64,000 nt of DNA from a virus: IMG/VR virus record IMGVR_UViG_3300027974_000032, positions 1 through 64,000 of that record. One strand, 5' to 3'. Shown piece by piece: positions 1-64,000 of the stretch. A program made the translations under genes and the position numbers. Under the pieces are notes generated by a model. That model did no database searches, was not told the DNA's origin, and saw nothing but the letters and a program-made list of their open reading frames with translations. Within the stretch, counting starts at the first letter, position 1. Each line of letters begins with the position of its first letter.

Positions 1-567
1 AATATTGATTACTATTCTTTCTTCTGTATATTGAGGTGAAGATGATGAGTGATAGGTCAAACCATCAAACATTATTGCTGATCCAGCCTTTGGAGAAATT
101 GACCTGTTAACCGTAAGTACTGGGTCTTGATCAGATGAGTGCTTTTGATGAAAGATTATTGTATCCCCATCTGAGTCATTTACATAGTATAGTAAAACCA
201 TATGTGGTGTGGTCATATCTACATGGGGTGGGTGTATATGATCTTGTTTATCTGTTTTATTTAAGATGTTTGCTTTAATTCTTAAGGTTTCTTTGATCTC
301 TATCCCGTGTTTTTTAGCAAAGGTGTTTAGTATGTTGCTGCCAATTTCATGGATATCTGACATCTTTTTGTTATTAAAAGATGCTGCATGAGAGTGTTGC
401 TTATCCTCTGATACCGTTATATTCTTATTTTTTAACTTTAGATATTGGCGTATACCGCTTGTGTTTTCAAGGGTATGCCAAACAATATTTCTATTATTTT
501 TTGTTACTGCTTGGCTTACTTCAAGAATCTGATCTAAACTTAAAAAGTTATCATCATAGATAAACAA
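1..567 (-). CDS. 2OG-Fe(II) oxygenase-like protein, 3'-truncated by window edge; paralog of 10972..11580
   Basis: Not in ORF track; manual translation from TTG at 567 (AAGGA upstream): LFIYDDNFLS...PHVD...LLYYVNDSDGDT...PKAGSAIMFDGLTYH...RIVINI (HxD...H...R). Confidence 0.75.
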   Translation of the reverse strand, partial: MFIYDDNFLSLDQILEVSQAVTKNNRNIVWHTLENTSGIRQYLKLKNKNITVSEDKQHSHAASFNNKKMSDIHEIGSNILNTFAKKHGIEIKETLRIKANILNKTDKQDHIHPPHVDMTTPHMVLLYYVNDSDGDTIIFHQKHSSDQDPVLTVNRSISPKAGSAIMFDGLTYHSSSSPQYTEERIVINI

Positions 568-576
568 CTTTATCCT

Positions 577-981
577 TTAGGAGTTCCAGTTCCATACATG
601 GTCATACTTTTCCCAAGCATGGGTTCCACTAAGATTAAAAGCACTAATAAAGGCAGTAAAAGTACCGTCTGCGTCAACAATTACGTTACTTGCTCTGAAA
701 ACATTAAAAGTCTGACCATTCATTGCTTGATCTTCTGGATTGACCAAACCACTAACTGTTACTACGTACGGAGTGCTTTCTGTCATATAGTCTGTTAAGT
801 ATGGAGGGAAAGAATTATTAAAGAACATTGTGCTATTGCTAAATACTGCGTCATAGCCAACATCATTAAGATTAACGGTTGATATGCTTAAGGTTCTAGA
901 AAATGTTGCTCCAGCATTTCCCATAACATTACCTGAGCCTGTTATTGTTCCTGTTCCAAATATTCCTCTTGGTGCTACCAT
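577..981 (-). CDS. hypothetical protein
   Basis: 134 aa ORF, AGGAGG SD and TATAAT upstream. Confidence 0.7.
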   Translation of the reverse strand: MVAPRGIFGTGTITGSGNVMGNAGATFSRTLSISTVNLNDVGYDAVFSNSTMFFNNSFPPYLTDYMTESTPYVVTVSGLVNPEDQAMNGQTFNVFRASNVIVDADGTFTAFISAFNLSGTHAWEKYDHVWNWNS

Positions 982-1023
982 AGTTATAACCTCCTAGATT
1001 ATAGGTTAATTATATCATCATAT

Positions 1024-1052
1024 TTGACATACCCTGCTCAATACGGTATAAT
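1024..1052 (+). promoter_or_regulatory. consensus sigmaA/sigma70 promoter, leaderless (ATG 6 nt after -10)
   Basis: TTGACA-17 bp-TATAAT, ATG at 1059. Confidence 0.85.
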
Positions 1053-1058
1053 TAGAGT

Positions 1059-1202
1059 ATGACAAACCAAGAAATAGCAACATTATTAGATCAAGAATCC
1101 TATCGTATATGGGATACTACCAAGGTTATTAAAAATCAAGACTATCATGATGGATTAGTCAAGGGTCTTAAGATGGCATCTAAATTGGTGGCTAAACTAT
1201 GA
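1059..1202 (+). CDS. small hypothetical protein (47 aa)
   Basis: MTNQEIATLLDQESY...; ATGA-coupled to next ORF. Confidence 0.65.
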   Translation: MTNQEIATLLDQESYRIWDTTKVIKNQDYHDGLVKGLKMASKLVAKL

Positions 1203-1372
1203 GCGTTGATGATATGATGCTAAGAGAAGAGATTGCAAGGGCTATTGAAGCATTGCCTATCGAGGACTCAATTACAAACGCACTTGGGATGCGTATTCTT
1301 GCAGCAAAGGTTGCAAGAGGCAAAGACAACTATGCATCAAGTCTTTTTGAGCAACAGATTGATTTTGAATGA
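1199..1372 (+). CDS. small hypothetical protein (57 aa)
   Basis: MSVDDMMLREEIARAIE...; ATGA overlaps at both ends. Confidence 0.65.
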   Translation: MSVDDMMLREEIARAIEALPIEDSITNALGMRILAAKVARGKDNYASSLFEQQIDFE

Positions 1373-1503
1373 AAGAGCCCAAGATAACGCAAATGGACTG
1401 GCGTAGCCTTGGTTATTGGCCTGTCTGGAAAGATGGCAAAAAGGTTTGGGTTCCTAAAGATAAGGTGGATTATGAAGCACACGACAAAGATTCAAAGGAC
1501 TAG
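1369..1503 (+). CDS. small hypothetical protein (44 aa)
   Basis: MKEPKITQMDWRSLGYWPVWKDGKKVW...; ATGA coupling. Confidence 0.6.
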   Translation: MKEPKITQMDWRSLGYWPVWKDGKKVWVPKDKVDYEAHDKDSKD

Positions 1504-1717
1504 AATACTTCCACTACGATGGATTGGAAATTTTCTTGGTGAATACGCTGGTAATCATTTAGTTAAGGCTATTGACCTAGATGAAGATGAAAACTATGGT
1601 TGGCGATATAAGTATCATTCAAAGATGTGGACAATTCTTAACAAACCTTATGAATTATGGGGAACATATTACCTTCTTGATATGAAAGCAATTAAAAAGG
1701 GCTGGGATCAAAATTGA
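1472..1717 (+). CDS. hypothetical protein
   Basis: Track ORF 1409..1717; likelier start MKHTT at 1472 after AAGGTGG. Confidence 0.6.
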   Translation: MKHTTKIQRTRILPLRWIGNFLGEYAGNHLVKAIDLDEDENYGWRYKYHSKMWTILNKPYELWGTYYLLDMKAIKKGWDQN

Positions 1718-1869
1718 ATATTAACAATATGTTTAAGTTAGCCAATCAACTAAATAAGTTTGAGTTGGCATTAAGATTAAAATGTGAAATATGTAGACCC
1801 AAACTATTAGGTCATCCAGGAAACTATCCTGTTTGTAATAAACACGAAACTAAGAGAGATGTGGTATGA
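1714..1869 (+). CDS. small CxxC...CxxH protein
   Basis: ...LKCEICRP...VCNKH; TTGA overlap with previous gene. Confidence 0.45.
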   Translation: MNINNMFKLANQLNKFELALRLKCEICRPKLLGHPGNYPVCNKHETKRDVV

Positions 1870-1876
1870 TTAATTT

Positions 1877-2002
1877 ATGAAAAAAACCTATAAGTGTCCA
1901 GAATGCAAGACATCAATTATTATTAATACAAAAGTGCATGAACTTCCAGAATCAATAATCTGTCCATGTGATGCAATCATGCCTGCTGCAGAAGCAAAGT
2001 AA
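1877..2002 (+). CDS. small zinc-ribbon protein (41 aa), leaderless
   Basis: MKKTYKCPECK...ICPC; TGGTATGAT 6 nt upstream of ATG. Confidence 0.6.
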   Translation: MKKTYKCPECKTSIIINTKVHELPESIICPCDAIMPAAEAK

Positions 2003-2011
2003 TCGCCAAAC

Positions 2012-2040
2012 TTGACAATCACTAAGGTGGTTGTTATACT
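2012..2040 (+). promoter_or_regulatory. sigmaA-type promoter
   Basis: TTGACA-17-TATACT. Confidence 0.8.
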
Positions 2041-2064
2041 TATGTATAGTCTATTGGAGGTATT

Positions 2065-2160
2065 ATGATTAATGTTTTATTTTTAATTCCCGCTTTTGTT
2101 GCTGGCTGGGTATTTTGTTATTTTTTTATGACACTTGGAGTCAACCAAGATGAAGCCTGA
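2065..2160 (+). CDS. small membrane peptide (31 aa)
   Basis: GGAGG SD; MINVLFLIPAFVAGWVFCYFF. Confidence 0.55.
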   Translation: MINVLFLIPAFVAGWVFCYFFMTLGVNQDEA

Positions 2161-2287
2161 CATTGCTGAAATTGATCGTGAAATAAGAGATCAGATAATC
2201 AAGGAACATATGTTTAAATACTACCATTGGACAGTTGGAATCATGTCATTTTTGATTGGAACATTTTTTGGAATGTTAATAAAATAA
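2150..2287 (+). CDS. small protein with C-terminal TM helix (45 aa)
   Basis: MKPDIAEIDREIRDQ...WTVGIMSFLIGTFFGMLIK. Confidence 0.55.
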   Translation: MKPDIAEIDREIRDQIIKEHMFKYYHWTVGIMSFLIGTFFGMLIK

Positions 2288-2292
2288 ACAAA

Positions 2293-2844
2293 ATGGAAAA
2301 ATGGTTACTTGATAATATTATTTTTGTTACATTTCCTAGATCAGGTTTAAACTATTTTGCTGAATACTTTGAGCAAGCCACAAACTTTTATCTACCAAGA
2401 AGTCATTTTTATAAAAGAGATGAAAATAGGGAGGTATTTTCAATTGTAAGAAGCCCAATCGATACCATTGTATCTGGAGTTTCTCAACATATTAATTCCA
2501 AACCTGATGATTCTATTGAAAGAGTTGCAAAAGATACAGCAAAAGAATACTTTATGTTTTATAATTATGTTATAAATCAAAAAGTACGGAACATTATAAG
2601 TTACAATGATTTTATAAAAGATCCAGCAAATACTATCAAAAATTTTTCTAATTGCTTAGATTTAGAAAATGTTAGTATAGATTATACAAATATTCTAAAG
2701 CCCCATCATGACTATGTTCCAAGTAGTAAAAATTTAGAGGTTTATAGCGATGTTTTAATGTATGTAAAAACCTTAGATTTGTCTATACATCAAATAGAGT
2801 ATCAGAAATCTCTTAGCAAAAACATTTTGTTTAATAAAAGGTAA
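2293..2844 (+). CDS. sulfotransferase-domain-like protein
   Basis: TFPRSGLNY (5'-PSB-like), VRSPIDTIVS (3'-PB-like), SYNDFIKDP. Confidence 0.65.
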   Translation: MEKWLLDNIIFVTFPRSGLNYFAEYFEQATNFYLPRSHFYKRDENREVFSIVRSPIDTIVSGVSQHINSKPDDSIERVAKDTAKEYFMFYNYVINQKVRNIISYNDFIKDPANTIKNFSNCLDLENVSIDYTNILKPHHDYVPSSKNLEVYSDVLMYVKTLDLSIHQIEYQKSLSKNILFNKR

Positions 2845-2853
2845 TTAACCTTT

Positions 2854-2927
2854 GCACCAGTAGCCAAGTTGGTTAAGGCACCGAACTCATAATTCGGCTA
2901 TCGTAGGTTCAAGTCCTACCTGGTGTA
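2854..2927 (+). tRNA. tRNA with CAT anticodon (Met or Ile2)
   Basis: GCACCAG/CTGGTGT acceptor; CCGAA-CTCATAA-TTCGG; GTTCAAGTC T-loop. Confidence 0.9.
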
Positions 2928-2928
2928 C

Positions 2929-2957
2929 TTGACATACCGTGCAGAATTCGGTATACT
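2929..2957 (+). promoter_or_regulatory. sigmaA-type promoter
   Basis: TTGACA-17-TATACT directly after the tRNA. Confidence 0.8.
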
Positions 2958-2986
2958 TATAACATACCTACTAACAAAGGATTACA

Positions 2987-3985
2987 ATGAAGAAAATTGC
3001 TTTCATCCTACTAATAACAGTATTTTCAGTAGTTATTGCTCCTGCACAGGCATCAGACTTGTTGGCTATTGATAAGACATACTTGCCTAAAATTTCTTCT
3101 GCAGAATCACAGTATGCTAACGCATTGTCAAAATGGAAAGAAATTGATCAGGTTAAAATAACAAACGACAGTCTTCGTGTGTCCAAAATTGATGTGGTCT
3201 TCTTCAATTCAAGATTTGGTCTTTCTACAATAACTTTGAGCAACCAAGATCAAGATAGATACCCTGGCCCACCTAAAAGAATTTTAGGAAAGATAATTTC
3301 TGGAACAACAGATTGCTGTGCATTTGGATCAATTCCTGGAGGAAGAGACTCTATTTATGAACTCATTGCTTCAAACTTTGATGCTGCATACCAAGAATTT
3401 AATTGGGACTTAGAGCAAGAATATTCAACAAGTATTCACATGAGCACAGCAGCACAAGCAATTTCAGCATTTCAGCAAGGGTGGATGTGGTCTGTAAAGC
3501 AAGATGGCACTAAGGTTTCTTTCTCTGAATTTGAGACAACAAGATCTTTAGTTAAATCATCATATGCAAATTTGCAATCATTAAAAAATGAGTATGTAAA
3601 CGCAAGGTCTGACCACTTCGCTGAAGTTGATTGGATCAAAAATGCAAACATGAACCTATTATTAAATTTTCCTGCAACAGTTAAAAATAATTTAATTAAG
3701 CAAGGATACTTTAAGCCTTTAAAGACAACCTCTTATACATACGAAACTGGAAGATACATAGCAAAGGCAAGGGTAAGTGGAAACACTGCCATTGTAACTG
3801 GTTATTGGGAGACCAAGACAGCGTACGATGTTCCTACCAAAAAAGAGCAGGCTGATTGGATGAAAGAATCTCAAAAAAGATTAGATGTATCAGTTAAAGA
3901 ATACAATAGTATTATTGAAACAGCAAAGTTTAATGGTTATGTTGTTATATGTAAGCCAAATATTCCTTGTCAGGTATCATTTTAA
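2987..3985 (+). CDS. exported hypothetical protein
   Basis: Signal peptide MKKIAFILLITVFSVVIAPAQA; AAGGA SD. Confidence 0.75.
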   Translation: MKKIAFILLITVFSVVIAPAQASDLLAIDKTYLPKISSAESQYANALSKWKEIDQVKITNDSLRVSKIDVVFFNSRFGLSTITLSNQDQDRYPGPPKRILGKIISGTTDCCAFGSIPGGRDSIYELIASNFDAAYQEFNWDLEQEYSTSIHMSTAAQAISAFQQGWMWSVKQDGTKVSFSEFETTRSLVKSSYANLQSLKNEYVNARSDHFAEVDWIKNANMNLLLNFPATVKNNLIKQGYFKPLKTTSYTYETGRYIAKARVSGNTAIVTGYWETKTAYDVPTKKEQADWMKESQKRLDVSVKEYNSIIETAKFNGYVVICKPNIPCQVSF

Positions 3986-4029
3986 GATTATCTGCAAACC
4001 AGCGGTATATAAAAATATATCAAAAGTTT

Positions 4030-4106
4030 ACATCTGTAACTCAGTTGGTTAGAGTACCTGCCTTATATGCAGAGAGCCGAAGGTTCAAGTCCTTCCAGAT
4101 GTACCA
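4030..4106 (+). tRNA. tRNA-Ile(UAU)
   Basis: ACATCTG/CAGATGT acceptor; CCTGC-CTTATAT-GCAGA anticodon arm; GTTCAAGTC; encoded CCA. Confidence 0.85.
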
Positions 4107-4814
4107 CTATCCTAGATTTCCTCCACTAAGTGGATCTAAATACATAAAAATATATTTATGTGGCCACATTCTAAACTTATGCTTTTTAATTGGAAGGTCT
4201 TTAATATTAAAACCTATTAGACATTCTGGATTTATTGCAGCACCAGATGAGATCATATGGTCAACATTGCTAAATACCGAACAATATTTATCCATTAGTT
4301 CTGGAGATCCTATTGCAAAATAATCATTAATGGCATAATTTATGTTATGCTCTGTATATGGGGTGTAATCTTTTATATGTATCAAGTTTTTTTCATAGTT
4401 GTCAATTGGATCTATACAATTTGGAACAAAGGTAATATCTGTTCTAATCCTAATGACATAATCATAACTAATATTGTTATTAATTTCATATTGTTTTCTT
4501 ATGTTATTAACTTTTTCTATACCATAAAACATTGAAAGCATATTTTGTGTAATCCATGGAAACCTAATATCCTGAATGATGTCTGACCTATTAAATTCAA
4601 ATGGTTGCTCAAAACATATGTCTACTGGATTTAACCCCCTAATAATTCTTATACCCTTTGTGTCAATTTCGTCTGATGAGCACCAAAGGTGTGCAAAAAT
4701 ATCTACCTCATATTCTGGATTAAGCAAAATAAAATTTTCATAATGATTGTTAAAACAATCTAACAAGTTTCTTATTTCTCCAGAATACTGTATTGCTATA
4801 CGTCTCATAGTCAT
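4107..4814 (-). CDS. putative glycosyltransferase-like / polysaccharide-locus protein
   Basis: RIAIQYSGEIR, YDYVIRIRTDI, INDYFAIGS motifs. Confidence 0.55.
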   Translation of the reverse strand: MTMRRIAIQYSGEIRNLLDCFNNHYENFILLNPEYEVDIFAHLWCSSDEIDTKGIRIIRGLNPVDICFEQPFEFNRSDIIQDIRFPWITQNMLSMFYGIEKVNNIRKQYEINNNISYDYVIRIRTDITFVPNCIDPIDNYEKNLIHIKDYTPYTEHNINYAINDYFAIGSPELMDKYCSVFSNVDHMISSGAAINPECLIGFNIKDLPIKKHKFRMWPHKYIFMYLDPLSGGNLG

Positions 4815-4830
4815 TTTATTATAGCATGGC

Positions 4831-4859
4831 TTGACAGGTCTGGTTTTAAACTGTATACT
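4831..4859 (+). promoter_or_regulatory. sigmaA-type promoter for tRNA-Arg (divergent TATAAT at 4818-4823 on minus strand)
   Basis: TTGACA-17-TATACT. Confidence 0.8.
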
Positions 4860-4867
4860 TAGTGTAT

Positions 4868-4943
4868 ACCCCTGTAGTTCAGTGGACAGAACGATGGACT
4901 TCTAAGCCATGCGTCGCAGGTTCGATTCCTGCCAGGGGTACCA
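4868..4943 (+). tRNA. tRNA-Arg(UCU)
   Basis: ACCCCTG/CAGGGGT; CTTCTAA loop; GTTCGATTC; CCA. Confidence 0.92.
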
Positions 4944-4984
4944 ATGGTTATGCTGTATAATTAAAATAGAAATGAGGCTGATTT

Positions 4985-6001
4985 TTGACAATAGATATAC
5001 TTGAACAATATTCTTATAATGAAGAAACAAAGAAACTTTTAGATTTTTATTTATTGCAACTTAATAGCCCTTCTTTTATTCCTGGAATAATAAAAATGAC
5101 AAGAGATAATTTAAACGTGCAAGAGGGGCTCACAACATTTGACGAAGTTAATGAATATAAAATAAATAATAATGGGTTTAGAGGTTCTAATTTTACAAAT
5201 AAACAGATAGATATTTTGGGTGCTGGTTGCTCTGTGACTTTTGGCATTGGTGTGCCAGAAGATGGGACATGGGTTAAGATTTTGTCAGAAATTCAAAATA
5301 AAAGTTATGTCAACCTATCTCTACCAGGATCTTCAGTAACTGAAATTTGTAATAAGATAGTAAAGTATTGTATGAATTATGGTAATCCAAAATCTGTTTA
5401 TTGCCTATTCCCTGATTTCTTTAGAATGCTTTTTGTGCAAGATTTTAATTATGATGTTGCTAAAAAATATCTTGGTAGTAGTTCTAATATTGACAAAACC
5501 ATAAAACTTTCTACTCCAAATGTTGCTAACACAATGTCTCATTTTTATGAAAATAATAAAGACAAGTTGTTAGTCGAAATTGATAGAAAAGATGGTAGGT
5601 CTTTAGAAAATTCTATATCACCACATCAGGCAGTTCTAGAATCAATTAACTCAATATACTTTTTAGAATCTTTTTGTAAAACAAACAACATAAAACTATT
5701 TTGGTCCACATGGTCTAATATTACAAAAGTTTTGCTTGATAAACTAAATGAAATTAAAAATTTTGAACTAACACAATATTTTGCATTTGATGAAATAACA
5801 TATAAAACTTATAATCCAAATAATATTGTAAATAAATGCAAATCTTCTCATGACTCAAAATTTATATCTAGTATTTGTTGGGAAGAGGGCAGTGATTTTA
5901 TGGCAGAAAATAATAAAAAGGTTAAGCACTTTATGTCACATCCTGGAATTCATTTTCACTATCACACCGCAGAAATGTTTAACTCATTAGTTGACCAATA
6001 G
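4985..6001 (+). CDS. SGNH/GDSL-like hypothetical protein; paralog of 23061..23954
   Basis: NNNGFRG...GAGCSVTFGIG...NLSLPGSS...HPG. Confidence 0.6.
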   Translation: MTIDILEQYSYNEETKKLLDFYLLQLNSPSFIPGIIKMTRDNLNVQEGLTTFDEVNEYKINNNGFRGSNFTNKQIDILGAGCSVTFGIGVPEDGTWVKILSEIQNKSYVNLSLPGSSVTEICNKIVKYCMNYGNPKSVYCLFPDFFRMLFVQDFNYDVAKKYLGSSSNIDKTIKLSTPNVANTMSHFYENNKDKLLVEIDRKDGRSLENSISPHQAVLESINSIYFLESFCKTNNIKLFWSTWSNITKVLLDKLNEIKNFELTQYFAFDEITYKTYNPNNIVNKCKSSHDSKFISSICWEEGSDFMAENNKKVKHFMSHPGIHFHYHTAEMFNSLVDQ

Positions 6002-6019
6002 CGTTTTAAGTGCTATACT
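5991..6019 (+). promoter_or_regulatory. promoter of tRNA cluster
   Basis: TTGACC-17-TATACT with TG extension. Confidence 0.75.
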
Positions 6020-6031
6020 AATATAGTACAT

Positions 6032-6104
6032 TGGCCCATAACTCAGTTGGTAGAGTGCCGAACTGTTAATTCGGATGTCCCAGGATCGAAACCTGGTGGG
6101 CCAG
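6032..6104 (+). tRNA. tRNA-Asn(GUU)
   Basis: TGGCCCA/TGGGCCA; CCGAA-CTGTTAA-TTCGG; T-loop variant GATCGAAA. Confidence 0.88.
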
Positions 6105-6108
6105 CGAA

Positions 6109-6182
6109 GGTCTCGTAGTTCAGTTGGTTAGAACGCCACCCTGTCACGGTGGAGGTCGACGGTTCGAGTCCGTTCGGGATCG
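6109..6182 (+). tRNA. tRNA-Asp(GUC)
   Basis: CCACC-CTGTCAC-GGTGG; GTTCGAGTC. Confidence 0.92.
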
Positions 6183-6186
6183 CAAG

Positions 6187-6257
6187 GCGAGTGTTGCATA
6201 ATGGTAGTGCATCATCCTTCCAAGTTGATTGTGCCAGTTCGATTCTGGTCACTCGCT
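6187..6257 (+). tRNA. tRNA-Gly(UCC)
   Basis: GCGAGTG/CACTCGC; CTTCCAA loop; GTTCGATTC. Confidence 0.9.
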
Positions 6258-6267
6258 CTAGTAACAA

Positions 6268-6340
6268 GTCTCCATGGTCTAGGGGCCTAGGACTCCACCC
6301 TTTCACGGTGGCAACACGGGTTCGAATCCCGTTGGAGATA
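6268..6340 (+). tRNA. tRNA-Glu(UUC)
   Basis: GTCTCCA/TGGAGAT; CCACC-CTTTCAC-GGTGG; GTTCGAATC. Confidence 0.92.
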
Positions 6341-6341
6341 C

Positions 6342-6902
6342 ATGAGTATAATAGTTGCAACATATCCAAGGTCTGGTTCAACATACCTTACATTGTTATT
6401 TTCTTTTGCTTTTAATCAGAAAATTGATAAGGTACACCTTGATCAAGATGGTCAGTTAGAAGATTTAAAAAACTATGATTTTTCAATTGGAACAGTTAGA
6501 GAGCCAGTCGACTCTATTACATCAATTGTTGCCATGGAAGCACTTCATTTTAGAAACGGTGATGAATTTGAATCATATACAAATGAAACAATAGAAAAAA
6601 GAATAAAAGAGTATGTAAATTTTTATACATTATCACTTAGCAATATTGATCTATTATTTGATTACGATAAAATTAATTCTAAAAGGTTTGAAATTCTTGA
6701 TTATGTATCCACAGTTACTAATAATAAAATAATCAACAAAGAGTATATTGATTTAGTTAAAGATAGACCAGAAATAGGTTACTTAAGATCTTCAAAAACT
6801 TATGATCGATATGATTTAATAAGGGAAAAGGTTTTATCCTATGACCTATCTGAATGTTTTATCGTTTACAATAAGAACAAAATGCAGACTGTGGATCTTT
6901 AA
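6342..6902 (+). CDS. sulfotransferase-domain-like protein; paralog of 2293..2844
   Basis: ATYPRSGSTYL, VREPVDSITS. Confidence 0.65.
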   Translation: MSIIVATYPRSGSTYLTLLFSFAFNQKIDKVHLDQDGQLEDLKNYDFSIGTVREPVDSITSIVAMEALHFRNGDEFESYTNETIEKRIKEYVNFYTLSLSNIDLLFDYDKINSKRFEILDYVSTVTNNKIINKEYIDLVKDRPEIGYLRSSKTYDRYDLIREKVLSYDLSECFIVYNKNKMQTVDL

Positions 6903-7470
6903 AAGCAATAGATACAGAGTGTCTAGGTGTTAAAGATTCTACACTATGAACAACAAATTTTGGTATGTACATAAAGTCACCTTCACGCAAATGGTGCTCC
7001 TGAATTCCTTCATCTTTGTATATTCTCCAAAGAGTTTCACCTTCATTTTGAATAAAAAACCCATCAACATCATCAATATGTATAGTAGGTCTAAAAGACT
7101 CTGGACTAAGAACTTCTTGTGGCTGTTGGTGTGGTGTTCTTTGTATAAACTTTTCCTTAAACTCAACTCCATCTTGGTCATTTAATTCATTGCTTCTACC
7201 TGTAAGAAAGTGTAAAATTGACATTGCCCCTATGGGCTCTCCACCATGAACATGCTGAATATCTTTAATTATTTCATCATACACACTAGTATATTTTTCT
7301 GTATTTTCTATAGCCATTGTTGCAAAAGATACATGCCTTATGTTTCTTTCGTTTGCTACATCGTAAACCTCAGATACATCTTTCCATTTAGCAGATTTGC
7401 TTATTTCATTTCTTAAAACAACTACATTCCTTGCTTTTTTTGCACCCTCAATTTGATCCTTAGTAAACAT
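6859..7470 (-). CDS. JmjC/cupin-4-like oxygenase
   Basis: HIDDVDGFFIQNEGETLW...EGDFMYIPKFVVHSV. Confidence 0.7.
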   Translation of the reverse strand: MFTKDQIEGAKKARNVVVLRNEISKSAKWKDVSEVYDVANERNIRHVSFATMAIENTEKYTSVYDEIIKDIQHVHGGEPIGAMSILHFLTGRSNELNDQDGVEFKEKFIQRTPHQQPQEVLSPESFRPTIHIDDVDGFFIQNEGETLWRIYKDEGIQEHHLREGDFMYIPKFVVHSVESLTPRHSVSIAFKDPQSAFCSYCKR

Positions 7471-7472
7471 AT

Positions 7473-7610
7473 TTATCCGTTATTCTTTTCTTTGTGCTTG
7501 GGTGTGTATGGCTCTATCTTAGATTTAATACGGCCATCTTTATATAACCTTACAATCCATCCATCTTTAATTTGAACTGGATTAAAAGCATGTGACTTTT
7601 TCTTTGGCAT
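7473..7610 (-). CDS. small basic protein (45 aa)
   Basis: MPKKKSHAFNPVQIKDGWIVRLYKDGRIK...; TAATG coupling. Confidence 0.6.
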   Translation of the reverse strand: MPKKKSHAFNPVQIKDGWIVRLYKDGRIKSKIEPYTPKHKEKNNG

Positions 7611-8266
7611 TATTTAAACAACCTATCTATTCGTGTTTGTTTTGTGTAGTCTTTTGCTGAAAGCAATATTGATTCTGATTTTCCTACTGGTACACAATTT
7701 GGAACCATCTTTCCATTTTTATCTTTCATGCCTCTTTGAACATATCCTTCCCAACATGGGTCAGCCTTTCCAATTGAAGAGTCATACATTGCCATTTGTG
7801 TTTCTGCATCCAATCCACCACCACATTCAGGGCATGATGCACAAGCAATATTTTGTTCTATGCATATCGCACACTCACATTTTTGATAAGTATTTGTTGG
7901 CATTATAGGATTTTCTGGCAGTGGTGCATCTGCTTTCATTGATTCGTTGATAGGAATAGGATTAGCACATGTTGGACAATCTGGACAGTCTACATTCATT
8001 TGCTTACACATTTCACAATCACATCCCTGATAGGTAGATAAAGGAATTATTTCATTCTGAATTGATTTACCAAATGCTGATCCAGCCCAAATCTCTACAC
8101 CTGGTTTATTATGTATACCAGAACCAAGTGGTCGTCCTTGATTTGTTCTCATGTATTGTGGCTTTTTCATTCCCACTGAAGGATTGATATGTGGGGAAGG
8201 ATTTGCTGGTTCTGGATCTGTAACAATAGGGTTATTGTGTACACTCATTGGGGTATCAGACTTCAT
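7610..8266 (-). CDS. Cys-rich modular protein with CWxGY...VPNCV module
   Basis: Two TYQxCxCxxC-x5-CxxCPxC units; CWEGYVQRGMKDKNGKMVPNCVP; TACAAT 7 nt before ATG. Confidence 0.7.
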   Translation of the reverse strand: MKSDTPMSVHNNPIVTDPEPANPSPHINPSVGMKKPQYMRTNQGRPLGSGIHNKPGVEIWAGSAFGKSIQNEIIPLSTYQGCDCEMCKQMNVDCPDCPTCANPIPINESMKADAPLPENPIMPTNTYQKCECAICIEQNIACASCPECGGGLDAETQMAMYDSSIGKADPCWEGYVQRGMKDKNGKMVPNCVPVGKSESILLSAKDYTKQTRIDRLFK

Positions 8267-9015
8267 ACTTTATATTGTACCATAGTAAATCCCTGGGGTT
8301 TTGGGGGAATTACAAGGGTGGTCATGCCAAGTTTTCCAAAAAACTCTTTTGGATCAGTATCTCCAATTAACTCTATTAGGCTTGATGCTTTATCTATTAA
8401 TGTTTTGCTTCCTTCTTCATGTCCAGCATTTACCAAAAGAGCAATCTCACGGTCTTCCTCAAAAACATCAATAGTTTTTTGTAGTATCTCCTTCATAGCA
8501 GTTTTGTGATCTAATATAACAGAGCAGTATGGAAGATCTTTTATGTTATTTAAATGAGACAATATCTCATGCTGTTCTAAACCAAAAAGTTCAAGTACCA
8601 CATATGCCTTTTCACCTGTAACAATACCAGAAAGTGCAATTGCCATTGGCCCAATGCTTGGTCCCGCTATAATATCTACTGGATATTTTAATGTATGTAA
8701 ATGCTTTATAAGCATGGAGCCTGGGTCTGCTGTACCTGGATAGCCCATCTCAACAATTAAAACAACATCCTCATTGTTATCAAGTTTATCAGTTACCATA
8801 TCATAAAATTCATCACTATGCTGAAATTCAATTGGTTTCTTCTTTAGTGTAATACCTAAAAAATCTAAATCTTTATAAAATTGCTCTTCTTTTTCTACGA
8901 TAATGTTATTAGACCTTTTAAATAATTCTATGACTCTGCTTGGAAGATCTTTTTTATTTCCAAGATGACTTGGAGCAATTATTAGTTTACCTACATTAGT
9001 TTTTATTTCCAACAT
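8263..9015 (-). CDS. RsmI-like (TP_methylase fold) SAM-dependent methyltransferase
   Basis: LIIAPSHLGNKKDL, EMGYPGTADPG, IIAGPS...ALSG match RsmI motifs PIGNLED / SDAGxPxISDPG / PGPSA. Confidence 0.7.
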   Translation of the reverse strand: MLEIKTNVGKLIIAPSHLGNKKDLPSRVIELFKRSNNIIVEKEEQFYKDLDFLGITLKKKPIEFQHSDEFYDMVTDKLDNNEDVVLIVEMGYPGTADPGSMLIKHLHTLKYPVDIIAGPSIGPMAIALSGIVTGEKAYVVLELFGLEQHEILSHLNNIKDLPYCSVILDHKTAMKEILQKTIDVFEEDREIALLVNAGHEEGSKTLIDKASSLIELIGDTDPKEFFGKLGMTTLVIPPKPQGFTMVQYKV

Positions 9016-9028
9016 ATGAAACTATCTA

Positions 9029-9478
9029 TTAGTCAATTTCATTTTCTTTGCTTACTGCTGAAAGCATCCAGTGCCATCTTTGATGCTGGTCCATTCTTTC
9101 TGCAAAGAAGTTTGCAAGTGCATGTTGTCTATTGGCTGTGGCCATTTCCACTGCATCTGCTAATTTTGATAGCACCATGTCGTTTGCCATAAGTAAATCA
9201 GCAGACATTGTCATTGGATCAGAAGATACTTCTGGCTCCCCAACTTCATTTAATTCTATAAATCTTGATAGTTTGAATGGTGCATATGCATCTAATTTTC
9301 TCAACCACTCTGCATATGTATCTGTTGCTGACTCATAGTCTGCATATATGTCACCAAAAAAACTATGAAACTGAGGAAAATCATCACCCTCTACATTCCA
9401 GTGATACCCGTGAGCCTTTAACTTAAGAGTTATATTATCTGCAAGCAACACCTTTAGTAAATTTATGATTTGATCCAT
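9029..9478 (-). CDS. dps: Dps DNA-protection ferritin-like protein
   Basis: AHGYHWNVEG..F..FH..F..IY; HQRWHWML. Confidence 0.92.
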   Translation of the reverse strand: MDQIINLLKVLLADNITLKLKAHGYHWNVEGDDFPQFHSFFGDIYADYESATDTYAEWLRKLDAYAPFKLSRFIELNEVGEPEVSSDPMTMSADLLMANDMVLSKLADAVEMATANRQHALANFFAERMDQHQRWHWMLSAVSKENEID

Positions 9479-9498
9479 ATAACCATTATAGCATGAGG

Positions 9499-9765
9499 TT
9501 ATTCAGCAAGGCGTTGATGTGTTCTTACTCTATGGCAATTAGCGCAAACTACTTCACACTTTTCTATCTCTTTTTTAATGGCTTTCCATGAAAAACCATC
9601 ATGTATCATTCTGGATATATTGTATTTTTTATCTCTTATGTGGTCAAAATCTAATATTATATGGTTTCCTATGCCACAGTCTACACAGCCAGAATCTTCC
9701 TTTATCTTAGCAAGCATCTTTTTATACTGCTGCTTATTATAATGTTCCAACTCTTTGTCAGTCAT
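9499..9765 (-). CDS. small HNH endonuclease
   Basis: CVDCG...LDFDH...CEVVCANCHRVRT; leaderless TATAAT-7-ATG. Confidence 0.85.
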   Translation of the reverse strand: MTDKELEHYNKQQYKKMLAKIKEDSGCVDCGIGNHIILDFDHIRDKKYNISRMIHDGFSWKAIKKEIEKCEVVCANCHRVRTHQRLAE

Positions 9766-9789
9766 TGATGTTATTATACCGCCAAATGT

Positions 9790-9877
9790 TAAGCCCTACA
9801 CAGGCAATTCACCTGACTTGCGCCACGGTCTCTATCCAATGGGTAACTAATCCATCACTAAGGTCCTGTGTAGGGAC
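9790..9877 (-). ncRNA. putative structured sRNA A (three-way junction)
   Basis: TGCTACAAT -10 at 9884-9889; perfect 11-bp P1 CCCUACACAGG/CCUGUGUAGGG; P2 UGAUGG/CCAUUG; P3 with GCAA tetraloop. Confidence 0.65.
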
Positions 9878-9894
9878 AACATAATTGTAGCATG

Positions 9895-10005
9895 AAAAAT
9901 GAGCACTTTATAGACTTGCTCAGGTCCCCCAGGGTGCGACCCTGGGCGTATCCGTACTCAGCAATAAGGTCGCTTAAAAAGCAACTGCATGTATCATGAC
10001 GGAAT
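9895..10005 (-). ncRNA. putative structured sRNA B (four-way junction + hairpin + terminator)
   Basis: TATAAT at 10011-10016; UCCGU/ACGGA closing three hairpins; CCCAGGGU/ACCCUGGG; UGAGCA/UGCUCA-U5. Confidence 0.6.
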
Positions 10006-10016
10006 ATTCTATTATA

Positions 10017-10433
10017 CTACTGAATTTCAATAGTTTTTGGCTTTTTATCTTCAGGAACAATTCTCTCAATTTTTACTTTGAGTAGTCCATCACTAAGGGA
10101 TGCGCCAACAACCTCCATATATTCTCCAAGAGCAAAAAACTTTCTAAAATTTCTAGAAGCAATGCCCTTATGGACAAACGAAGTTTCTTCTTCGTCAAGT
10201 TTTAACCCATGAATGTCAAGTTGGTTCCCATGTACACTAACATCGATTTCTTCTTTTGTGAATCCTGCAACTGCAAGTTCGATCATATAGTTATCTTCAT
10301 TGATTTTGATTAAGTTATGTGGTGGATAATTTGTTGAAAATATCTCTGTATTATCTTTCATTCTTTGGATATCTTTTCCAAAGCCAATAAAAAATGGATC
10401 ATTAAATAGATCCATAGCAAGTTTTGTTACCAT
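10017..10433 (-). CDS. hsp20: small heat shock protein (Hsp20/IbpA-like)
   Basis: NYPPHNL...IELAVAGF...HKGIASRNF...DGLLKV. Confidence 0.95.
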   Translation of the reverse strand: MVTKLAMDLFNDPFFIGFGKDIQRMKDNTEIFSTNYPPHNLIKINEDNYMIELAVAGFTKEEIDVSVHGNQLDIHGLKLDEEETSFVHKGIASRNFRKFFALGEYMEVVGASLSDGLLKVKIERIVPEDKKPKTIEIQ

Positions 10434-10489
10434 TTTATTCCCCTTTCAAGCGAATAAGTTAATTACCCCCCATTTGGGCAGGTAATAAT
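10434..10489 (-). promoter_or_regulatory. ROSE-like RNA thermometer in hsp20 5'UTR
   Basis: UUAUUCGCUU-GAAA-GGGGAAUAA pairs SD with UCGCU (bulged G); upstream second hairpin; TGCTATAAT at 10490-10498. Confidence 0.7.
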
Positions 10490-10501
10490 ATTATAGCATA
10501 G

Positions 10502-10534
10502 AAAAGCAGGCTAGTCAAATCACAACTAGCCTGC
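10502..10534 (-). terminator. rho-independent terminator
   Basis: GCAGGCTAGT/ACTAGCCTGC 10-bp stem followed by TTTT on minus strand. Confidence 0.75.
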
Positions 10535-10542
10535 CAATCTAA

Positions 10543-10806
10543 TTACTTCTTTGCTGCTGTCTTCTTAGCAGGTGCCTTCTTTACAGTAGCCTTCTTTGCT
10601 GCTGCATCAACTTCCACTACATCTGGCATCTTGCCAAATGCTGTGTCGTTTGGATTGACTGCTCTTAATGCCACGGGCGCTAAGGCTGCCAATAGTGAGT
10701 ATGCAAGTGTCTTAGGATCTGTAACCCCAGACATATATAGTGCAAGCGCAGCGCCAAGAACTGATCGTCCGTATGATGCTAGCAATGCCTTTGTTGTTTC
10801 ATTCAT
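10543..10806 (-). CDS. holin-like membrane protein with basic tail
   Basis: Two hydrophobic segments, LNPND..FG-type motif, KKAPAKK tail. Confidence 0.55.
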   Translation of the reverse strand: MNETTKALLASYGRSVLGAALALYMSGVTDPKTLAYSLLAALAPVALRAVNPNDTAFGKMPDVVEVDAAAKKATVKKAPAKKTAAKK

Positions 10807-10816
10807 AATTTTCCTC

Positions 10817-10975
10817 CTAGGATATTATATTTGTTAGTACTGTGAAACCAATCCATAAACCAATAATTCCTGCGACTCCCGCAAAAACTGGTGGTGCTGG
10901 TACTGGTAACTTGAATGCAGCAAAAACTACGCCACATCCAAACCCTGTTAGTGTTGATAGTATTACGTCCTTCAT
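10817..10975 (-). CDS. XapX/DUF1427-domain small membrane protein (52 aa)
   Basis: Not in track: MKDVILSTLTGFGCGVVFAAFKLPVPAPPVFAGVAGIIGLWIG. Confidence 0.75.
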   Translation of the reverse strand: MKDVILSTLTGFGCGVVFAAFKLPVPAPPVFAGVAGIIGLWIGFTVLTNIIS

Positions 10976-11580
10976 TGATTAACCTCGCTTAGTTGTTTTA
11001 GATTCATATTTATAACACATCTAAAATTATTTTTTTGTGGAGCATAGTTTGTGTGATACATACTACCATCAAAGATTACAATGCTTCCAGCCTTTGGGTT
11101 TATGGTTTTAAAAACTGTTAACTCAGATTGATTGTATACTTTTCCAGAATACTTTTGATTATAAATTACTGTATCTCCATCAGAATCATTTACATAATAG
11201 ATAACAACAAAATGTTTTTCATCATTGTCAACGTGTGGCCAAGACAATCGCAGTTCTGTTGTACGAGATGTTAAATTAGACTTTGATCTGACTACTCTAA
11301 CTGGTCCTAATATATTAAAAATGTTTAATTTGCTTAAAATGCTGTAAGAAATTTTTAATATTGGTCCTTCTGGAGAGTTAGAGTTATTTCCAGAAACTAA
11401 GAATGGGTAATCAGAAAACATATCACCTATGACATAGCCAGGAGTATTTATGTCTGAGGTTATTTCTGCAGGGTTAAGAAAAAATGGTTGTAAATACATC
11501 ACATTATTTTCAATATCTAAAACTTCTTGTTTACTTAAAAAGTTATCGCTGTAAAAAAAGAAAGGGTCTTCCGTACTCAA
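10972..11580 (-). CDS. 2OG-Fe(II) oxygenase-like protein
   Basis: PHVD...IYYVNDSDGDT...FDGSMYH...RCVINMN. Confidence 0.75.
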   Translation of the reverse strand: MSTEDPFFFYSDNFLSKQEVLDIENNVMYLQPFFLNPAEITSDINTPGYVIGDMFSDYPFLVSGNNSNSPEGPILKISYSILSKLNIFNILGPVRVVRSKSNLTSRTTELRLSWPHVDNDEKHFVVIYYVNDSDGDTVIYNQKYSGKVYNQSELTVFKTINPKAGSIVIFDGSMYHTNYAPQKNNFRCVINMNLKQLSEVNQ

Positions 11581-11744
11581 CTGATATCTCCGCTATTCCT
11601 TATATCATCATAGTGGTGTGAACATACATCAATTATTCTTGTTTCTGTTGCCCATATTTTTTCAGACTCTTCTTTGCATGATTCAACCTCGCATACTTGA
11701 AATGCTGAGTATATTAAATCCCTTGGATTTTTTAGTTTTATCAT
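11577..11744 (-). CDS. small Cys/His zinc-finger protein (55 aa)
   Basis: VCEVESC...DVCSHHY; coupled to both neighbours. Confidence 0.6.
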   Translation of the reverse strand: MIKLKNPRDLIYSAFQVCEVESCKEESEKIWATETRIIDVCSHHYDDIRNSGDIS

Positions 11745-12169
11745 TACTCTAGTTTACCATAGTCGTCTGGTATAAGTTTCTTTAATTCTTTATAGGCATT
11801 CGATATCTTTTTCATGGATGGATAGTGTGGGTAGGCGTCTCCAACAACTCCATACTCATCAAAATATTCAATTTCGGGTTCAATTTCATTAATAAAGATT
11901 GCAATTGCTTTTTGAACATCCTCAATATAGTCAAAAGCCCAGTCTCTAGATTGAGAAACAAACTTTAAGAACCCATCAGTATTTTCAACTGATTTTGTTT
12001 CTGAAGAGTTCATTTCCTCTAATAGCCTTTCGGCAAAGATATTTCTATCTATGGCTATTTGAAGATTTTTGCTTACTAATGAGTTATTCTTTAATCTTAA
12101 ACTAACATTATTGAACATTAATAAAGAAAATAAAAAAACAAAAATACATGAGACTATAAGTTCAGTCAC
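11744..12169 (-). CDS. hypothetical protein with N-terminal TM helix
   Basis: 141 aa ORF in operon. Confidence 0.7.
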   Translation of the reverse strand: MTELIVSCIFVFLFSLLMFNNVSLRLKNNSLVSKNLQIAIDRNIFAERLLEEMNSSETKSVENTDGFLKFVSQSRDWAFDYIEDVQKAIAIFINEIEPEIEYFDEYGVVGDAYPHYPSMKKISNAYKELKKLIPDDYGKLE

Positions 12170-12420
12170 TATGGTTTCCCACCTTCTCTTACAAGAAGAA
12201 CAATGGCCCCATTATCCTCTAATGCATTTTTAACATTTACCATATACTCTACAGCCTCACGCTTTTGATCATCAGAAAGTCTCATAAAATCTTCTTCTTT
12301 TGCCTTTACTGTTAAAAAGTGATCATGATCAATTAACTGCAAGGAAAAGTTTTTGGGAGCACGTATTGAATGAAAAGCCATTCTCATCTGATCTGTATAC
12401 ACTATGCTTCTCTTTTCCAA
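12169..12420 (-). CDS. hypothetical protein
   Basis: 83 aa ORF in operon. Confidence 0.65.
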   Translation of the reverse strand: MEKRSIVYTDQMRMAFHSIRAPKNFSLQLIDHDHFLTVKAKEEDFMRLSDDQKREAVEYMVNVKNALEDNGAIVLLVREGGKP

Positions 12421-12614
12421 TGAACAAAAGACTTTATGTACACAGCAGAATATGCCGTTGCCATTGCAATAAATCCATACTGTTTAGTTGCTAGGGCATA
12501 TGCAATCCATATGCACTCATTGGTAAGTAGCACAAGCCATCCCCAAATTGTTTTTCTTCCAACAAAATATATTCCAGTTACTCCAACTACAGCAAGAACC
12601 CAAGACCACCACAT
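12402..12614 (-). CDS. PnuC-like small membrane protein
   Basis: 3 TM segments, WGWLV...WIAYAL..KQYGF pattern. Confidence 0.55.
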   Translation of the reverse strand: MWWSWVLAVVGVTGIYFVGRKTIWGWLVLLTNECIWIAYALATKQYGFIAMATAYSAVYIKSFVHWKREA

Positions 12615-12615
12615 A

Positions 12616-13062
12616 CTAACCCTTATCTATTAGACCCACATAATCACTACATATACCATATATCGTATCATAATCTACACCAGAAGTCAAGTCAACATCA
12701 ACTAAAACTGATAATCTTGATACAGGTTTTTCTGGATAAGTCCAAATAATATTTTGACTTGTTAAAGTAAAGTCATCTTCCTGATGCCAAAAAAAATTAC
12801 AAAATTTAAAGTTTTTTGCAAAAATATAAAGAGCCTCTAGATTTTTGCAATGAAACCAAGCAACATCTGCCACATCCATAATAAAAAATGGATCTACTGG
12901 GTATAGTGGTTCACTGTGTCCAAGAAAAAAGTTACCATTAATAAACCAGATGTCAATTTCAACTTCATATCCAAGTTCTATTGCATTTAAGATGTATTCT
13001 GGAACATTTTCAAGGTCTGGGTTTGCTCCGTAAACATTGCCTCGATGTGCTATTTTAATCAA
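12616..13062 (-). CDS. glycerophosphodiester phosphodiesterase-like protein
   Basis: IAHRGN...EN...VEIDIW...LGH...GICSDY. Confidence 0.75.
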   Translation of the reverse strand: MIKIAHRGNVYGANPDLENVPEYILNAIELGYEVEIDIWFINGNFFLGHSEPLYPVDPFFIMDVADVAWFHCKNLEALYIFAKNFKFCNFFWHQEDDFTLTSQNIIWTYPEKPVSRLSVLVDVDLTSGVDYDTIYGICSDYVGLIDKG

Positions 13063-14423
13063 TGGCTGACCCTATTAGATAAATAATAATTTAAATCTTC
13101 TGGAGTTCCAACTCCCCACATTTTTTTAATATCGCTAGTAAAAATTCTTTTATTATCTAAAATTGCTTCATTAAAAACTGGGCAGACATAAAACTCATTA
13201 TTAGTTCTAATATTTTTATCAATCATTTGTTCTGAATACTTAACAAAATCAGAACCATGTTTCCAATAATATATACCAACTGTTGCTATATCACTAATAG
13301 GCTTTTTTTCTGCTACTTCAACAACTAATCCATTATCATCAACCCTAGCATATGACCATTTTGGATGTGTTGATTTAAATGTTGCTATTCCTCCATCTGC
13401 ATTTTTTGTCATTAGGTCATATATAAACTGTCGACTATTCCATTCTACTATTTGATCAGAGTTTGCCATAATAAGCGGACTTTCGCTATCTATATATTCT
13501 TTGGCTAAAAGGCATGTTACTGCAGCCCCCTCAGTAACTCCATCTACCTGAACAATATTGCATTCTGGAGTGATAAGATTTAATAAATAAGACAGATTAT
13601 ATTTTTCGTAGTGCTCTTTTTGTACTATATAGGTATACTTTGCTTTTACCCCAAGAGACTCCACCACAGCCTGAATCATGGGTTTGCCATCTACTTCGAC
13701 CAATGGCTTAGGGAATACGTATCCAGCATCCTTAAAACGGCTTCCAAGCCCAGCCATGGGTATTAGAACATTAAGGCCCTGATCTTTCCAAGTTGCTCCG
13801 CTATATTTTAAAAGACTAATAGCCTTATTAATCTTATCTTCTGTAAGGTCTGTTCTATTCTTAATTTCAATTAGATTTGCCTTGCTATCTCTTGCTGCTA
13901 ATTTCCCAACAAGACTATCTTCAAAAATAACTGTCTCATCTGCAATTACACCAAAGTGTGACATGGCTTGCCAGTACATTTCTGGGTGTGGCTTTGGATT
14001 TTTAACATCTTCATTACTTACAACGTGGTCTACTAAGTTTAAGACTCCTAAACTTTTGAGACAGTCAATAACTGTTTTACTAATGCTGTTACTTGCTACG
14101 GCTATATTAATATTATTATCTTTAATCATAGTAAGCAGTCTAACTAAATCTTTGTCTTCTGGAATATTGGAAAACATTGTGCTTGTTATTTCTTGTTTTA
14201 TTGACCACACACTATCAAACATTTCTTCTGGAAGACCTTTGTATTTATTTAAAAGGCTTAGTTTTGCTTTTGTTGGTAGACCCTCATATATATTTTCTTG
14301 CTCTTCTTTTGTTATAACATAAGATATGTCAAGTGATCTAAGTGCGTCATTGAGTGCATCAAAATGAATTGTTTTGCTATCAACAAGTACCCCATCTAAA
14401 TCAAAAGCAATCAACTTATTCAT
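13059..14423 (-). CDS. HAD phosphatase - sugar nucleotidyltransferase fusion
   Basis: FDLDGVLVDS, KPHPEMY, FEDS; then IPMAGLGSRF...PKPL...GTPEDL. Confidence 0.88.
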   Translation of the reverse strand: MNKLIAFDLDGVLVDSKTIHFDALNDALRSLDISYVITKEEQENIYEGLPTKAKLSLLNKYKGLPEEMFDSVWSIKQEITSTMFSNIPEDKDLVRLLTMIKDNNINIAVASNSISKTVIDCLKSLGVLNLVDHVVSNEDVKNPKPHPEMYWQAMSHFGVIADETVIFEDSLVGKLAARDSKANLIEIKNRTDLTEDKINKAISLLKYSGATWKDQGLNVLIPMAGLGSRFKDAGYVFPKPLVEVDGKPMIQAVVESLGVKAKYTYIVQKEHYEKYNLSYLLNLITPECNIVQVDGVTEGAAVTCLLAKEYIDSESPLIMANSDQIVEWNSRQFIYDLMTKNADGGIATFKSTHPKWSYARVDDNGLVVEVAEKKPISDIATVGIYYWKHGSDFVKYSEQMIDKNIRTNNEFYVCPVFNEAILDNKRIFTSDIKKMWGVGTPEDLNYYLSNRVSH

Positions 14424-15417
14424 CTTTGTTCCTTGAGTCTATAAAGTTAAATGCTGGAGTAGACACAATTCTTTTAATTAATGTATCTGCTTCTGTATTT
14501 ATATTTGGAAAACCAAAATAGTTGCAGTTTTTTCTAAAAGCAATTGCATGATAAAAATGATGTTGACCTTCTTCAAACCCAAACCGATTTTCTGTTTTAT
14601 CCATATAGTTTACATGAGAAACATTTGTTATTAGTGTTGTCATTAATTCTATAACTGTGCCACCTGGCTGCATAAACATAACATTTGTCAGTCCACCACC
14701 AGTAATTCCTACTATAGTATCAACTTCATAGAAATAGTTTAACTGATCTTCAAAAGAATCAAAATCTTCTGGGATCACAACCTCAAATCCATTATCAAGA
14801 AAAAAGTTTTCAAGTTTTTCTTCATCATCTATTCTATTATAGGTATTTCTTGTCAGTTTTTTAGAAAACTCTTCTCCATATTGCTTATTCTTATAATTAG
14901 TTAAACCCTTTCTACTCAAATATACTTTTCTAAAAGGCTTAACATCTTGATTTTTAATAAAAGGCATTACATATTTCATCAATATGTTTGATGCATTATG
15001 ATCTACAACCCTCTGGGTTCTTATGTAGAAATTATCAATATTAACGCTGCTACCCTTTGTTAGATCTACCTTTTCATAATTAACATTATGATAATCTAAT
15101 AGTTTAAAGCAAAACTCATTTACCTTGTGAGTCACTGGTGTTCTATTTGGAATAGACACATCTATAATAAACAATGTATCAGGATTAAGTTCAAATATAT
15201 GAAAGACCGTTCCTAAAAAATCATGCATACAATGATAAAAACTTATTGGAAGCCTCATGATCATTTTTGTTTGATCTGAATAAAAGGACATACTTTCTTC
15301 ATTAACTGGCTCTAACACACGAAAGTCTGGATTATATCCAACATTCCAAGAATACTTATCCTTGATGAGTTCATAGTCACTATCAGAAGTGGTTATTGTT
15401 TGAATTGTTACTGCCAT
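14416..15417 (-). CDS. glycosyltransferase family 61 (DUF563)-like
   Basis: RKVYLSR...RI.DEE.LE..F...GFEVV.PE..SFEDQ..F...IVG.TGGGLTN.MFMQPGGTVIEL. Confidence 0.75.
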   Translation of the reverse strand: MAVTIQTITTSDSDYELIKDKYSWNVGYNPDFRVLEPVNEESMSFYSDQTKMIMRLPISFYHCMHDFLGTVFHIFELNPDTLFIIDVSIPNRTPVTHKVNEFCFKLLDYHNVNYEKVDLTKGSSVNIDNFYIRTQRVVDHNASNILMKYVMPFIKNQDVKPFRKVYLSRKGLTNYKNKQYGEEFSKKLTRNTYNRIDDEEKLENFFLDNGFEVVIPEDFDSFEDQLNYFYEVDTIVGITGGGLTNVMFMQPGGTVIELMTTLITNVSHVNYMDKTENRFGFEEGQHHFYHAIAFRKNCNYFGFPNINTEADTLIKRIVSTPAFNFIDSRNKDE

Positions 15418-15701
15418 TATTGCTCCATAGTCATTCTAGTCCAAAAACTTCCCCAGTCTTTTTTATTCCTATGACTATTATACTCCCTTGATATCTCACC
15501 TGACTCTAGGTATACCCCGCCCCAAATACCCCATTCCTTCCCAGTAACTCCAACTGCAAAACAGTTTTTGCTTACTGGACATGAAGAACAAAGTTTATCT
15601 ACGGCTGGCCTCAGAATCTCATCGTCTTCATATTTATCAAAGAATAAGTCTGTGTCATAGTCTAAACAAGAAGATTGATCTTTCCATTCATGTTTAGCCA
15701 T
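15417..15701 (-). CDS. whiB: WhiB-family Fe-S transcription regulator
   Basis: Start MAKHEW at 15701; W....C...D.DLFF...CxxCPV...C...GIWGG. Confidence 0.9.
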   Translation of the reverse strand: MAKHEWKDQSSCLDYDTDLFFDKYEDDEILRPAVDKLCSSCPVSKNCFAVGVTGKEWGIWGGVYLESGEISREYNSHRNKKDWGSFWTRMTMEQ

Positions 15702-15912
15702 TAGTTTCCACGAACTTACTTGGTATATCCCAACCAGTTCTATTTGCCTCGTATCTAGTCTGAATATGCCATTTGCCATTAACTAGAGCACCATTTGCAG
15801 ATGACCTAGCCTTATCAGATGGGATGGAGTTTACTACTGTCCAACCATCCCAAGATAGTGTCTTATTGTTTTCAACAACTTTTTCCATATGTTCTAATGT
15901 TTTGATAATCAT
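15694..15912 (-). CDS. hypothetical protein
   Basis: 72 aa, AGGAG SD. Confidence 0.7.
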   Translation of the reverse strand: MIIKTLEHMEKVVENNKTLSWDGWTVVNSIPSDKARSSANGALVNGKWHIQTRYEANRTGWDIPSKFVETNG

Positions 15913-15921
15913 TTCATTCTC

Positions 15922-16272
15922 CTAGTATCTAAATATTCCGACTTCGACATTATTTAATTGTGCGGTATCGATTAATTTTGAGACTTGCTCACCCTCATTT
16001 GAAAGGAAAGCCATATAGTTAAATGTCTCAATATTTTCAGATATCCACTGTGGTGCAACTTTAAAAAACTTAATCTTTTTACCTCTAGACTTCATCCCTC
16101 TTTCAGAAAGATTTATGAATTCAGAAACCATAGAGTTTATGTTTGCTGGACCAGCAGAATATACATAAAAATATTCATCTTCTATTGGAAGTCCAGAAAG
16201 GGCTACACCCATTGCACGAAGAAATACTTGGTAGTCACTAAAACTACTTGTTCCCTGTACTCCCACTATCAT
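15922..16272 (-). CDS. SLOG/YspA-like hypothetical protein
   Basis: MIVGVQGTSSFSDY resembles SLOG N-terminal G-S/T-R-x-F-x-D-Y. Confidence 0.45.
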   Translation of the reverse strand: MIVGVQGTSSFSDYQVFLRAMGVALSGLPIEDEYFYVYSAGPANINSMVSEFINLSERGMKSRGKKIKFFKVAPQWISENIETFNYMAFLSNEGEQVSKLIDTAQLNNVEVGIFRY

Positions 16273-16660
16273 TTTTATCTCCATCTGTTAATTGATCTAT
16301 TATAAAGATCATCTTGTCTAATTCTACCTTACCCATACCCATTGTGTCAACTACACGTGTGCTCTCCTTATTTATCCCGTTCTCATCAAATTCTGCTGTG
16401 TGAAATAGGTTATCCTTAATCCAGTATGCAGATCCCTCCACGATAATAACACGAACATTATGTTTATCTTCATATTTAGTTGCTTGGGTGGAAAGCCTTT
16501 TCTTTGCTGGAGGATGAAGATCTAGCAATGGCTTGACTAAAGAATATATATGACTTTGGCTATATTTTATTTGCCCAGTCTCCCTTTTTGGAATAGGAAA
16601 TCTAAGTCCAATAAAAACAATAGACGCAAAGGTAATAAAAGATCCAAGCAAATATTTCAT
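16244..16660 (-). CDS. hypothetical protein with N-terminal TM helix
   Basis: 138 aa, GGGGAG SD. Confidence 0.7.
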   Translation of the reverse strand: MKYLLGSFITFASIVFIGLRFPIPKRETGQIKYSQSHIYSLVKPLLDLHPPAKKRLSTQATKYEDKHNVRVIIVEGSAYWIKDNLFHTAEFDENGINKESTRVVDTMGMGKVELDKMIFIIDQLTDGDKNDSGSTGNK

Positions 16661-16683
16661 TTTTCTCCCCTGAAACTATTGTA

Positions 16684-17013
16684 CTACCCTTGTTCCATTA
16701 TTCTAATAATTTCCTTTAGACTAAATTGCATACCTTTATCTAATCTTAAAACCTCAGACTTATCTATAGCCTTTTGTGTTAGTTTAACCATAGGATTTTT
16801 GTCTGTTACATCCATATCAATATATCCAAGGCTCCAAAGAGACATAACGTCTTGATGAAAATATGAAAAGAATTCATTATGTAGTTCTGGGTTTACCTCT
16901 TCTAACTTATTAGTAAAGTTATATAGGGGTTCTCCTGTCTCCATATCAATACCACAAGCCTCTAGCGCTCCCGCAAGAATTAGTTCCTCAATTATCTTAT
17001 CTTCTTCATTCAT
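16684..17013 (-). CDS. hypothetical protein
   Basis: 109 aa in operon. Confidence 0.7.
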   Translation of the reverse strand: MNEEDKIIEELILAGALEACGIDMETGEPLYNFTNKLEEVNPELHNEFFSYFHQDVMSLWSLGYIDMDVTDKNPMVKLTQKAIDKSEVLRLDKGMQFSLKEIIRIMEQG

Positions 17014-17257
17014 TTACAAACTCCAAAAATTGTTCACGAGTTTTGGCACCATTCATCCGCTTAACCTCTATACCATCATTAATCAAAACGTAGGTGGGAA
17101 CAGATTTGATGCCAAATTTTTCTATTAGTTCAAGTTCTGTATCTGCATCAACAAATATAAAATCAACCAACCCCTCACGCTTAAGTTCATCGGCAACTGG
17201 CTTTGTCCTTTGACATGGATTACACCAATCTGCTGTAAAATAAAGTACATGCTTCAT
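17006..17257 (-). CDS. thioredoxin
   Basis: FTADWCNPC...VDAD...SVPT. Confidence 0.9.
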   Translation of the reverse strand: MKHVLYFTADWCNPCQRTKPVADELKREGLVDFIFVDADTELELIEKFGIKSVPTYVLINDGIEVKRMNGAKTREQFLEFVNE

Positions 17258-17895
17258 TTAACTAATACTACACTAAACTTGGTGTTTTTGCAAGACTTCA
17301 AACCTGTGGCAATAAAGTTTTTTTCAGTTTTATCTACAGACAAACTCCATCTAACTTTAATTGAAACCCAATTTACTAAGTACTCACAAGCATAGGCTTT
17401 ATTTGTTGGCATCCATTCTGCTGGATCTTGGTCAGACTTAGATCTATTTGAACCACCAGTTACAGCAATTAAGTGACGAGGATCTGTTTGGTCATTAGCA
17501 TACATCTCCTTCTTTGCTGCATCCCAAGCAGATGCACCAGAGTCCCAAGCCTCTGCAAGTGGAACCATATGATCTACATCTAGTTTCCCTGCTTCTGTAA
17601 CCACAATATTATCATAGATGCTTAGCCATTGCCCACCCTTAATTACACAGCCTTTTTCAACTACAGGCTTCTTAACTGCCTCAGCAATAATTACTGCCTT
17701 GCGTGAGTCACAACCATTTCCAGCACCTGTCCAGTGCTTAAATAGTGTACGCTTATATCCTGTACGAACCTCATCTGCTACTTTAAGAGTATTCAAAGCA
17801 GTTGTAGCATCCTTATATGATACTGTACTTGCTGCTTGAGCAGCACTTGCAACCATAGAAATACTAATGATTGCGGTTAATAATAGTTTACGCAT
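17254..17895 (-). CDS. secreted DUF1524/HNH-family nuclease
   Basis: Signal peptide MRKLLLTAIISISMVASAAQA; DVDHMVPLAEAW.SGA, NRSKSDQDPAEW. Confidence 0.85.
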   Translation of the reverse strand: MRKLLLTAIISISMVASAAQAASTVSYKDATTALNTLKVADEVRTGYKRTLFKHWTGAGNGCDSRKAVIIAEAVKKPVVEKGCVIKGGQWLSIYDNIVVTEAGKLDVDHMVPLAEAWDSGASAWDAAKKEMYANDQTDPRHLIAVTGGSNRSKSDQDPAEWMPTNKAYACEYLVNWVSIKVRWSLSVDKTEKNFIATGLKSCKNTKFSVVLVK

Positions 17896-18097
17896 TCTTT
17901 CTCCCCCAATTAATTTTATCCCAAATTCTTTCATGCCAATAATAAATTCCAACCTTAACAATTGTTTCCCACATTGCAATTAGAGCAGAAAGACTTCCTT
18001 TTCCAGTAATAGCATAGGCAACCAAAAAAGATGATAATGTACCAAAAATACGATAACTTAATGACTTCGTAAATGATCTTTGTTTAGTTACTTTCAT
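17888..18097 (-). CDS. DUF2061 small membrane protein
   Basis: RSFTKSLSYR...YYWHERIW.KI.WG. Confidence 0.8.
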   Translation of the reverse strand: MKVTKQRSFTKSLSYRIFGTLSSFLVAYAITGKGSLSALIAMWETIVKVGIYYWHERIWDKINWGRKNA

Positions 18098-18297
18098 TCT
18101 CTACCCCATGACGTTTTGTTCCATGCTCTTTCATGAACATAATAAAGTATAAAGTTTATGCCATTTGTTAAAAGAGTTCCAACCCAGGCTACTTTGATCT
18201 CACCACTAACAATATAGATTGATATAAAAGTTGTTATAAGTGCTATAACTCTCCATGTTAATGATTTTATTAATGATCTTTTTTTATTTACGTTCAT
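18094..18297 (-). CDS. DUF2061 small membrane protein
   Basis: RSLIKSLTWR...YYVHERAWNK.SWG; start MNVNKK. Confidence 0.8.
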   Translation of the reverse strand: MNVNKKRSLIKSLTWRVIALITTFISIYIVSGEIKVAWVGTLLTNGINFILYYVHERAWNKTSWGRE

Positions 18298-18427
18298 TTT
18301 TGTCGCCAAACATTATTCGCTCTTCTGCTTCATTCATTTTCTTGCCAGACTCTTCAATATAACTAAATGCTGAAACACTTATTTTTTTTATAAAATTAAA
18401 TATAATAATAAATACTTTATTCATCAT
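18284..18427 (-). CDS. small hypothetical protein (47 aa)
   Basis: MMNKVFIIIFNF...; ATGA coupling fills operon gap. Confidence 0.45.
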   Translation of the reverse strand: MMNKVFIIIFNFIKKISVSAFSYIEESGKKMNEAEERIMFGDKNERK

Positions 18428-19158
18428 TTTTCCTTTCCAGAAATCACAAGTGTTGGTTGCTGAACCCTGTTTTTTAAAACAAAGTCCATTATATCACTTA
18501 ACTTTCCTTCCATCATAAACTCATCTTGTGTTGTTAAGTTGCTCAAAAGAGTCATCTCTTTTTCTGCACCCAAATGATACAGTAACTCTTTAAAAAATAT
18601 ATCCTGTATCTCATGATGATAAAATATTACTGATGGATATTGACTATTTTTTATATTTTCGTATATATATTTTTTGTTCTTATCATAAAAGATCATTCCA
18701 TAAAAAGAAAATGATTGACCATAGTAAAATTTAGAATAAGATAGTGAGTCAATTACTGAGGATGGGCCTGGTAAAATTTTGTATTTAATACCTTTTGATA
18801 TGGCTAACTGCCTAATTGTATCAAATGGATCTTGAACAATTGCACTTCCCTCATCAGATAAGCACAAAACAGTTTCATTTAAAGAAATATGCCTCATTAC
18901 CTCATCAGACATTCTTTGTCCGCTATTGTTGACACCCTTTAAATCATGAGTTATACCATTTGTCATAAAATCTCTTGGAGAAAAACTAACTATCTCTCCA
19001 GTAAAGTTTAACTCATAGCGATCAATTATTTCTTTTATGGTTTCTTCATTTTCAACAGCAAGAACTTCTGCTTTTTCAATATGATTGACTAAATTATATG
19101 TTAAGTCGTCTAGGTTACCTATTGGCATTGTTCCAAATATTAGTTTTGCATTACTCAC
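18424..19158 (-). CDS. RsmI-like SAM-dependent methyltransferase (second copy)
   Basis: TMPIGNLDDLT, LSDEG...QDP, LPGPSS, FSFYG, LTTQDE. Confidence 0.75.
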   Translation of the reverse strand: MSNAKLIFGTMPIGNLDDLTYNLVNHIEKAEVLAVENEETIKEIIDRYELNFTGEIVSFSPRDFMTNGITHDLKGVNNSGQRMSDEVMRHISLNETVLCLSDEGSAIVQDPFDTIRQLAISKGIKYKILPGPSSVIDSLSYSKFYYGQSFSFYGMIFYDKNKKYIYENIKNSQYPSVIFYHHEIQDIFFKELLYHLGAEKEMTLLSNLTTQDEFMMEGKLSDIMDFVLKNRVQQPTLVISGKEK

Positions 19159-19916
19159 AGTCCTAGTTCCTTGCGTTTTTCAGTTGCAGATATAGCATGT
19201 ATCTCTGCACCCAAATCAACCTGCTCAATCTTATAACCGACATCACGACCATATACAATGTTAGTGATATTAGGAAGTCTTAATACTAGTGCACCATCCA
19301 TAAATTCATCCTTGGCAATGTACTCTTTAACCTGATCAAACTTAAGTGGATCTTTCTCACTTGTATTATAAGTGTTACGGACTCCAAGAAGGACTTGATC
19401 TGTTCTCTTCCCCGCCTCTTTGTAAAGTGCGTGATGGCCTTCGTGCCATGGTTGATATCTACCAAGCATAAGAGTTGTTGGTGCTGACCAATCATGGAGA
19501 TTAAACTTGTCTATAATATGTGATGACTTCTCTACTGCACCAAGATTATGACTAATAAAAGATACATCAGGACTCTCTGGACGCTCAAACATCTTATTTG
19601 TGTCTTCAAAACGGCCCTCTGCAATGGTATCCATAAATACTAAAATATCTGGCTTTCCAAATGCTGCACGAGTCAATTCTGTTGGACATACAAAATCTAC
19701 AATTACTGGAGCAACACCTTGCTTAGCAATTAGTCTTGCCATCTCACCCATACGACGTGCTTGCTCAATTCTATCTTCTGATGTAAAGCCTAGATCTGAG
19801 TTAACAGTTGCACGAACTTCATCTGCGTTAAGATGAATAGCATTAATGCGTTCCTTAAGTGTTTTTGCAAGTTCAGTTTTCCCTGATCCTGGAAGCCCAA
19901 TAATTTGTATAATCAT
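19155..19916 (-). CDS. cysC: adenylylsulfate kinase-like domain fused to HxGH nucleotidyltransferase
   Basis: GLPGSGKT, NADEVR...DLGFTSEDR.EQARR, FVCP, FE.P; then GRYQPWHEGH...GRDVGY...ISAT. Confidence 0.8.
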   Translation of the reverse strand: MIIQIIGLPGSGKTELAKTLKERINAIHLNADEVRATVNSDLGFTSEDRIEQARRMGEMARLIAKQGVAPVIVDFVCPTELTRAAFGKPDILVFMDTIAEGRFEDTNKMFERPESPDVSFISHNLGAVEKSSHIIDKFNLHDWSAPTTLMLGRYQPWHEGHHALYKEAGKRTDQVLLGVRNTYNTSEKDPLKFDQVKEYIAKDEFMDGALVLRLPNITNIVYGRDVGYKIEQVDLGAEIHAISATEKRKELGL

Positions 19917-19918
19917 TT

Positions 19919-20500
19919 TTATTCTCCTATGTATTGTTCTGGTACTATATCAATAATCATATGAATTCTATCCTCATGACTATTATTTGTTACGTAGTGG
20001 ACTTTGCTATTATTAATTTCCCAGCACTCTCCAACTTTCATATTAATACTTTCTTCATCAACGTGAAACATAACATCTTTATTTGTTTTTAATGGGATAT
20101 GGTGTCTTCTTACTATTCCCAAATATTTTGATTCGTCTGCGTGTGGAATAATATCACTATCTGGAAGTAGTTTAACTATCATGGCAAGCGATGCTTTTCC
20201 ATTATGAACAACCTCAAGGTCTTTCATTATTTTATCTGCAATAGATAAAACATGCACACTATTTGCTAAAGGGAATACTGCCAACTTTTCATGTGGTTCC
20301 CATCCTGGCTTAAAAGATCTTAAATAGTATGTATTTGTATTCATATGAACACTATTTGGCTGATTTTGTCTAGATGTATCAAGTCTCCACTCAGTTGTAA
20401 ACTTGCCTACTATTTCTGACAACTCTGATACATCATAGGACCTTATAAGATTAAAGTTAAAATCCTCATTTAATTTGTTGTATGCATTCATACTAATCAT
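19919..20500 (-). CDS. Asp/Asn beta-hydroxylase-like 2OG oxygenase
   Basis: IIPHAD...RHHIPL.TN...GECWEINN..VH.V.N....RIHMIID. Confidence 0.8.
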   Translation of the reverse strand: MISMNAYNKLNEDFNFNLIRSYDVSELSEIVGKFTTEWRLDTSRQNQPNSVHMNTNTYYLRSFKPGWEPHEKLAVFPLANSVHVLSIADKIMKDLEVVHNGKASLAMIVKLLPDSDIIPHADESKYLGIVRRHHIPLKTNKDVMFHVDEESINMKVGECWEINNSKVHYVTNNSHEDRIHMIIDIVPEQYIGE

Positions 20501-21125
20501 TATACCCTAAAGCCCTAAACTCCCAAGACCAATCATGGGCAATCATATCTAAATAAACAGTTGAAAAAACATCTTTATAATTTATGCCTTTGGGCCTATA
20601 GGCTTTTTCATTAGCAGTTACATTAATGGTTGGCAAACCATGCAATGGAAGAATTCTATTAATCTCTTGCTCAAGACCTTTTTCATGCCTCAATATATCT
20701 GTTACTGCTATCTCTCCATTGACCGTATAGATATCCTTTGTACTTTTCATCCAAGGTCCATTGCTAAACTGATTATTAAAATAGTAATCAACTAGCCTAT
20801 CTTGCTCTAGTTTGCTAAGTGAATTCCAATGAACATTTATTATTTCAGATCTAAAGAAAAAATCAGAAAGAACCATTTCGTATGGATGTCTAACTATCGT
20901 ATAAGACTTTACACCAGATAAATCAAGTTCTTGATTTGCCTCGAGCCATGTTGTATGATTAACAAACTTTCCAAAGTTTCTTGGTCTATGCTCTTTATTG
21001 GGTGGATTGATCAAGGTAACAACTGCAGAGTCTGGTAAAATTTTTGATAACTCTACCTCAAGAGAAGTACTACCAACTTTCATATTTTTGATTAACAGAA
21101 AGTTATGGTCTTTAGAAAAGATCAT
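20493..21125 (-). CDS. sulfotransferase family 2-like protein
   Basis: FLLIKNMKVGSTS, TIVRHPYE..LS.F, F..LGY end. Confidence 0.7.
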   Translation of the reverse strand: MIFSKDHNFLLIKNMKVGSTSLEVELSKILPDSAVVTLINPPNKEHRPRNFGKFVNHTTWLEANQELDLSGVKSYTIVRHPYEMVLSDFFFRSEIINVHWNSLSKLEQDRLVDYYFNNQFSNGPWMKSTKDIYTVNGEIAVTDILRHEKGLEQEINRILPLHGLPTINVTANEKAYRPKGINYKDVFSTVYLDMIAHDWSWEFRALGYND

Positions 21126-21126
21126 T

Positions 21127-21369
21127 TTACCAAGTTTCAGTTTCTGGCTTTTTGATTAACTTATCACGTTCATCGGTAATTGTTATTGCAAATCCCATCA
21201 TTTTTTCATACGAAAGAGGATTGTCCATAATTTTGTTATAGTGATGACCACAAAATAAAAGTTCTCCATTGAGTCCAACTACCTGAACTAATGCCTCTGC
21301 CTGACAAGAGTCACAGCGATCCAATGGGGTAAGGATATACTTACTCTCTTCTTTCATATCGGTAATCAT
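21127..21369 (-). CDS. zinc-finger protein of actinobacterial type
   Basis: LTPLDRCDSC.AEA...ELLFCGHH. Confidence 0.7.
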   Translation of the reverse strand: MITDMKEESKYILTPLDRCDSCQAEALVQVVGLNGELLFCGHHYNKIMDNPLSYEKMMGFAITITDERDKLIKKPETETW

Positions 21370-21887
21370 ATTAGTTTCTCCTTTTTATTATACTCTTCTT
21401 TTATTGTTTTATTTGATAAAATTCTTTCATCTATAATATTTTTAGGTTCTGCATACAAAAAGTTGTTAGATAGTGACCTGTAATGCGTTTTTCTCCAATG
21501 AAAATTGCAAAAAAACTTATCTTCTCCTACTTGGTCATTAATAATTTTTACAAATGCTTCTTCTTCACACCAGCATAGTTCGCTAAAAGTTCTAACTGTT
21601 GCTTTTTTGTCAAATGTGTCCTTTATGCTTTCAAGTTTTTCAACAACATATTTTTCAATTTCTGGCCATAGGTTGGGGGTAGAGTCATTCGTCATGTTTC
21701 TTTCATAGATGTAATGAAAGTCACATAAAAACCTTTTTCCTCTAGAGCCTTCTAGGTAAACAAGTGCAGGAGCAACACACGAAGTACTCATCATATTTAC
21801 AAACTCTGGCTTTATTGCTTTATATGATAAGGAGACCATTGGATCAAAGGCCTCGCAGGTTTGTCCATCTGGAATTTCTTTTATCAT
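21366..21887 (-). CDS. protein with two C...FCxFH zinc-finger repeats
   Basis: FLCDFH and FFCNFH. Confidence 0.6.
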   Translation of the reverse strand: MIKEIPDGQTCEAFDPMVSLSYKAIKPEFVNMMSTSCVAPALVYLEGSRGKRFLCDFHYIYERNMTNDSTPNLWPEIEKYVVEKLESIKDTFDKKATVRTFSELCWCEEEAFVKIINDQVGEDKFFCNFHWRKTHYRSLSNNFLYAEPKNIIDERILSNKTIKEEYNKKEKLI

Positions 21888-22069
21888 TTTTTCCTATTGT
21901 CAGTGGAGTAGAAACCACTCCCATTGAATACTGCTCCTATAATAGAGTATACACGAGTTAGATCTGAATTGCAAGTTTCACACTTATACCCTGGATCATT
22001 GTCAGAGATAGATCGCTCTTTAATAAAATTATCATTGCAAGTACTACAATTATATTCATAAATAGCCAT
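21884..22069 (-). CDS. FmdB-family zinc-ribbon protein
   Basis: YEYNCSTC...CETC...FNGSGFYSTD. Confidence 0.85.
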   Translation of the reverse strand: MAIYEYNCSTCNDNFIKERSISDNDPGYKCETCNSDLTRVYSIIGAVFNGSGFYSTDNRKK

Positions 22070-22074
22070 AAATA

Positions 22075-22182
22075 TTACTTCTTCTTTTTTGCTTTTACTG
22101 TCCAGTATGGTAACTTAAGGTTATCTCCAGACCATTCATAACCAAGCAACTTGACAACAAATTTAATAATTTTAATTCTCAT
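22075..22182 (-). CDS. small basic peptide (35 aa)
   Basis: MRIKIIKFVVKLLGYEWSGDNLKLPYWTVKAKKKK; TAATG coupling. Confidence 0.55.
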   Translation of the reverse strand: MRIKIIKFVVKLLGYEWSGDNLKLPYWTVKAKKKK

Positions 22183-22382
22183 TATTTAACTCCTTTCCCA
22201 AACTTTGCCCATAATCTTTCATGTACAAAATATCCTAGTGACTCAATTGCAATGTATAGAATTGCTCCCAAACCTGCATACTCCCATTCACCAGTAAATA
22301 TATATATTATTCCTGCAAGGACAACAAGATGAAATGTTTCCCAACTCAATGTCTTTATGGATGTTCTTCTCTTTGACTCCAT
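22182..22382 (-). CDS. DUF2061 small membrane protein (third copy)
   Basis: MESKRRTSIKTLSW...TG...YFVHERLWAK. Confidence 0.75.
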   Translation of the reverse strand: MESKRRTSIKTLSWETFHLVVLAGIIYIFTGEWEYAGLGAILYIAIESLGYFVHERLWAKFGKGVK

Positions 22383-23029
22383 TACTTGGTCACTGTCTTA
22401 CTTCCGCCACCTGAAGACTTTGATTTAACTGGCTTTGCGGTTGCAGACTTCTTTGCAGCATCTGGAGATGTAGCATTAACTGGAGTTGCTGACAACTTGT
22501 TTAGCAATGAAGCATTTTCTTCACCAGCATATACTGGACGACCCCAACCAACTACTGCATTTAGCAACTTCTTTTTATTATTCTTTACATAACCACGAGT
22601 TTTTTCTACACACATTCCACCATTGCGCTGGTCTCCCTTTGCAGTTCCTGAAGTGTTTCCTTCAATAACCTGAATTGTTCCGTCACCATTATTCTTAATG
22701 CAAAGACCAACGTGAGAAATGCGGTTTACACCATCATCTGGAAAATCAAAATAAATCCAGTCTCCTGCCTGTGGATCATCATTTCGAGCATCTGACCAAC
22801 GCTCAGCCTTCTTGAACCAATCTGATGCTGCAACTGTTGATGCAGACTTGGGGAATGATTTTACCCCTGATGTAAATGCACACCATGAAACAAATGACTG
22901 GCACCATGGTTGAAAGTTTACCTTAATCCATGCACCGTACTTTGTTTCGTTATCTTTTGGACCCTCAATGGTTCCTAATTCTTTCTTTGCAATTTCGATG
23001 ATTGCTTCTACTGATCCTTTTGTTGCCAT
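22382..23029 (-). CDS. CHAP-domain endolysin/amidase
   Basis: PWCQSFVSWC, GD..YF, SHVGL, IEGNT. Confidence 0.88.
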   Translation of the reverse strand: MATKGSVEAIIEIAKKELGTIEGPKDNETKYGAWIKVNFQPWCQSFVSWCAFTSGVKSFPKSASTVAASDWFKKAERWSDARNDDPQAGDWIYFDFPDDGVNRISHVGLCIKNNGDGTIQVIEGNTSGTAKGDQRNGGMCVEKTRGYVKNNKKKLLNAVVGWGRPVYAGEENASLLNKLSATPVNATSPDAAKKSATAKPVKSKSSGGGSKTVTK

Positions 23030-23054
23030 GTTACCCTCCTATAGGTTTATATCT

Positions 23055-23083
23055 ATTATATCATTCATATTGCTTTGTGTCAA
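23055..23083 (-). promoter_or_regulatory. consensus promoter embedded in 3' end of upstream CDS, drives lysin
   Basis: TTGACA-17-TATAAT. Confidence 0.8.
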
Positions 23084-23954
23084 TCAACCCAAGAAATCCT
23101 TTGGACCATAAGTAATGGTATAAGTATCCAAGGTGACCATCTCTTTTACGCTCCCAGTCATCTCTTGGCTCTATGTTTTTAAGAAAAAAGTCTATATTTG
23201 ATTTTATAAAAACTTCAGGATCTGGCATTTCTATAAAATTTTTAAATATTTTTGCATTTTTATAATTAACTGCATCTTCGTCATCCCATGTCGACCAAGC
23301 CAATTGAATATTGTTTGTAGCACAATAGTCTTCAAAAAGTTTTATGAGCATTGTAAATACAATAAAGTTTGACCTTTGTTCTTCAGTAGTTATTTTTCTT
23401 TTCCAGGTTGATTCAGGCTCTATATCTTCTGCACTGTTTGGCATTGACCCATAATATTGAAATATTTCAACATCTTTATTTTGCTCTTTCCATTTATAAA
23501 ACCTGCCAATATTTGGAAATAATATAAAAATTTTATCTGGTTTTCCATAATTATTAATATAAGACATTATGTTTGATATTATTATGTCATATCCCCATCC
23601 ATGTCTTGCAACATTAAAAAATCCAGAAAGTTTGCTATTTTTTAATAAATGACTATATGTCATGTATGACCAACAAGATTCTAAACTTCCACCAACCCCC
23701 TCTGTTGCTGAGCACCCAGCGAAAAGAACATGATCTCCATTGTGAACACTATTAAACTCATCAGATCTAAATCCAAAAGAGTTGTAAGAGTATCTGATTG
23801 TGTCGTCAAACTTTATCTTTTTACTATTGGTAAATTCTCCAGCAGCAACAAACTCTTCTTCTGGCTTACGGATAGTTTTGTCTAATTCATTAAAAAATAG
23901 CGCATTGACTATTTCATTTTTTTGAATTGGGCTCATGAGATAATCTTTTGGCAT
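23061..23954 (-). CDS. SGNH/GDSL-like hypothetical protein
   Basis: NSFGFRSDEF...FAGCSATEGVG...RDGHLG. Confidence 0.6.
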   Translation of the reverse strand: MPKDYLMSPIQKNEIVNALFFNELDKTIRKPEEEFVAAGEFTNSKKIKFDDTIRYSYNSFGFRSDEFNSVHNGDHVLFAGCSATEGVGGSLESCWSYMTYSHLLKNSKLSGFFNVARHGWGYDIIISNIMSYINNYGKPDKIFILFPNIGRFYKWKEQNKDVEIFQYYGSMPNSAEDIEPESTWKRKITTEEQRSNFIVFTMLIKLFEDYCATNNIQLAWSTWDDEDAVNYKNAKIFKNFIEMPDPEVFIKSNIDFFLKNIEPRDDWERKRDGHLGYLYHYLWSKGFLGLIDTKQYE

Positions 23955-23958
23955 AAAC

Positions 23959-25383
23959 CTATACTATAATTTTTGTATTATAGTTTGACTCCCATTCAGC
24001 AATATCTAACTCATCATTTAGTAGTGGTTGTCCCTTAATATTTAGGCTAGTATTTAAAAGAACTGGCACTCCAGTTTCTAGATAGAATTTATTAAGCAAT
24101 CTCCACAGTCCAGGGTGATCTTTTTTATTCACAGTCTGAACTCTTGATGTTCCGTCAGCATGCACGACAGATGGTATTTTTTCTGGTTGTAAGCACTTTA
24201 CCGTATACTGCATATAGGGACTTGAAAAATCCATATCAAACCATTTACTTGCATGCTCTTCCATAACCACAGGAGCAAACGGTCTAAACTGCTCCCTCTG
24301 TTTAATTTTATTTACTTTGTTTTTTATGTCTGGGTCTCTAGGATCTGCCAATATACTTCTATTTCCTAGTGCTCTTGGTCCAAACTCTGCTCTTCCTACT
24401 GCTACTACTGCTATCTTATCTTTTTTCAATGCTTCAAAAATTTTATCTACTGGATAATCTCCACCAAGGTCATGACCAAGATATGGCCCCTTCCACTCTA
24501 GATGTTTTCCGTATAGTGCTGCTGCTGCCCCTAAAGAACTTCCAGCATCACCTGGGTTGGGCATAATCCAAATCATATCAAAAATGTTCCATAGTAAAGT
24601 ATTTGCTGAAGAGTTTAATGCACATCCACCCATAAATACTAAATTCTTTTTACCAGTAATAGAATAAGCCATATGCATAAAATCATTTAGTCTTTGCTGA
24701 TAAACAACTTGAACGGCTGCTGCAATGTCAAATCTATCTTGTTGATTTATATGCATGCCCCAGTCGGTAATTCCTTTATGAAAATTATACTTTTGCTGAT
24801 TATGTCTAGGAAAGTATTCATCAACTTCTTTATAGTATCTCTTCCAGTCCCCATAAGCAGCCATACCCATCATAATATATTCTTCTTGATTTGGCATCAA
24901 ACCAATTAATTGTGTGAATGCTGAATAAAATAACCCAAAACTAACAGGATAGTTTTGTTTATATTTTAACCTAATCTTATCACCTTCTCCAATCCAAATT
25001 GTAGAAGTATTATACTCACCCATAGCATCAAGCACTACAATGACTGCATCATTAAAATCGCTTGTATAGTATCCCGCTGCTGCATGGGAATAGTGATGGC
25101 TAAAAGATTTTCTAGGTATAGAGTCAAGATAAAACTTGGGCTTCCAGTCCCCACAGCCACCCTTTAAAAATAGCCTAGAGGCTTTTAGAAGGGGTTTTTC
25201 ATAGTAGGCAATATAGTCTGGTGCACCATAGGATAATGCATCTTTTACTAAACTATTATTGATGTACCAATCATTTTTTTCTTTACTATATCTTTCTGCA
25301 TGCCCAGCAAAAAGGATCTCTCCATCTTTAATTAAAGACAGGGAGGCATCATGAGATGTCTCATTGACTCCTAAAATTATCAT
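23959..25383 (-). CDS. carbamoyltransferase (NodU/CmcH family)
   Basis: HDAS, ERYSKEK, HHYSHA, GGCALN, GDAG, EFGPRALGNRS, REQFRPFAP, NTSLN. Confidence 0.93.
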   Translation of the reverse strand: MIILGVNETSHDASLSLIKDGEILFAGHAERYSKEKNDWYINNSLVKDALSYGAPDYIAYYEKPLLKASRLFLKGGCGDWKPKFYLDSIPRKSFSHHYSHAAAGYYTSDFNDAVIVVLDAMGEYNTSTIWIGEGDKIRLKYKQNYPVSFGLFYSAFTQLIGLMPNQEEYIMMGMAAYGDWKRYYKEVDEYFPRHNQQKYNFHKGITDWGMHINQQDRFDIAAAVQVVYQQRLNDFMHMAYSITGKKNLVFMGGCALNSSANTLLWNIFDMIWIMPNPGDAGSSLGAAAALYGKHLEWKGPYLGHDLGGDYPVDKIFEALKKDKIAVVAVGRAEFGPRALGNRSILADPRDPDIKNKVNKIKQREQFRPFAPVVMEEHASKWFDMDFSSPYMQYTVKCLQPEKIPSVVHADGTSRVQTVNKKDHPGLWRLLNKFYLETGVPVLLNTSLNIKGQPLLNDELDIAEWESNYNTKIIV

Positions 25384-25432
25384 ATGTATATGGTACCATA
25401 AATACATAGGCATCAGAATTAGAGGCAACAAT

Positions 25433-26263
25433 ATGAACGTAAATGTTTTAAGGTTTTATAATAAAACTCCATTTAATCAATATAATTCTATAAAAAAGGA
25501 ATCTCTTTCCACTCAATTTACCAACCCAGCGAACCTCATCCCTATTTTATATAAAATAAACTATGATAATGAAATCCTTGAGATGGGTTCTGGTGCTGGA
25601 TGGTTAATCAATGGGTTGGCATATCACAACAATGCCTTTGGTCTTGGGGTTGATTTTAATAAAAAGGCAGTAAAAATCTCAAATAAAGTATCTAATAAAT
25701 TAAATTTAAACACAAGGTTTATTGAAGAAGATATCTTTAGTTTTGCAAAAAAATCTGAAACAAGGTTTAAAACAATAATATCTTTTGGTGCATTGCACCA
25801 TACTGAAGATTGCCATGAAGCAATTAAATTAATCGTAGAAAATCTTTTAGAGAAAGATGGTGTATTGATTTTAGGTCTTTATCATAGTTATGAAAGAAAG
25901 CCATTCTTAGATTATTTTAATCATTTAAAGCAAACTGGACTATCTAATAAAAAACTATTTAATTACTACAAAAAACTAAAACATAAAAACTTTATTACCA
26001 AAGATAAATCTTTAATTAAGTCAATCTTTAATGACCAGGTACTACACCCACATGAAACACAGCATTCTTTTGTTGAGATAAAAGAACTTTTAGAAAACCT
26101 TGACTGCACAGTAATTAAAACATCAATTAACAACTATAAAGATATAGTTGGAGATGAAGACTGGAACTCTATAGAGAACATAATTTTAAAAAATGCACAG
26201 GTAGATATTGATAACTTTATCTTTAATCCTGGTCTATTTACAATTAAGGCAGTTAAAAACTAA
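25433..26263 (+). CDS. class I SAM-dependent methyltransferase
   Basis: ILEMGSGAG, GVDF, GALHHT; DQVLHPHE. Confidence 0.82.
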   Translation: MNVNVLRFYNKTPFNQYNSIKKESLSTQFTNPANLIPILYKINYDNEILEMGSGAGWLINGLAYHNNAFGLGVDFNKKAVKISNKVSNKLNLNTRFIEEDIFSFAKKSETRFKTIISFGALHHTEDCHEAIKLIVENLLEKDGVLILGLYHSYERKPFLDYFNHLKQTGLSNKKLFNYYKKLKHKNFITKDKSLIKSIFNDQVLHPHETQHSFVEIKELLENLDCTVIKTSINNYKDIVGDEDWNSIENIILKNAQVDIDNFIFNPGLFTIKAVKN

Positions 26264-26346
26264 TATATAAACCTATTATTTTTAAAACTTCTTTTTACTT
26301 TTTTAATAATAAAGTAAAGTTTTATTTTTCTTATAAGTTTTCTCAT
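26260..26346 (-). CDS. small highly basic peptide (28 aa)
   Basis: MRKLIRKIKLYFIIKKVKRSFKNNRFIY; ATGA coupling. Confidence 0.45.
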   Translation of the reverse strand: MRKLIRKIKLYFIIKKVKRSFKNNRFIY

Positions 26347-27002
26347 TCTTCACCAGTTGAATTAACCATGCTTTTCATGTTGTGGAACCAGTGAGGAAGA
26401 GAGTACCTTGATCCAGAAGTAATGGGATACACCTCATGAACATATAAAAAGTTCGATGGAAAGAATATAATGCTTCCTGCAGGTGGTTTAATCTTTACAT
26501 TAGAGTTTCTAAACTCTATCTCTCCACCTTCATAGTCATCATTTAGGTATGAAACAGTAGATAAAACTCTGCTACTAACTCCGTGATCTTGGTGTGCTGG
26601 TAAGTGTCCACCAACATCATATCTTAAAAGATGAATGCTGTATTCTCTATTTTTAATATTTTGATTTGCAAATGGATATAAAACTTTTGTATAGTGCTCA
26701 GTTGCTTTATCAAGTGCTGAGTACAGTCGTTGTGAAACAGAGTACTGATCATCATAATAAAAATCTTGTTTATTAAGTGTTTCTGGTTTTTGGAAAAACT
26801 TTTGATGACAAAACGTCATATTATTATCTGACCAATCTATCCAAGGCTTTACCTCTGTCATTGCTGTCCCATGTTCTCCAGACATAAACCTCTTATCAAT
26901 ACTATTAACTTTTTCTATTACTTCTGCTGGATCTTCTATTATGTTCTTGTATAAAACAAGTCCAAGGTCTAGAACCTCATAATCAAATTCTTGTAAATTC
27001 AC
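26343..27002 (-). CDS. prolyl-hydroxylase-like 2OG-Fe(II) oxygenase
   Basis: LLRY..GG..PAHQD...YLNDDYEGGEI...FPSN..Y.HEV.PI.SG.RY. Confidence 0.88.
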   Translation of the reverse strand: MNLQEFDYEVLDLGLVLYKNIIEDPAEVIEKVNSIDKRFMSGEHGTAMTEVKPWIDWSDNNMTFCHQKFFQKPETLNKQDFYYDDQYSVSQRLYSALDKATEHYTKVLYPFANQNIKNREYSIHLLRYDVGGHLPAHQDHGVSSRVLSTVSYLNDDYEGGEIEFRNSNVKIKPPAGSIIFFPSNFLYVHEVYPITSGSRYSLPHWFHNMKSMVNSTGEE

Positions 27003-27576
27003 TTTCCCCCGCCTTCCATACTAAATCATCTTCTGGTGATAAGAAATCAGGGTCAGCATGCTTTGGCAAACTTGTATGCATGTATAGTGCTGTATGTCTT
27101 ACTCCACCTGTTACCGTTGTAATTCCATGTGCATACTCTGAACCCGCTGATGGGAAAAAGACCGCTGAATATTTTTTAGGCTTATAAACAAAATTTTGGT
27201 TTGGAAAATATATATCTCCACCAGTAAACTCATCATTGAGATAAATAATTGTGCTCCATTCAATCCATGGTTCTGGATCCTGTGCGTCTAAGTGCAGGTC
27301 TCCTTTTTTCCCTGGATTCCAAATAGAACCAAATGCTTTAAAAACATATATTGGGTTTACAAAACCGTTAAGTTCTTTGTGCTTTTCATTGCTAATGTCT
27401 CCATACTTTTTTAAAAGATCTCTTGTTATTGGGTTGTATGGAAACGCTGTTCCACCAAACCTATCTTTGTAATAATCTGGATACGCTTCTGCTGAAGATG
27501 GACTGACTTGTTCTCTTATAAGAACATTGGCATCTTCTTCAGATATAAAATTATCAACTATGTGAACTCTATGCAT
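26983..27576 (-). CDS. prolyl-hydroxylase-like 2OG-Fe(II) oxygenase
   Basis: HLD...IYLNDEFTGG..FP...HG..V.GG.R. Confidence 0.85.
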   Translation of the reverse strand: MHRVHIVDNFISEEDANVLIREQVSPSSAEAYPDYYKDRFGGTAFPYNPITRDLLKKYGDISNEKHKELNGFVNPIYVFKAFGSIWNPGKKGDLHLDAQDPEPWIEWSTIIYLNDEFTGGDIYFPNQNFVYKPKKYSAVFFPSAGSEYAHGITTVTGGVRHTALYMHTSLPKHADPDFLSPEDDLVWKAGESEFTRI

Positions 27577-27599
27577 GTTTACTCCCTGTTATCATTATA

Positions 27600-28427
27600 C
27601 TATACAATCTGAACACCATTATACCCGCTTAAAAATCTTGGAACATCTAACTCTTCTAGACTAATCTTAAAACTTAGATATTCTACATCATCTATTTCAT
27701 ATGGCAGTTTTGTCAATTTAGACAACTGAATACCATGAAAATCTTCAAATGCTTTGTTATTTTTACTAACAATATACTTGAGCATTTTGTTGTATCCATG
27801 AATATTAGAGTAAGGTACATATGTATCCCTATTCTCCTGCTCTATTTGTGAATATGCTTTTGACGGAAGTGAGTAAATTCTATATCCAGCAGAAAGAAGT
27901 AGGCAAGACGCAAGTAGGTCTTGGCCCAAGTCTTTTAGCATATTTAATTTTGTTAATACCATAGCCTCCTTTGATCTTAAAAATAAAAAGTTTATATCGA
28001 CAAAATTTGTTAGTTGCACCGATTGTGACTCTTCAGTATCAGTTAAAATTCTATGCCTATCTATTGACAATTTTGGTATTCCTTTTCCAGATACAACATC
28101 ATTTTCTTTTAGTACAGAACTAAGATATAGATCCCAAGAATTCATTATTGATATATTTGGATTAATTTCTAAAAAATAATCTGTTCTTTTTTCATTAAGG
28201 ATACATGTATTTCTGTAGTATGCCATAGACTTATAGTCGTCCCAATGAATAAATTTATATATTACATTTGGAATGTCCTTAAAGTTAAAGTCTCTATCCA
28301 CATTGTTTTGATCAAAAACATAGTATGAGACATCAAACATACTACTTTCCTTAGAAATAAGATCTTTGATTTGATCCAAAAGATTTTTATTTTTATAAGA
28401 ATAAATAAAAACTTTTATAGACTTCAT
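27600..28427 (-). CDS. GT-A fold, GT60 (GlcNAc transferase)-like protein, possibly degenerate
   Basis: IKVFIYSYK; YFLEINPNISIMNSWD aligns by eye to GT60 Y.LQIDSH..F...WD; GY.IYS. Confidence 0.45.
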   Translation of the reverse strand: MKSIKVFIYSYKNKNLLDQIKDLISKESSMFDVSYYVFDQNNVDRDFNFKDIPNVIYKFIHWDDYKSMAYYRNTCILNEKRTDYFLEINPNISIMNSWDLYLSSVLKENDVVSGKGIPKLSIDRHRILTDTEESQSVQLTNFVDINFLFLRSKEAMVLTKLNMLKDLGQDLLASCLLLSAGYRIYSLPSKAYSQIEQENRDTYVPYSNIHGYNKMLKYIVSKNNKAFEDFHGIQLSKLTKLPYEIDDVEYLSFKISLEELDVPRFLSGYNGVQIV

Positions 28428-28429
28428 AT

Positions 28430-29095
28430 CTATGCTAATGGGATCCAGTGTTGATGCTGATCATAGTCTTTGATAAAACGCAAAGGAACAATGTCATAGG
28501 CTAGGGTGATTCTTTGTCCATCCCAATCCCAATCTCCCTGTGCATGTGGGTGACCCATTTCAGACATAATCATTCTATTGTTCTTATTATGATTTTCTAC
28601 AACCATATCTTCACGATTTTCTAATTTATAGAATGTTGAAGATGGCTCTGCCTTAATGCAGTAGTAACCATGAAAAAATGGTGCCCATGGTCCACCATGA
28701 TCATGCCAATCTAACTTTCCAACTTTGCGATCATTGATATTAAACCAACCCTGAACATAATACTTTTCTCTTTTAAAGTCAACACCATAATAGTCGCAAG
28801 CCTCATGTACTAAATCTTTTAGATTTGAGAAAACATTATAAATTTCTTCATTATAAAACTGGAACACGTTGTATTCGCTCCACTTTACTGTTGAAATACT
28901 TCCAGACTCTAGCCAAGATTCTTCACCCTTATGCCCAACAGGAGAAACTCCTCTTACTTTGGCATTACAAATATCATCATATAGTTTTGTTAAATAACTA
29001 GACATCTTATCAAGATCATTATTTAGATATCTCTCAAAGAACATGTGTGGTTTATCATATTTCTTTGCTTGTGCGTATATGCCTTTATCTTGCAT
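28430..29095 (-). CDS. putative 2OG-Fe(II) oxygenase; paralog of 32075..32767
   Basis: WFNIN...LDWHDH...FHGYY...PH...RITLAYD. Confidence 0.65.
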   Translation of the reverse strand: MQDKGIYAQAKKYDKPHMFFERYLNNDLDKMSSYLTKLYDDICNAKVRGVSPVGHKGEESWLESGSISTVKWSEYNVFQFYNEEIYNVFSNLKDLVHEACDYYGVDFKREKYYVQGWFNINDRKVGKLDWHDHGGPWAPFFHGYYCIKAEPSSTFYKLENREDMVVENHNKNNRMIMSEMGHPHAQGDWDWDGQRITLAYDIVPLRFIKDYDQHQHWIPLA

Positions 29096-29133
29096 TTCTT
29101 TCTCCCTTTTCTAGAACTATTATCTATTATACA

Positions 29134-29868
29134 CTACTGGTAGTTTTTTCTTTGCCACGTAGTTTTCTTGTAGTGTCCTGTTACGTGTGACCTTCTTTTT
29201 TCTTCTTTTACCTTGTTCTCCCAGAAATATTTTTCTGAGTAATCAATATTGAGTTCCCAATCATCCCTTTTAATTGGAATCATCTGGAATAGAGGGGTTC
29301 CCTTTTTAATTGTACCCTCGAACCCACGCTTTAAAAAGAATGTCATGAAAACTGGTAGTCCCCATATATCACTATCAACAATTCCTGTTGGGCTATAAAA
29401 TGGTAAATCCCAACGATTATGTGGATGAGTAATCATCAATGAGTATCCTGGTGGTGTTTCATAGTACCAACTCATCTTCCATCCAAAGTGTATTGGGTAG
29501 CAATCTCTTGGAATGGGAAAATCAACAATTGGTCTTGTATCTACAACAGCATTAGGAGATTCCCACAAAAGAGATGGCTTTCCGTCTTTGTCTACTGTAA
29601 CCTCAACATCTTCTGATAGAGTCTGCATATATCCAGATAGCATTGAATCTAATAGAGGCACACAAAGTTTTGTAGATACATCAGATCCATCCTGACCACG
29701 ATCATTTACTGGGTATAAATGTCTTATACTATGACTAGAAGCACCATTGTAACTTGCAAGATCTTTATACCAGTCTGGAAGAACTGAAGATGCTTTTACT
29801 GGTGGGCTTTTGTACATTGGAGTGTTTTCATCCATTGACGATGGGCCAAAAGTTATTTTATTTGTCAT
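29134..29868 (-). CDS. hypothetical protein (dUTPase-like/DUF6065-like)
   Basis: TPPGYS...HP.NR...GIVDSD...IKKGTPLFQ.IP.KR. Confidence 0.55.
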   Translation of the reverse strand: MTNKITFGPSSMDENTPMYKSPPVKASSVLPDWYKDLASYNGASSHSIRHLYPVNDRGQDGSDVSTKLCVPLLDSMLSGYMQTLSEDVEVTVDKDGKPSLLWESPNAVVDTRPIVDFPIPRDCYPIHFGWKMSWYYETPPGYSLMITHPHNRWDLPFYSPTGIVDSDIWGLPVFMTFFLKRGFEGTIKKGTPLFQMIPIKRDDWELNIDYSEKYFWENKVKEEKRRSHVTGHYKKTTWQRKNYQ

Positions 29869-30523
29869 ACTCTTTTATCAACTCTCTAACTACTAGTTCA
29901 TCTTTTATTATAACATCACAAATATTTGAACCTACTTCAATAATACCATAGGTATCACCATGGTACTCTTGAATATAGTCAGAGTCATTCTTAATTGCAA
30001 AATGAAACCAGTCAACATTCCAAATAGGCTCATCCCTTAGTTTTTCAAATCTAACAGAATCGCTGATCATTCTAAATGGTGAATCACTTATCTCACGAAT
30101 AGAACAAGTGATATTTTTGTCTATAATCCAAGGTACATAGAATTTATACAAGGCATTAAAACAATCGTTGGGTGCTTCCACTTGATAGTCTGAAGGATAG
30201 AACTGTCTTTGCCATGTCTTATCTAATGCATAAAGACCATGATCCATTTGCTCTAACCATACCTCTGCATGAGTTTTATATCTTAACACAGCAAAGTTGC
30301 CTTCTAAAATAAGTTCTGGTCTTGGGTAAAAGTGCATTGCATAACAGTTTACTGGCTTTAGTATTGAGTTAGAATATTTTGTGTCATGAACAAATGTAGA
30401 GTGTCCCCAATGAGGAGGTAGTTGAAAGTTTTGATTAGTTATCTCAGAGAAGGAATCGTGCTCACAGTTGACCCAATACTTTGAGCCTATCCTACCACGA
30501 TTCACTTCATCTGAAATCTCCAT
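29858..30523 (-). CDS. hypothetical protein
   Basis: 221 aa in operon. Confidence 0.7.
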   Translation of the reverse strand: MEISDEVNRGRIGSKYWVNCEHDSFSEITNQNFQLPPHWGHSTFVHDTKYSNSILKPVNCYAMHFYPRPELILEGNFAVLRYKTHAEVWLEQMDHGLYALDKTWQRQFYPSDYQVEAPNDCFNALYKFYVPWIIDKNITCSIREISDSPFRMISDSVRFEKLRDEPIWNVDWFHFAIKNDSDYIQEYHGDTYGIIEVGSNICDVIIKDELVVRELIKEYDK

Positions 30524-30527
30524 AATA

Positions 30528-31298
30528 TTAAATCTTTGGCTTTACAATTCCTGGAGCAATTCTAGTCGTTGTCCACATTGCTGCAACTGCAGCAGTTGCT
30601 GATGATGATGAGTGCGCTACAAGACCAAACAGTTGTGTAGAGTATGCCCATTTTGATCCATCATCAGTTAATTTTACAAAGTAATCTGTATTAGCATCTG
30701 ACCAAGCAAGTGGATTGCCCTTGTCATCTGCATGTGCAACTGCAGTAATCTCTGCAATACATCCAGGATATGTAACTGCAGCATTTTTTGCATTTCCAGA
30801 TGAAGCAAAAACTAATATTCCTTGTGCCTTTAAAGAAGCAATAATGCTACGAATTTCTTTATCTGCAGTTTCTGGTGTCCATGGAGCAGATGCAGTTGGC
30901 ATACACGGCTTTGAAGCATGATTAAAATATCGTGAAAAAGATACAGCAGCAATCTGTGATGAATTAGCCTTTACCCAATTCATTGCAGTAATAAACATTG
31001 CTGGAGTCATATCTGCTGTTGCCGAAGCACCGCATAGTGCAATAATCTTTAATGATGGATTTTGAAGTTTTGCAACTGCATACATACTATTACCATGATT
31101 ATATGGATCTGATGATGATGCATTTTTGATTGGTGCAGAAACTTTACAAGGAGTCCCTTGCGGAGTGATAGCATCTGATGTAACTCGTGTATCAAAGTAA
31201 CTGTCAATAATAACAAGAGCCTTTGAATCTGCTGCTTGTGATTGAACTGGAACTACTACTGAAAACAATACTGCAATTAATGCGATTAACTTTTTCAT
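30528..31298 (-). CDS. secreted subtilisin-like (S8) peptidase
   Basis: Signal peptide MKKLIALIAVLFSVVVPVQSQA; IIDS, HG, SSGN, YPGC, SSSATA. Confidence 0.75.
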   Translation of the reverse strand: MKKLIALIAVLFSVVVPVQSQAADSKALVIIDSYFDTRVTSDAITPQGTPCKVSAPIKNASSSDPYNHGNSMYAVAKLQNPSLKIIALCGASATADMTPAMFITAMNWVKANSSQIAAVSFSRYFNHASKPCMPTASAPWTPETADKEIRSIIASLKAQGILVFASSGNAKNAAVTYPGCIAEITAVAHADDKGNPLAWSDANTDYFVKLTDDGSKWAYSTQLFGLVAHSSSSATAAVAAMWTTTRIAPGIVKPKI

Positions 31299-31300
31299 AT

Positions 31301-31522
31301 TTACATACCCTTTATCTTGATTACTAGTTGACATGGGTCGCCACCTGCTTCCCACTCTTCTTGCTCTTCTTCTGTCATGTAAGGATCTCCTTCATGAGTA
31401 TTACAGAACGGTTCTGTGATCCATCCCCGCTCAATTCCATTTTCAAGCCAAATCTCAAACTCATTAAAGTCTGACTCTGTATCTTGAATATCCTTTAAAA
31501 TTTCATCAAATTCTTCGCTCAT
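31301..31522 (-). CDS. acidic hypothetical protein, leaderless
   Basis: GW...FCNTH.G.P...EE...W..GGDPC. Confidence 0.7.
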   Translation of the reverse strand: MSEEFDEILKDIQDTESDFNEFEIWLENGIERGWITEPFCNTHEGDPYMTEEEQEEWEAGGDPCQLVIKIKGM

Positions 31523-31528
31523 ATAATA

Positions 31529-31557
31529 AGTATACTACTAAGCGCTGACTACGTCAA
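31529..31557 (-). promoter_or_regulatory. promoter overlapping upstream stop; leaderless
   Basis: TTGACG-17-TATACT-6 nt-ATG. Confidence 0.75.
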
Positions 31558-32062
31558 CTGGGCCCATGCAAGATGGATTGAATTTAATTGCAGCAGAAAC
31601 TGCAGAGACAACACGATTTCTAGCATTTTTTTGTTTATCTGTTGCATATAAAACTCCGTAAGCATATTCTGCTCCAGACCCCATAGCAAGATATGGCAAT
31701 GTATATTTAGATAAAGACATATCTGCAGAACTGTGTTCGTATATCTCGCCACGTACTGCAATTAGTAAACCAAGATCACCATCTTTTGATGTATCAACCC
31801 AAAACTCATTATAAAACTCTTTGAGTTCTTTAATAAATCTAGTTTGCATAAACTTATCTGTATCTTTAATGTTTGGGGCAGATGGTTTAAAGTTATACCT
31901 AATTCTTTCACCATCCATTGCGCCAGCATATCCAATTAGATATGGACCAATTTTCCAAACCTTTGGTGCGTCTAATGCAAGAATCGTTCCATCATCTGAG
32001 GCACCACGATCTCCTGCCATATAGACTTTATCTTCATGACGGACTACAGCAATACATGTCAC
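31538..32062 (-). CDS. HslV/proteasome-beta-like Ntn protease
   Basis: N-terminal M-T-CI, AGD, KVWK, G.AG, AMGSG..YA. Confidence 0.82.
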   Translation of the reverse strand: MTCIAVVRHEDKVYMAGDRGASDDGTILALDAPKVWKIGPYLIGYAGAMDGERIRYNFKPSAPNIKDTDKFMQTRFIKELKEFYNEFWVDTSKDGDLGLLIAVRGEIYEHSSADMSLSKYTLPYLAMGSGAEYAYGVLYATDKQKNARNRVVSAVSAAIKFNPSCMGPVDVVSA

Positions 32063-32074
32063 TTATAGTTTTCC

Positions 32075-32767
32075 TTACAGAATCTTTGGAAGTGGGAAAT
32101 AGTGTTGCTCCCAGAAATCTTCATGATCTTGAAGATCAGCATCTAAAAATGCTTCCTGAGTTAGAATTCGCATTGGCAAAACATCATAAGCAATTGTAAT
32201 TCTTTCGCCTTCCCATGCCCAATCTCCCATTGCATGAGGATAGCCAATTAATGAAAGTATTGCACGGTTATTCTTGTTATGATTAATCTTTTCTTGATCA
32301 TCAATCATGTAATGTGTTTGAGAAGGTTCTGCGTTTACAGAATAGTAGCCATGAAATGCTGGTACCTTAAAGTTTGGATCTAGATGATCATGCCAATCTA
32401 GTTTGCCACCCTTCGCTGTGCTATTAATATTAAACCATGCCTGTGCAACCCACTGCTCACTATTATAATCAATTTCATAATACTTACATGCTTCTCTTGT
32501 CATATCAACAACTGCAGAGTATAGTTCATGCATGAAAGGATAGTACATTTGAAAAGCATTGTACTCTCTTGACTTTTGAGTAGAAACTGATTTTGAGTAT
32601 GTAAAAATATCTAAAGTGTCACTATGTGGAGCAATCCCACGCATCTCACATTTTGCAATTCTTTCATATTCAAATTTTAAAGTGTCTGTTACATTTTTTA
32701 AATCAAGATCTAAATCTCTTGTAAAAAACTTTTGTGGTTTGCTATTTTTGTCAAATGGTTGATTCAT
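32075..32767 (-). CDS. putative 2OG-Fe(II) oxygenase
   Basis: WFNIN...LDWHDH...FHGYY...PHAMGDW.W...RITIAYD. Confidence 0.65.
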   Translation of the reverse strand: MNQPFDKNSKPQKFFTRDLDLDLKNVTDTLKFEYERIAKCEMRGIAPHSDTLDIFTYSKSVSTQKSREYNAFQMYYPFMHELYSAVVDMTREACKYYEIDYNSEQWVAQAWFNINSTAKGGKLDWHDHLDPNFKVPAFHGYYSVNAEPSQTHYMIDDQEKINHNKNNRAILSLIGYPHAMGDWAWEGERITIAYDVLPMRILTQEAFLDADLQDHEDFWEQHYFPLPKIL

Positions 32768-32822
32768 GACTAACCCCTTCTAGGCTCTATATAAGTATAC
32801 CATTACCTAGAAGGGGAGTCAA
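32767..32822 (-). promoter_or_regulatory. promoter nested in an inverted repeat that covers the SD
   Basis: TTGACT-17-TATACT; arms TGACT-CCCCTTCTAGG / CCTAGAAGGGG-tt-AGTCA. Confidence 0.75.
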
Positions 32823-32839
32823 TTAAGCGTTAATAATGA

Positions 32840-33124
32840 TTAATTAGCCTTCTTGTCTACCGTCTTAAACGCATCATTGATTTCTGCCAATGTGAGTTTG
32901 CCATCGTCCAAAAAATATCTTGCCAATTTTTCAACTACAGTTGCAACACCTAATAGTCCTGCTAAGCATACTGCCTGAACTGTATCAATTCCAACTACTG
33001 CTCCAGCACCAAGTACTGAGAGACCAGATGCTGCGAACACTGCTACAATTCTCATTAAAACATTTGTTAGGGCCTTTTGTGGGTGCTCTTTCTTTGGAGC
33101 CTCTACTACCTTTTTAGTTGCCAT
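32840..33124 (-). CDS. membrane protein (holin-like, EF-hand-like DDGKLT..EIN tail)
   Basis: Start MATKKV after AGGAGG; two TM segments. Confidence 0.6.
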   Translation of the reverse strand: MATKKVVEAPKKEHPQKALTNVLMRIVAVFAASGLSVLGAGAVVGIDTVQAVCLAGLLGVATVVEKLARYFLDDGKLTLAEINDAFKTVDKKAN

Positions 33125-33126
33125 AT

Positions 33127-33354
33127 TTAGTCCTCCTTTCTTAGCGGGATTGTAACTAGCCATATAATTGTTACTGCAAGAACTGCAATACCAACAATAT
33201 CTCTTGCTGATCCCGTCAAAGTTAGCCATGCGATAAAGAAGCCAAGGAGGGTGAATGCCTGTGCAATTAATTCCATTCCTGCGTCTTTAAACCATTTGAT
33301 TAATCCCTTGAGCATTTTGCCTACCAGGTTGATGGCTTTATTGATTATTTTCAT
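33127..33354 (-). CDS. two-TM membrane protein
   Basis: AGGAGG SD; hydrophobic helices. Confidence 0.7.
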   Translation of the reverse strand: MKIINKAINLVGKMLKGLIKWFKDAGMELIAQAFTLLGFFIAWLTLTGSARDIVGIAVLAVTIIWLVTIPLRKED

Positions 33355-35456
33355 TTGTTCCTCCTTATCATTGCCCCTGCAATTTGTGACACTATGATCA
33401 CTGGGACAACTACTTCCTGTGCTTTTTCTCTCTGATCGTCTGTCATATCCATACCTAATTCAGAGAAATTAGATAGGAGTTCTATTGGATCCACCGCAAA
33501 AACTGCTCCAAGTGGGTCTGCTAAGAATGCTTCTGTTTGTACTTCTGTTACTGCATCTGCTAATGTAAATGGCATTGGGGTTTCTCCTGCATCCCCTGCT
33601 CTTTCTGAGAACTCAACAAATGCTGAAGCAAGTGCTGGGTTAGACTTCATCTGCTCAGCAATTTGTGCAACTTCTGAAGTCTTGATACCAAGATCGCTTG
33701 CTACCTCTGCCTTTGCCTCTTGTGTCAATGCTCTAAGGGTTTGGCTAACTGCTGTGATTTGTTCTGCAGAAAGTTTAACTAACTTGTTATCCTTGCTTGT
33801 GAGGTTGGCAATAACTCCAGATAGATCCTCTGAAGTTCCAGTTCCTTTTTCAGGAATAAGTGCTGCTAAAACTGCATCTTTAATTTCTACATCTGGTGTA
33901 GTCCAAGGGTTCTCTTCTGGCTTTGGGTCTGGTCCTGGTCCTGGAGAAGGCTCTGGTGTAGGGTCAACAATTGGGTCTGGGCTTGGCTCAGGAGTTGGTG
34001 GTTCCTCTGGGGTAGGCTCAGGTGTAGGCTGGTCTGTAGGGTCCACCGTAGGCTCTGGAGAAGGCTCTGGTGTAGGAGGCTCTTCTGCTGTAGGTTCTGG
34101 GCTTGGTTCTGGAGTAGGTGGTTCCTCAGCAGTTGGTTCTGGTGAAGGCTCTGGTGTGGGGGCAACAGTTGGTTCTGGATCTGGGCTGGCCTCTGGGGTA
34201 GGCTGATTGGCTGCAGCATTGGCTGCTGCTTGAGCAATGGCAGATTGAATTTCTCTTTGTGACTGCTCGTCATAGTAACGCCATGAGTTATCAATTGCAC
34301 TGTTAACATTATTAATTGCTTGTTCATATGCGTCAATAGCATTATTTTTATTTTGTAATGCCGTTGCAACATTCAAAACTGAATTATTATATTCAGTTGT
34401 TTTATTAGTTAAGGTTTGATTGTAACCATTTAATGTTGAAACTGCTTGGTTATAAACATTTAGTTTATCATTGTAAACATCTTGGGCTGCGTTCTTTGCA
34501 GCGAGTGCACTGTTGTAGTCGTTGGTCTGTTCTTGAGTTGCTCCAGATCCAGAAGAAAATGTGTTTAAATTACAACTAAAGTTTTGTCCCCATACTCTTG
34601 GATTTCCAGCATAGTCACAACCTGCTCCAGTCCATCCTCCAGGAATTCCCCATCCAAGATGATAGGATCCTGGTCCTCCACCGTTGTACCACCAAATCTC
34701 TACATCAAAAACTTTATCGCTTGTTACATCATATACAGGAGAATAAGCACTCCAAGTTGTTCCTTGCTCCCGCCAATTATTAATGGCAAGTTCTCCATCA
34801 ATGTACATTCTAAAACCATCATCTGTATATCCTGCAAAATATGCTTGTGTAAACCATGAAGGAACTGTTATCTGTCCAGTAAACTTAACAATGAAATTGC
34901 TATACCGATTTCCACAAACTGGCAGTTGCATATAGTTTGAATTCCAGGTACCACTACATAGCAGTTGATCTGTGGCTGCTTGTCCATTAACTCTAATTAA
35001 ACTATAAACATCATATTGTAGTCCTGCTCCACCAGCATTATTTAAGGCTTGCTGGGCTGTTTGTAGATTAATATTGGTTATACCAAGGGCATCATAGGCA
35101 TCATTCTTATTCTCTAAGGCAATGGCTACCTCTGCTGTTTGTTCATCTAATGCTGATTGGGCTAATTCTTTTTCTTCAAGTGCCGTGGCTTTTGCATCAA
35201 GGGAATCATTATATAGGTCTGAGGTTTGTGTCTGGGTTTCTTTTGCAGATACTGCAAGGGCATATTTATCTTCTGCCTCTTGAATTAAAGATATGAATTC
35301 ATCTTGGTATCCAAGGTCATCTACGCTGTCATTAAGTGCCTGGATTTCTTGGGCTGCAACTGTGAGTGGATCATCAGAGTGTGCACCTTCTGGGGACATA
35401 AGAAGCCAACCAAATGCTAACATTGTGGCTGCTACTATTCTTATTAGTTTTTTAAT
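33351..35456 (-). CDS. exported PA14-domain, coiled-coil, Pro-rich protein with C-terminal anchor
   Basis: TDDGFRMYIDGELAINNW...WYNGGG (PA14); PTPEPSPE repeats; first ATG 35423, signal peptide extends to ATT 35456. Confidence 0.8.
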   Translation of the reverse strand: MKKLIRIVAATMLAFGWLLMSPEGAHSDDPLTVAAQEIQALNDSVDDLGYQDEFISLIQEAEDKYALAVSAKETQTQTSDLYNDSLDAKATALEEKELAQSALDEQTAEVAIALENKNDAYDALGITNINLQTAQQALNNAGGAGLQYDVYSLIRVNGQAATDQLLCSGTWNSNYMQLPVCGNRYSNFIVKFTGQITVPSWFTQAYFAGYTDDGFRMYIDGELAINNWREQGTTWSAYSPVYDVTSDKVFDVEIWWYNGGGPGSYHLGWGIPGGWTGAGCDYAGNPRVWGQNFSCNLNTFSSGSGATQEQTNDYNSALAAKNAAQDVYNDKLNVYNQAVSTLNGYNQTLTNKTTEYNNSVLNVATALQNKNNAIDAYEQAINNVNSAIDNSWRYYDEQSQREIQSAIAQAAANAAANQPTPEASPDPEPTVAPTPEPSPEPTAEEPPTPEPSPEPTAEEPPTPEPSPEPTVDPTDQPTPEPTPEEPPTPEPSPDPIVDPTPEPSPGPGPDPKPEENPWTTPDVEIKDAVLAALIPEKGTGTSEDLSGVIANLTSKDNKLVKLSAEQITAVSQTLRALTQEAKAEVASDLGIKTSEVAQIAEQMKSNPALASAFVEFSERAGDAGETPMPFTLADAVTEVQTEAFLADPLGAVFAVDPIELLSNFSELGMDMTDDQREKAQEVVVPVIIVSQIAGAMIRRNK
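33920..34205 (-). repeat. coding tandem repeats (PTPEPSPEPT units)
   Basis: About 6 degenerate Pro/Thr/Glu/Ser units. Confidence 0.85.
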
Positions 35457-35514
35457 TACCTTTCCCCCTTGCAGACAAGATGTCTGTTAGGATGATTATA
35501 CCATTTTATTGCAC

Positions 35515-35547
35515 AAAAAAGGGGACTAGCACTCAGCCAATCCCCTT
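35515..35547 (-). terminator. rho-independent terminator
   Basis: GGGGATTGGC-TGAGT-GCTAGTCCCC-TTTTTT. Confidence 0.85.
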
Positions 35548-35561
35548 AGTTGTTGGACTAA

Positions 35562-36722
35562 TTACTTAATGTAAGTAACCTTTGCCTTTGGATTCTTTGC
35601 ATTCCACTTCTTTGCAAGTGCATTGAAAGCATCCTTGATTGACTTAAGTGCAGCAGCATTATCTGCTGTTAACTTAGCGATAGTTGCATCCTTAGCAAGG
35701 ACAACTGCATCTGAAGCAGTCTTTGCATCAGCAAGTGCCTTAGCAGAAGCAGCCTTCTCAGCAGCAAGTGCTGTAGCAGAAGCAGCCTTCTCTGCTGCAA
35801 GAGCAGCATCTGAAGCAACCTTAGCAGCAGCAGCATCTGCAGCAGCCTTAACGACTGCAGCATCTGAAATTGCCTTAGCAGCAAGTGCTGCATCCTTAGC
35901 AGCAGTCTGTGCTGCAAGTTCTGAAACTAGATCACGAACTGTGATTTCTGCAAACGGTGCAAGTGCACGAGCAGGTAGACCAACTACATCAGCAGTTGTT
36001 GCATCAGATGATGTTGTAGGTGAGAATGTGATTAGCGATCTTGTTCCAGTTGCTGGAAGTGTTGCAGTAAACTTTGCAACTCCAAAATCTGAAAGTGTGG
36101 CACCAGTTGTAACTGTTGCTGTATCAACTGTTGCTGTTGCAGCAAAAATTGTTGCAGTAATTGACTTGCCAGAAACCTTGTTACCAAATGTGTCTGTTGC
36201 AGTCACTGAGATATCTTGCTTTGTACCAGCAGCACCAGCAGCAGGAGCAGATACTGTAAGAGTATTAATCTTACCAGCAGTTCCCTGTACGTAGTATGTA
36301 AGTTGTGTTCCACCATTAGTGATTACAACTGTACCAATTGCTGTTGTCTTTGTGTAGACATAAAATGTTGCTGTTGTTCCTGTACCAGTGGCAATTGTCA
36401 AAGATGATGATCCTGATGTTGCTCCTACTGGTGCAGCAGTTGTGTGTAGTGCAGACACGATTGTTGCATTTGTTGCTACGACTGAAACGCTTGTTCCAAC
36501 ATCGACTGTTGCAATAAACTTTAGTGCGTCAGCAGCGTCAACTGTATTGTCTGCAGGTACTGGCAATGATGCAGGCGTTGCGATTGCTGAGTTTGTAGTG
36601 TTTGCTACAGAGTCAAGCGATACAGCGACTGTCATTACAGCAGCACTTGCAGGTGTTGCTACCATTGTGCCCAAAGTCATGGCTGCAACCATGGCTAGTG
36701 CGATTTTCTTAAATGAGTTCAT
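35562..36722 (-). CDS. exported surface-layer-like protein (Ig-like beta region + Ala/Lys coiled coil)
   Basis: MNSFKKIALAMVAAMTLG...PASA signal; VTATDTFGN Ig motif; AAEKAAS repeats; strong codon bias. Confidence 0.75.
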   Translation of the reverse strand: MNSFKKIALAMVAAMTLGTMVATPASAAVMTVAVSLDSVANTTNSAIATPASLPVPADNTVDAADALKFIATVDVGTSVSVVATNATIVSALHTTAAPVGATSGSSSLTIATGTGTTATFYVYTKTTAIGTVVITNGGTQLTYYVQGTAGKINTLTVSAPAAGAAGTKQDISVTATDTFGNKVSGKSITATIFAATATVDTATVTTGATLSDFGVAKFTATLPATGTRSLITFSPTTSSDATTADVVGLPARALAPFAEITVRDLVSELAAQTAAKDAALAAKAISDAAVVKAAADAAAAKVASDAALAAEKAASATALAAEKAASAKALADAKTASDAVVLAKDATIAKLTADNAAALKSIKDAFNALAKKWNAKNPKAKVTYIK

Positions 36723-36742
36723 TTAATTTATTCCTTTTCTTA

Positions 36743-38521
36743 TTATAGTAAGTTAAATCTATCCAAATAATCTTTTACATCATTTGGCATAGGTTTATAT
36801 TCTATCACATTGGTGAAGGGGTTGTCAACTTTGGGGCTGTCCCTAAATGTATGAATCTCCACTTCAGTGTTATTATCCTTTGGGGTATGTGATATTGCCC
36901 CAAAAATAGCACCACACACAGCGTCAGCCAAGTCTTTTGATAACTTTCGTGGGTGGTCAACTCTATTATTTTTCATAATCTTTAACTCTGTTAGTTCTTC
37001 GAACAAAAGTTCTATTGAGGGCATCGCAAGTCTTTCCTCATATACAAGCATTGCCATATCTTCATAATGTTTTTTAGCAACAGAAACTGTTTCAGTTCTC
37101 ATGCCAACCTGCTTTAATTCATTTTGAATATCAAAGGACTGCCAACGGTCAAAGGAAACCATTCCAATATTGAAACCCATTCTTCTTAAGTTTTGAATCC
37201 ATTGTTTTACATCCGAAAGATTGACTGGCCCCTCGACTTTAGGTTCCCAATAGACAACTGCATCTACAACCACTATCGGTGCTACCTGCTCATAATTATT
37301 AATAACTTGAACATTTACCCATTTGTCTACATGAGCAATTGCAACCGCACACTTGTCATGTTTTTGTGCAAGGTCAGCATGAACATAATAAACTTTATCT
37401 GGATCTGGTTTAAATGCTTCATCAAATCTTTTAAAATTATCTATTGGATTTCTTAATGTCATACACTTTCTAACTTTTTCTACTTGTTTAAAAAATGCAT
37501 CTGTAGAGTGTGTTGGTACACATGCAAATCTTTGCATTGCATCACCCAGGTCTGTAAAGAAAGAAATCTTAAAGTCTTCAATTTTTCTTGTTGGATTAAC
37601 AACCCATGTTGGTCTCTTTAAAGCAAAAACTCCAGGATATTTATAAGAAATAATTGTGTCTTCTTGCCAAGATATTTCTAATGTATTTCCTGGTGCATCT
37701 GCAGGAAGATCTTCATTCATAATAAAGGTGTGAGTCTTTTCAACAATTTCTTTTTCTGCAATTACATCATCATACTTTTGTGAAATAAAGTCTCCTGGAT
37801 AACGTGGGAAAGATAGTAGGGCTACTTTACCAAGATCAGGAAAACGAGAATCAACGGATGCACGGAATGCTTTATATATATTATCTGCTGTTTTTCCTTG
37901 TTCATTTCCTGTTCCAACTTCTTGTGCAAAACCTGAAATTTCATCAAGTACTGCTAACAAAAGGTTTAAACCCTCATGTGACTCACGTTCTGAGTGACCA
38001 GAGTAAACAGTAATAGAGTGATCAAACTCAATACTTTCTGCTTTTGGATTATACTTTCCAGCAAACCATGGAGACCTTTCAATCTTAGTTTTAAATCCTT
38101 TAAAGAAAACATTTTTAGCCTGTTGAGCATTGATAGCAACGTTAATAATATCAATAGCATCTCCAGATGGTTTACCAAAATATTTTGCTGGATCATTTAA
38201 ACATAATAGTTTATAAACTATATAGGCACATGCTACTGTAGATGTAAAATCTTTACCAGACCCCTTGCCAAGTTGGAGAATTACTTCATTCTTTGTATAT
38301 TTTTTATAATACCTTGTACCCTCTTCTTCACCTAGCAAATCAATAAGATCTTCGAGTTTATATATTTGGCTCATTGCCTCAACAATATCGTATTGAACCT
38401 GTGAAAGTGGTGGCTGTCCTAAATAATCTTCACCCTCAACAAAGGTCTTTGCGTTCACTGGTATTTCAGCAAAGTTGTTATTTTTTAATACTTCAAGAAA
38501 CTCATTGAACATCGTGGACAA
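36743..38521 (-). CDS. terL: terminase large subunit
   Basis: GKGSGKDF Walker A, VLDEISGF Walker B, HADLAQKHD, SFDRWQS, DHP...SKDLADA. Confidence 0.88.
   Translation of the reverse strand: MSTMFNEFLEVLKNNNFAEIPVNAKTFVEGEDYLGQPPLSQVQYDIVEAMSQIYKLEDLIDLLGEEEGTRYYKKYTKNEVILQLGKGSGKDFTSTVACAYIVYKLLCLNDPAKYFGKPSGDAIDIINVAINAQQAKNVFFKGFKTKIERSPWFAGKYNPKAESIEFDHSITVYSGHSERESHEGLNLLLAVLDEISGFAQEVGTGNEQGKTADNIYKAFRASVDSRFPDLGKVALLSFPRYPGDFISQKYDDVIAEKEIVEKTHTFIMNEDLPADAPGNTLEISWQEDTIISYKYPGVFALKRPTWVVNPTRKIEDFKISFFTDLGDAMQRFACVPTHSTDAFFKQVEKVRKCMTLRNPIDNFKRFDEAFKPDPDKVYYVHADLAQKHDKCAVAIAHVDKWVNVQVINNYEQVAPIVVVDAVVYWEPKVEGPVNLSDVKQWIQNLRRMGFNIGMVSFDRWQSFDIQNELKQVGMRTETVSVAKKHYEDMAMLVYEERLAMPSIELLFEELTELKIMKNNRVDHPRKLSKDLADAVCGAIFGAISHTPKDNNTEVEIHTFRDSPKVDNPFTNVIEYKPMPNDVKDYLDRFNLL
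36799..36828 (-). promoter_or_regulatory. promoter inside terL 3' end, for surface protein gene
   Basis: TTGACA-18-TAGAAT with TG extension. Confidence 0.65.
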
Positions 38522-39038
38522 CTGTGATTACCTCATTATCTCTTGATATTGCTGATAGTCTACGCATAATTTCATCACGCACTTGTGGATATTCTGCTGC
38601 TATATCTCTAAGAACATTTATCAATATCTCTTGACGCTTCTCAATCTCAACCATCTCATCTGCAAGTTCTTTATTTTCTAGTAGTCCAGCCTTTTGCAAC
38701 ATATCTATTCTTTTGGATTCAATATCCATTACAAGTTTTATAGCAGCAGTCTTTGCACTAAGATTATTAGTCATTGATGCCTCGTCAATAACCTCATACG
38801 ACTTTGAAATTAATTTGCTGTAGTGTGCATCTGCTCCAGATAAGGCTTCTTTAGCACGTGCACGAATTGCTGCATTGTTAGATGCACTCACCTTCCACTC
38901 ATCTATATATGAAACAACCCTTTGTCTTGGAATTGCAAGGTCTTTTGAAATTTGTGTGGGGTCATTGCCCTTTAAGTATTCTTCAACAACTTGGTTGACT
39001 TGATCTTGATGTTTGACTAGATCATCTTCAATTGACAT
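38502..39038 (-). CDS. putative terminase small subunit (N-terminal HTH)
   Basis: Directly upstream of terL; YLKG..PTQISKDL.I. Confidence 0.6.
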   Translation of the reverse strand: MSIEDDLVKHQDQVNQVVEEYLKGNDPTQISKDLAIPRQRVVSYIDEWKVSASNNAAIRARAKEALSGADAHYSKLISKSYEVIDEASMTNNLSAKTAAIKLVMDIESKRIDMLQKAGLLENKELADEMVEIEKRQEILINVLRDIAAEYPQVRDEIMRRLSAISRDNEVITVVHDVQ

Positions 39039-39270
39039 ATTTTCCCTCTAGTCTATTGATTTCATCCTTGATATAAAAAATTGCTTTCTCAAGATCTTGT
39101 ATTGTTTTTGCTTCATCTTTAAGTCCTGCTCTCCACAAATATTTGAATGCATTACCAATATTAAAATTACGGTGGCGAGTAATTTCTAAGCATTCAACCC
39201 CAGAAGGATCTGTAGTGTAGTGTGACGGATGATTAACTTGATCTACCGTAATATTTAAGTTATCACTCAT
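39028..39270 (-). CDS. DUF3310 protein
   Basis: DQVNHPSHY...EC...GNAFKYLWRAG.K...DLEKA..Y. Confidence 0.85.
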   Translation of the reverse strand: MSDNLNITVDQVNHPSHYTTDPSGVECLEITRHRNFNIGNAFKYLWRAGLKDEAKTIQDLEKAIFYIKDEINRLEGKYVN

Positions 39271-39425
39271 GCTTCTCCTCCAAGATCATGTCCCCACATT
39301 GATTCTTCATCATCATCTTCCCAATCAAATGCTTCTGGAATTCCTTTTAACGCAGCAAATGCAAAAACAAAGCCAACAGTGCCTGCAACTGCAAGTGCTA
39401 CCAATGCCTTTTCAAATTTATTCAT
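39267..39425 (-). CDS. small membrane protein
   Basis: Start MNKFEK; TM helix then acidic tail. Confidence 0.6.
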   Translation of the reverse strand: MNKFEKALVALAVAGTVGFVFAFAALKGIPEAFDWEDDDEESMWGHDLGGEA

Positions 39426-39577
39426 CGTCTTGACTTCCTTAATCCAAATTTGGCAAGGTAGACGTATATGGTCTCTAGACTCACTCCGCACTCCTTAGCA
39501 ATTTCTTCTGGAGTCTTCTTATCCATAAGATATCTCTTACGCATAAAAGTCTCACTTGTATATAGTTTAGCAGCCAT
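39422..39577 (-). CDS. small HTH DNA-binding protein (51 aa)
   Basis: Not in track: MAAKLYTSETFMRKRY..DKKTPEEIAKECGVSLETIYVYLAKFGL. Confidence 0.75.
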   Translation of the reverse strand: MAAKLYTSETFMRKRYLMDKKTPEEIAKECGVSLETIYVYLAKFGLRKSRR

Positions 39578-39581
39578 AGTA

Positions 39582-40178
39582 TTATTTGTCAACTCCTATT
39601 GCTTTTCCCCAGTTTTTTAATGCCCAATGGCCAATTCCACAGGCGTCTGCTACATCGTTATCACTAATAGTTCTATCATATATAGTATTGATATATTTTA
39701 TAGTTCTTTGTTTTCTAAGTTCTCTCTCATAAGATTTGTACCAGGAAACTGATTTTCCAGGATACTGGTACCTTATGACTACTTGCTCATCTTTTGATAT
39801 TTTTTTATTTCCAATATAGTTTTGCCAAGTTATTGGTGAAACTTTTCCAATTACCTTAGTTCCAGTTTGTCCCGCTGATCCAAGAATAGCCCCTTGTACT
39901 AATGCAAGATCTGCAGCAGTCTTAGGGCTATTCATGAACACAGTATGCTCAATTACTATTGCTTCAAACCCACCATAGTAATCAAAGAATGCCTTAACCT
40001 TGTTTCCAGCATCCATAACTTTTTCATAGGTGTTGTTGCCTTTAAAGTTAATCTTTCCAACTGCTCCCAACGATTGTTGTTGGGTGTTAAATAAAGCAAA
40101 AGCAAGACTATTAGTGCTTGCATCAATAGAGCATATAGTTGTTGGTGGAAGTTCTAGACCCCACTTATTCTTTACCAT
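39582..40178 (-). CDS. ruvC: RuvC-like Holliday junction resolvase
   Basis: SIDAST, IVIEH, P.TW, DNDVADA.GI. Confidence 0.7.
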   Translation of the reverse strand: MVKNKWGLELPPTTICSIDASTNSLAFALFNTQQQSLGAVGKINFKGNNTYEKVMDAGNKVKAFFDYYGGFEAIVIEHTVFMNSPKTAADLALVQGAILGSAGQTGTKVIGKVSPITWQNYIGNKKISKDEQVVIRYQYPGKSVSWYKSYERELRKQRTIKYINTIYDRTISDNDVADACGIGHWALKNWGKAIGVDK

Positions 40179-40449
40179 TTGCAAGCCCCTTAATATTCTT
40201 TAAAACTTTTGCAACATCTTTTGGATTAACTGAACAGTTTGTACACAAGGGTTCATCATTATAGATGGACAAATCTTTATCACAAGATTTGCACTTTCTA
40301 GTTTTGCCTTTTCGTTTTTGCCTTCTAGTTATAATATATCTTGCAGCAATTTTTTCTTTTGTTGCTGAGTCCCTGCACTCTGCAGAACAATATATTTGAT
40401 AACTTACTTCTGTCTTAAAGGAGTTATCACACCATTGACAATTTTTCAT
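40165..40449 (-). CDS. Cys-rich zinc-binding protein
   Basis: CQWC, YCSAEC, CKSC, CTNC. Confidence 0.7.
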   Translation of the reverse strand: MKNCQWCDNSFKTEVSYQIYCSAECRDSATKEKIAARYIITRRQKRKGKTRKCKSCDKDLSIYNDEPLCTNCSVNPKDVAKVLKNIKGLANGKE

Positions 40450-41224
40450 CGATTGGCTCCAGAGGTTTTATTTTTATAGTTCCCTCTCCAGCAATGTCAC
40501 AAGCCTTTTTTACAGGACATGTTTTACATATTTTAGAGTTAGATCTATAATTTTTACTTGGCAAAGTTCTATCGACCCATGCCTTGCGTGTCTCTTTCAT
40601 CCAATCAAATGCTTGGTCTACCCACCTAACATAATAATCATTTACTTCAACAGGAAGAATTAGCAACTCATGATTATTTTTATTTTCATAAATAAACACA
40701 GCCTTCTTCTTCTTGAGAATCTTCATATAGATAAGCAACTGTATAAGGTGACCAGTCTTTGGTCTTCCCGCTGCTTTGCGATATTCAAAAGCCTCGCTCA
40801 TCATTGTTTTAATTTCACCAAGCAGTGGCTCGCCTTGCCAGTCAAGCATTACATCCCCATAACCAAAAATTGGAGGATCAACGTAAGTGACCTTAAACTC
40901 TTCTTCAATTAAAATTCCAGCATCTTTCATAGCCTTTTGCAAACGCCCATGTGAAAGTGTTCCAGCAGTCATGTTAGCAACACCATAAGCGTCTGAGTTG
41001 TCTTCAAAGTCCGCTCCGTCAAAAGCAATGTACCAGTATCTTGCACATTCTCCATGAGAGTATGCTAATGTTGATGGTGCAAAGGTTTTCTTTGTTGTAA
41101 ATTTTGTTCCTCTTGGTGCAGTATAGCCATGCTGAATTGCTTTAATCAGTCCTTCTGGATCGACTGGATGAGGCTCTTTTGGTGCTGACCTGATCATAAC
41201 CTGCTGTAATAAACTTTTAGACAT
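40427..41224 (-). CDS. Cas4-like PD-(D/E)xK exonuclease
   Basis: C.R, GT..H, G..D, EIKT, QLLIY, CKTCP....C. Confidence 0.82.
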   Translation of the reverse strand: MSKSLLQQVMIRSAPKEPHPVDPEGLIKAIQHGYTAPRGTKFTTKKTFAPSTLAYSHGECARYWYIAFDGADFEDNSDAYGVANMTAGTLSHGRLQKAMKDAGILIEEEFKVTYVDPPIFGYGDVMLDWQGEPLLGEIKTMMSEAFEYRKAAGRPKTGHLIQLLIYMKILKKKKAVFIYENKNNHELLILPVEVNDYYVRWVDQAFDWMKETRKAWVDRTLPSKNYRSNSKICKTCPVKKACDIAGEGTIKIKPLEPIDEKLSMV

Positions 41225-41263
41225 TATCTTTTCTCTTTTCTTGTAAGTTATAAGTATAGCAGA

Positions 41264-41569
41264 TTAACGGATTATATATTTGAGTGCTGCAACTAAATTG
41301 TTAATTGACTCTGCTGCAGTATAGTAAATGTTTTTCTTTCCCCTATTAGATTTATCAACGTTTGCCATCCAAGTTGCTTTAAAAGACATCTTTGCAGCAA
41401 TGGCCTGTAATCTAACTATTTCAGTTGAAACAACGTTAAATGGGATATCTGGTTTTAATATTGCTTTTGTGATAAACACTAATGCGGTTGTCAGATCTTC
41501 ATCATCCATAAACTCTGATATTTCGGACAACCCATTAAGCATATCTACGGTTGAATTATTTTCTTCCAA
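41264..41569 (-). CDS. hypothetical protein
   Basis: 101 aa, TTG start. Confidence 0.7.
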   Translation of the reverse strand: MEENNSTVDMLNGLSEISEFMDDEDLTTALVFITKAILKPDIPFNVVSTEIVRLQAIAAKMSFKATWMANVDKSNRGKKNIYYTAAESINNLVAALKYIIR

Positions 41570-41577
41570 TGTAGTTT

Positions 41578-42258
41578 CTACTCTCTGTTTTGTTTTAGTT
41601 TTTCGTCTTTATCTTGATACTCTGTTTGATACTTTTTAAATTTTGGATTTGCGTTCCAACTATCTAATCTGGCCTGTCTTGCATCATCTTCTCTTGCTGG
41701 GCCATTTAGAGTCTCATGATCTTCTTTTGTTGAGAAGTGCATTGTAAGAACCTCTGTATTGTCACCTTCATTAAAAAGAATTGGTTCTCTCCAGTGAATA
41801 GTTCCTGCTCCCCAAAATACAAGTAGGTCTCCATATTCCAAATTAAATGAATCCTCTTCAATAACAATTGGCCAATCAATATTTTTATCTAGTTGATAGT
41901 CAAGTGTTAACTTTGAGTAATAATTATCTGAATCAAAATGTGGTGGCAACTTAGGGTTTGCTCCTGGGGAGTGTTCCTGATTATAACTCAGGTAACTATT
42001 GTGGTACATAAAAACTTGTTCTCCAACCATTTCTGAGGCAAACTTTTCAAGTTTTTCCTGAATATGTACTGGGTACATAACTTCGATTTGCATTCGTGCC
42101 ATTTGTGGTAAGACAAAAGGCTCATAGAACTCGCTTAGATCTTTAGCATTTTTTTGATACTTTACTATAGCAAGTATGACTTCTAGTTCTTCTTCTGTAA
42201 AGAAGTTCTTTATGATATGTGGTGTTACTGCGTTCTTTGGTGCGTATCCTGTATCCAT
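41578..42258 (-). CDS. 2OG-Fe(II) oxygenase-like protein, leaderless
   Basis: LPPHFD...WPI...GD.LVF.G...HWRE; TATAAT-6-ATG. Confidence 0.7.
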   Translation of the reverse strand: MDTGYAPKNAVTPHIIKNFFTEEELEVILAIVKYQKNAKDLSEFYEPFVLPQMARMQIEVMYPVHIQEKLEKFASEMVGEQVFMYHNSYLSYNQEHSPGANPKLPPHFDSDNYYSKLTLDYQLDKNIDWPIVIEEDSFNLEYGDLLVFWGAGTIHWREPILFNEGDNTEVLTMHFSTKEDHETLNGPAREDDARQARLDSWNANPKFKKYQTEYQDKDEKLKQNRE

Positions 42259-42265
42259 AATACTA

Positions 42266-42553
42266 TTATACCTCATCCTCTAAAAGTTGTTCTAGAATTG
42301 CTACCTCTATTACTGCCAACCTTACCTTTGAATTTCCTTCGCCCAAAACAATAAAAATAGCAGGATCGTTTTTATTTTTCATTGCATCTGTAACTGCTTT
42401 TGCCCAAATATCCTTATTGATAGTTATACCTTTTGGATACTCTTTAAAATCAACTGTGAAGTTATTCCAAGTGGCATCGCCTTTATGTGTATTCCTACCA
42501 GAATTTTTATGCTGCTTAGCCCCTATCCTTTTGCTCTCGCTTCTCTCGCTCAT
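42266..42553 (-). CDS. PD-(D/E)xK Holliday junction resolvase-like nuclease
   Basis: E...NSG...KGD...VDFKE. Confidence 0.6.
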   Translation of the reverse strand: MSERSESKRIGAKQHKNSGRNTHKGDATWNNFTVDFKEYPKGITINKDIWAKAVTDAMKNKNDPAIFIVLGEGNSKVRLAVIEVAILEQLLEDEV

Positions 42554-42710
42554 AGTCTTTTTTCTCCTTAATGAGTTTAACCTTGCTCAAGTGTTTTTCT
42601 GGGCACATCCATGATATTTCTTTTGTATCTGGATATAGTCTCATTGTCTTTACATCTACCCCGCATGATTGGCAGAGCATGTTTCCATGATAAATGCTAT
42701 ATCTAGCCAT
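42516..42710 (-). CDS. zinc-ribbon protein
   Basis: CQSC...WMCPEKH. Confidence 0.65.
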   Translation of the reverse strand: MARYSIYHGNMLCQSCGVDVKTMRLYPDTKEISWMCPEKHLSKVKLIKEKKDYEREKREQKDRG

Positions 42711-43716
42711 TAACCTTAGCCTTAATTAAATCCTGTAAGTCTAAATCTTCTCTAACACGATTAACAAAAGCATCTCGTCCTTGTACCTTAGATCCATCTG
42801 GAAGCACGTACCAAGCACCTGTGCGCTCTACAATGCCCATCATTTCTGCTGTATCAACCAAATCACCAATGGAATCAATACCAACATTGTCACCTCTAAA
42901 ATAAAAATCATACTCACCACTCTGGAACCCTGGAGAAGTTTTAGAGAACTGTAGTTCCCATCTAACTTTTCGACCAATCTTTTCTTCAATGAGTTTGTCA
43001 CCAATTGCGATTTTTCCTTTAATAGCCTGATTGTCAGATTCAGATGAAAATAATTTAATAACACTTGATGAATAAAACTTAGTAGCCTGACCACCAGTAG
43101 GCTGCTGGCTAGTATACATAGCGCTAATATTATTACGAGACTGACTAATAAGCACAAGCATAGTAGGCTTAACTTTATTATTAGCATAGTTAAGCATTTT
43201 CCATGCATTGCTAAAGTCTCTAGACTCCGCACCAATTTGCTTTGTGTTTTCAAGTTGCTTGAGTTCATCAGTATCCTTTTCAAAATAAATTGCTGGGAGC
43301 AACGATGTGATAGAGTCAACAACAATCATATCTACCCCTGCCTCAATTAATTGTACACCAACATCAACCATCTCATTAATGGTTCTTGCTTGTGAAACAA
43401 TAAGTTTAGATGTATCTACTCCAAGGCTTGCTGCCCACTTAGTATCATATGACATTTCTGCATCAATCCAGGCGCAGACCTTTCCTTCTTGTTGGGCAAG
43501 ACCAATCATTTGCAAACATAAAGAAGATTTAGCAGAAGACTTACTTCCCCAAATTAAAACTTGTCGACCATATGGAAGGCCACCATTTAATGCACGATTA
43601 AGCCCATAACTTGGTGTTGCTGCATATTGTGTTGGTGGAACTACATCACCAATCATTACGCTCTTGCGTAACTTTGGATTTAGTGATGCTAAAACCTCTT
43701 CTACTGTTACTGTCAT
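42703..43716 (-). CDS. recA: RecA-family recombinase
   Basis: GGLPYGR, IDAE, LGVD, VVDSI, ISQ.R, TGG.A.KFY, GAWY. Confidence 0.9.
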   Translation of the reverse strand: MTVTVEEVLASLNPKLRKSVMIGDVVPPTQYAATPSYGLNRALNGGLPYGRQVLIWGSKSSAKSSLCLQMIGLAQQEGKVCAWIDAEMSYDTKWAASLGVDTSKLIVSQARTINEMVDVGVQLIEAGVDMIVVDSITSLLPAIYFEKDTDELKQLENTKQIGAESRDFSNAWKMLNYANNKVKPTMLVLISQSRNNISAMYTSQQPTGGQATKFYSSSVIKLFSSESDNQAIKGKIAIGDKLIEEKIGRKVRWELQFSKTSPGFQSGEYDFYFRGDNVGIDSIGDLVDTAEMMGIVERTGAWYVLPDGSKVQGRDAFVNRVREDLDLQDLIKAKVNG

Positions 43717-44033
43717 CAGAACTTTACTCCATGCTTCTCTGGTCTAGTTTTATTAAATTGTGTTTTTTCTTTTAACGCATAATCAAGCGATAATTTAGTA
43801 TACCCTGCTTCAACAAGTCCTGCATATAGATCAAGGGTACGAATTAAAATGTCTGCTACTTCTTTTGTTATTTCTTCTTCCCCTTTATCTTTTCTAATTG
43901 CTTCCATTGTTTCTGTAACTTCTGAAACAACCATCATACACTGTTTAGCAATAAATATATCATCTATTTCTTCAGGCCAAAAACCTTTTTCTTTTGCTAT
44001 TTCATGTAATTGTATTGCTAAATCATCAAGCAT
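43716..44033 (-). CDS. MazG-like nucleotide pyrophosphohydrolase
   Basis: SEVTE.MEA.RK...EVADILIR.LD...N..R..KHG. Confidence 0.8.
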   Translation of the reverse strand: MLDDLAIQLHEIAKEKGFWPEEIDDIFIAKQCMMVVSEVTETMEAIRKDKGEEEITKEVADILIRTLDLYAGLVEAGYTKLSLDYALKEKTQFNKTRPEKHGVKF

Positions 44034-47000
44034 TTATATCCTCCAATATTACTGTTCCATCTTTAGTCTTACCCAAACTAAACTTATAAATGTTTCCTTC
44101 TTCAATCTTCATATATGCTTTTGCAAATGCAGTTGGGAAAACTGTAATTGAATGAAGTTCTCTGCTTGAATCTGCAACTGTAAGGGATGCCATTTTTTTA
44201 CCAGTCTTTGTAACTCTTGGCTTAAAAGAAACAACAAACATGTCATCATCCTTATATGGAAGCATCTTATAGTTTAAAAATTTAACCAAGGCACTGCTGG
44301 ATCCCTTTATTTGTTCAACAGGAATAGCACTAAGTATCCTGTTATCATTAGCCAAAATGAGATACGATATGCCAGCCTCAATAGTTGTTTGTTCGTCATC
44401 AAATATTCCTACACTTCCTGTTTTATCTAGTAACTCTACCCTTGACCATCCCTTTGCTCTTTTAATACTCTTGACCATTCCCATCATAACAAAAGAACCT
44501 TTTTCTTCATAGTCTTCAATAGAACTAATGAATGCGTGGTAATGTGATGGAACTGTGATATTAAACTCAGGTAAATTCAAATACTCGTAGAGATTTTCTT
44601 TGATTTCTTGTTCATCTCTTGGGTTGTCAGTGAAAGTTGCTGCACCAATAACTCGTAATGCTTGTAAAGCACGAGAATTGACTCCATTTCCTTTTGTAAA
44701 AGTAAACTCTTCAAGTTCTTTATATGATCCAAAAGGCCTTGCAACCATATATCTTTCAGCAATTTTGTCTGAAATATACTTAATACCCGATAAGCCAAAG
44801 CGAATGCCCTTGCCTTCAATTTTAAAGTCAATATCAGAATCATTAATGTGAGGTAACTTGATACTAATGCCCATTCTTTTTGCCTCAATAAGATATTCAG
44901 TTCGTGCATCTTTATCCTTTTCATTCTTCAATAGTGAATACATAAACTCTAATGGGTAGTGATACTTTAACCACGCCGTCCAATATGAAAGAGTTGAGTA
45001 AGCAACTGCGTGACTTTTATTAAATGAGTACCCAGCATGTGCTTCAAAGTCTTGCCATAAATCTTTAGCATCGTTAGGCGAAATATAAGCAGATGCACCA
45101 GATACAAACTTATCCTTGAAAATGTCAAACTCTTTAGCATCTTTTTTCTTTCCAATGATCTTTCTAACTTTATCTGCTTCCGACATGGACATACCGCCAA
45201 GTTGTACGCATGCTTGCATAACTTGTTCTTGGTAAAGAATACAACCATAAGTTTCCTCCGTAAATGATTTAATAACTTGGTGCTTATAACTTGGATTTTG
45301 TCTACCATGTTTAATAGCAATATAATCTTTTCCAATTGTATTCATTGCACCTGGGCGAACCAAAGCATTTGATGCAGCAAGTTCTGATAGATTCTTAACA
45401 CCCATCTTTACAAGCAGATTAGTGTATGGTGCTGCTTCACACTGAAATACACCCTTAGTATATCCATCAGAAAGCATTTGATACACATTTGCATCATCCA
45501 TTGGAATTGTTAATGGATCAATGGTTTTACCATCTCGTTCTTTAATAATTTCAAGGGCATCTTTAAGTACACTTAAAGTTTTTAGTCCAAGTGCATCGAT
45601 CTTGATTAGACCAATTTTTTCAGCCTCTTCCATGTCAACTGCAACAACAGGAATGCGCTCATCGCTACCAGTAGAAGAGCGTGTCTCCATTGGTGCGTAC
45701 CTAAAAATAGGATCTTTGCTAGTGACAACACCAGCAGCATGAATGCCAGTACCTCTAATACGACCACGTAGTTGCTCGCCATAAATCTCTACCTCTGGAT
45801 ATTTCTCACGAAACTCTCGTGTTGTTTTTGAACTACAATATTCATCCCAAGTATCAACCATCTTTAAGACTTTATTTACATCAGTCAAGGGAATATTTAA
45901 TACTCTTGCTACATCTCGAACAACACCCTTATCTTTAAATGATAAGAATGTAGCAATAGAGGCAACATGTCGATACTGTCTAACAAGATAATCCTTTACT
46001 TCTTCACGACGTGTATCCTGAATATCTGTATCAATATCTGGAAAGTCATTACGGTCTGGGTTAATAAAACGAAAGAAAAGTAGTCCATGTTGAATTGGGT
46101 CAATGTCAGTAATTCTTAAAACATAACAAAGTAAAGATCCTGCAGCAGATCCACGACCTGGACCTACCATGATTCCTTCTTTTTTAGCCCAAGTAATCAT
46201 ATTGCGTACCACAAGAAAATAAGGACCAAACTTTTTATCTTTAATTACCTTTAACTCTTCATCAAGTCTATCAAGGTATTCCTGGTTCCCCTCAAATCCT
46301 CTTTCCTTTAATCCTTCTAAAGCAAGTTCTTTGAGTTCTTTATCTGGGTTCTTGTATTGTACTGGCAGTAAATCTAGTCCTTCTTGTATTCCATAGTCCC
46401 CAACTTTTTCTGCAATTGCTAATGTATTAGAATATATATCTGGTCTGTCAATCCCCTGAGACTCCATCGCTGCCTTCATCTCTTCATAAGAAAGTAGGTG
46501 AATGTCAAACTCATTAAATGTAATTTGGCGATCATGTCCATACAGATAATCTAAACGATCCATCATATTGGTGTGCTTTTTAGACTTTTCAAATGTATGC
46601 TCTTTGTCAATCTTGACATGTGTATTAAGTAGTAGTTTAAATTCTTGAATCTCTTTTTGATCTGTTGAACTATGATGGCAGTCAGGTGTAACTACAACCT
46701 GAACACCAAACTCATCAGCCAACTGAATCAACTGCTTATTAATTTCTGCCTCATTATGTGGCATAACCTCAATATAGTAGTCGTCACTAAAGACTCGCTT
46801 AAACCATTCAATGTGTTTCTTTGCGATTGCAAACTCATTATTCTCAAGTGCCTTTACAAGAACACTACTTGGGCAAGCAGATGTGACAATAATACCTTCT
46901 GCATATTTCTCAAGAACCTCAAAGTCAAATCGTGGCTTCTTAAAGAATCCCTCTGTCCAAGCAATCTCATTAATCTTATTTAAATTTTCTAAACCAATTT

Positions 47001-47298
47001 GATTCTTGGCGAGAAGGACTATATGGTTATAAATTAAATCTAGATCTCCATCTCTTTCAGACTTATCTCTAGTATCAAATCTATCAGAACACATATAGCC
47101 TTCTACACCAAGTATAGGCTTAATACCCTTCGCTTTTGCAATACGGTGCAGTTCCCTATGCCCAGATAAAGTACCGTGGTCAGTGATGGCAATTGCTGGC
47201 ATCCCTAACTCAACTGCACGGTCAATGTATTCTTCTGGAGTAGCGATTCCGTCAAAGAGGGAATAGTGGGTATGTACGTGTAAGCCTACGTAAGACAT
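44026..47298 (-). CDS. dnaE: DNA polymerase III alpha subunit
   Basis: HVHTHYSLFDG, GRGSAAGS, PDIDTD, HAAG, YQEQ, FNKSHA. Confidence 0.97.
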   Translation of the reverse strand: MSYVGLHVHTHYSLFDGIATPEEYIDRAVELGMPAIAITDHGTLSGHRELHRIAKAKGIKPILGVEGYMCSDRFDTRDKSERDGDLDLIYNHIVLLAKNQIGLENLNKINEIAWTEGFFKKPRFDFEVLEKYAEGIIVTSACPSSVLVKALENNEFAIAKKHIEWFKRVFSDDYYIEVMPHNEAEINKQLIQLADEFGVQVVVTPDCHHSSTDQKEIQEFKLLLNTHVKIDKEHTFEKSKKHTNMMDRLDYLYGHDRQITFNEFDIHLLSYEEMKAAMESQGIDRPDIYSNTLAIAEKVGDYGIQEGLDLLPVQYKNPDKELKELALEGLKERGFEGNQEYLDRLDEELKVIKDKKFGPYFLVVRNMITWAKKEGIMVGPGRGSAAGSLLCYVLRITDIDPIQHGLLFFRFINPDRNDFPDIDTDIQDTRREEVKDYLVRQYRHVASIATFLSFKDKGVVRDVARVLNIPLTDVNKVLKMVDTWDEYCSSKTTREFREKYPEVEIYGEQLRGRIRGTGIHAAGVVTSKDPIFRYAPMETRSSTGSDERIPVVAVDMEEAEKIGLIKIDALGLKTLSVLKDALEIIKERDGKTIDPLTIPMDDANVYQMLSDGYTKGVFQCEAAPYTNLLVKMGVKNLSELAASNALVRPGAMNTIGKDYIAIKHGRQNPSYKHQVIKSFTEETYGCILYQEQVMQACVQLGGMSMSEADKVRKIIGKKKDAKEFDIFKDKFVSGASAYISPNDAKDLWQDFEAHAGYSFNKSHAVAYSTLSYWTAWLKYHYPLEFMYSLLKNEKDKDARTEYLIEAKRMGISIKLPHINDSDIDFKIEGKGIRFGLSGIKYISDKIAERYMVARPFGSYKELEEFTFTKGNGVNSRALQALRVIGAATFTDNPRDEQEIKENLYEYLNLPEFNITVPSHYHAFISSIEDYEEKGSFVMMGMVKSIKRAKGWSRVELLDKTGSVGIFDDEQTTIEAGISYLILANDNRILSAIPVEQIKGSSSALVKFLNYKMLPYKDDDMFVVSFKPRVTKTGKKMASLTVADSSRELHSITVFPTAFAKAYMKIEEGNIYKFSLGKTKDGTVILEDINA

Positions 47299-47301
47299 CA
47301 A

Positions 47302-47955
47302 TTACCAGTCGATGTTTGTGCTGGTAACAGATGGAGTGTCAAACCCAAAGTAAAATGCTTCTTGCTCTGGATATGGAACTTCACGAACAACCTTTTCTAG
47401 GTTGAAGAATTCAAAACCTTCCCAATTGAATGGCTCTGAATCTGGCTTGCTTGGAAGAAGTGTGTAGTTGGTTTCAGTTCCCTGACCATTACGCTTTAAC
47501 TTCCATTCGAGGTTTGATACGCTACCTGTGTCAAGTGCGTACTCACGGATATTATTAAATGCTGACTGCTTTGAAATTCCTTGTGACCAAACAGCAATAT
47601 ATGGATCCTCAAGGCCATCGTTCATTAGCACATTACAGTAAAAACGCAAACGTGCTCTCCAACCTGACTTTGGTTCCTTCTTGCCCATTTCACAACCAAA
47701 GCAACGGCCTTCTGAATCCTGAGTACATGCAGCCTTGCGCTTATAATCTTTTGGATTTGTGTGTTCTGCGACAACTACAGAAAGGCCACGAGCCTCATTA
47801 TAGTTTGCAGAATCTTGATCTAGTTCTTCTACAAAACGAATCTTTGATGATTGTCCGTCAGCAAGTTTTACCCAACGAACCTTTTGTCCTGTGTTTTCGT
47901 ACTTTGGTTTTTCGAGCAGGGCGTTGATATCTTTTAATCCCTTAATTACGCTCAT
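47302..47955 (-). CDS. single-stranded DNA-binding protein (putative)
   Basis: Between primase and dnaE; IRF, C...C..C, R.G.G..T.Y motif, acidic/aromatic end. Confidence 0.65.
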   Translation of the reverse strand: MSVIKGLKDINALLEKPKYENTGQKVRWVKLADGQSSKIRFVEELDQDSANYNEARGLSVVVAEHTNPKDYKRKAACTQDSEGRCFGCEMGKKEPKSGWRARLRFYCNVLMNDGLEDPYIAVWSQGISKQSAFNNIREYALDTGSVSNLEWKLKRNGQGTETNYTLLPSKPDSEPFNWEGFEFFNLEKVVREVPYPEQEAFYFGFDTPSVTSTNIDW

Positions 47956-47978
47956 ATGTTTCTCCTTTGTTTGTTGTA

Positions 47979-48923
47979 TTAGTTTAGCATAGATATGATC
48001 GCTTTGTCAAATGAGAAGTCCAACTTCTTTATTTCCTCATCGTTCATATCTCCTATGTCTTTATATTGTTTATCTAGTTTAATTACGGAAACACGAGATC
48101 CTAGTTTTTCAACTATTCTGTCCTTCATGTTTCCACCTGCTTCATCATTATCTGCAATAACAAATATGTTATTAAAATATTTTTGAAGCAATTCTATTTG
48201 TGTTGATGAAACATTTGCACCTAGGGTTGCAACTGCAGGCAGTCCAACCTGGTCAAGTCTAATTGCATCGAATGATGATTCTACAACATATACCCTATCT
48301 GCAGATTTCACCCTATTTAAATTAAACAATGTTTTTGCTTTTGGCAGTCCTGGAGTATTTTTAAATTCTTTTCCCTCAACAGATCTTCCAACAAACCCAA
48401 GTGGCATTCCATCTGGACTATGAACTGGGACTGTTACCATATCCTGTTTTTCTGAATACCCTAAAGAAAACTTTGCCCAAGAAGACATGTCAATTTTTCT
48501 ATACTGATAATAATTTTTTGCTCTTTCAGATGATAGCAAACCATTGTATAATCTTTTTAATATGAGTTCATCAAATGGGACGAAGTCTGGCTTTGTGTAA
48601 AGTTTTTTATTAATATCTTGTTCAAGATTTCCTTCAACCTCTTTGCCCTTGATGAATCTAATTGCTTCAAAGTAAGTTCTTCCAGACATATGCATTGTTA
48701 ACTCTATTAAATCTGCAACCTTATGACATGAAAAGCAAAAGAAGGTTCCTTTATATTTATCTACTTCTCCTGCTGGTGTCCTATTATTATTATGAAATGG
48801 ACAAAAGATAATGTAGTCAGAGTCAATCTCTGACTCAATCGTTACACCTGTTCCTGTGAGTACTCTTTTGATCTGCTCGCTTGTGTATAGATTGCTTTGT
48901 TTACGTCTATCCCTATTATCCAT
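47979..48923 (-). CDS. dnaG: DNA primase
   Basis: CPFH...CFSC zinc finger; GFVGR; VES.FD; DNDEAG; KD. Confidence 0.9.
   Translation of the reverse strand: MDNRDRRKQSNLYTSEQIKRVLTGTGVTIESEIDSDYIIFCPFHNNNRTPAGEVDKYKGTFFCFSCHKVADLIELTMHMSGRTYFEAIRFIKGKEVEGNLEQDINKKLYTKPDFVPFDELILKRLYNGLLSSERAKNYYQYRKIDMSSWAKFSLGYSEKQDMVTVPVHSPDGMPLGFVGRSVEGKEFKNTPGLPKAKTLFNLNRVKSADRVYVVESSFDAIRLDQVGLPAVATLGANVSSTQIELLQKYFNNIFVIADNDEAGGNMKDRIVEKLGSRVSVIKLDKQYKDIGDMNDEEIKKLDFSFDKAIISMLN
47981..48010 (-). promoter_or_regulatory. promoter inside primase 3' end, for SSB-dnaE
   Basis: TTGACA-18-TAAACT with TG extension. Confidence 0.6.
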
Positions 48924-49168
48924 TCGCTTTTCCTTTTCCCTACGTGTACTCCGTGCATTGATATCTCAAACTTAAAATATTGTTTTCTATCATCATAGTC
49001 TATCGTAAAATCTGGGTCTATGTCAATTCTAGGTACATATCCAGATAATCTCATCTCTGATGATAATAATCTTATGTACTCCTGCTTAAGCCTACCAAGA
49101 GATGATTCATCTTGAATAATGCCATCAAGGTGAAACCTTTTAATAGTCTTATGGTGAAAATTGTCCAT
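48842..49168 (-). CDS. hypothetical protein
   Basis: 108 aa; TATAAT 5 nt before ATG. Confidence 0.7.
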   Translation of the reverse strand: MDNFHHKTIKRFHLDGIIQDESSLGRLKQEYIRLLSSEMRLSGYVPRIDIDPDFTIDYDDRKQYFKFEISMHGVHVGKRKSEWIIGIDVNKAIYTQASRSKEYSQEQV

Positions 49169-49180
49169 GACATATTATAA

Positions 49181-50401
49181 CTACTTATCTTCAAAATCTT
49201 TATATCTATAGTATCCCTTGTCAAAATCGACCTGCACAAGGAAGTCTCCCATAAAACCATTACGGTTCTTTCTAAAAGCACACTCAATAACATCACTATT
49301 TGTGGCACGTCCAAGTGCAATTACCCAGTCTGCGTCATATGCAATCTGCCTAGACCAAGCAGTCTGTCCAAGTGTTGGAACTCCACTTAGGTCATTGACA
49401 TCATCTGGTGTTGCAGATGAAATAGCAATAATTGGAACCTCTTCACCAATAGCCATAAGTTTAAGTTCTCTTGAAAGGTTCTTCATTCGTACAGTTTCGT
49501 TATCCGACTTCTGGTTAGGAGCCATTAGTTGCAGGTAGTCAACGATTACAAAGTCTGGCTTATACTGATCAATCTTTCCACGAAGCACAGATGGATTAAT
49601 TTCTCCACCTTGATCATTTGAGATAATGTGAAACTCAGGTTTTCCTGCAAGATGCTTTGCATGCCACGACTTCAACATATCCATTTCTACTTCGCCATTT
49701 GACAACTTGCGGTGTGACCAAAGTCCTTCCCCCATGATTGTAAAAACACGGTTACGAACCTCTGTCTCGCTCATCTCAAGTGAAATAATTAGTGGAGTCT
49801 TTCCTTGCTTCCAAGCCTGTACAGCAAAATATAAAGCCATCCAAGATTTACCAATTCCTGGGTACGCAAGAAAAACACCAAGTTGACCTGGCATAATTCC
49901 AGAAGGAAGGTAGTTATCAAATCCAGGAAGATTTGTTTTAATTCCAACATGACCTGCTGCTTGTTGCTTCTTTAAATTTTCAAAATATGCAATTGCGGAT
50001 TCTAGATCTGTTACATCAATATCACGTATCGCTGATGTATTCTTTTTTAGTTCGGAGGTTTTAGTAATTAACTCATCTAGTGCTTTAGTGCCTTGTCCTT
50101 GCTGAACTTCTCCCGCTGCATTTCTAAGAATATCTTTTAGGCTATCATTTAAATATTCTGTTTGTAACTCTTCAAGATGATGCTTTGTTGCACCCACACC
50201 CTGAATTGGTTCAAAGTCACGAAACTTTTCAACAACTAGATTAACTGGAGGTACTGCTGAATTAACTTCAAAATAGTTTCTAATAAAATGCCATACATCT
50301 GTGTGCGTACGCAAAAGATTGTCAACGTTTGCCTGTAGAAGAACGTGAACCTGCTTATCACTAAGGACTGCTGAAATTAACTTTGCTTCTGTATTATTCA
50401 C
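49181..50401 (-). CDS. dnaB: replicative DNA helicase
   Basis: AYPGIGKS, SLEMS, IVDYLQLM, SRELK, DAD, KNRNG. Confidence 0.93.
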   Translation of the reverse strand: MNNTEAKLISAVLSDKQVHVLLQANVDNLLRTHTDVWHFIRNYFEVNSAVPPVNLVVEKFRDFEPIQGVGATKHHLEELQTEYLNDSLKDILRNAAGEVQQGQGTKALDELITKTSELKKNTSAIRDIDVTDLESAIAYFENLKKQQAAGHVGIKTNLPGFDNYLPSGIMPGQLGVFLAYPGIGKSWMALYFAVQAWKQGKTPLIISLEMSETEVRNRVFTIMGEGLWSHRKLSNGEVEMDMLKSWHAKHLAGKPEFHIISNDQGGEINPSVLRGKIDQYKPDFVIVDYLQLMAPNQKSDNETVRMKNLSRELKLMAIGEEVPIIAISSATPDDVNDLSGVPTLGQTAWSRQIAYDADWVIALGRATNSDVIECAFRKNRNGFMGDFLVQVDFDKGYYRYKDFEDK

Positions 50402-50702
50402 TTAGCCACTCCTTAGCCATTCTACGGCGCTCTGCCCTGTCTCTATCATCTTGCTCTTTATCTTGTTTAGCCTGAAATATTTTTTCTGTATTATATGCAA
50501 AATAGTTCCAAGTTGGACTTTGTGCAACAGAAAAATAATGCTCTAATAAATCATAGCATGAGCCAATTCCATAAGACTCAATCAAGGCATCTGCTGCCCA
50601 TTGTTCTACATTTAAGTTTAGTGATGGCTTTTGCTCATACTTTGCAGTATGGAACTTGCTGTACCTTGAAAGCAAAGCCATGCGGTCTTTGCGATCTGCC
50701 AC
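50394..50702 (-). CDS. hypothetical protein (possible helicase loader)
   Basis: 102 aa directly upstream of dnaB. Confidence 0.65.
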   Translation of the reverse strand: MADRKDRMALLSRYSKFHTAKYEQKPSLNLNVEQWAADALIESYGIGSCYDLLEHYFSVAQSPTWNYFAYNTEKIFQAKQDKEQDDRDRAERRRMAKEWLSE

Positions 50703-50911
50703 TATCCTTCAGCAGCCTCTGACTGAGCCTCTTGAATTTTTGTAGTTAGTTTGTCTTCAACAAACTTATACACACGATCAAAAGCCTCTTCTGTATTTTC
50801 TCCATCACGCTTTGAATCAATTACACCAAGATCAAGTCGCAGTGACTGAAAGTTTCCTAGGTTAAGCGTATATCCAAGTGTTACTGATACCTTTGTTGAA
50901 TCGTTTTCCAT
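50702..50911 (-). CDS. hypothetical protein
   Basis: Start MENDST; TLNLGNFQSLRLD motif. Confidence 0.7.
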   Translation of the reverse strand: MENDSTKVSVTLGYTLNLGNFQSLRLDLGVIDSKRDGENTEEAFDRVYKFVEDKLTTKIQEAQSEAAEG

Positions 50912-50924
50912 TTCATACCCTTCG

Positions 50925-51467
50925 TTAAATAGACTCACTCCACACTGGAATAAATCGTCCATCTTCAGTTCTCGTATATGTAAGTATACCATCGCCCATT
51001 CTGCGTGTCAACTCTTGCTTGCTAGGCGTAATATCATTTGTTATTAAATTATCTTTTCGTGGTCTTCCAATATGGTATGAAGCAAGTATATCACGTATCT
51101 CTCTTACCTGGGATTCTGAGTAATATGATCTTACTTGAAAACCTCGTGCACCACCCTTTTGTGATCCAGTTGGGAACGGGATGACTCCTCGTTTCATCAG
51201 TGATGGCATATATTTTTTATGACGATTAACTAATTCAGCAGTCTGACCAACAGTATATGCACGTTCTCTTTTATTTTTAAAATCTCCAATTAAACAACTT
51301 TCAATCTGACCCTTTGTAATATTAAAGACAGACATAATCCCATTTGATTTATTTAAATGATGAACTCTGACTAAATCTCCATTAAGAAACCAAACTTTTT
51401 TGTTTCCATAGATTATAGGTGCGAGATTGTAGCCTTCGCTTTCGATAGTTCCTTTTTTAAGAGCCAT
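50925..51467 (-). CDS. MerR-like HTH DNA-binding protein
   Basis: YTVGQTAELVNR...G.IP...RSYYSE. Confidence 0.65.
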   Translation of the reverse strand: MALKKGTIESEGYNLAPIIYGNKKVWFLNGDLVRVHHLNKSNGIMSVFNITKGQIESCLIGDFKNKRERAYTVGQTAELVNRHKKYMPSLMKRGVIPFPTGSQKGGARGFQVRSYYSESQVREIRDILASYHIGRPRKDNLITNDITPSKQELTRRMGDGILTYTRTEDGRFIPVWSESI

Positions 51468-51604
51468 GTACCCTCCGCTGAATCTGATGGTGGATGAAAA
51501 AATCTTCTTGATCCACAAGAAATACAGTATATCTCAATATGGTCTATAGTTGTGTATTGTCGATCAATGAACATTCTTCCATTGCATTTAAAACATTTTA
51601 TCAT
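51413..51604 (-). CDS. zinc-ribbon protein
   Basis: CFKCNG...CISCG. Confidence 0.7.
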   Translation of the reverse strand: MIKCFKCNGRMFIDRQYTTIDHIEIYCISCGSRRFFHPPSDSAEGTWLLKKELSKAKATISHL

Positions 51605-52047
51605 TAATTGGGTATGCCTATTACTATCAAGTTAACTGCTACTGATACATCTCCAGTAGTATTAAATTTAACTGTTCCCTCAATTTTTGAGGTAGTTACT
51701 GTTTTTAAAATAACAGAAACATTTCTTCCTGCCTCTGTATTTCCAACATTAATTGGTGTTGCAGTTGATATGGGTGCATACTTAAAGTCGCTTGGAAAAT
51801 CATAAGAAAAGTTAACCTCATCACCTGCGGTCTTGCTAGCATTATTGGCAACCTCAACATATCCACCAATGATTCTTGCCTCTGATGCCTTTACGCTTTG
51901 CTTTCCAAGACCAGCAGTATCTACTGTGACGTACTTATATGTTGCTGGTGATACTTGTGAGGATAGGTCATTGACTGCACTTGCTAGTTGGTAAATATAT
52001 CCAACGTCTAGAGGCTGTCCTCGTTCTGGTAGTGGTAATTTTGCCAT
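51604..52047 (-). CDS. putative minor tail protein
   Basis: End of tail operon; FP..FK.AP beta-sandwich motif. Confidence 0.5.
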   Translation of the reverse strand: MAKLPLPERGQPLDVGYIYQLASAVNDLSSQVSPATYKYVTVDTAGLGKQSVKASEARIIGGYVEVANNASKTAGDEVNFSYDFPSDFKYAPISTATPINVGNTEAGRNVSVILKTVTTSKIEGTVKFNTTGDVSVAVNLIVIGIPN

Positions 52048-52057
52048 GGTTATATAA

Positions 52058-52510
52058 TTATACCACTAAATCAATCTGGCCAGACTCAAAAAGTGTTGCT
52101 GCTGTGTATCTCTTTTTAGGAAAAGTTGGAGTTTGAATAGCGATTGCTATACTTGTAGTTGTATTATCAATAATAGTGGACCAAACATTTGTTCCAACAG
52201 TTTGAGCATATACCCATGACTGATTATTTATTTTTTTATAAATATCAAAAGTTATTTGATCCGTTCTTGGAGTCCAAATAACCTGCAGTGATTTCTTTGT
52301 TGGATCAATTGAGTTCGTTACAATATCTACTGAGTATTCTACTGGATCAACACTGTCTACTACAAGTGAATAGATTGGAGACCAGTGAGAAGATCTGTTC
52401 TTGTCTTCTGAAACAATTCTATATCTAACAATGTAGTCTTGACCATCCCCATGTATTGCTGGCAAAGTAGGCTTTGGAACTATTGCCTTTTTAATTCCTT
52501 GGTCTGCCAC
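52058..52510 (-). CDS. putative virion protein
   Basis: Tail operon; RYRIVSEDKNRSSHWSP. Confidence 0.55.
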   Translation of the reverse strand: MADQGIKKAIVPKPTLPAIHGDGQDYIVRYRIVSEDKNRSSHWSPIYSLVVDSVDPVEYSVDIVTNSIDPTKKSLQVIWTPRTDQITFDIYKKINNQSWVYAQTVGTNVWSTIIDNTTTSIAIAIQTPTFPKKRYTAATLFESGQIDLVV

Positions 52511-53637
52511 TATTGAACATCCAAGCCAAATCTAAATTCAAGATAGTTAGTTGTATTAGCAGACTTAACGATTGTTTTTGCCTCTGAATTTTTCATAACT
52601 GAATATCCCGTCAAACCATATAAAGGATTTGCTGTATTTTTATTTTCTAGTCGGATTGCATCAAGACATACATAAAAATCTGATGATGGAACAGAGTTAT
52701 TTAAAACTGTAGCATAAATCTTTACAACATTAACTGTTGACCATGTAAATCCAGAACTCTTATAAAGTTCTTGCAGTTGCTTTGTTATAACAAAATATCT
52801 ATTTGTTGCAAAATCATAACTTCCATCGTCTGTAATATTTACCTCAAAACGAGCAAACTCTCCAGTATCTGATGAAGAATCGCTTGACCCAAACTCTAAA
52901 AGAATTCTAACTGCATCTGGAACTATTGATGGGTCTGGGTCTTTATTAACTAAAGAAAATGCAAACTTAATTTCATCCGTTGGTGCATTTTTATTAAAAT
53001 CAATAACTGCTCCAGTTAGGTGTATATGGTTTGCTCCAGATGGAACAACAATATGATTACTAGAATTAATAGTCAACGAAGAATCGTCTCCAACTATAGC
53101 AACAACATTATTTAAGAATCTGCATCGCTCATACCTGCTAACTCTATCCTCATCTGTAAATATTCTGTTATCAGCATTTGTTTGAAAAACATTATATGGC
53201 TGATCTATAACATTATCATTGTTTGATCCGTCTAATGGTGAATAAACCACTGGTAAAGCAATTGCCTGATCATTTGCGTGATACTCCCAATTTTCAGTAC
53301 TGACAAAAGAATAGACTGACTTACTATCATATGCGCCTGCTGCTGGATTTGAACCAGCAGAGTATATTCCAACCTCAGAAATCTCATATCTTTCTTCTGT
53401 AGGTAGTTCTGCTGTTAAGACTATCTTTGATACTCCGCCTTCATTAACATATCCCCTTGAAGTTATGGGTACACGAAACATCTCAAAGTCTAAAGAAGTC
53501 TTGCCTGAGTAGTCCCCAAACACCCCATCAGAAGCCAGAGGAGTGGCACCACAGCCTACAGCAATGTATGAGGCATATGCTGGGGCCTGTCCCACCAAAT
53601 ACTTCGCTAAAATGCTTTTACCAGTATTAGTAATCAT
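52510..53637 (-). CDS. putative tail/baseplate protein
   Basis: MITNTGK..LA...YIAVG.G...L.FE..R...ISEVG typical tail-fibre N-terminus. Confidence 0.6.
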   Translation of the reverse strand: MITNTGKSILAKYLVGQAPAYASYIAVGCGATPLASDGVFGDYSGKTSLDFEMFRVPITSRGYVNEGGVSKIVLTAELPTEERYEISEVGIYSAGSNPAAGAYDSKSVYSFVSTENWEYHANDQAIALPVVYSPLDGSNNDNVIDQPYNVFQTNADNRIFTDEDRVSRYERCRFLNNVVAIVGDDSSLTINSSNHIVVPSGANHIHLTGAVIDFNKNAPTDEIKFAFSLVNKDPDPSIVPDAVRILLEFGSSDSSSDTGEFARFEVNITDDGSYDFATNRYFVITKQLQELYKSSGFTWSTVNVVKIYATVLNNSVPSSDFYVCLDAIRLENKNTANPLYGLTGYSVMKNSEAKTIVKSANTTNYLEFRFGLDVQ

Positions 53638-54128
53638 TAATTATTCACCTCATATATTGTACCATCAAGAATGACTCCTGCGTTTAAAATCTGAACTTCG
53701 ACAACTTCATCCTTTTCTAGATTTATTACATTTATCACTATATTTCCAGTTTCTGAATCTATGTAGACAATTTCTCCATTAGGTCCAGTTCCCACATTTG
53801 GGATCTTATTTTCTAGTTTAATTGGAAAATTTTTAAAATAGGCAGCAGATGTATTTTGAAGCGCCAAAACGTTTTGTGGATTATACTGTAGGTATAGGCT
53901 AGTTAAATTTTTGATTGGCTGATAAATAACATCTTGTCCATTAACCATGTCATTTCTACTAATGCTAATTAGTTCCTGGCCACCAATATTCTCAAAGATT
54001 AAATCAGTCATTACCTCAATTGGAACGACTGAGTCATCAAAAATAATTAGATCTGGTGTTGCTATCTTTACACTTGCAACTAGTAATGGATCTGCTCCTC
54101 CTGGAGCGTCTGGTGTTGCTAATACCAT
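53637..54128 (-). CDS. putative virion protein
   Basis: Tail operon, TAATG coupling. Confidence 0.55.
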   Translation of the reverse strand: MVLATPDAPGGADPLLVASVKIATPDLIIFDDSVVPIEVMTDLIFENIGGQELISISRNDMVNGQDVIYQPIKNLTSLYLQYNPQNVLALQNTSAAYFKNFPIKLENKIPNVGTGPNGEIVYIDSETGNIVINVINLEKDEVVEVQILNAGVILDGTIYEVNN

Positions 54129-57100
54129 TATGCTACCTCACTTAAATATACTGTCATTGATGGACCATTAAAATCTTTTGAGTGCTGGATATTGTAGATT
54201 ACATATCTAGAGTCTTCCTTGCCAGCCTTATTTACGCTATTTTGTGAATAATTAATTTTAACAATATCTCCAAGTTGCAATGTCGGAGTTGAGAAAATCT
54301 TAATACCAAATGATTTTCTTGGTTTAGTTATTTTAGATGTTACCCACTTCATAAGTTCGTTGGCATCATCTTCTGTCTGAATGTATGGAACATTTAAAGA
54401 AAAATCTTTTTTGCCATAAGTCATTCTACTAAGTTTAATATCTTCATATGCTTTTTCTATTTTAAAAGGAGAGGATATTAATTGGTTATTTTTAAACTCT
54501 GGATTTGAAAAATCGCTATTTTTTGAAAAATAATCATCTACAGTTAAGGAGTTTCTTGATTCTTGTGTAAAGGTTATTCCCTGAATTCTTAAATAGTTTC
54601 CAGTAGTTTCATCTAGGCTAAGTGCGGTATCTGTTGCATTGAATATCATAAACTCAGCACCATAAGATCCTGCTCTAAATCCAGAAACAGTATATCCTTT
54701 AATTCTGTTAAAAGTTGGTGATAACTTTGCATACAGAGCGGGGTACGCTTTATCATATCTAATATTAAAGGTTGAGGCTTCACGCATAATGGTACCAAAC
54801 TCTTCAAAATAAATCTTATACTCTGGAGGTTGATTTGGACTTATTCCAGATAGATAAGTTCCTTGTATGATTCCACTCATTGCATATTTTCTGAATGACT
54901 CATTTGCATCTATTTCTGCATCATCAAATATTGAGTTAACTGGTGTATCAAGAACAAACGATGTATTTTGGCTATAGTTATTTGTCAGTGCATAAATATT
55001 TTCAAACATAATTCTTGAAGATCCTCTTACGAACAAAGCCATATTATTATATACTGGAAGAGGAGTTGTATCATCAACGGTTGTAATTAATTTATTATTT
55101 ATATATAGGTAGAATCTTCTAATGTTTCCAATATCTTGATACTCTACAGATAAGTCGTATACCGTTGGATTTTGCTCAGAAGCCATCCTGTATTGACCTG
55201 TAAATTTTCCATCGTCTACAATAATATTGGACAATCCTTCCCAAAGTTTTACTGGAATAGCGTTACCTTCATTTTGCTCTATTTTATAAAATAAAATGTT
55301 GTTTACATTTGCAGACTCCAAAGAATTTAAATCAGTTGTACCTAATGCAACAATTTCAAAATAATATCCATTATTTGTTTCTGGATTAATCAGAACACCT
55401 AATCCACCAGAACCACCAGCAATTGTAATTGTTTGATCTGGTGTTGAGCCAGGAACTACATAATATGTTGAACTGCCAATGGCTGTTTGTCCACGATCCA
55501 TATTATTTTCTATTTTTCCAATAACTCTCATCCTTGTTCCAAAGTGCTTATATCTGTCATTTAATGGTTTCTTGACATATGATATAAAATCAAGAGGTGA
55601 TTCTGTAGTTGTAAATGATGGTCCATTCATTAATAATGCTGATGACTGTATTGTTCCAGTTTGAGTAACCCTCATATTTGCAACATCCGACTCAGTTGTA
55701 TAGTTAGATGACAAAAAGTTTCTGATAATTCCATTACGTGTAGTTTTTTCTGCAAGTGTTTTATTTATTCCAGCAGTACCAATTGATGTTGTTGGTGGTG
55801 TAAGACCATTTGTAAATAAGTATTTTGACTGCATCGTACAACCTTGAACGTTTTCATTATTTGACCAATAAGGGTCTAGGCCAGCAGAGTGTGATGTAAC
55901 TGGAGTTCCAAATTGTGCACGTCCATGTTTTGCAACTGCACCATTTTTAAGTCGTAGAGTTCCATTAACTTCTTCATAGTTTGGTTCAGAGTAGATACGT
56001 ACTAGTCCTGTTGGATAGATCTTTCCATTAAAAGGAAGTTTAGAAAAATAGTTTTCGTACTCTTGTACATTATTAATCCACACATTGCCATAGCCAGATA
56101 TATTATATTCAACTGCATCAAACTTTATAATCTCTCCATTTGAATAAAAGTATCCATTATATCTTGTAATCCAGTAAACTCCCTCTCCAAGATCCATAGT
56201 ATTGTTAATTAATCGATTACCAGATACAGTTGGAACGGATGCAGATAGGTTTGAATTTAATGGAATAGCGCTAAGCATATACGTTGACTGATTTCCTACC
56301 TGATTATTTACAGATTTTGTTGTAGAGGTACCACTAACTTCCCACAGAAGTACAGGCTTATATATCCATGTCTTTTCTGCATCAACAAGGTTTGCTTGTC
56401 TAATTGAGCCTATTGATCTTTGAATATATCTTGTTTCATAATTAATGACACCATCGTTATATACTGTTGTGTCCTGACCACTTATTTCAATTATGTTTGC
56501 ATTATTTGTATCACCATCTAAAACAAAATCTGTTGATCTTTCTGACTCTAAAGGCATAACGAAGTTTTTACTCATCATGACAAAGTTGTTATACTCATCA
56601 AAAAACATTGCTGTTTGTGTTGATACTGCTAGGTCTTGTAATATTTCTGCGACATTCTTATCTGGCGGTATAAAGAAATATGGAATAACAAGATCCTTTT
56701 CTCCATCAACTCTGTTAAAAGCATAGTTAGAAAATCCGATTGAATCAAGCAGTAGTGATACTGCTGCAGATAAAGATGTATTTGTTGATAGTATTTGTGG
56801 AGCAATTAATGATTCAAAATAAAAATATAAGTCTCTTAAACTAAGTTCAATCCTTTTTGATGAATTATCTATAGATGGAAATCCTTCTGAATACATAGTC
56901 TTAATTGGTACGTAATAATCATACCCACCAACATCTACAACTATTTCATAAAACTTAAACTGGATATGTCTTGAAATATAGTCCTTAATTATGCTATCTG
57001 CATTATTTGATTGAAAGGCATCATCATAATCAAAGAGTGTAACTGATCCAGTTGATGCAAGTAGTTGACTTACTGGCATTCCAGTAATGCCAAGGTCTGA

Positions 57101-58354
57101 TGCCATTTTTGTAACATTGTAAGAAGATGTCTTGTCTGAAAGGTTCACTGAAAGTCTTGGTGATAACTCTATCAAGTCAAAAGTTGCATCCACCTTGTTC
57201 ATTGTGTCTACCACGACCCTAATTCCAGAAATGTAATCTAGTTCACGATATACAGTTGAGTTGTCCGTAGTGCTTGTATACTTTAGTGGACTTGTTAAGT
57301 CTGTTACAAAGTTAGTTAGTCTTGTTACTGTTTCATCCTCTAGTTGCCACCCATATGTTGGGGTAAAGTTTTCGTACTCAGTTCCCGTCCAAATATAGTA
57401 TTTGCCTATGTCGGATTCATTTGCTGAAACTAAATATGCATACCCAGTTACAGATTTTTGTGGCAACCAGGAGACTGATGAGTGTGACTCTGCAAAAACA
57501 AAAGTATCTCTATACTTGTCTGGAATAATTAACCCATAAGAAAGTTCAACATATCCATCTGCTGCAATTACTGGATCGCCATTTTTTCTAGTTGATGATT
57601 GATTAAATGATAAAACATCCACCCAATTATTTGACTTTAAAGACTGAACCTTCCATCTTACTGGAGTTGTTTTATTAGCATTTCCATAAAATGGATCTGA
57701 AAATGTTGACGATGAGTTAGAAAATGTACCTAGGTCTAAACTTCCGACATTTGTTTGCATCTTAATAATAATCTTATTTGTAGGAATTTTATTTTCATAT
57801 ACAACAAATGGTGCTGAGTCTTCAATATTATATTGACCGTTAATTAACTTATTAGCAATACCATATTCCACACCACCCTCTGTTCTGTAAGATGACCAGT
57901 ACTTAAATTGATCATTTTTATCTGCCATATAATACCTTGGTCTTTTTGCCATATTTACATTAGAGTGGTGAAGATATGAATTAGAGAAATACCTTGCTTT
58001 GTTAATTCCTGATCTTGGTCTAAATGGTTTAAAGCAGTCTTCTAGAGAGTAGAGCATTTTAATTTTATCTTTTGTTGCCGTTAATGTAAATGGTACATTG
58101 CTGTCATCTATACCTCCATCAATAACAACATCTGCATCTGTCGCATTTGTATAATAATTGCCCTGATCATTTGGGTCAAAGGTGTTTGTAATTGTTTGAT
58201 AGTTTGACCCAGAAGTTGTAGGTCTATATCTATAGTTACCAATTTTAAATATATTATCTGGCATATTCATATTCCACTCTGCGATCACCGCAGATTGTGT
58301 TTTTACAACAGAAGATGTTTGTAAATGATTTTTTAGTTCATCATTTTTAAACAT
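54128..58354 (-). CDS. large minor tail / tail-tip protein
   Basis: About 1408 aa after TMP and distal-tail-like gene; LQLGDIV C-terminal motif. Confidence 0.7.
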   Translation of the reverse strand: MFKNDELKNHLQTSSVVKTQSAVIAEWNMNMPDNIFKIGNYRYRPTTSGSNYQTITNTFDPNDQGNYYTNATDADVVIDGGIDDSNVPFTLTATKDKIKMLYSLEDCFKPFRPRSGINKARYFSNSYLHHSNVNMAKRPRYYMADKNDQFKYWSSYRTEGGVEYGIANKLINGQYNIEDSAPFVVYENKIPTNKIIIKMQTNVGSLDLGTFSNSSSTFSDPFYGNANKTTPVRWKVQSLKSNNWVDVLSFNQSSTRKNGDPVIAADGYVELSYGLIIPDKYRDTFVFAESHSSVSWLPQKSVTGYAYLVSANESDIGKYYIWTGTEYENFTPTYGWQLEDETVTRLTNFVTDLTSPLKYTSTTDNSTVYRELDYISGIRVVVDTMNKVDATFDLIELSPRLSVNLSDKTSSYNVTKMASDLGITGMPVSQLLASTGSVTLFDYDDAFQSNNADSIIKDYISRHIQFKFYEIVVDVGGYDYYVPIKTMYSEGFPSIDNSSKRIELSLRDLYFYFESLIAPQILSTNTSLSAAVSLLLDSIGFSNYAFNRVDGEKDLVIPYFFIPPDKNVAEILQDLAVSTQTAMFFDEYNNFVMMSKNFVMPLESERSTDFVLDGDTNNANIIEISGQDTTVYNDGVINYETRYIQRSIGSIRQANLVDAEKTWIYKPVLLWEVSGTSTTKSVNNQVGNQSTYMLSAIPLNSNLSASVPTVSGNRLINNTMDLGEGVYWITRYNGYFYSNGEIIKFDAVEYNISGYGNVWINNVQEYENYFSKLPFNGKIYPTGLVRIYSEPNYEEVNGTLRLKNGAVAKHGRAQFGTPVTSHSAGLDPYWSNNENVQGCTMQSKYLFTNGLTPPTTSIGTAGINKTLAEKTTRNGIIRNFLSSNYTTESDVANMRVTQTGTIQSSALLMNGPSFTTTESPLDFISYVKKPLNDRYKHFGTRMRVIGKIENNMDRGQTAIGSSTYYVVPGSTPDQTITIAGGSGGLGVLINPETNNGYYFEIVALGTTDLNSLESANVNNILFYKIEQNEGNAIPVKLWEGLSNIIVDDGKFTGQYRMASEQNPTVYDLSVEYQDIGNIRRFYLYINNKLITTVDDTTPLPVYNNMALFVRGSSRIMFENIYALTNNYSQNTSFVLDTPVNSIFDDAEIDANESFRKYAMSGIIQGTYLSGISPNQPPEYKIYFEEFGTIMREASTFNIRYDKAYPALYAKLSPTFNRIKGYTVSGFRAGSYGAEFMIFNATDTALSLDETTGNYLRIQGITFTQESRNSLTVDDYFSKNSDFSNPEFKNNQLISSPFKIEKAYEDIKLSRMTYGKKDFSLNVPYIQTEDDANELMKWVTSKITKPRKSFGIKIFSTPTLQLGDIVKINYSQNSVNKAGKEDSRYVIYNIQHSKDFNGPSMTVYLSEVA

Positions 58355-59052
58355 TATGCCTCTTCCAGTGTTACAGAAACATTCCAAAAATCAAAATTAG
58401 AATTTCCACGTTTAACAACTGTATATGAAAAATCTGATATAAACATTTCTACAACTTGGTTATATTGAGATAGATGGCCATAGGCAGAATCATTTTTCCC
58501 AAATTCAGAATATTTATCATAAGCAAGATAAACCCAGAAAGATCCTTTATGGTTTTCATACCAATCTAAAAGTTCAACTCCTCCTGCACCACCATCAGTT
58601 GTATACTGCTGAGCAAGTATTGTTTGGTTTGGAAGAATAGCAAAACTACCATCTGAATCTGGATTTCTAGACCCAGTTGTTTCTAATGATGTTTTCCCTG
58701 TTGTAGAATTAAATTCTGGGGCAAGGGCGTGTGCTCTTGATGGCAACATGTTCCATGATGTGGATAGGGTTAGTTTATCTGCAGTATGATAAGATCTCAT
58801 TCTGCCATTAATCATTCTTTCACGCTTTTCTATTCTAACATTTTTAAGATCTAATTGTGACCTATTGTCATCTGAAAGAATTAAAAATTGATCTAACTTA
58901 TTTGGGTCAGATTCTGCTCCTGGGTCTGAGCCTATTTCTAAGCCATTTGGAATATAAAGACCATTAATTAGTGTTCCAGAATTTTCTGACCATAGGATTG
59001 CTTGTGGTCTTCCATATTTTTTTCTTCCATTCATATATCCTGTAGTTGCCAT
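58354..59052 (-). CDS. distal-tail-like protein
   Basis: Follows TMP; RMINGRMR...K...SW...WNVSVTLEE. Confidence 0.65.
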   Translation of the reverse strand: MATTGYMNGRKKYGRPQAILWSENSGTLINGLYIPNGLEIGSDPGAESDPNKLDQFLILSDDNRSQLDLKNVRIEKRERMINGRMRSYHTADKLTLSTSWNMLPSRAHALAPEFNSTTGKTSLETTGSRNPDSDGSFAILPNQTILAQQYTTDGGAGGVELLDWYENHKGSFWVYLAYDKYSEFGKNDSAYGHLSQYNQVVEMFISDFSYTVVKRGNSNFDFWNVSVTLEEA

Positions 59053-62000
59053 TATAGTCTTGAACTCCTAATTCTTTGTGAATCAATTTGCTTAATGTGT
59101 GACATAACTGATCTTGCAATTTCGTCTGGATTTGCATCAGACTTTACATTTACACTAAGACTATAATTATACACTGAGTCGCCCACTGAATCCCCATTAT
59201 TAATTGCCTTCATTTTTTCTACTCCATGAGTATCAACTGCATACTTGCTCATAACAAACTCTCCTGGAGTAAGTCTTGCTGCAACAGTATCAGACCCCAT
59301 AGCAAATCCACCAACAGCAAATGATTTTGGAATCATTCCTCCAGTGTAAAGACCCATTGACTTCATTGCTTGACCTGTGTATCTTGCTGTTGAAAGTGCT
59401 CCAGCAGTTCCACCAAGAGATTTTGTCATTGTAGGAGATGCAATTAGTGCCCTTGACATATTAATTGCAATTGATTCTGGAGAAAGAATATCCTGAGCAA
59501 GTCCAACCGCCTTATTTAAACTTGCTGTATTGGTTGCTTTGCGAACAGCAAGACCTGCAATCTTACCCATAGATGCGGTAATTTCTTGAGCATCAGCATT
59601 TAGTGCATCCATTGCTTTAAGTGCAGCAAGTGCCTCTGCTGAGGCTGCTGCTGCTTCTGCTGCTGCAGCATCTGCTGCTGCTGCTGCTGAATCTGCAAAC
59701 TCTTTCTTTGCATCATCGCTGGCTTCAGGATCTACCACTACTGGTGGTGGCTTTGGAGTACCATCTCCTGGTCCAACCACTAATCCGCTTCCAGGAAGGG
59801 TTGCGCCACTTCTTAGTCTATCTAGTTCTGCAAAAGCAGCACGTGCTGCTGCTGCTACTGCATCAATTGCCAACTTCAGCGCATCAGCGTCACCTTTAGC
59901 ACCCTTAAGAATATTATTTAAGAAGTTTGGATCATTAATATCTATACCAGCGCTCTTTGCTAAATCTAGTGCAGTAACTGCTGCATCAATTTGGGCTTTT
60001 GTCATTCCAAAATACATAATAGATTCTTTTTGTTTTTCAATTACACGCTCTAGTGCTACCTTTTCAGCAGTAATCTTATCTATATTGTCTTGTATTTTAA
60101 CTGCTTCTTTTTCAAGGTCCCATAATTTTTCTTTTTGAATTTTAGCAATATCCATTGCTAATTGCTTATTTTGTTTTTCTAAAGCAGTTCTTCCAAGAGC
60201 ATTAATTTGATTATCTCTTGAATTTGTTAATGCAGTAGACATTGTGCTCATACCCTGTGCTGCCTGTCGTGCTCTTTCATCTTGTACAATGCCTGCTGCT
60301 GCAGATATATCTCCACGACTTAATGCATCAGCAAGTGATAGTCTATTCTTTTGTGCTGCTGCAATATCTTCATTAATTGTCTTTATCTTATCAAGTGCTT
60401 TTACCTGTTCATCATATTTAGCATTAATCTCGTCTTCTGCTAAAGCAATTTTTTGAAGTTCATAGTCATTGACTTTAATTTTATATTCAAGTGGTGCAAT
60501 TTTTGCATCTGTAATTTTCTTTATTTCAGCATTTACACCCTCAAGAGCAATTTGTTGCTCAAGGATTTGATCATTATATTTTTTAAATGTTGGAGCATTC
60601 TGCATATCAATCAGATGCTCTGTAAGAGCAATATATGCTTGAGCCATCTTGAGTCTAGATAGTTCATAATCTCCCTGATCCTGTGTTGCAATTGCAACCT
60701 TTTCTGCTTTTTTCTTTTCCTCATTGTATTTCTTTATTGCATCTAGTGCTTCTTTCCATTTTGCAGAAGTCTTATCAATTGCAAGAATAGCCTTTGCCAT
60801 ATCTGGATTTGAAGCAATCTCCATTGCCATTGCAGCATCAATACCCGCTGCCCTTAATTTGATTAAAGCACCAGTTTGGTTTGTTACTTCTTTTATTTTG
60901 GCAGCCATGTCCTTAAAGAAATCATATGTGTCGTTTCCACCTGTTGATGTTCCGTTTCCAGCAGAATTTGCAGCATCATTAAATCCTTTAATCATAGCAA
61001 TAGTTGCTGCAATTTCTTTTTGAAGATCTTTAGTCCATTTATTTGCAGCAATATTTGCTTCATTACGTCTTTTTGCAGCATCTGCACTTAAGTCTGCTGC
61101 CTTGCCTGCTGCTATGTTAGCATCTGCAACTGCATTAAGAGAACTTGCTAGCCTATAAGCAATTGCTGCTTGAGTAATCATTTCTACTGAAACCCCTGCA
61201 GTTGCTGCCTTAAGCAATAAAGAACCATCCTTAAAACTACTTACACCCTTTGTTACTGCAGCAAGTTCAGGATTTATCATCATAATTGCTTTTCTCATTA
61301 AGAATAGTTGTGCATTGCTTCCTGGTACCTGCTTTTTAATAGTGCCGATCATGGTATCAAATGATGAATTAAACTTCTTAAGATCTATCTGTCCAGTTTG
61401 AGTTAGTCTACTTAGGCTCTTAGAGTATGATGAAATACCTGTTGCTGCGTTAGTAAGTGCAGCCCTCTGCTCATCAAATAACTTTGCGCTAATAAATTTA
61501 CTAATATCTTTTTTACTTGCTCCAGTTGAAGCATAAGACTTATCAATTTGGTCTTTTACTTTTCTATAATCATTTTCAAACTTCTTGCTAAATCCTTGAA
61601 GTCCAACTCCAAGTTGTGCATTTAACTTTCCAAACCCTGCATCATCAAATGTAATGTCTTTGAAATTAAGGTTGAGATCTTTCTTTCCAGCCTCTTCTCT
61701 GATAGTATCAATTAAGAGTTGTACTTTTTCTTTTGCCAAGCCCTGAGACATTAACTCAAGACCCTTAAATGTAAGGGCTGCCTTGGCTTTTTCATCACTT
61801 AGGTTTGATACTGCTGTTATTGTTGAACCATAAGACTTCTTAAATCCTGGGTCTGATAACAAAGACTCTCTGGATGTTCTTGTTTGCGATCCAGTCACAT
61901 CATTTGCTTTACCAGCCCTAAATGTTTCTAGTGGTCCCTTTTGTGGGATAAGGCTAAAGTAATCTGCTAGAAATTTTGTCTGATCTGTAGTTGTCTTTAA

Positions 62001-64000
62001 CGCATCTGTGAATGCCTCGACTTGTTGGCGTTCTTTTTCTTTTGCGCTATTGTATGCTTTAATGGCAATAACTCCTGCAATTAATGCTATAGATGCAAGA
62101 CCAAAACCAACTTTAAACTTTGTAACAAATTCCATCATCTTAGTTCCAGTAAGCATTTGCAAGATAGATGAGAATGCAAAAAGTGGACCAGAAATCTGGA
62201 AAGCAACTTCAGATAGTTTACCAAGGTTTCCTCCAGCAGTCTGAGCAATGCCAGATAATGCTGTTAGTGCAAACATTCCACCCATAACTCTTCTGTTTAA
62301 CTTATCCATACTTTCATTAAGTTTTACTTGTTTCTTTACTGCATCAGATTTAGCCAATGAGTCTTTAGTCACTCTTGATTGATCTGCTAATGAGTTTAAT
62401 GGTACTCCCGCTCCCCCAGCAATTCCACCTGGACTAAATGCGTCAGTTGCATATGGTAGGTTTGTGGCTGGATTAATAAGTTTTTTAATTGCAACATTTC
62501 CTAATTGCTGTGCTGCATTTGCAACCTTTGCTTGGCTATTAACCAAGCCAATCTTCATTCCGTCACCTACATTTTCACCTTGTACAATTGCATCCTTCGA
62601 TGGTGACTTTGACTTTGTACCACGAGCAATTCCATCAATTAAAGATTCACCAAGTTGCGTTCCTTCTCTTTTTAAAATTACATCTAATTTTGCTGAAAGA
62701 TTTTTTACATATGGAACCATTTGTGCTTCAAGTTCAGCAACTGTTCCAGTTACGGACTGAGCCATGTGAGCCATTTGTGCTTTTACAAATTGACCTTTAC
62801 CAGATTCAGGAATATTTGGTGTCACTGGATTTTGAATATTTTGCATCATAGCCCAACTCTTTGAACCACTTTGAGAACTACTACTTGGTAAATCTTGTCT
62901 TTGGAATACGTTTGGATTTAATCTTGATGCTAAATCAAATGCTGCAGAGCCTCTTGATTTGTAAGATCCTTGTCCAGGAATTCCAGTTCTGCTTGTAAGT
63001 GTATTTGATTCTGGATTATAATTTGTTCCACTGATTGCACCAACTGGTCCAATAGTAGTAATTTCCTGAATAGATCTTTCAAATGCTGTTGCCATATCTT
63101 TTCCAGCAAGTTGAACTCCTTTTGCAACATCTCTCATTGCTGGTATTACTATTGATTCAAAGTCTGAATCTACCAAAAACTCTTTTCCAGAATTTGCTAG
63201 TGCATCTGCTGCAGAGTTTACAAATAAGTCACCAACTCTTCTAAACTCTTCAAGGTTTCTTGGGTCATTAATTTTAATTCCCATTTCTTTTGCCATTACT
63301 GCAAACAGAGGCGCTGCTGCTGCAGCACCTGATTGTTTTAGTGATGCTACAACATCTGCTGTTGCTGCGCCTTGACCACCTTGTTGACCAGTCTTAGCAT
63401 TCATCCATTCCTGCATAAACAAAGTTATATTTTTAAATCCTTTTACATCTTGTGTTCCAGAAGATGCTCCTCCTGGCATTGATCCACCAACCAAAGTTGT
63501 TGGGCTTTTAAATCCTGCAATATTTCCAGCAATAAGTCCCTTGACCATTCCAGGATATTTTTTAACAGTTCCTGCTGAAAGAATTGCTTCACCATTAGAT
63601 GCCATGATTGGAACAGAATCAGACTTTGGACCACCAGGACCTGAAATAATTCCACCCTCTGCAAACTTTTTTGGCATACGGCCTGGAAGCATCATTCCTG
63701 GATTTGCTGCTGCAAACCTTTGAGAGGCAGCAGTACCATTTACATATGCACGTGTTAATGCTTCAACTGCTGCTGCTTCACTTGTAAACTGTTGAGTTAA
63801 CTTGGCATGTACTTGATCAAGCGAGTGTGCTGCTGCTGCAGCATCTAACTGCTCCGTTGTCATGTAAGTTGTTTCTTGTCCTAAAAGATGTGATTGACCA
63901 GTTAATCCCAAGTATCCATTTCTTAGAGTTAAAAATAATTTAATTATGTTACCAACACCGTTAGCAAGAAGACCAAATGTCATTAGTAGCACTGGTCCTA
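59052..64000 (-). CDS. tail tape measure protein (5' end beyond window)
   Basis: >1646 aa, Ala-rich helical with hydrophobic segments; GG...SDxV.A.L..GE.V motifs. Confidence 0.85.
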   Translation of the reverse strand, partial: GPVLLMTFGLLANGVGNIIKLFLTLRNGYLGLTGQSHLLGQETTYMTTEQLDAAAAAHSLDQVHAKLTQQFTSEAAAVEALTRAYVNGTAASQRFAAANPGMMLPGRMPKKFAEGGIISGPGGPKSDSVPIMASNGEAILSAGTVKKYPGMVKGLIAGNIAGFKSPTTLVGGSMPGGASSGTQDVKGFKNITLFMQEWMNAKTGQQGGQGAATADVVASLKQSGAAAAAPLFAVMAKEMGIKINDPRNLEEFRRVGDLFVNSAADALANSGKEFLVDSDFESIVIPAMRDVAKGVQLAGKDMATAFERSIQEITTIGPVGAISGTNYNPESNTLTSRTGIPGQGSYKSRGSAAFDLASRLNPNVFQRQDLPSSSSQSGSKSWAMMQNIQNPVTPNIPESGKGQFVKAQMAHMAQSVTGTVAELEAQMVPYVKNLSAKLDVILKREGTQLGESLIDGIARGTKSKSPSKDAIVQGENVGDGMKIGLVNSQAKVANAAQQLGNVAIKKLINPATNLPYATDAFSPGGIAGGAGVPLNSLADQSRVTKDSLAKSDAVKKQVKLNESMDKLNRRVMGGMFALTALSGIAQTAGGNLGKLSEVAFQISGPLFAFSSILQMLTGTKMMEFVTKFKVGFGLASIALIAGVIAIKAYNSAKEKERQQVEAFTDALKTTTDQTKFLADYFSLIPQKGPLETFRAGKANDVTGSQTRTSRESLLSDPGFKKSYGSTITAVSNLSDEKAKAALTFKGLELMSQGLAKEKVQLLIDTIREEAGKKDLNLNFKDITFDDAGFGKLNAQLGVGLQGFSKKFENDYRKVKDQIDKSYASTGASKKDISKFISAKLFDEQRAALTNAATGISSYSKSLSRLTQTGQIDLKKFNSSFDTMIGTIKKQVPGSNAQLFLMRKAIMMINPELAAVTKGVSSFKDGSLLLKAATAGVSVEMITQAAIAYRLASSLNAVADANIAAGKAADLSADAAKRRNEANIAANKWTKDLQKEIAATIAMIKGFNDAANSAGNGTSTGGNDTYDFFKDMAAKIKEVTNQTGALIKLRAAGIDAAMAMEIASNPDMAKAILAIDKTSAKWKEALDAIKKYNEEKKKAEKVAIATQDQGDYELSRLKMAQAYIALTEHLIDMQNAPTFKKYNDQILEQQIALEGVNAEIKKITDAKIAPLEYKIKVNDYELQKIALAEDEINAKYDEQVKALDKIKTINEDIAAAQKNRLSLADALSRGDISAAAGIVQDERARQAAQGMSTMSTALTNSRDNQINALGRTALEKQNKQLAMDIAKIQKEKLWDLEKEAVKIQDNIDKITAEKVALERVIEKQKESIMYFGMTKAQIDAAVTALDLAKSAGIDINDPNFLNNILKGAKGDADALKLAIDAVAAAARAAFAELDRLRSGATLPGSGLVVGPGDGTPKPPPVVVDPEASDDAKKEFADSAAAAADAAAAEAAAASAEALAALKAMDALNADAQEITASMGKIAGLAVRKATNTASLNKAVGLAQDILSPESIAINMSRALIASPTMTKSLGGTAGALSTARYTGQAMKSMGLYTGGMIPKSFAVGGFAMGSDTVAARLTPGEFVMSKYAVDTHGVEKMKAINNGDSVGDSVYNYSLSVNVKSDANPDEIARSVMSHIKQIDSQRIRSSRL

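Follow-up and report, generated by a model that had tools for sequence, protein, structure and literature searches.

A candidate compact PAPS synthase that joins a lidless APS kinase to a NadM-like mini-nucleotidyltransferase in viruses and Alphaproteobacteria

PAPS is the sulfate donor, and the PAPS synthases and Sat–CysC fusions (human PAPSS1, 1x6v; Aquifex, 2gks; Penicillium, 1i2d) carry an APS kinase and an HxGH-superfamily adenylyltransferase on one polypeptide. In fungal ATP sulfurylase the APS-kinase-like domain is purely regulatory. Rhizobia have CysD/CysNC paralogues beside a sulfotransferase (NodPQ/NodH), a dedicated PAPS supply for sulfation, and sat is the usual upstream neighbour of aprB–aprA. 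NadR, an NMNAT joined to a P-loop kinase, has a related layout.

The window analysed here is a 64,000-nucleotide stretch of viral DNA (IMG/VR record IMGVR_UViG_3300027974_000032, positions 1 to 64,000). A preliminary description had singled out a 253-aa fusion protein as a possible minimal PAPS synthase within a phage-encoded sulfation module. Among the open reading frames of the window, every gene of that module lies on the minus strand, at the place first described; the list also gives two further candidate genes on the plus strand:

19155–19916, minus strand: fusion protein, 253 aa, APS-kinase-like plus mini HxGH nucleotidyltransferase (mini-NT) (ORF, Pfam, PHROG, AF2, homologues)
19512–19916, minus strand: kinase domain, residues ~1–135, APS-kinase fold without the lid segment of canonical CysC (fold, profile, conserved residues)
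19158–19490, minus strand: mini-NT domain, residues ~143–253, proposed ATP sulfurylase analogue (AF2 domain model, profile, invariant residues)
18424–19158, minus strand: RsmI-like TP_methylase gene (Pfam TP_methylase 8e-11)
18094–18309, minus strand: DUF2061 copy b, two-helix small membrane protein (Pfam 7.1e-14)
17888–18097, minus strand: DUF2061 copy a, tandem neighbour of copy b (Pfam 1.6e-17)
22182–22382, minus strand: DUF2061 copy c, third paralogue, adjoining a CHAP-like gene (Pfam 1.2e-12)
19919–20500, minus strand: Asp/Asn β-hydroxylase-family (LpxO-like) oxygenase, directly upstream of the fusion (Pfam Asp_Arg_Hydrox 4.3e-16)
20493–21125, minus strand: divergent Sulfotransfer_2-like protein, 210 aa, first cassette gene (HMM, Atlas, synteny)
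2227–2844, plus strand: candidate minimal sulfotransferase-like protein, weak evidence (motifs, ST3 HMM)
6342–6902, plus strand: candidate minimal sulfotransferase-like protein, weak evidence (motifs, Pfam Sulfotransfer_1, Atlas)

The fusion, the hydroxylase and the three DUF2061 genes are real, as first described. The fusion has 6882 homologues, matches phrog_10255 ('kinase') over its full length (1.5e-63) and gives an AF2 model of pLDDT 91.8. A search of the whole 75-kb viral record for genes of the Sat, CysD and PAPS-reductase families found none. With strong comparative support, we put the probability that this protein activates sulfate in two steps, as a compact PAPS synthase, at roughly 0.6.

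The predicted structure identifies the N-terminal half as an APS kinase. It aligns with M. tuberculosis CysC (4rfv) at VIA Z 17.7 (rmsd 1.8 Å, 126 residues), its top Foldseek matches are all APS kinases (E 8e-9), and its profile retrieves APS kinases from the PDB at 2.9e-17. The Pfam APS_kinase match (residues 2–85, 1.7e-15, 57.8 bits, cutoff 21.1) covers only positions 4–91 of the 152 in the model, the lid region (RDxKGLY...) is missing, and the score against TIGR00455 is far below the CysC equivalog cutoff (59.4 versus 138.7 bits). The P-loop and D32, R35, F44, R49 and Q52, which match the LDGDNxR...GFSxEDRxEN block in alignments with APS kinases of known structure, are kept family-wide; in an alignment of 41 diverse family members G12, K13 and R35 are invariant and D32, F44, R49 and Q52 are at least 90% conserved. 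The kinase is probably specific for APS.

In sequence the C-terminal half is NadM-like and falls outside the Sat family. It carries the motifs GRYQPWHEGH, YGRDVGY and ISATEKR, matches CTP_transf_like just under cutoff (residues 150–188, 6.6e-4) and has NadM/NadR NMN adenylyltransferases as its only significant profile relatives (NadM 1f9a, 1.3e-11). ATP sulfurylase was absent from the profile search even at E ≤ 10, the fusion has no match to PF01747 (Sat), and the mini-NT is about half the size of the Sat catalytic domain, without the PUA-like partner domain. Fold comparison with Sat and NadM, a check proposed in the preliminary description, is clear for the kinase and leaves the mini-NT tied (domain-only AF2 model, pLDDT 93.9; VIA Z 9.5 for PPAT, 9.2 for NadM and 8.3 for Thermus ATP sulfurylase). 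Across the same 41 proteins G152, R153, Q155, H158, H161, G223, R224, G227 and R248 are invariant, and the HxGH and ISxTxxR catalytic motifs are invariant across the family, which argues that the mini-NT is an active enzyme; its substrate would be sulfate.

Comparison across genomes consistently links the small HxGH domain with APS kinases, sulfotransferases and, in SAR11, APS reductase. It pairs almost only with APS-kinase domains: in fusions of both orders (swapped in P0167), as overlapping neighbour genes, and in two fusions to canonical CysC, one NT–CysC (P0161, kinase TIGR00455 233.6 bits, cutoff 138.7) and one CysC–NT (P0245, 164.6 bits). At 160 further viral loci the two are fused in 108 and the kinase gene lies within 3 kb in 44; 40 of the 44 unfused loci have a kinase gene of 122–154 aa directly upstream of the NT on the same strand. 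Besides viruses, cells carry the module: it sits on the chromosomes of many Alphaproteobacteria, and the system is not specific to phages.

Most SAR11 bacteria are reported to lack ATP sulfurylase despite having AprAB (PMC10356861). Among the 121 SAR11 genomes sampled, 57 carry the module, 46 AprA, 7 CysD and 5 Sat, and neither Sat nor CysD was found in 52 of the 57 module-bearing genomes. Module and AprA occur together in 41 genomes, the module alone in 16, AprA alone in 5 and neither in 59 (odds ratio 30, p = 8e-14, uncorrected for kinship and genome completeness), and 19 of 33 same-contig pairs are separated by 1.4–4.0 kb. In one genome a full-length CysC-like gene adjoins the NT; in another 52 nt separate a stand-alone NT from a downstream membrane protein gene, which aprB and aprA follow. 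About ten SAR11 genomes have a kinase-less, stand-alone NT directly upstream of aprMBA, an arrangement that makes sense only if the NT handles APS itself. The SAR11 mini-NT may be the ATP sulfurylase thought to be missing there, although APS could also come from AprBA, so the absence of Sat does not by itself force this assignment.

The link to sulfotransferases comes from an unbiased census of the neighbours of mini-NT loci (240 viral, 80 bacterial). Sulfotransfer_2 and Sulfotransfer_1/3 clusters are among the viral neighbours, with a sulfotransferase at 93 of the 240 loci; the closest matches within 1.2 kb comprise 24 of Sulfotransfer_2 type and 43 of Sulfotransfer_3 type. Bacterial loci have one in 22 of 80 cases, 13 of them within 200 nt, and the Pfam-verified sulfotransferases adjoining the module belong to four families (Sulfotransfer_1/2/3/4). 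In the chromosome of Bradyrhizobium sp. Pha-3 the fusion is immediately preceded by two Sulfotransfer_3 genes. Xylella phage Sano and two jumbo phages with complete genomes carry the module, but no Sulfotransfer_2/3 gene was found in them.

In the window, the gene at 20493–21125, earlier called a family-2 sulfotransferase, has no Pfam match even at E ≤ 1 and none in NCBIfam or PHROGs, and its end-to-end, motif-colinear hhalign alignment (E 8e-4) reaches a probability of only 24%. The family assignment stands on its nearest language-model Atlas clusters (Sulfotransfer_2, PF03567, score 0.97), a match (6.2e-5) to an HMM made from neighbouring Sulfotransfer_2 proteins verified with Pfam, and its position in the slot held by a recognizable Sulfotransfer_2-type gene in four relatives. 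The hydroxylase (NCBIfam LpxO 1.2e-6, under cutoff) directly follows the Sulfotransfer_2-type gene in all seven related loci with both genes, and the pair directly precedes the fusion in four of them. Two further genes had been named sulfotransferase-like; they are mutual paralogues (E 5e-8) sharing PRSGxT/N and VRxPxDxxxS motifs, and the statistics make them weak candidates: 2227–2844 (PRSGLN, VRSPIDTIVS) matches the ST3 HMM at 8.5e-4, and 6342–6902 (PRSGST, VREPVDSITS) matches Pfam Sulfotransfer_1 at 0.048 over 24 residues, with only 14–17% of members in its nearest Atlas clusters having a Sulfotransfer_1/3 domain.

All three DUF2061 genes of the window score above the Pfam cutoff, and a DUF2061 gene lies directly downstream of the fusion in 75 of 80 related phage loci (gap −3 to +108 nt). 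The tandem a/b arrangement recurs in seven loci, and copy c has homologues in 32 of 80. In the window the RsmI-like gene (TIGR00096 51 bits, cutoff 167.9) separates the fusion from the tandem; present in 5 of 80 related loci and adjoining the fusion in none of them, it is a genome-specific insertion outside the conserved cassette. DUF2061 is also fused to CysN in one bacterium (NF003478, 616 > 590) and to CysNC in another (TIGR00455, 208 > 138.7), each preceded by cysD. The proposal that DUF2061 is a partner of sulfate activation gains from these arrangements and is weakened by its also terminating unrelated proteins; across cellular genomes it does not co-occur with the fusion.

Three other readings of the fusion were weighed. 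The strongest, which we consider unlikely, places only the kinase in sulfur metabolism: it would convert host-made APS (from Sat, CysDN or AprBA) to PAPS, and the mini-NT would have another role, for instance as a regulatory nucleotide-binding domain, for which the fungal enzyme is a precedent, or in adenylylating some other small phosphate or acid. Many module hosts do have CysD/CysNC (Bradyrhizobium and Inquilinus among them) or, in 41 of 57 SAR11 cases, AprA, so APS could be supplied otherwise, and the mini-NT has no sequence match to Sat; the invariant catalytic motifs, the kinase-less NT genes beside aprMBA and the SAR11 genomes in which neither Sat nor CysD was found speak for an active NT instead. 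Considerably less probable is another pathway of adenylyl transfer followed by 3'-phosphorylation, like that of CoA synthase (PPAT plus dephospho-CoA kinase), yielding a non-adenine sulfonucleotide or some 3'-phospho-nucleotide cofactor other than PAPS. Its two-step logic is identical to that of PAPS synthesis, the mini-NT is structurally closest to PPAT and dephospho-CoA kinases match the kinase fold (Z 11.7), but APS kinases lead these by 6 Z units and match in sequence, and the linked sulfotransferases, AprBA, CysC fusions and CysN–DUF2061 point specifically to sulfate chemistry. Slightly less probable still is NAD salvage that would restore NAD during infection, the kinase phosphorylating nicotinamide riboside and the NadM-like domain converting NMN to NAD, for despite the NadM/NadR relatives, the NadR-like make-up and a NADAR-domain gene upstream of the module in Xylella phage Sano, the kinase has the fold and substrate-site residues of APS kinases and not of the NadR RNK type (AAA_28 only 9.6e-4), the mini-NT is fused to canonical CysC, scores 20.8 against an NMNAT equivalog cutoff of 181.2 and lacks the NadM segment 1f9a ~76–109, presumably the nicotinamide-binding helix region, and sulfotransferases and APS reductase, rather than NAD genes, lie next to it.

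From the domain identities, conserved motifs, fusions and gene linkages established here, we propose a compact PAPS synthase, a reading that the kinase fold and residues and the CysC, sulfotransferase and SAR11 AprA linkages favour and that the non-Sat sequence of the mini-NT weakens. On this view the mini-NT would descend from a NadM-type HxGH domain, lack the central segment of NMN adenylyltransferases and serve as a counterpart of ATP sulfurylase (ATP + sulfate <-> APS + PPi). PAPS would then form when the lidless kinase phosphorylates APS at its 3'-OH. In the freshwater actinophage cassette (sulfotransferase-like, hydroxylase, kinase–NT, DUF2061) the hydroxylase probably makes a hydroxyl on an acceptor, which the sulfotransferase would sulfate. 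The DUF2061 two-helix membrane hairpin appears to go with enzymes of sulfate activation, and its simplest role would be that of a membrane tether or partner. Fused or split, the module would also work in cells, beside sulfotransferases in Bradyrhizobium and relatives and beside aprMBA in SAR11, where the reaction expected of the NT by itself is APS + PPi -> ATP + sulfate.

The fusion shares its two domain types with the PAPS synthases and the kinase-then-transferase order with animal PAPSS, and its full-length model aligns across both domains with 1x6v (Z 16.4, 243 residues) in a different domain orientation. It is, however, 253 aa long rather than about 550–630, with a lidless kinase and a transferase of ~110 aa that is NadM-like in sequence and has neither PUA-like domain nor PF01747 match. 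The kinase has the fold, P-loop and aligned substrate-site residues of CysC (PF01583/TIGR00455) but not its lid or its full model length. The mini-NT shares GRFQPFHxGH, the NP loop and the (I/Y)S(A/G)T..R helix with NadM (M. jannaschii 1f9a, Francisella 2qjt), but is short of ~25 residues between strand 3 and the last (ISxT) helix, falls far under equivalog cutoffs and has sulfur rather than NAD enzymes as genomic partners. In Bradyrhizobium and relatives the module resembles NodPQ/NodH-type supply, with dedicated sulfate activation beside sulfotransferases and sugar-nucleotide genes, except that a 250–270-aa kinase–NT fusion replaces the CysD + CysNC GTPase system. The SAR11 mini-NT takes the position that sat has in the sat–aprMBA indirect sulfite oxidation cluster of sulfur oxidizers and co-occurs with AprA, but it is a NadM-like protein of 115–130 aa rather than a ~390-aa Sat, and a mini APS kinase partners it in about half of cases.

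The viral record that contains the window spans 75 kb, with an estimated completeness of 69% (IMG/VR). Its terminase is about 54% identical to Streptomyces and Gordonia phage terminases, and several studies recovered near-identical DNA from freshwater metagenomes, lakes and rivers included. Together with a WhiB-like ORF, these affinities mark the window virus as a freshwater actinophage. The WhiB-like ORF, a DUF7455 gene and the actinophage-type terminase jointly point to an actinobacterial host. A megablast search with the cassette region found no match among cultured phages, and no RNA runs were listed as containing the window stretch. The relevant genes are as follows.

14416-15417: GT61 glycosyltransferase
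15417-15779, minus strand: WhiB-like ORF, recognized by eye
17254-17979, minus strand: protein with a GmrSD_C domain (HNH-type nuclease) and a hydrophobic stretch at the N-terminus
17888-18097, minus strand: DUF2061 gene (Pfam), in tandem with the next
18094-18309, minus strand: DUF2061 gene (Pfam)
18424-19158, minus strand: RsmI-like gene of the TP_methylase superfamily (TIGR00096, 51 bits, far under the 167.9 cutoff)
19155-19916, minus strand: kinase-nucleotidyltransferase fusion, 253 aa (Pfam APS_kinase and CTP_transf_like; phrog_10255 for the whole protein)
19919-20500, minus strand: Asp/Asn-hydroxylase-family gene (PF05118, 4.3e-16, 59.6 bits against a cutoff of 22.6)
20493-21125, minus strand: 210-aa protein, putatively a divergent Sulfotransfer_2-like enzyme
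21127-21369, minus strand: DUF7455 gene
22182-22382, minus strand: third DUF2061 gene, upstream of the cassette among small actinophage genes
23959-25431: NodU/CmcH-type carbamoyltransferase
25364-26263: SAM methyltransferase
36743-38521: actinophage-type terminase

The glycosyltransferase, carbamoyltransferase and methyltransferase genes that flank the cassette suggest a larger surface or small-molecule modification region. The RsmI-like gene is an insertion that separates the fusion from the tandem DUF2061 genes, and its position is not kept in relatives. The longest ORF of the GmrSD_C protein overlaps the DUF2061 gene at 17888-18097 by about 90 nt, so its true start is probably further downstream.

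Residues 2-85 of the fusion match Pfam APS_kinase (1.7e-15, 57.8 bits against a cutoff of 21.1), covering only positions 4-91 of the 152-position model. Alignments end near residue 96, and the lid segment of CysC (RDxKGLY...AraGeI) is absent from the fusion. The protein also scores below the NCBIfam CysC equivalog (TIGR00455, 59.4 bits against 138.7). An AF2 model of the fusion, built on 41 diverse homologues, has a pLDDT of 91.8, and its kinase portion superposes on Mycobacterium tuberculosis CysC (4rfv) with a Z score of 17.7 and an rmsd of 1.8 Å over 126 residues; the best fold other than an APS kinase is gluconate kinase, at 15.0. The top 40 or more Foldseek matches of the fusion model are all APS kinases, in a whole-protein search whose results are dominated by the kinase half. 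The block LNADEVR...GFTSEDRIEQ aligns with LDGDNxR...GFSxEDRxEN of solved APS kinases, and across the family conservation is complete at R35 and 90% or higher at D32, F44, R49 and Q52. We take these five residues to be the ones that orient the 3'-OH of APS, stack on its adenine and bind its phosphosulfate. The models bear out the APS-kinase-like domain of the preliminary description: the kinase half is predicted to be structurally an APS kinase and probably works like one, yet it is not a canonical CysC member.

In the second half of the fusion, residues 150-188 give a weak Pfam match to CTP_transf_like, and the C-terminal ~110 residues, modelled alone, form a minimal HxGH nucleotidyltransferase (NT; AF2 pLDDT 93.9). 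The motifs GR(F/Y)QP(F/W)HxGH, YGR(D/G)VGY and ISATxxR are invariant across the family, the D of the GRD-type loop being G in some members. In the window protein, the conserved HEGH, YGRDVGY and ISATEKR may correspond to the ordered motifs of the ATP sulfurylase Sat, whose forms we take to be HxxH, a GRD-type loop and ISxTxxR; related motifs exist in other HxGH enzymes.

The small domain had been proposed to be a reduced ATP sulfurylase, and at the level of sequence this is not borne out. The fusion has no match to PF01747 (Sat), and the only significant PDB relatives of the NT profile are NadM/NadR NMN adenylyltransferases (1f9a, 1.3e-11), with no ATP sulfurylase among the NT-only matches at E<=10. 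When the whole-fusion profile is used, Sat entries match solely through their own kinase-like domains. The Sat N-terminal PUA-like domain is also missing, the fusion consisting of two domains, the kinase and the 110-aa NT. Foldseek with the NT-only model returned nothing at E<=1e-3, and structural Z scores are tied between PPAT (9.5), NadM (9.2) and Thermus ATP sulfurylase (1v47_B, 8.3, with 110 of 114 residues aligned at 20% identity and within ~1 Z of the other two), so that the fold leaves the NT substrate undecided.

The NT is also far from a typical NadM, scoring 20.8 bits against the 181.2 cutoff of the NadM equivalog TIGR01527. Its HMMER alignment covers residues 4-75 and 110-133 of 1f9a, leaving about 25 residues (1f9a ~76-109) without a counterpart. 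This region presumably holds the helix that binds the nicotinamide ring, and the NT looks, from the alignment, like a NadM that has lost the part specific to NMN. A CoA-synthase-like pathway and NadR-like NAD salvage were each considered and set aside.

The fusion family has 6882 matches, in 91 clusters at 50% identity with E<1e-30, and is carried by cultured phages of Xylella, Xanthomonas, Stenotrophomonas and Clavibacter. Its domain architectures vary. In family protein P0161 the NT precedes an entire canonical CysC (233.6 bits against 138.7), in P0245 it comes after a canonical CysC (164.6 bits, TIGR00455), both proteins retaining the lid segment, and in P0167 it precedes the mini kinase. 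Within 160 additional viral loci, the two domains are fused in 108, and a kinase gene lies within 3 kb in 44; in 40 of these 44 split loci, a mini-kinase gene of 122-154 aa is immediately upstream of the NT on the same strand. Both fusion orders and split pairs tie the NT to APS-kinase domains through repeated fusion and fission. In two bacterial proteins (P0129 and P0266) an N-terminal DUF4118 membrane domain is fused to the kinase(-NT), another hint of an enzyme working at the membrane. Longer forms of the fusion were sought, and apart from CysNC and two odd chimeras there were none; in particular, no fusion to a sulfotransferase or a transporter came up. In P0250 (172 aa), an N-terminal portion of the NT leads directly into a kinase domain that has no P-loop; this protein may result from a deletion or from chimeric assembly.

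A neighbour census over 240 viral loci, made without prior expectation, yielded two recurrent clusters, which Pfam identifies as Sulfotransfer_2 and Sulfotransfer_3/1. HMMs of both clusters find a sulfotransferase in 93 of the 240 loci; the closest one lies within 1.2 kb in 24 loci for the Sulfotransfer_2 type and in 43 for the Sulfotransfer_3 type, mostly on the same strand. The kinase-NT module is not restricted to phages: it also occurs in 80 bacterial loci from Bradyrhizobium, Xanthobacteraceae, Reyranella, Inquilinus, Acetobacteraceae and Pelagibacteraceae. Sulfotransferases are present in 22 of the 80 bacterial loci (13 within 200 nt), and no other neighbour family recurs there. Pfam verifies them as TPR-Sulfotransfer_3, Sulfotransfer_1/3, Sulfotransfer_2 and Sulfotransfer_4, and they adjoin sugar-nucleotide enzymes and an ABC transporter. 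On the complete chromosome of Bradyrhizobium sp. Pha-3, two Sulfotransfer_3 genes directly precede the fusion. Sulfotransfer_2/3 genes were not detected in the genome of Xylella phage Sano or in two complete jumbo phages that carry the module. In Sano, a NADAR-domain protein (gp34, L001:5553-5996) is encoded immediately upstream of the fusion.

Abutting genes in the order sulfotransferase, hydroxylase, fusion are found in four related viral loci (L008, L024, L038 and L050), the last three with DUF2061 directly after the cassette, and three others (L068, L077 and L082) have the order sulfotransferase, fusion, DUF2061. The first cassette gene of these relatives belongs to the Sulfotransfer_2-type cluster, and the window gene at 20493-21125 is probably a divergent version of it. 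The family-2 sulfotransferase originally assigned here would agree with this synteny, with our Sulfotransfer_2 HMM (6.2e-5) and with an Atlas score of 0.97 to Sulfotransfer_2 clusters, but the protein has no Pfam match (PF03567 is not called), and hhalign against Sulfotransfer_2 gives E 8e-4 with a probability of only 24%. In this alignment the K and the first R...S match, but other residues stand in place of the invariant P, N and second R. The neighbouring Asp/Asn hydroxylase is confirmed by its PF05118 score.

All three DUF2061 proteins of the window pass the Pfam gathering cutoff (PF09834; 64.1, 52.4 and 48.5 bits against 23.1). In the window's phage lineage, 75 of 80 loci have a DUF2061 gene next after the fusion; it begins -3 to +108 nt from the fusion stop codon, with stop and start overlapping in 15 cases. 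The link is rarer in distant viral loci (14 of 160). The proposed partner DUF2061 is a conserved neighbour of the fusion in this phage lineage. In the 80 bacterial loci the link is absent, no DUF2061 gene lying in the 10 kb on either side of the fusion. Nor do the two co-occur at the genome level in 151 Alphaproteobacteria, of which 26 have DUF2061 and 3 the fusion; the single genome with both has them 2 Mb apart. Prediction of a fusion-DUF2061 complex scored 0.00, which gives no verdict either way.

Two alphaproteobacterial genomes join DUF2061 to canonical sulfate-activating enzymes. A 522-aa CysN-DUF2061 protein (G041, L353:1034-2602; NF003478, 616 bits above a cutoff of 590) and an 850-aa CysN-CysC-DUF2061 protein (G067, L352:1075-3627; TIGR02034, 358 above 336; TIGR00455, 208 above 138.7) are each encoded directly after cysD. 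Read most economically, DUF2061 would form a membrane hairpin of two helices and serve as a tether or partner for soluble enzymes, including sulfate-activating ones; a sulfate channel is possible. Other alphaproteobacterial proteins of ~390 aa end in DUF2061 after a ~310-aa N-terminal domain with no Pfam, NCBIfam or PDB match (L354:652-1863, L356:880-2061, L357:756-1919 and L357:1916-3094, the last two in tandem). An 823-aa DUF2061 frame in genome G283 is not CysNC; a word-index search for longer DUF2061 forms gave nothing useful, and other bacterial DUF2061 neighbours were uninformative. In published transcriptome tables for Caulobacter and Shewanella, DUF2061 appears with genes that respond to iron or are associated with Fur or SsoR.

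A further sample comprised 121 Pelagibacteraceae (SAR11) genomes, many of them partial, for which the statistics ignore phylogeny and completeness. The module (kinase and NT fused or split, or the NT alone) is present in 57, Sat in 5, CysD in 7 and canonical CysNC in 7, and neither Sat nor CysD is seen in 52 of the 57 module-bearing genomes. Presence of the module is associated with Sulfotransfer_3 (odds ratio 6.0, p 7e-6 for any match; 3.1, p 0.006 for strong matches), and 3 of the 13 genomes with a strong sulfotransferase match and no module have CysD/CysNC instead. The association with APS reductase is tighter: of the 46 genomes with AprA, 41 carry the module (odds ratio 30, p 8e-14), and in 19 of 33 same-contig cases the NT gene lies 1.4-4.0 kb from aprA. 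In genome G238 (L358:2268-2660), the gene for a stand-alone 130-aa NT precedes by 52 nt one for a membrane protein of 263 aa, with aprB and aprA following on the same strand. A stand-alone NT of 115-130 aa directly upstream of this series occurs in about ten more SAR11 genomes. The identity of AprB was checked in locus L156 (1jnr_B, 4e-35). Elsewhere in SAR11, an NT gene adjoins the gene of a CysC-like kinase that is full-length and stand-alone (181 aa; 117 bits, under the cutoff; G201:C8:7199-8075), and a similar kinase is flanked by Sulfotransfer_3-like genes (G231:C2:33265-35237).

PAPS synthesis and its ATP sulfurylase step are textbook biochemistry, and two types of sulfurylase are known, Sat and CysDN. 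APS is the metabolite that links every partner of the NT. It is the substrate of APS kinases and a product or substrate of APS reductase; its product PAPS is used by sulfotransferases; and CysN/CysNC, which are likewise found with DUF2061, synthesize it. Most simply, the NT would run ATP + sulfate <-> APS + PPi. With the NT as a sulfurylase, the fusion would be a compact PAPS synthase that makes APS and then PAPS, a reading to which we assign a probability of roughly 0.6. In the phage, it would feed PAPS to the sulfotransferase, which would probably act on the hydroxyl installed by the adjacent hydroxylase. Counted against the two-step reading are the NadM-like sequence of the NT, the absent Sat match and the very small domain, together with the lack of Sulfotransfer_2/3 in Sano and the two jumbo phages and the NADAR neighbour in Sano. 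That the module serves APS/PAPS metabolism is considerably safer, and we regard it as very probable.

A wider reading, for which we judge the odds to be even, joins these observations. The NadM-derived ~110-aa domain would represent a minimal ATP sulfurylase and the third class of this enzyme. Together with the lid-less kinase it would make up the smallest PAPS synthase known, which aquatic phages spread and Alphaproteobacteria employ for sulfation. Alone beside aprMBA, it would be the 'missing' SAR11 sulfurylase, and DUF2061 would be a membrane module to which sulfate activation by CysN, CysNC or the mini enzyme is docked, perhaps where sulfate enters. In the literature searched, neither the fused domain, nor a NadM-like sulfurylase, nor any function for DUF2061 is described. 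If correct, the 110-aa NadM-like sulfurylase is a new enzyme class and the fusion the smallest PAPS synthase, and DUF2061 gains its first functional context. Freshwater Actinobacteria probably lack sulfate activation, and a self-contained synthase would explain the use of sulfotransferases by phages of such hosts. Reviews and surveys list viral 'cysC' as an auxiliary gene still awaiting validation (PMC12713726); genes of this kind would have to be re-annotated as full PAPS synthases.

Most SAR11 are reported to have the AprAB route and to lack ATP sulfurylase (PMC10356861). The gene neighbourhoods make the stand-alone SAR11 NT a candidate for this enzyme, and a concrete one for the published gap. 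If it is the sulfurylase, AMP-dependent sulfite oxidation is completed, with a substrate-level gain of ATP, in the ocean's most abundant heterotroph. The stand-alone NT of SAR11 occupies the place that sat has in known sat-aprMBA clusters.
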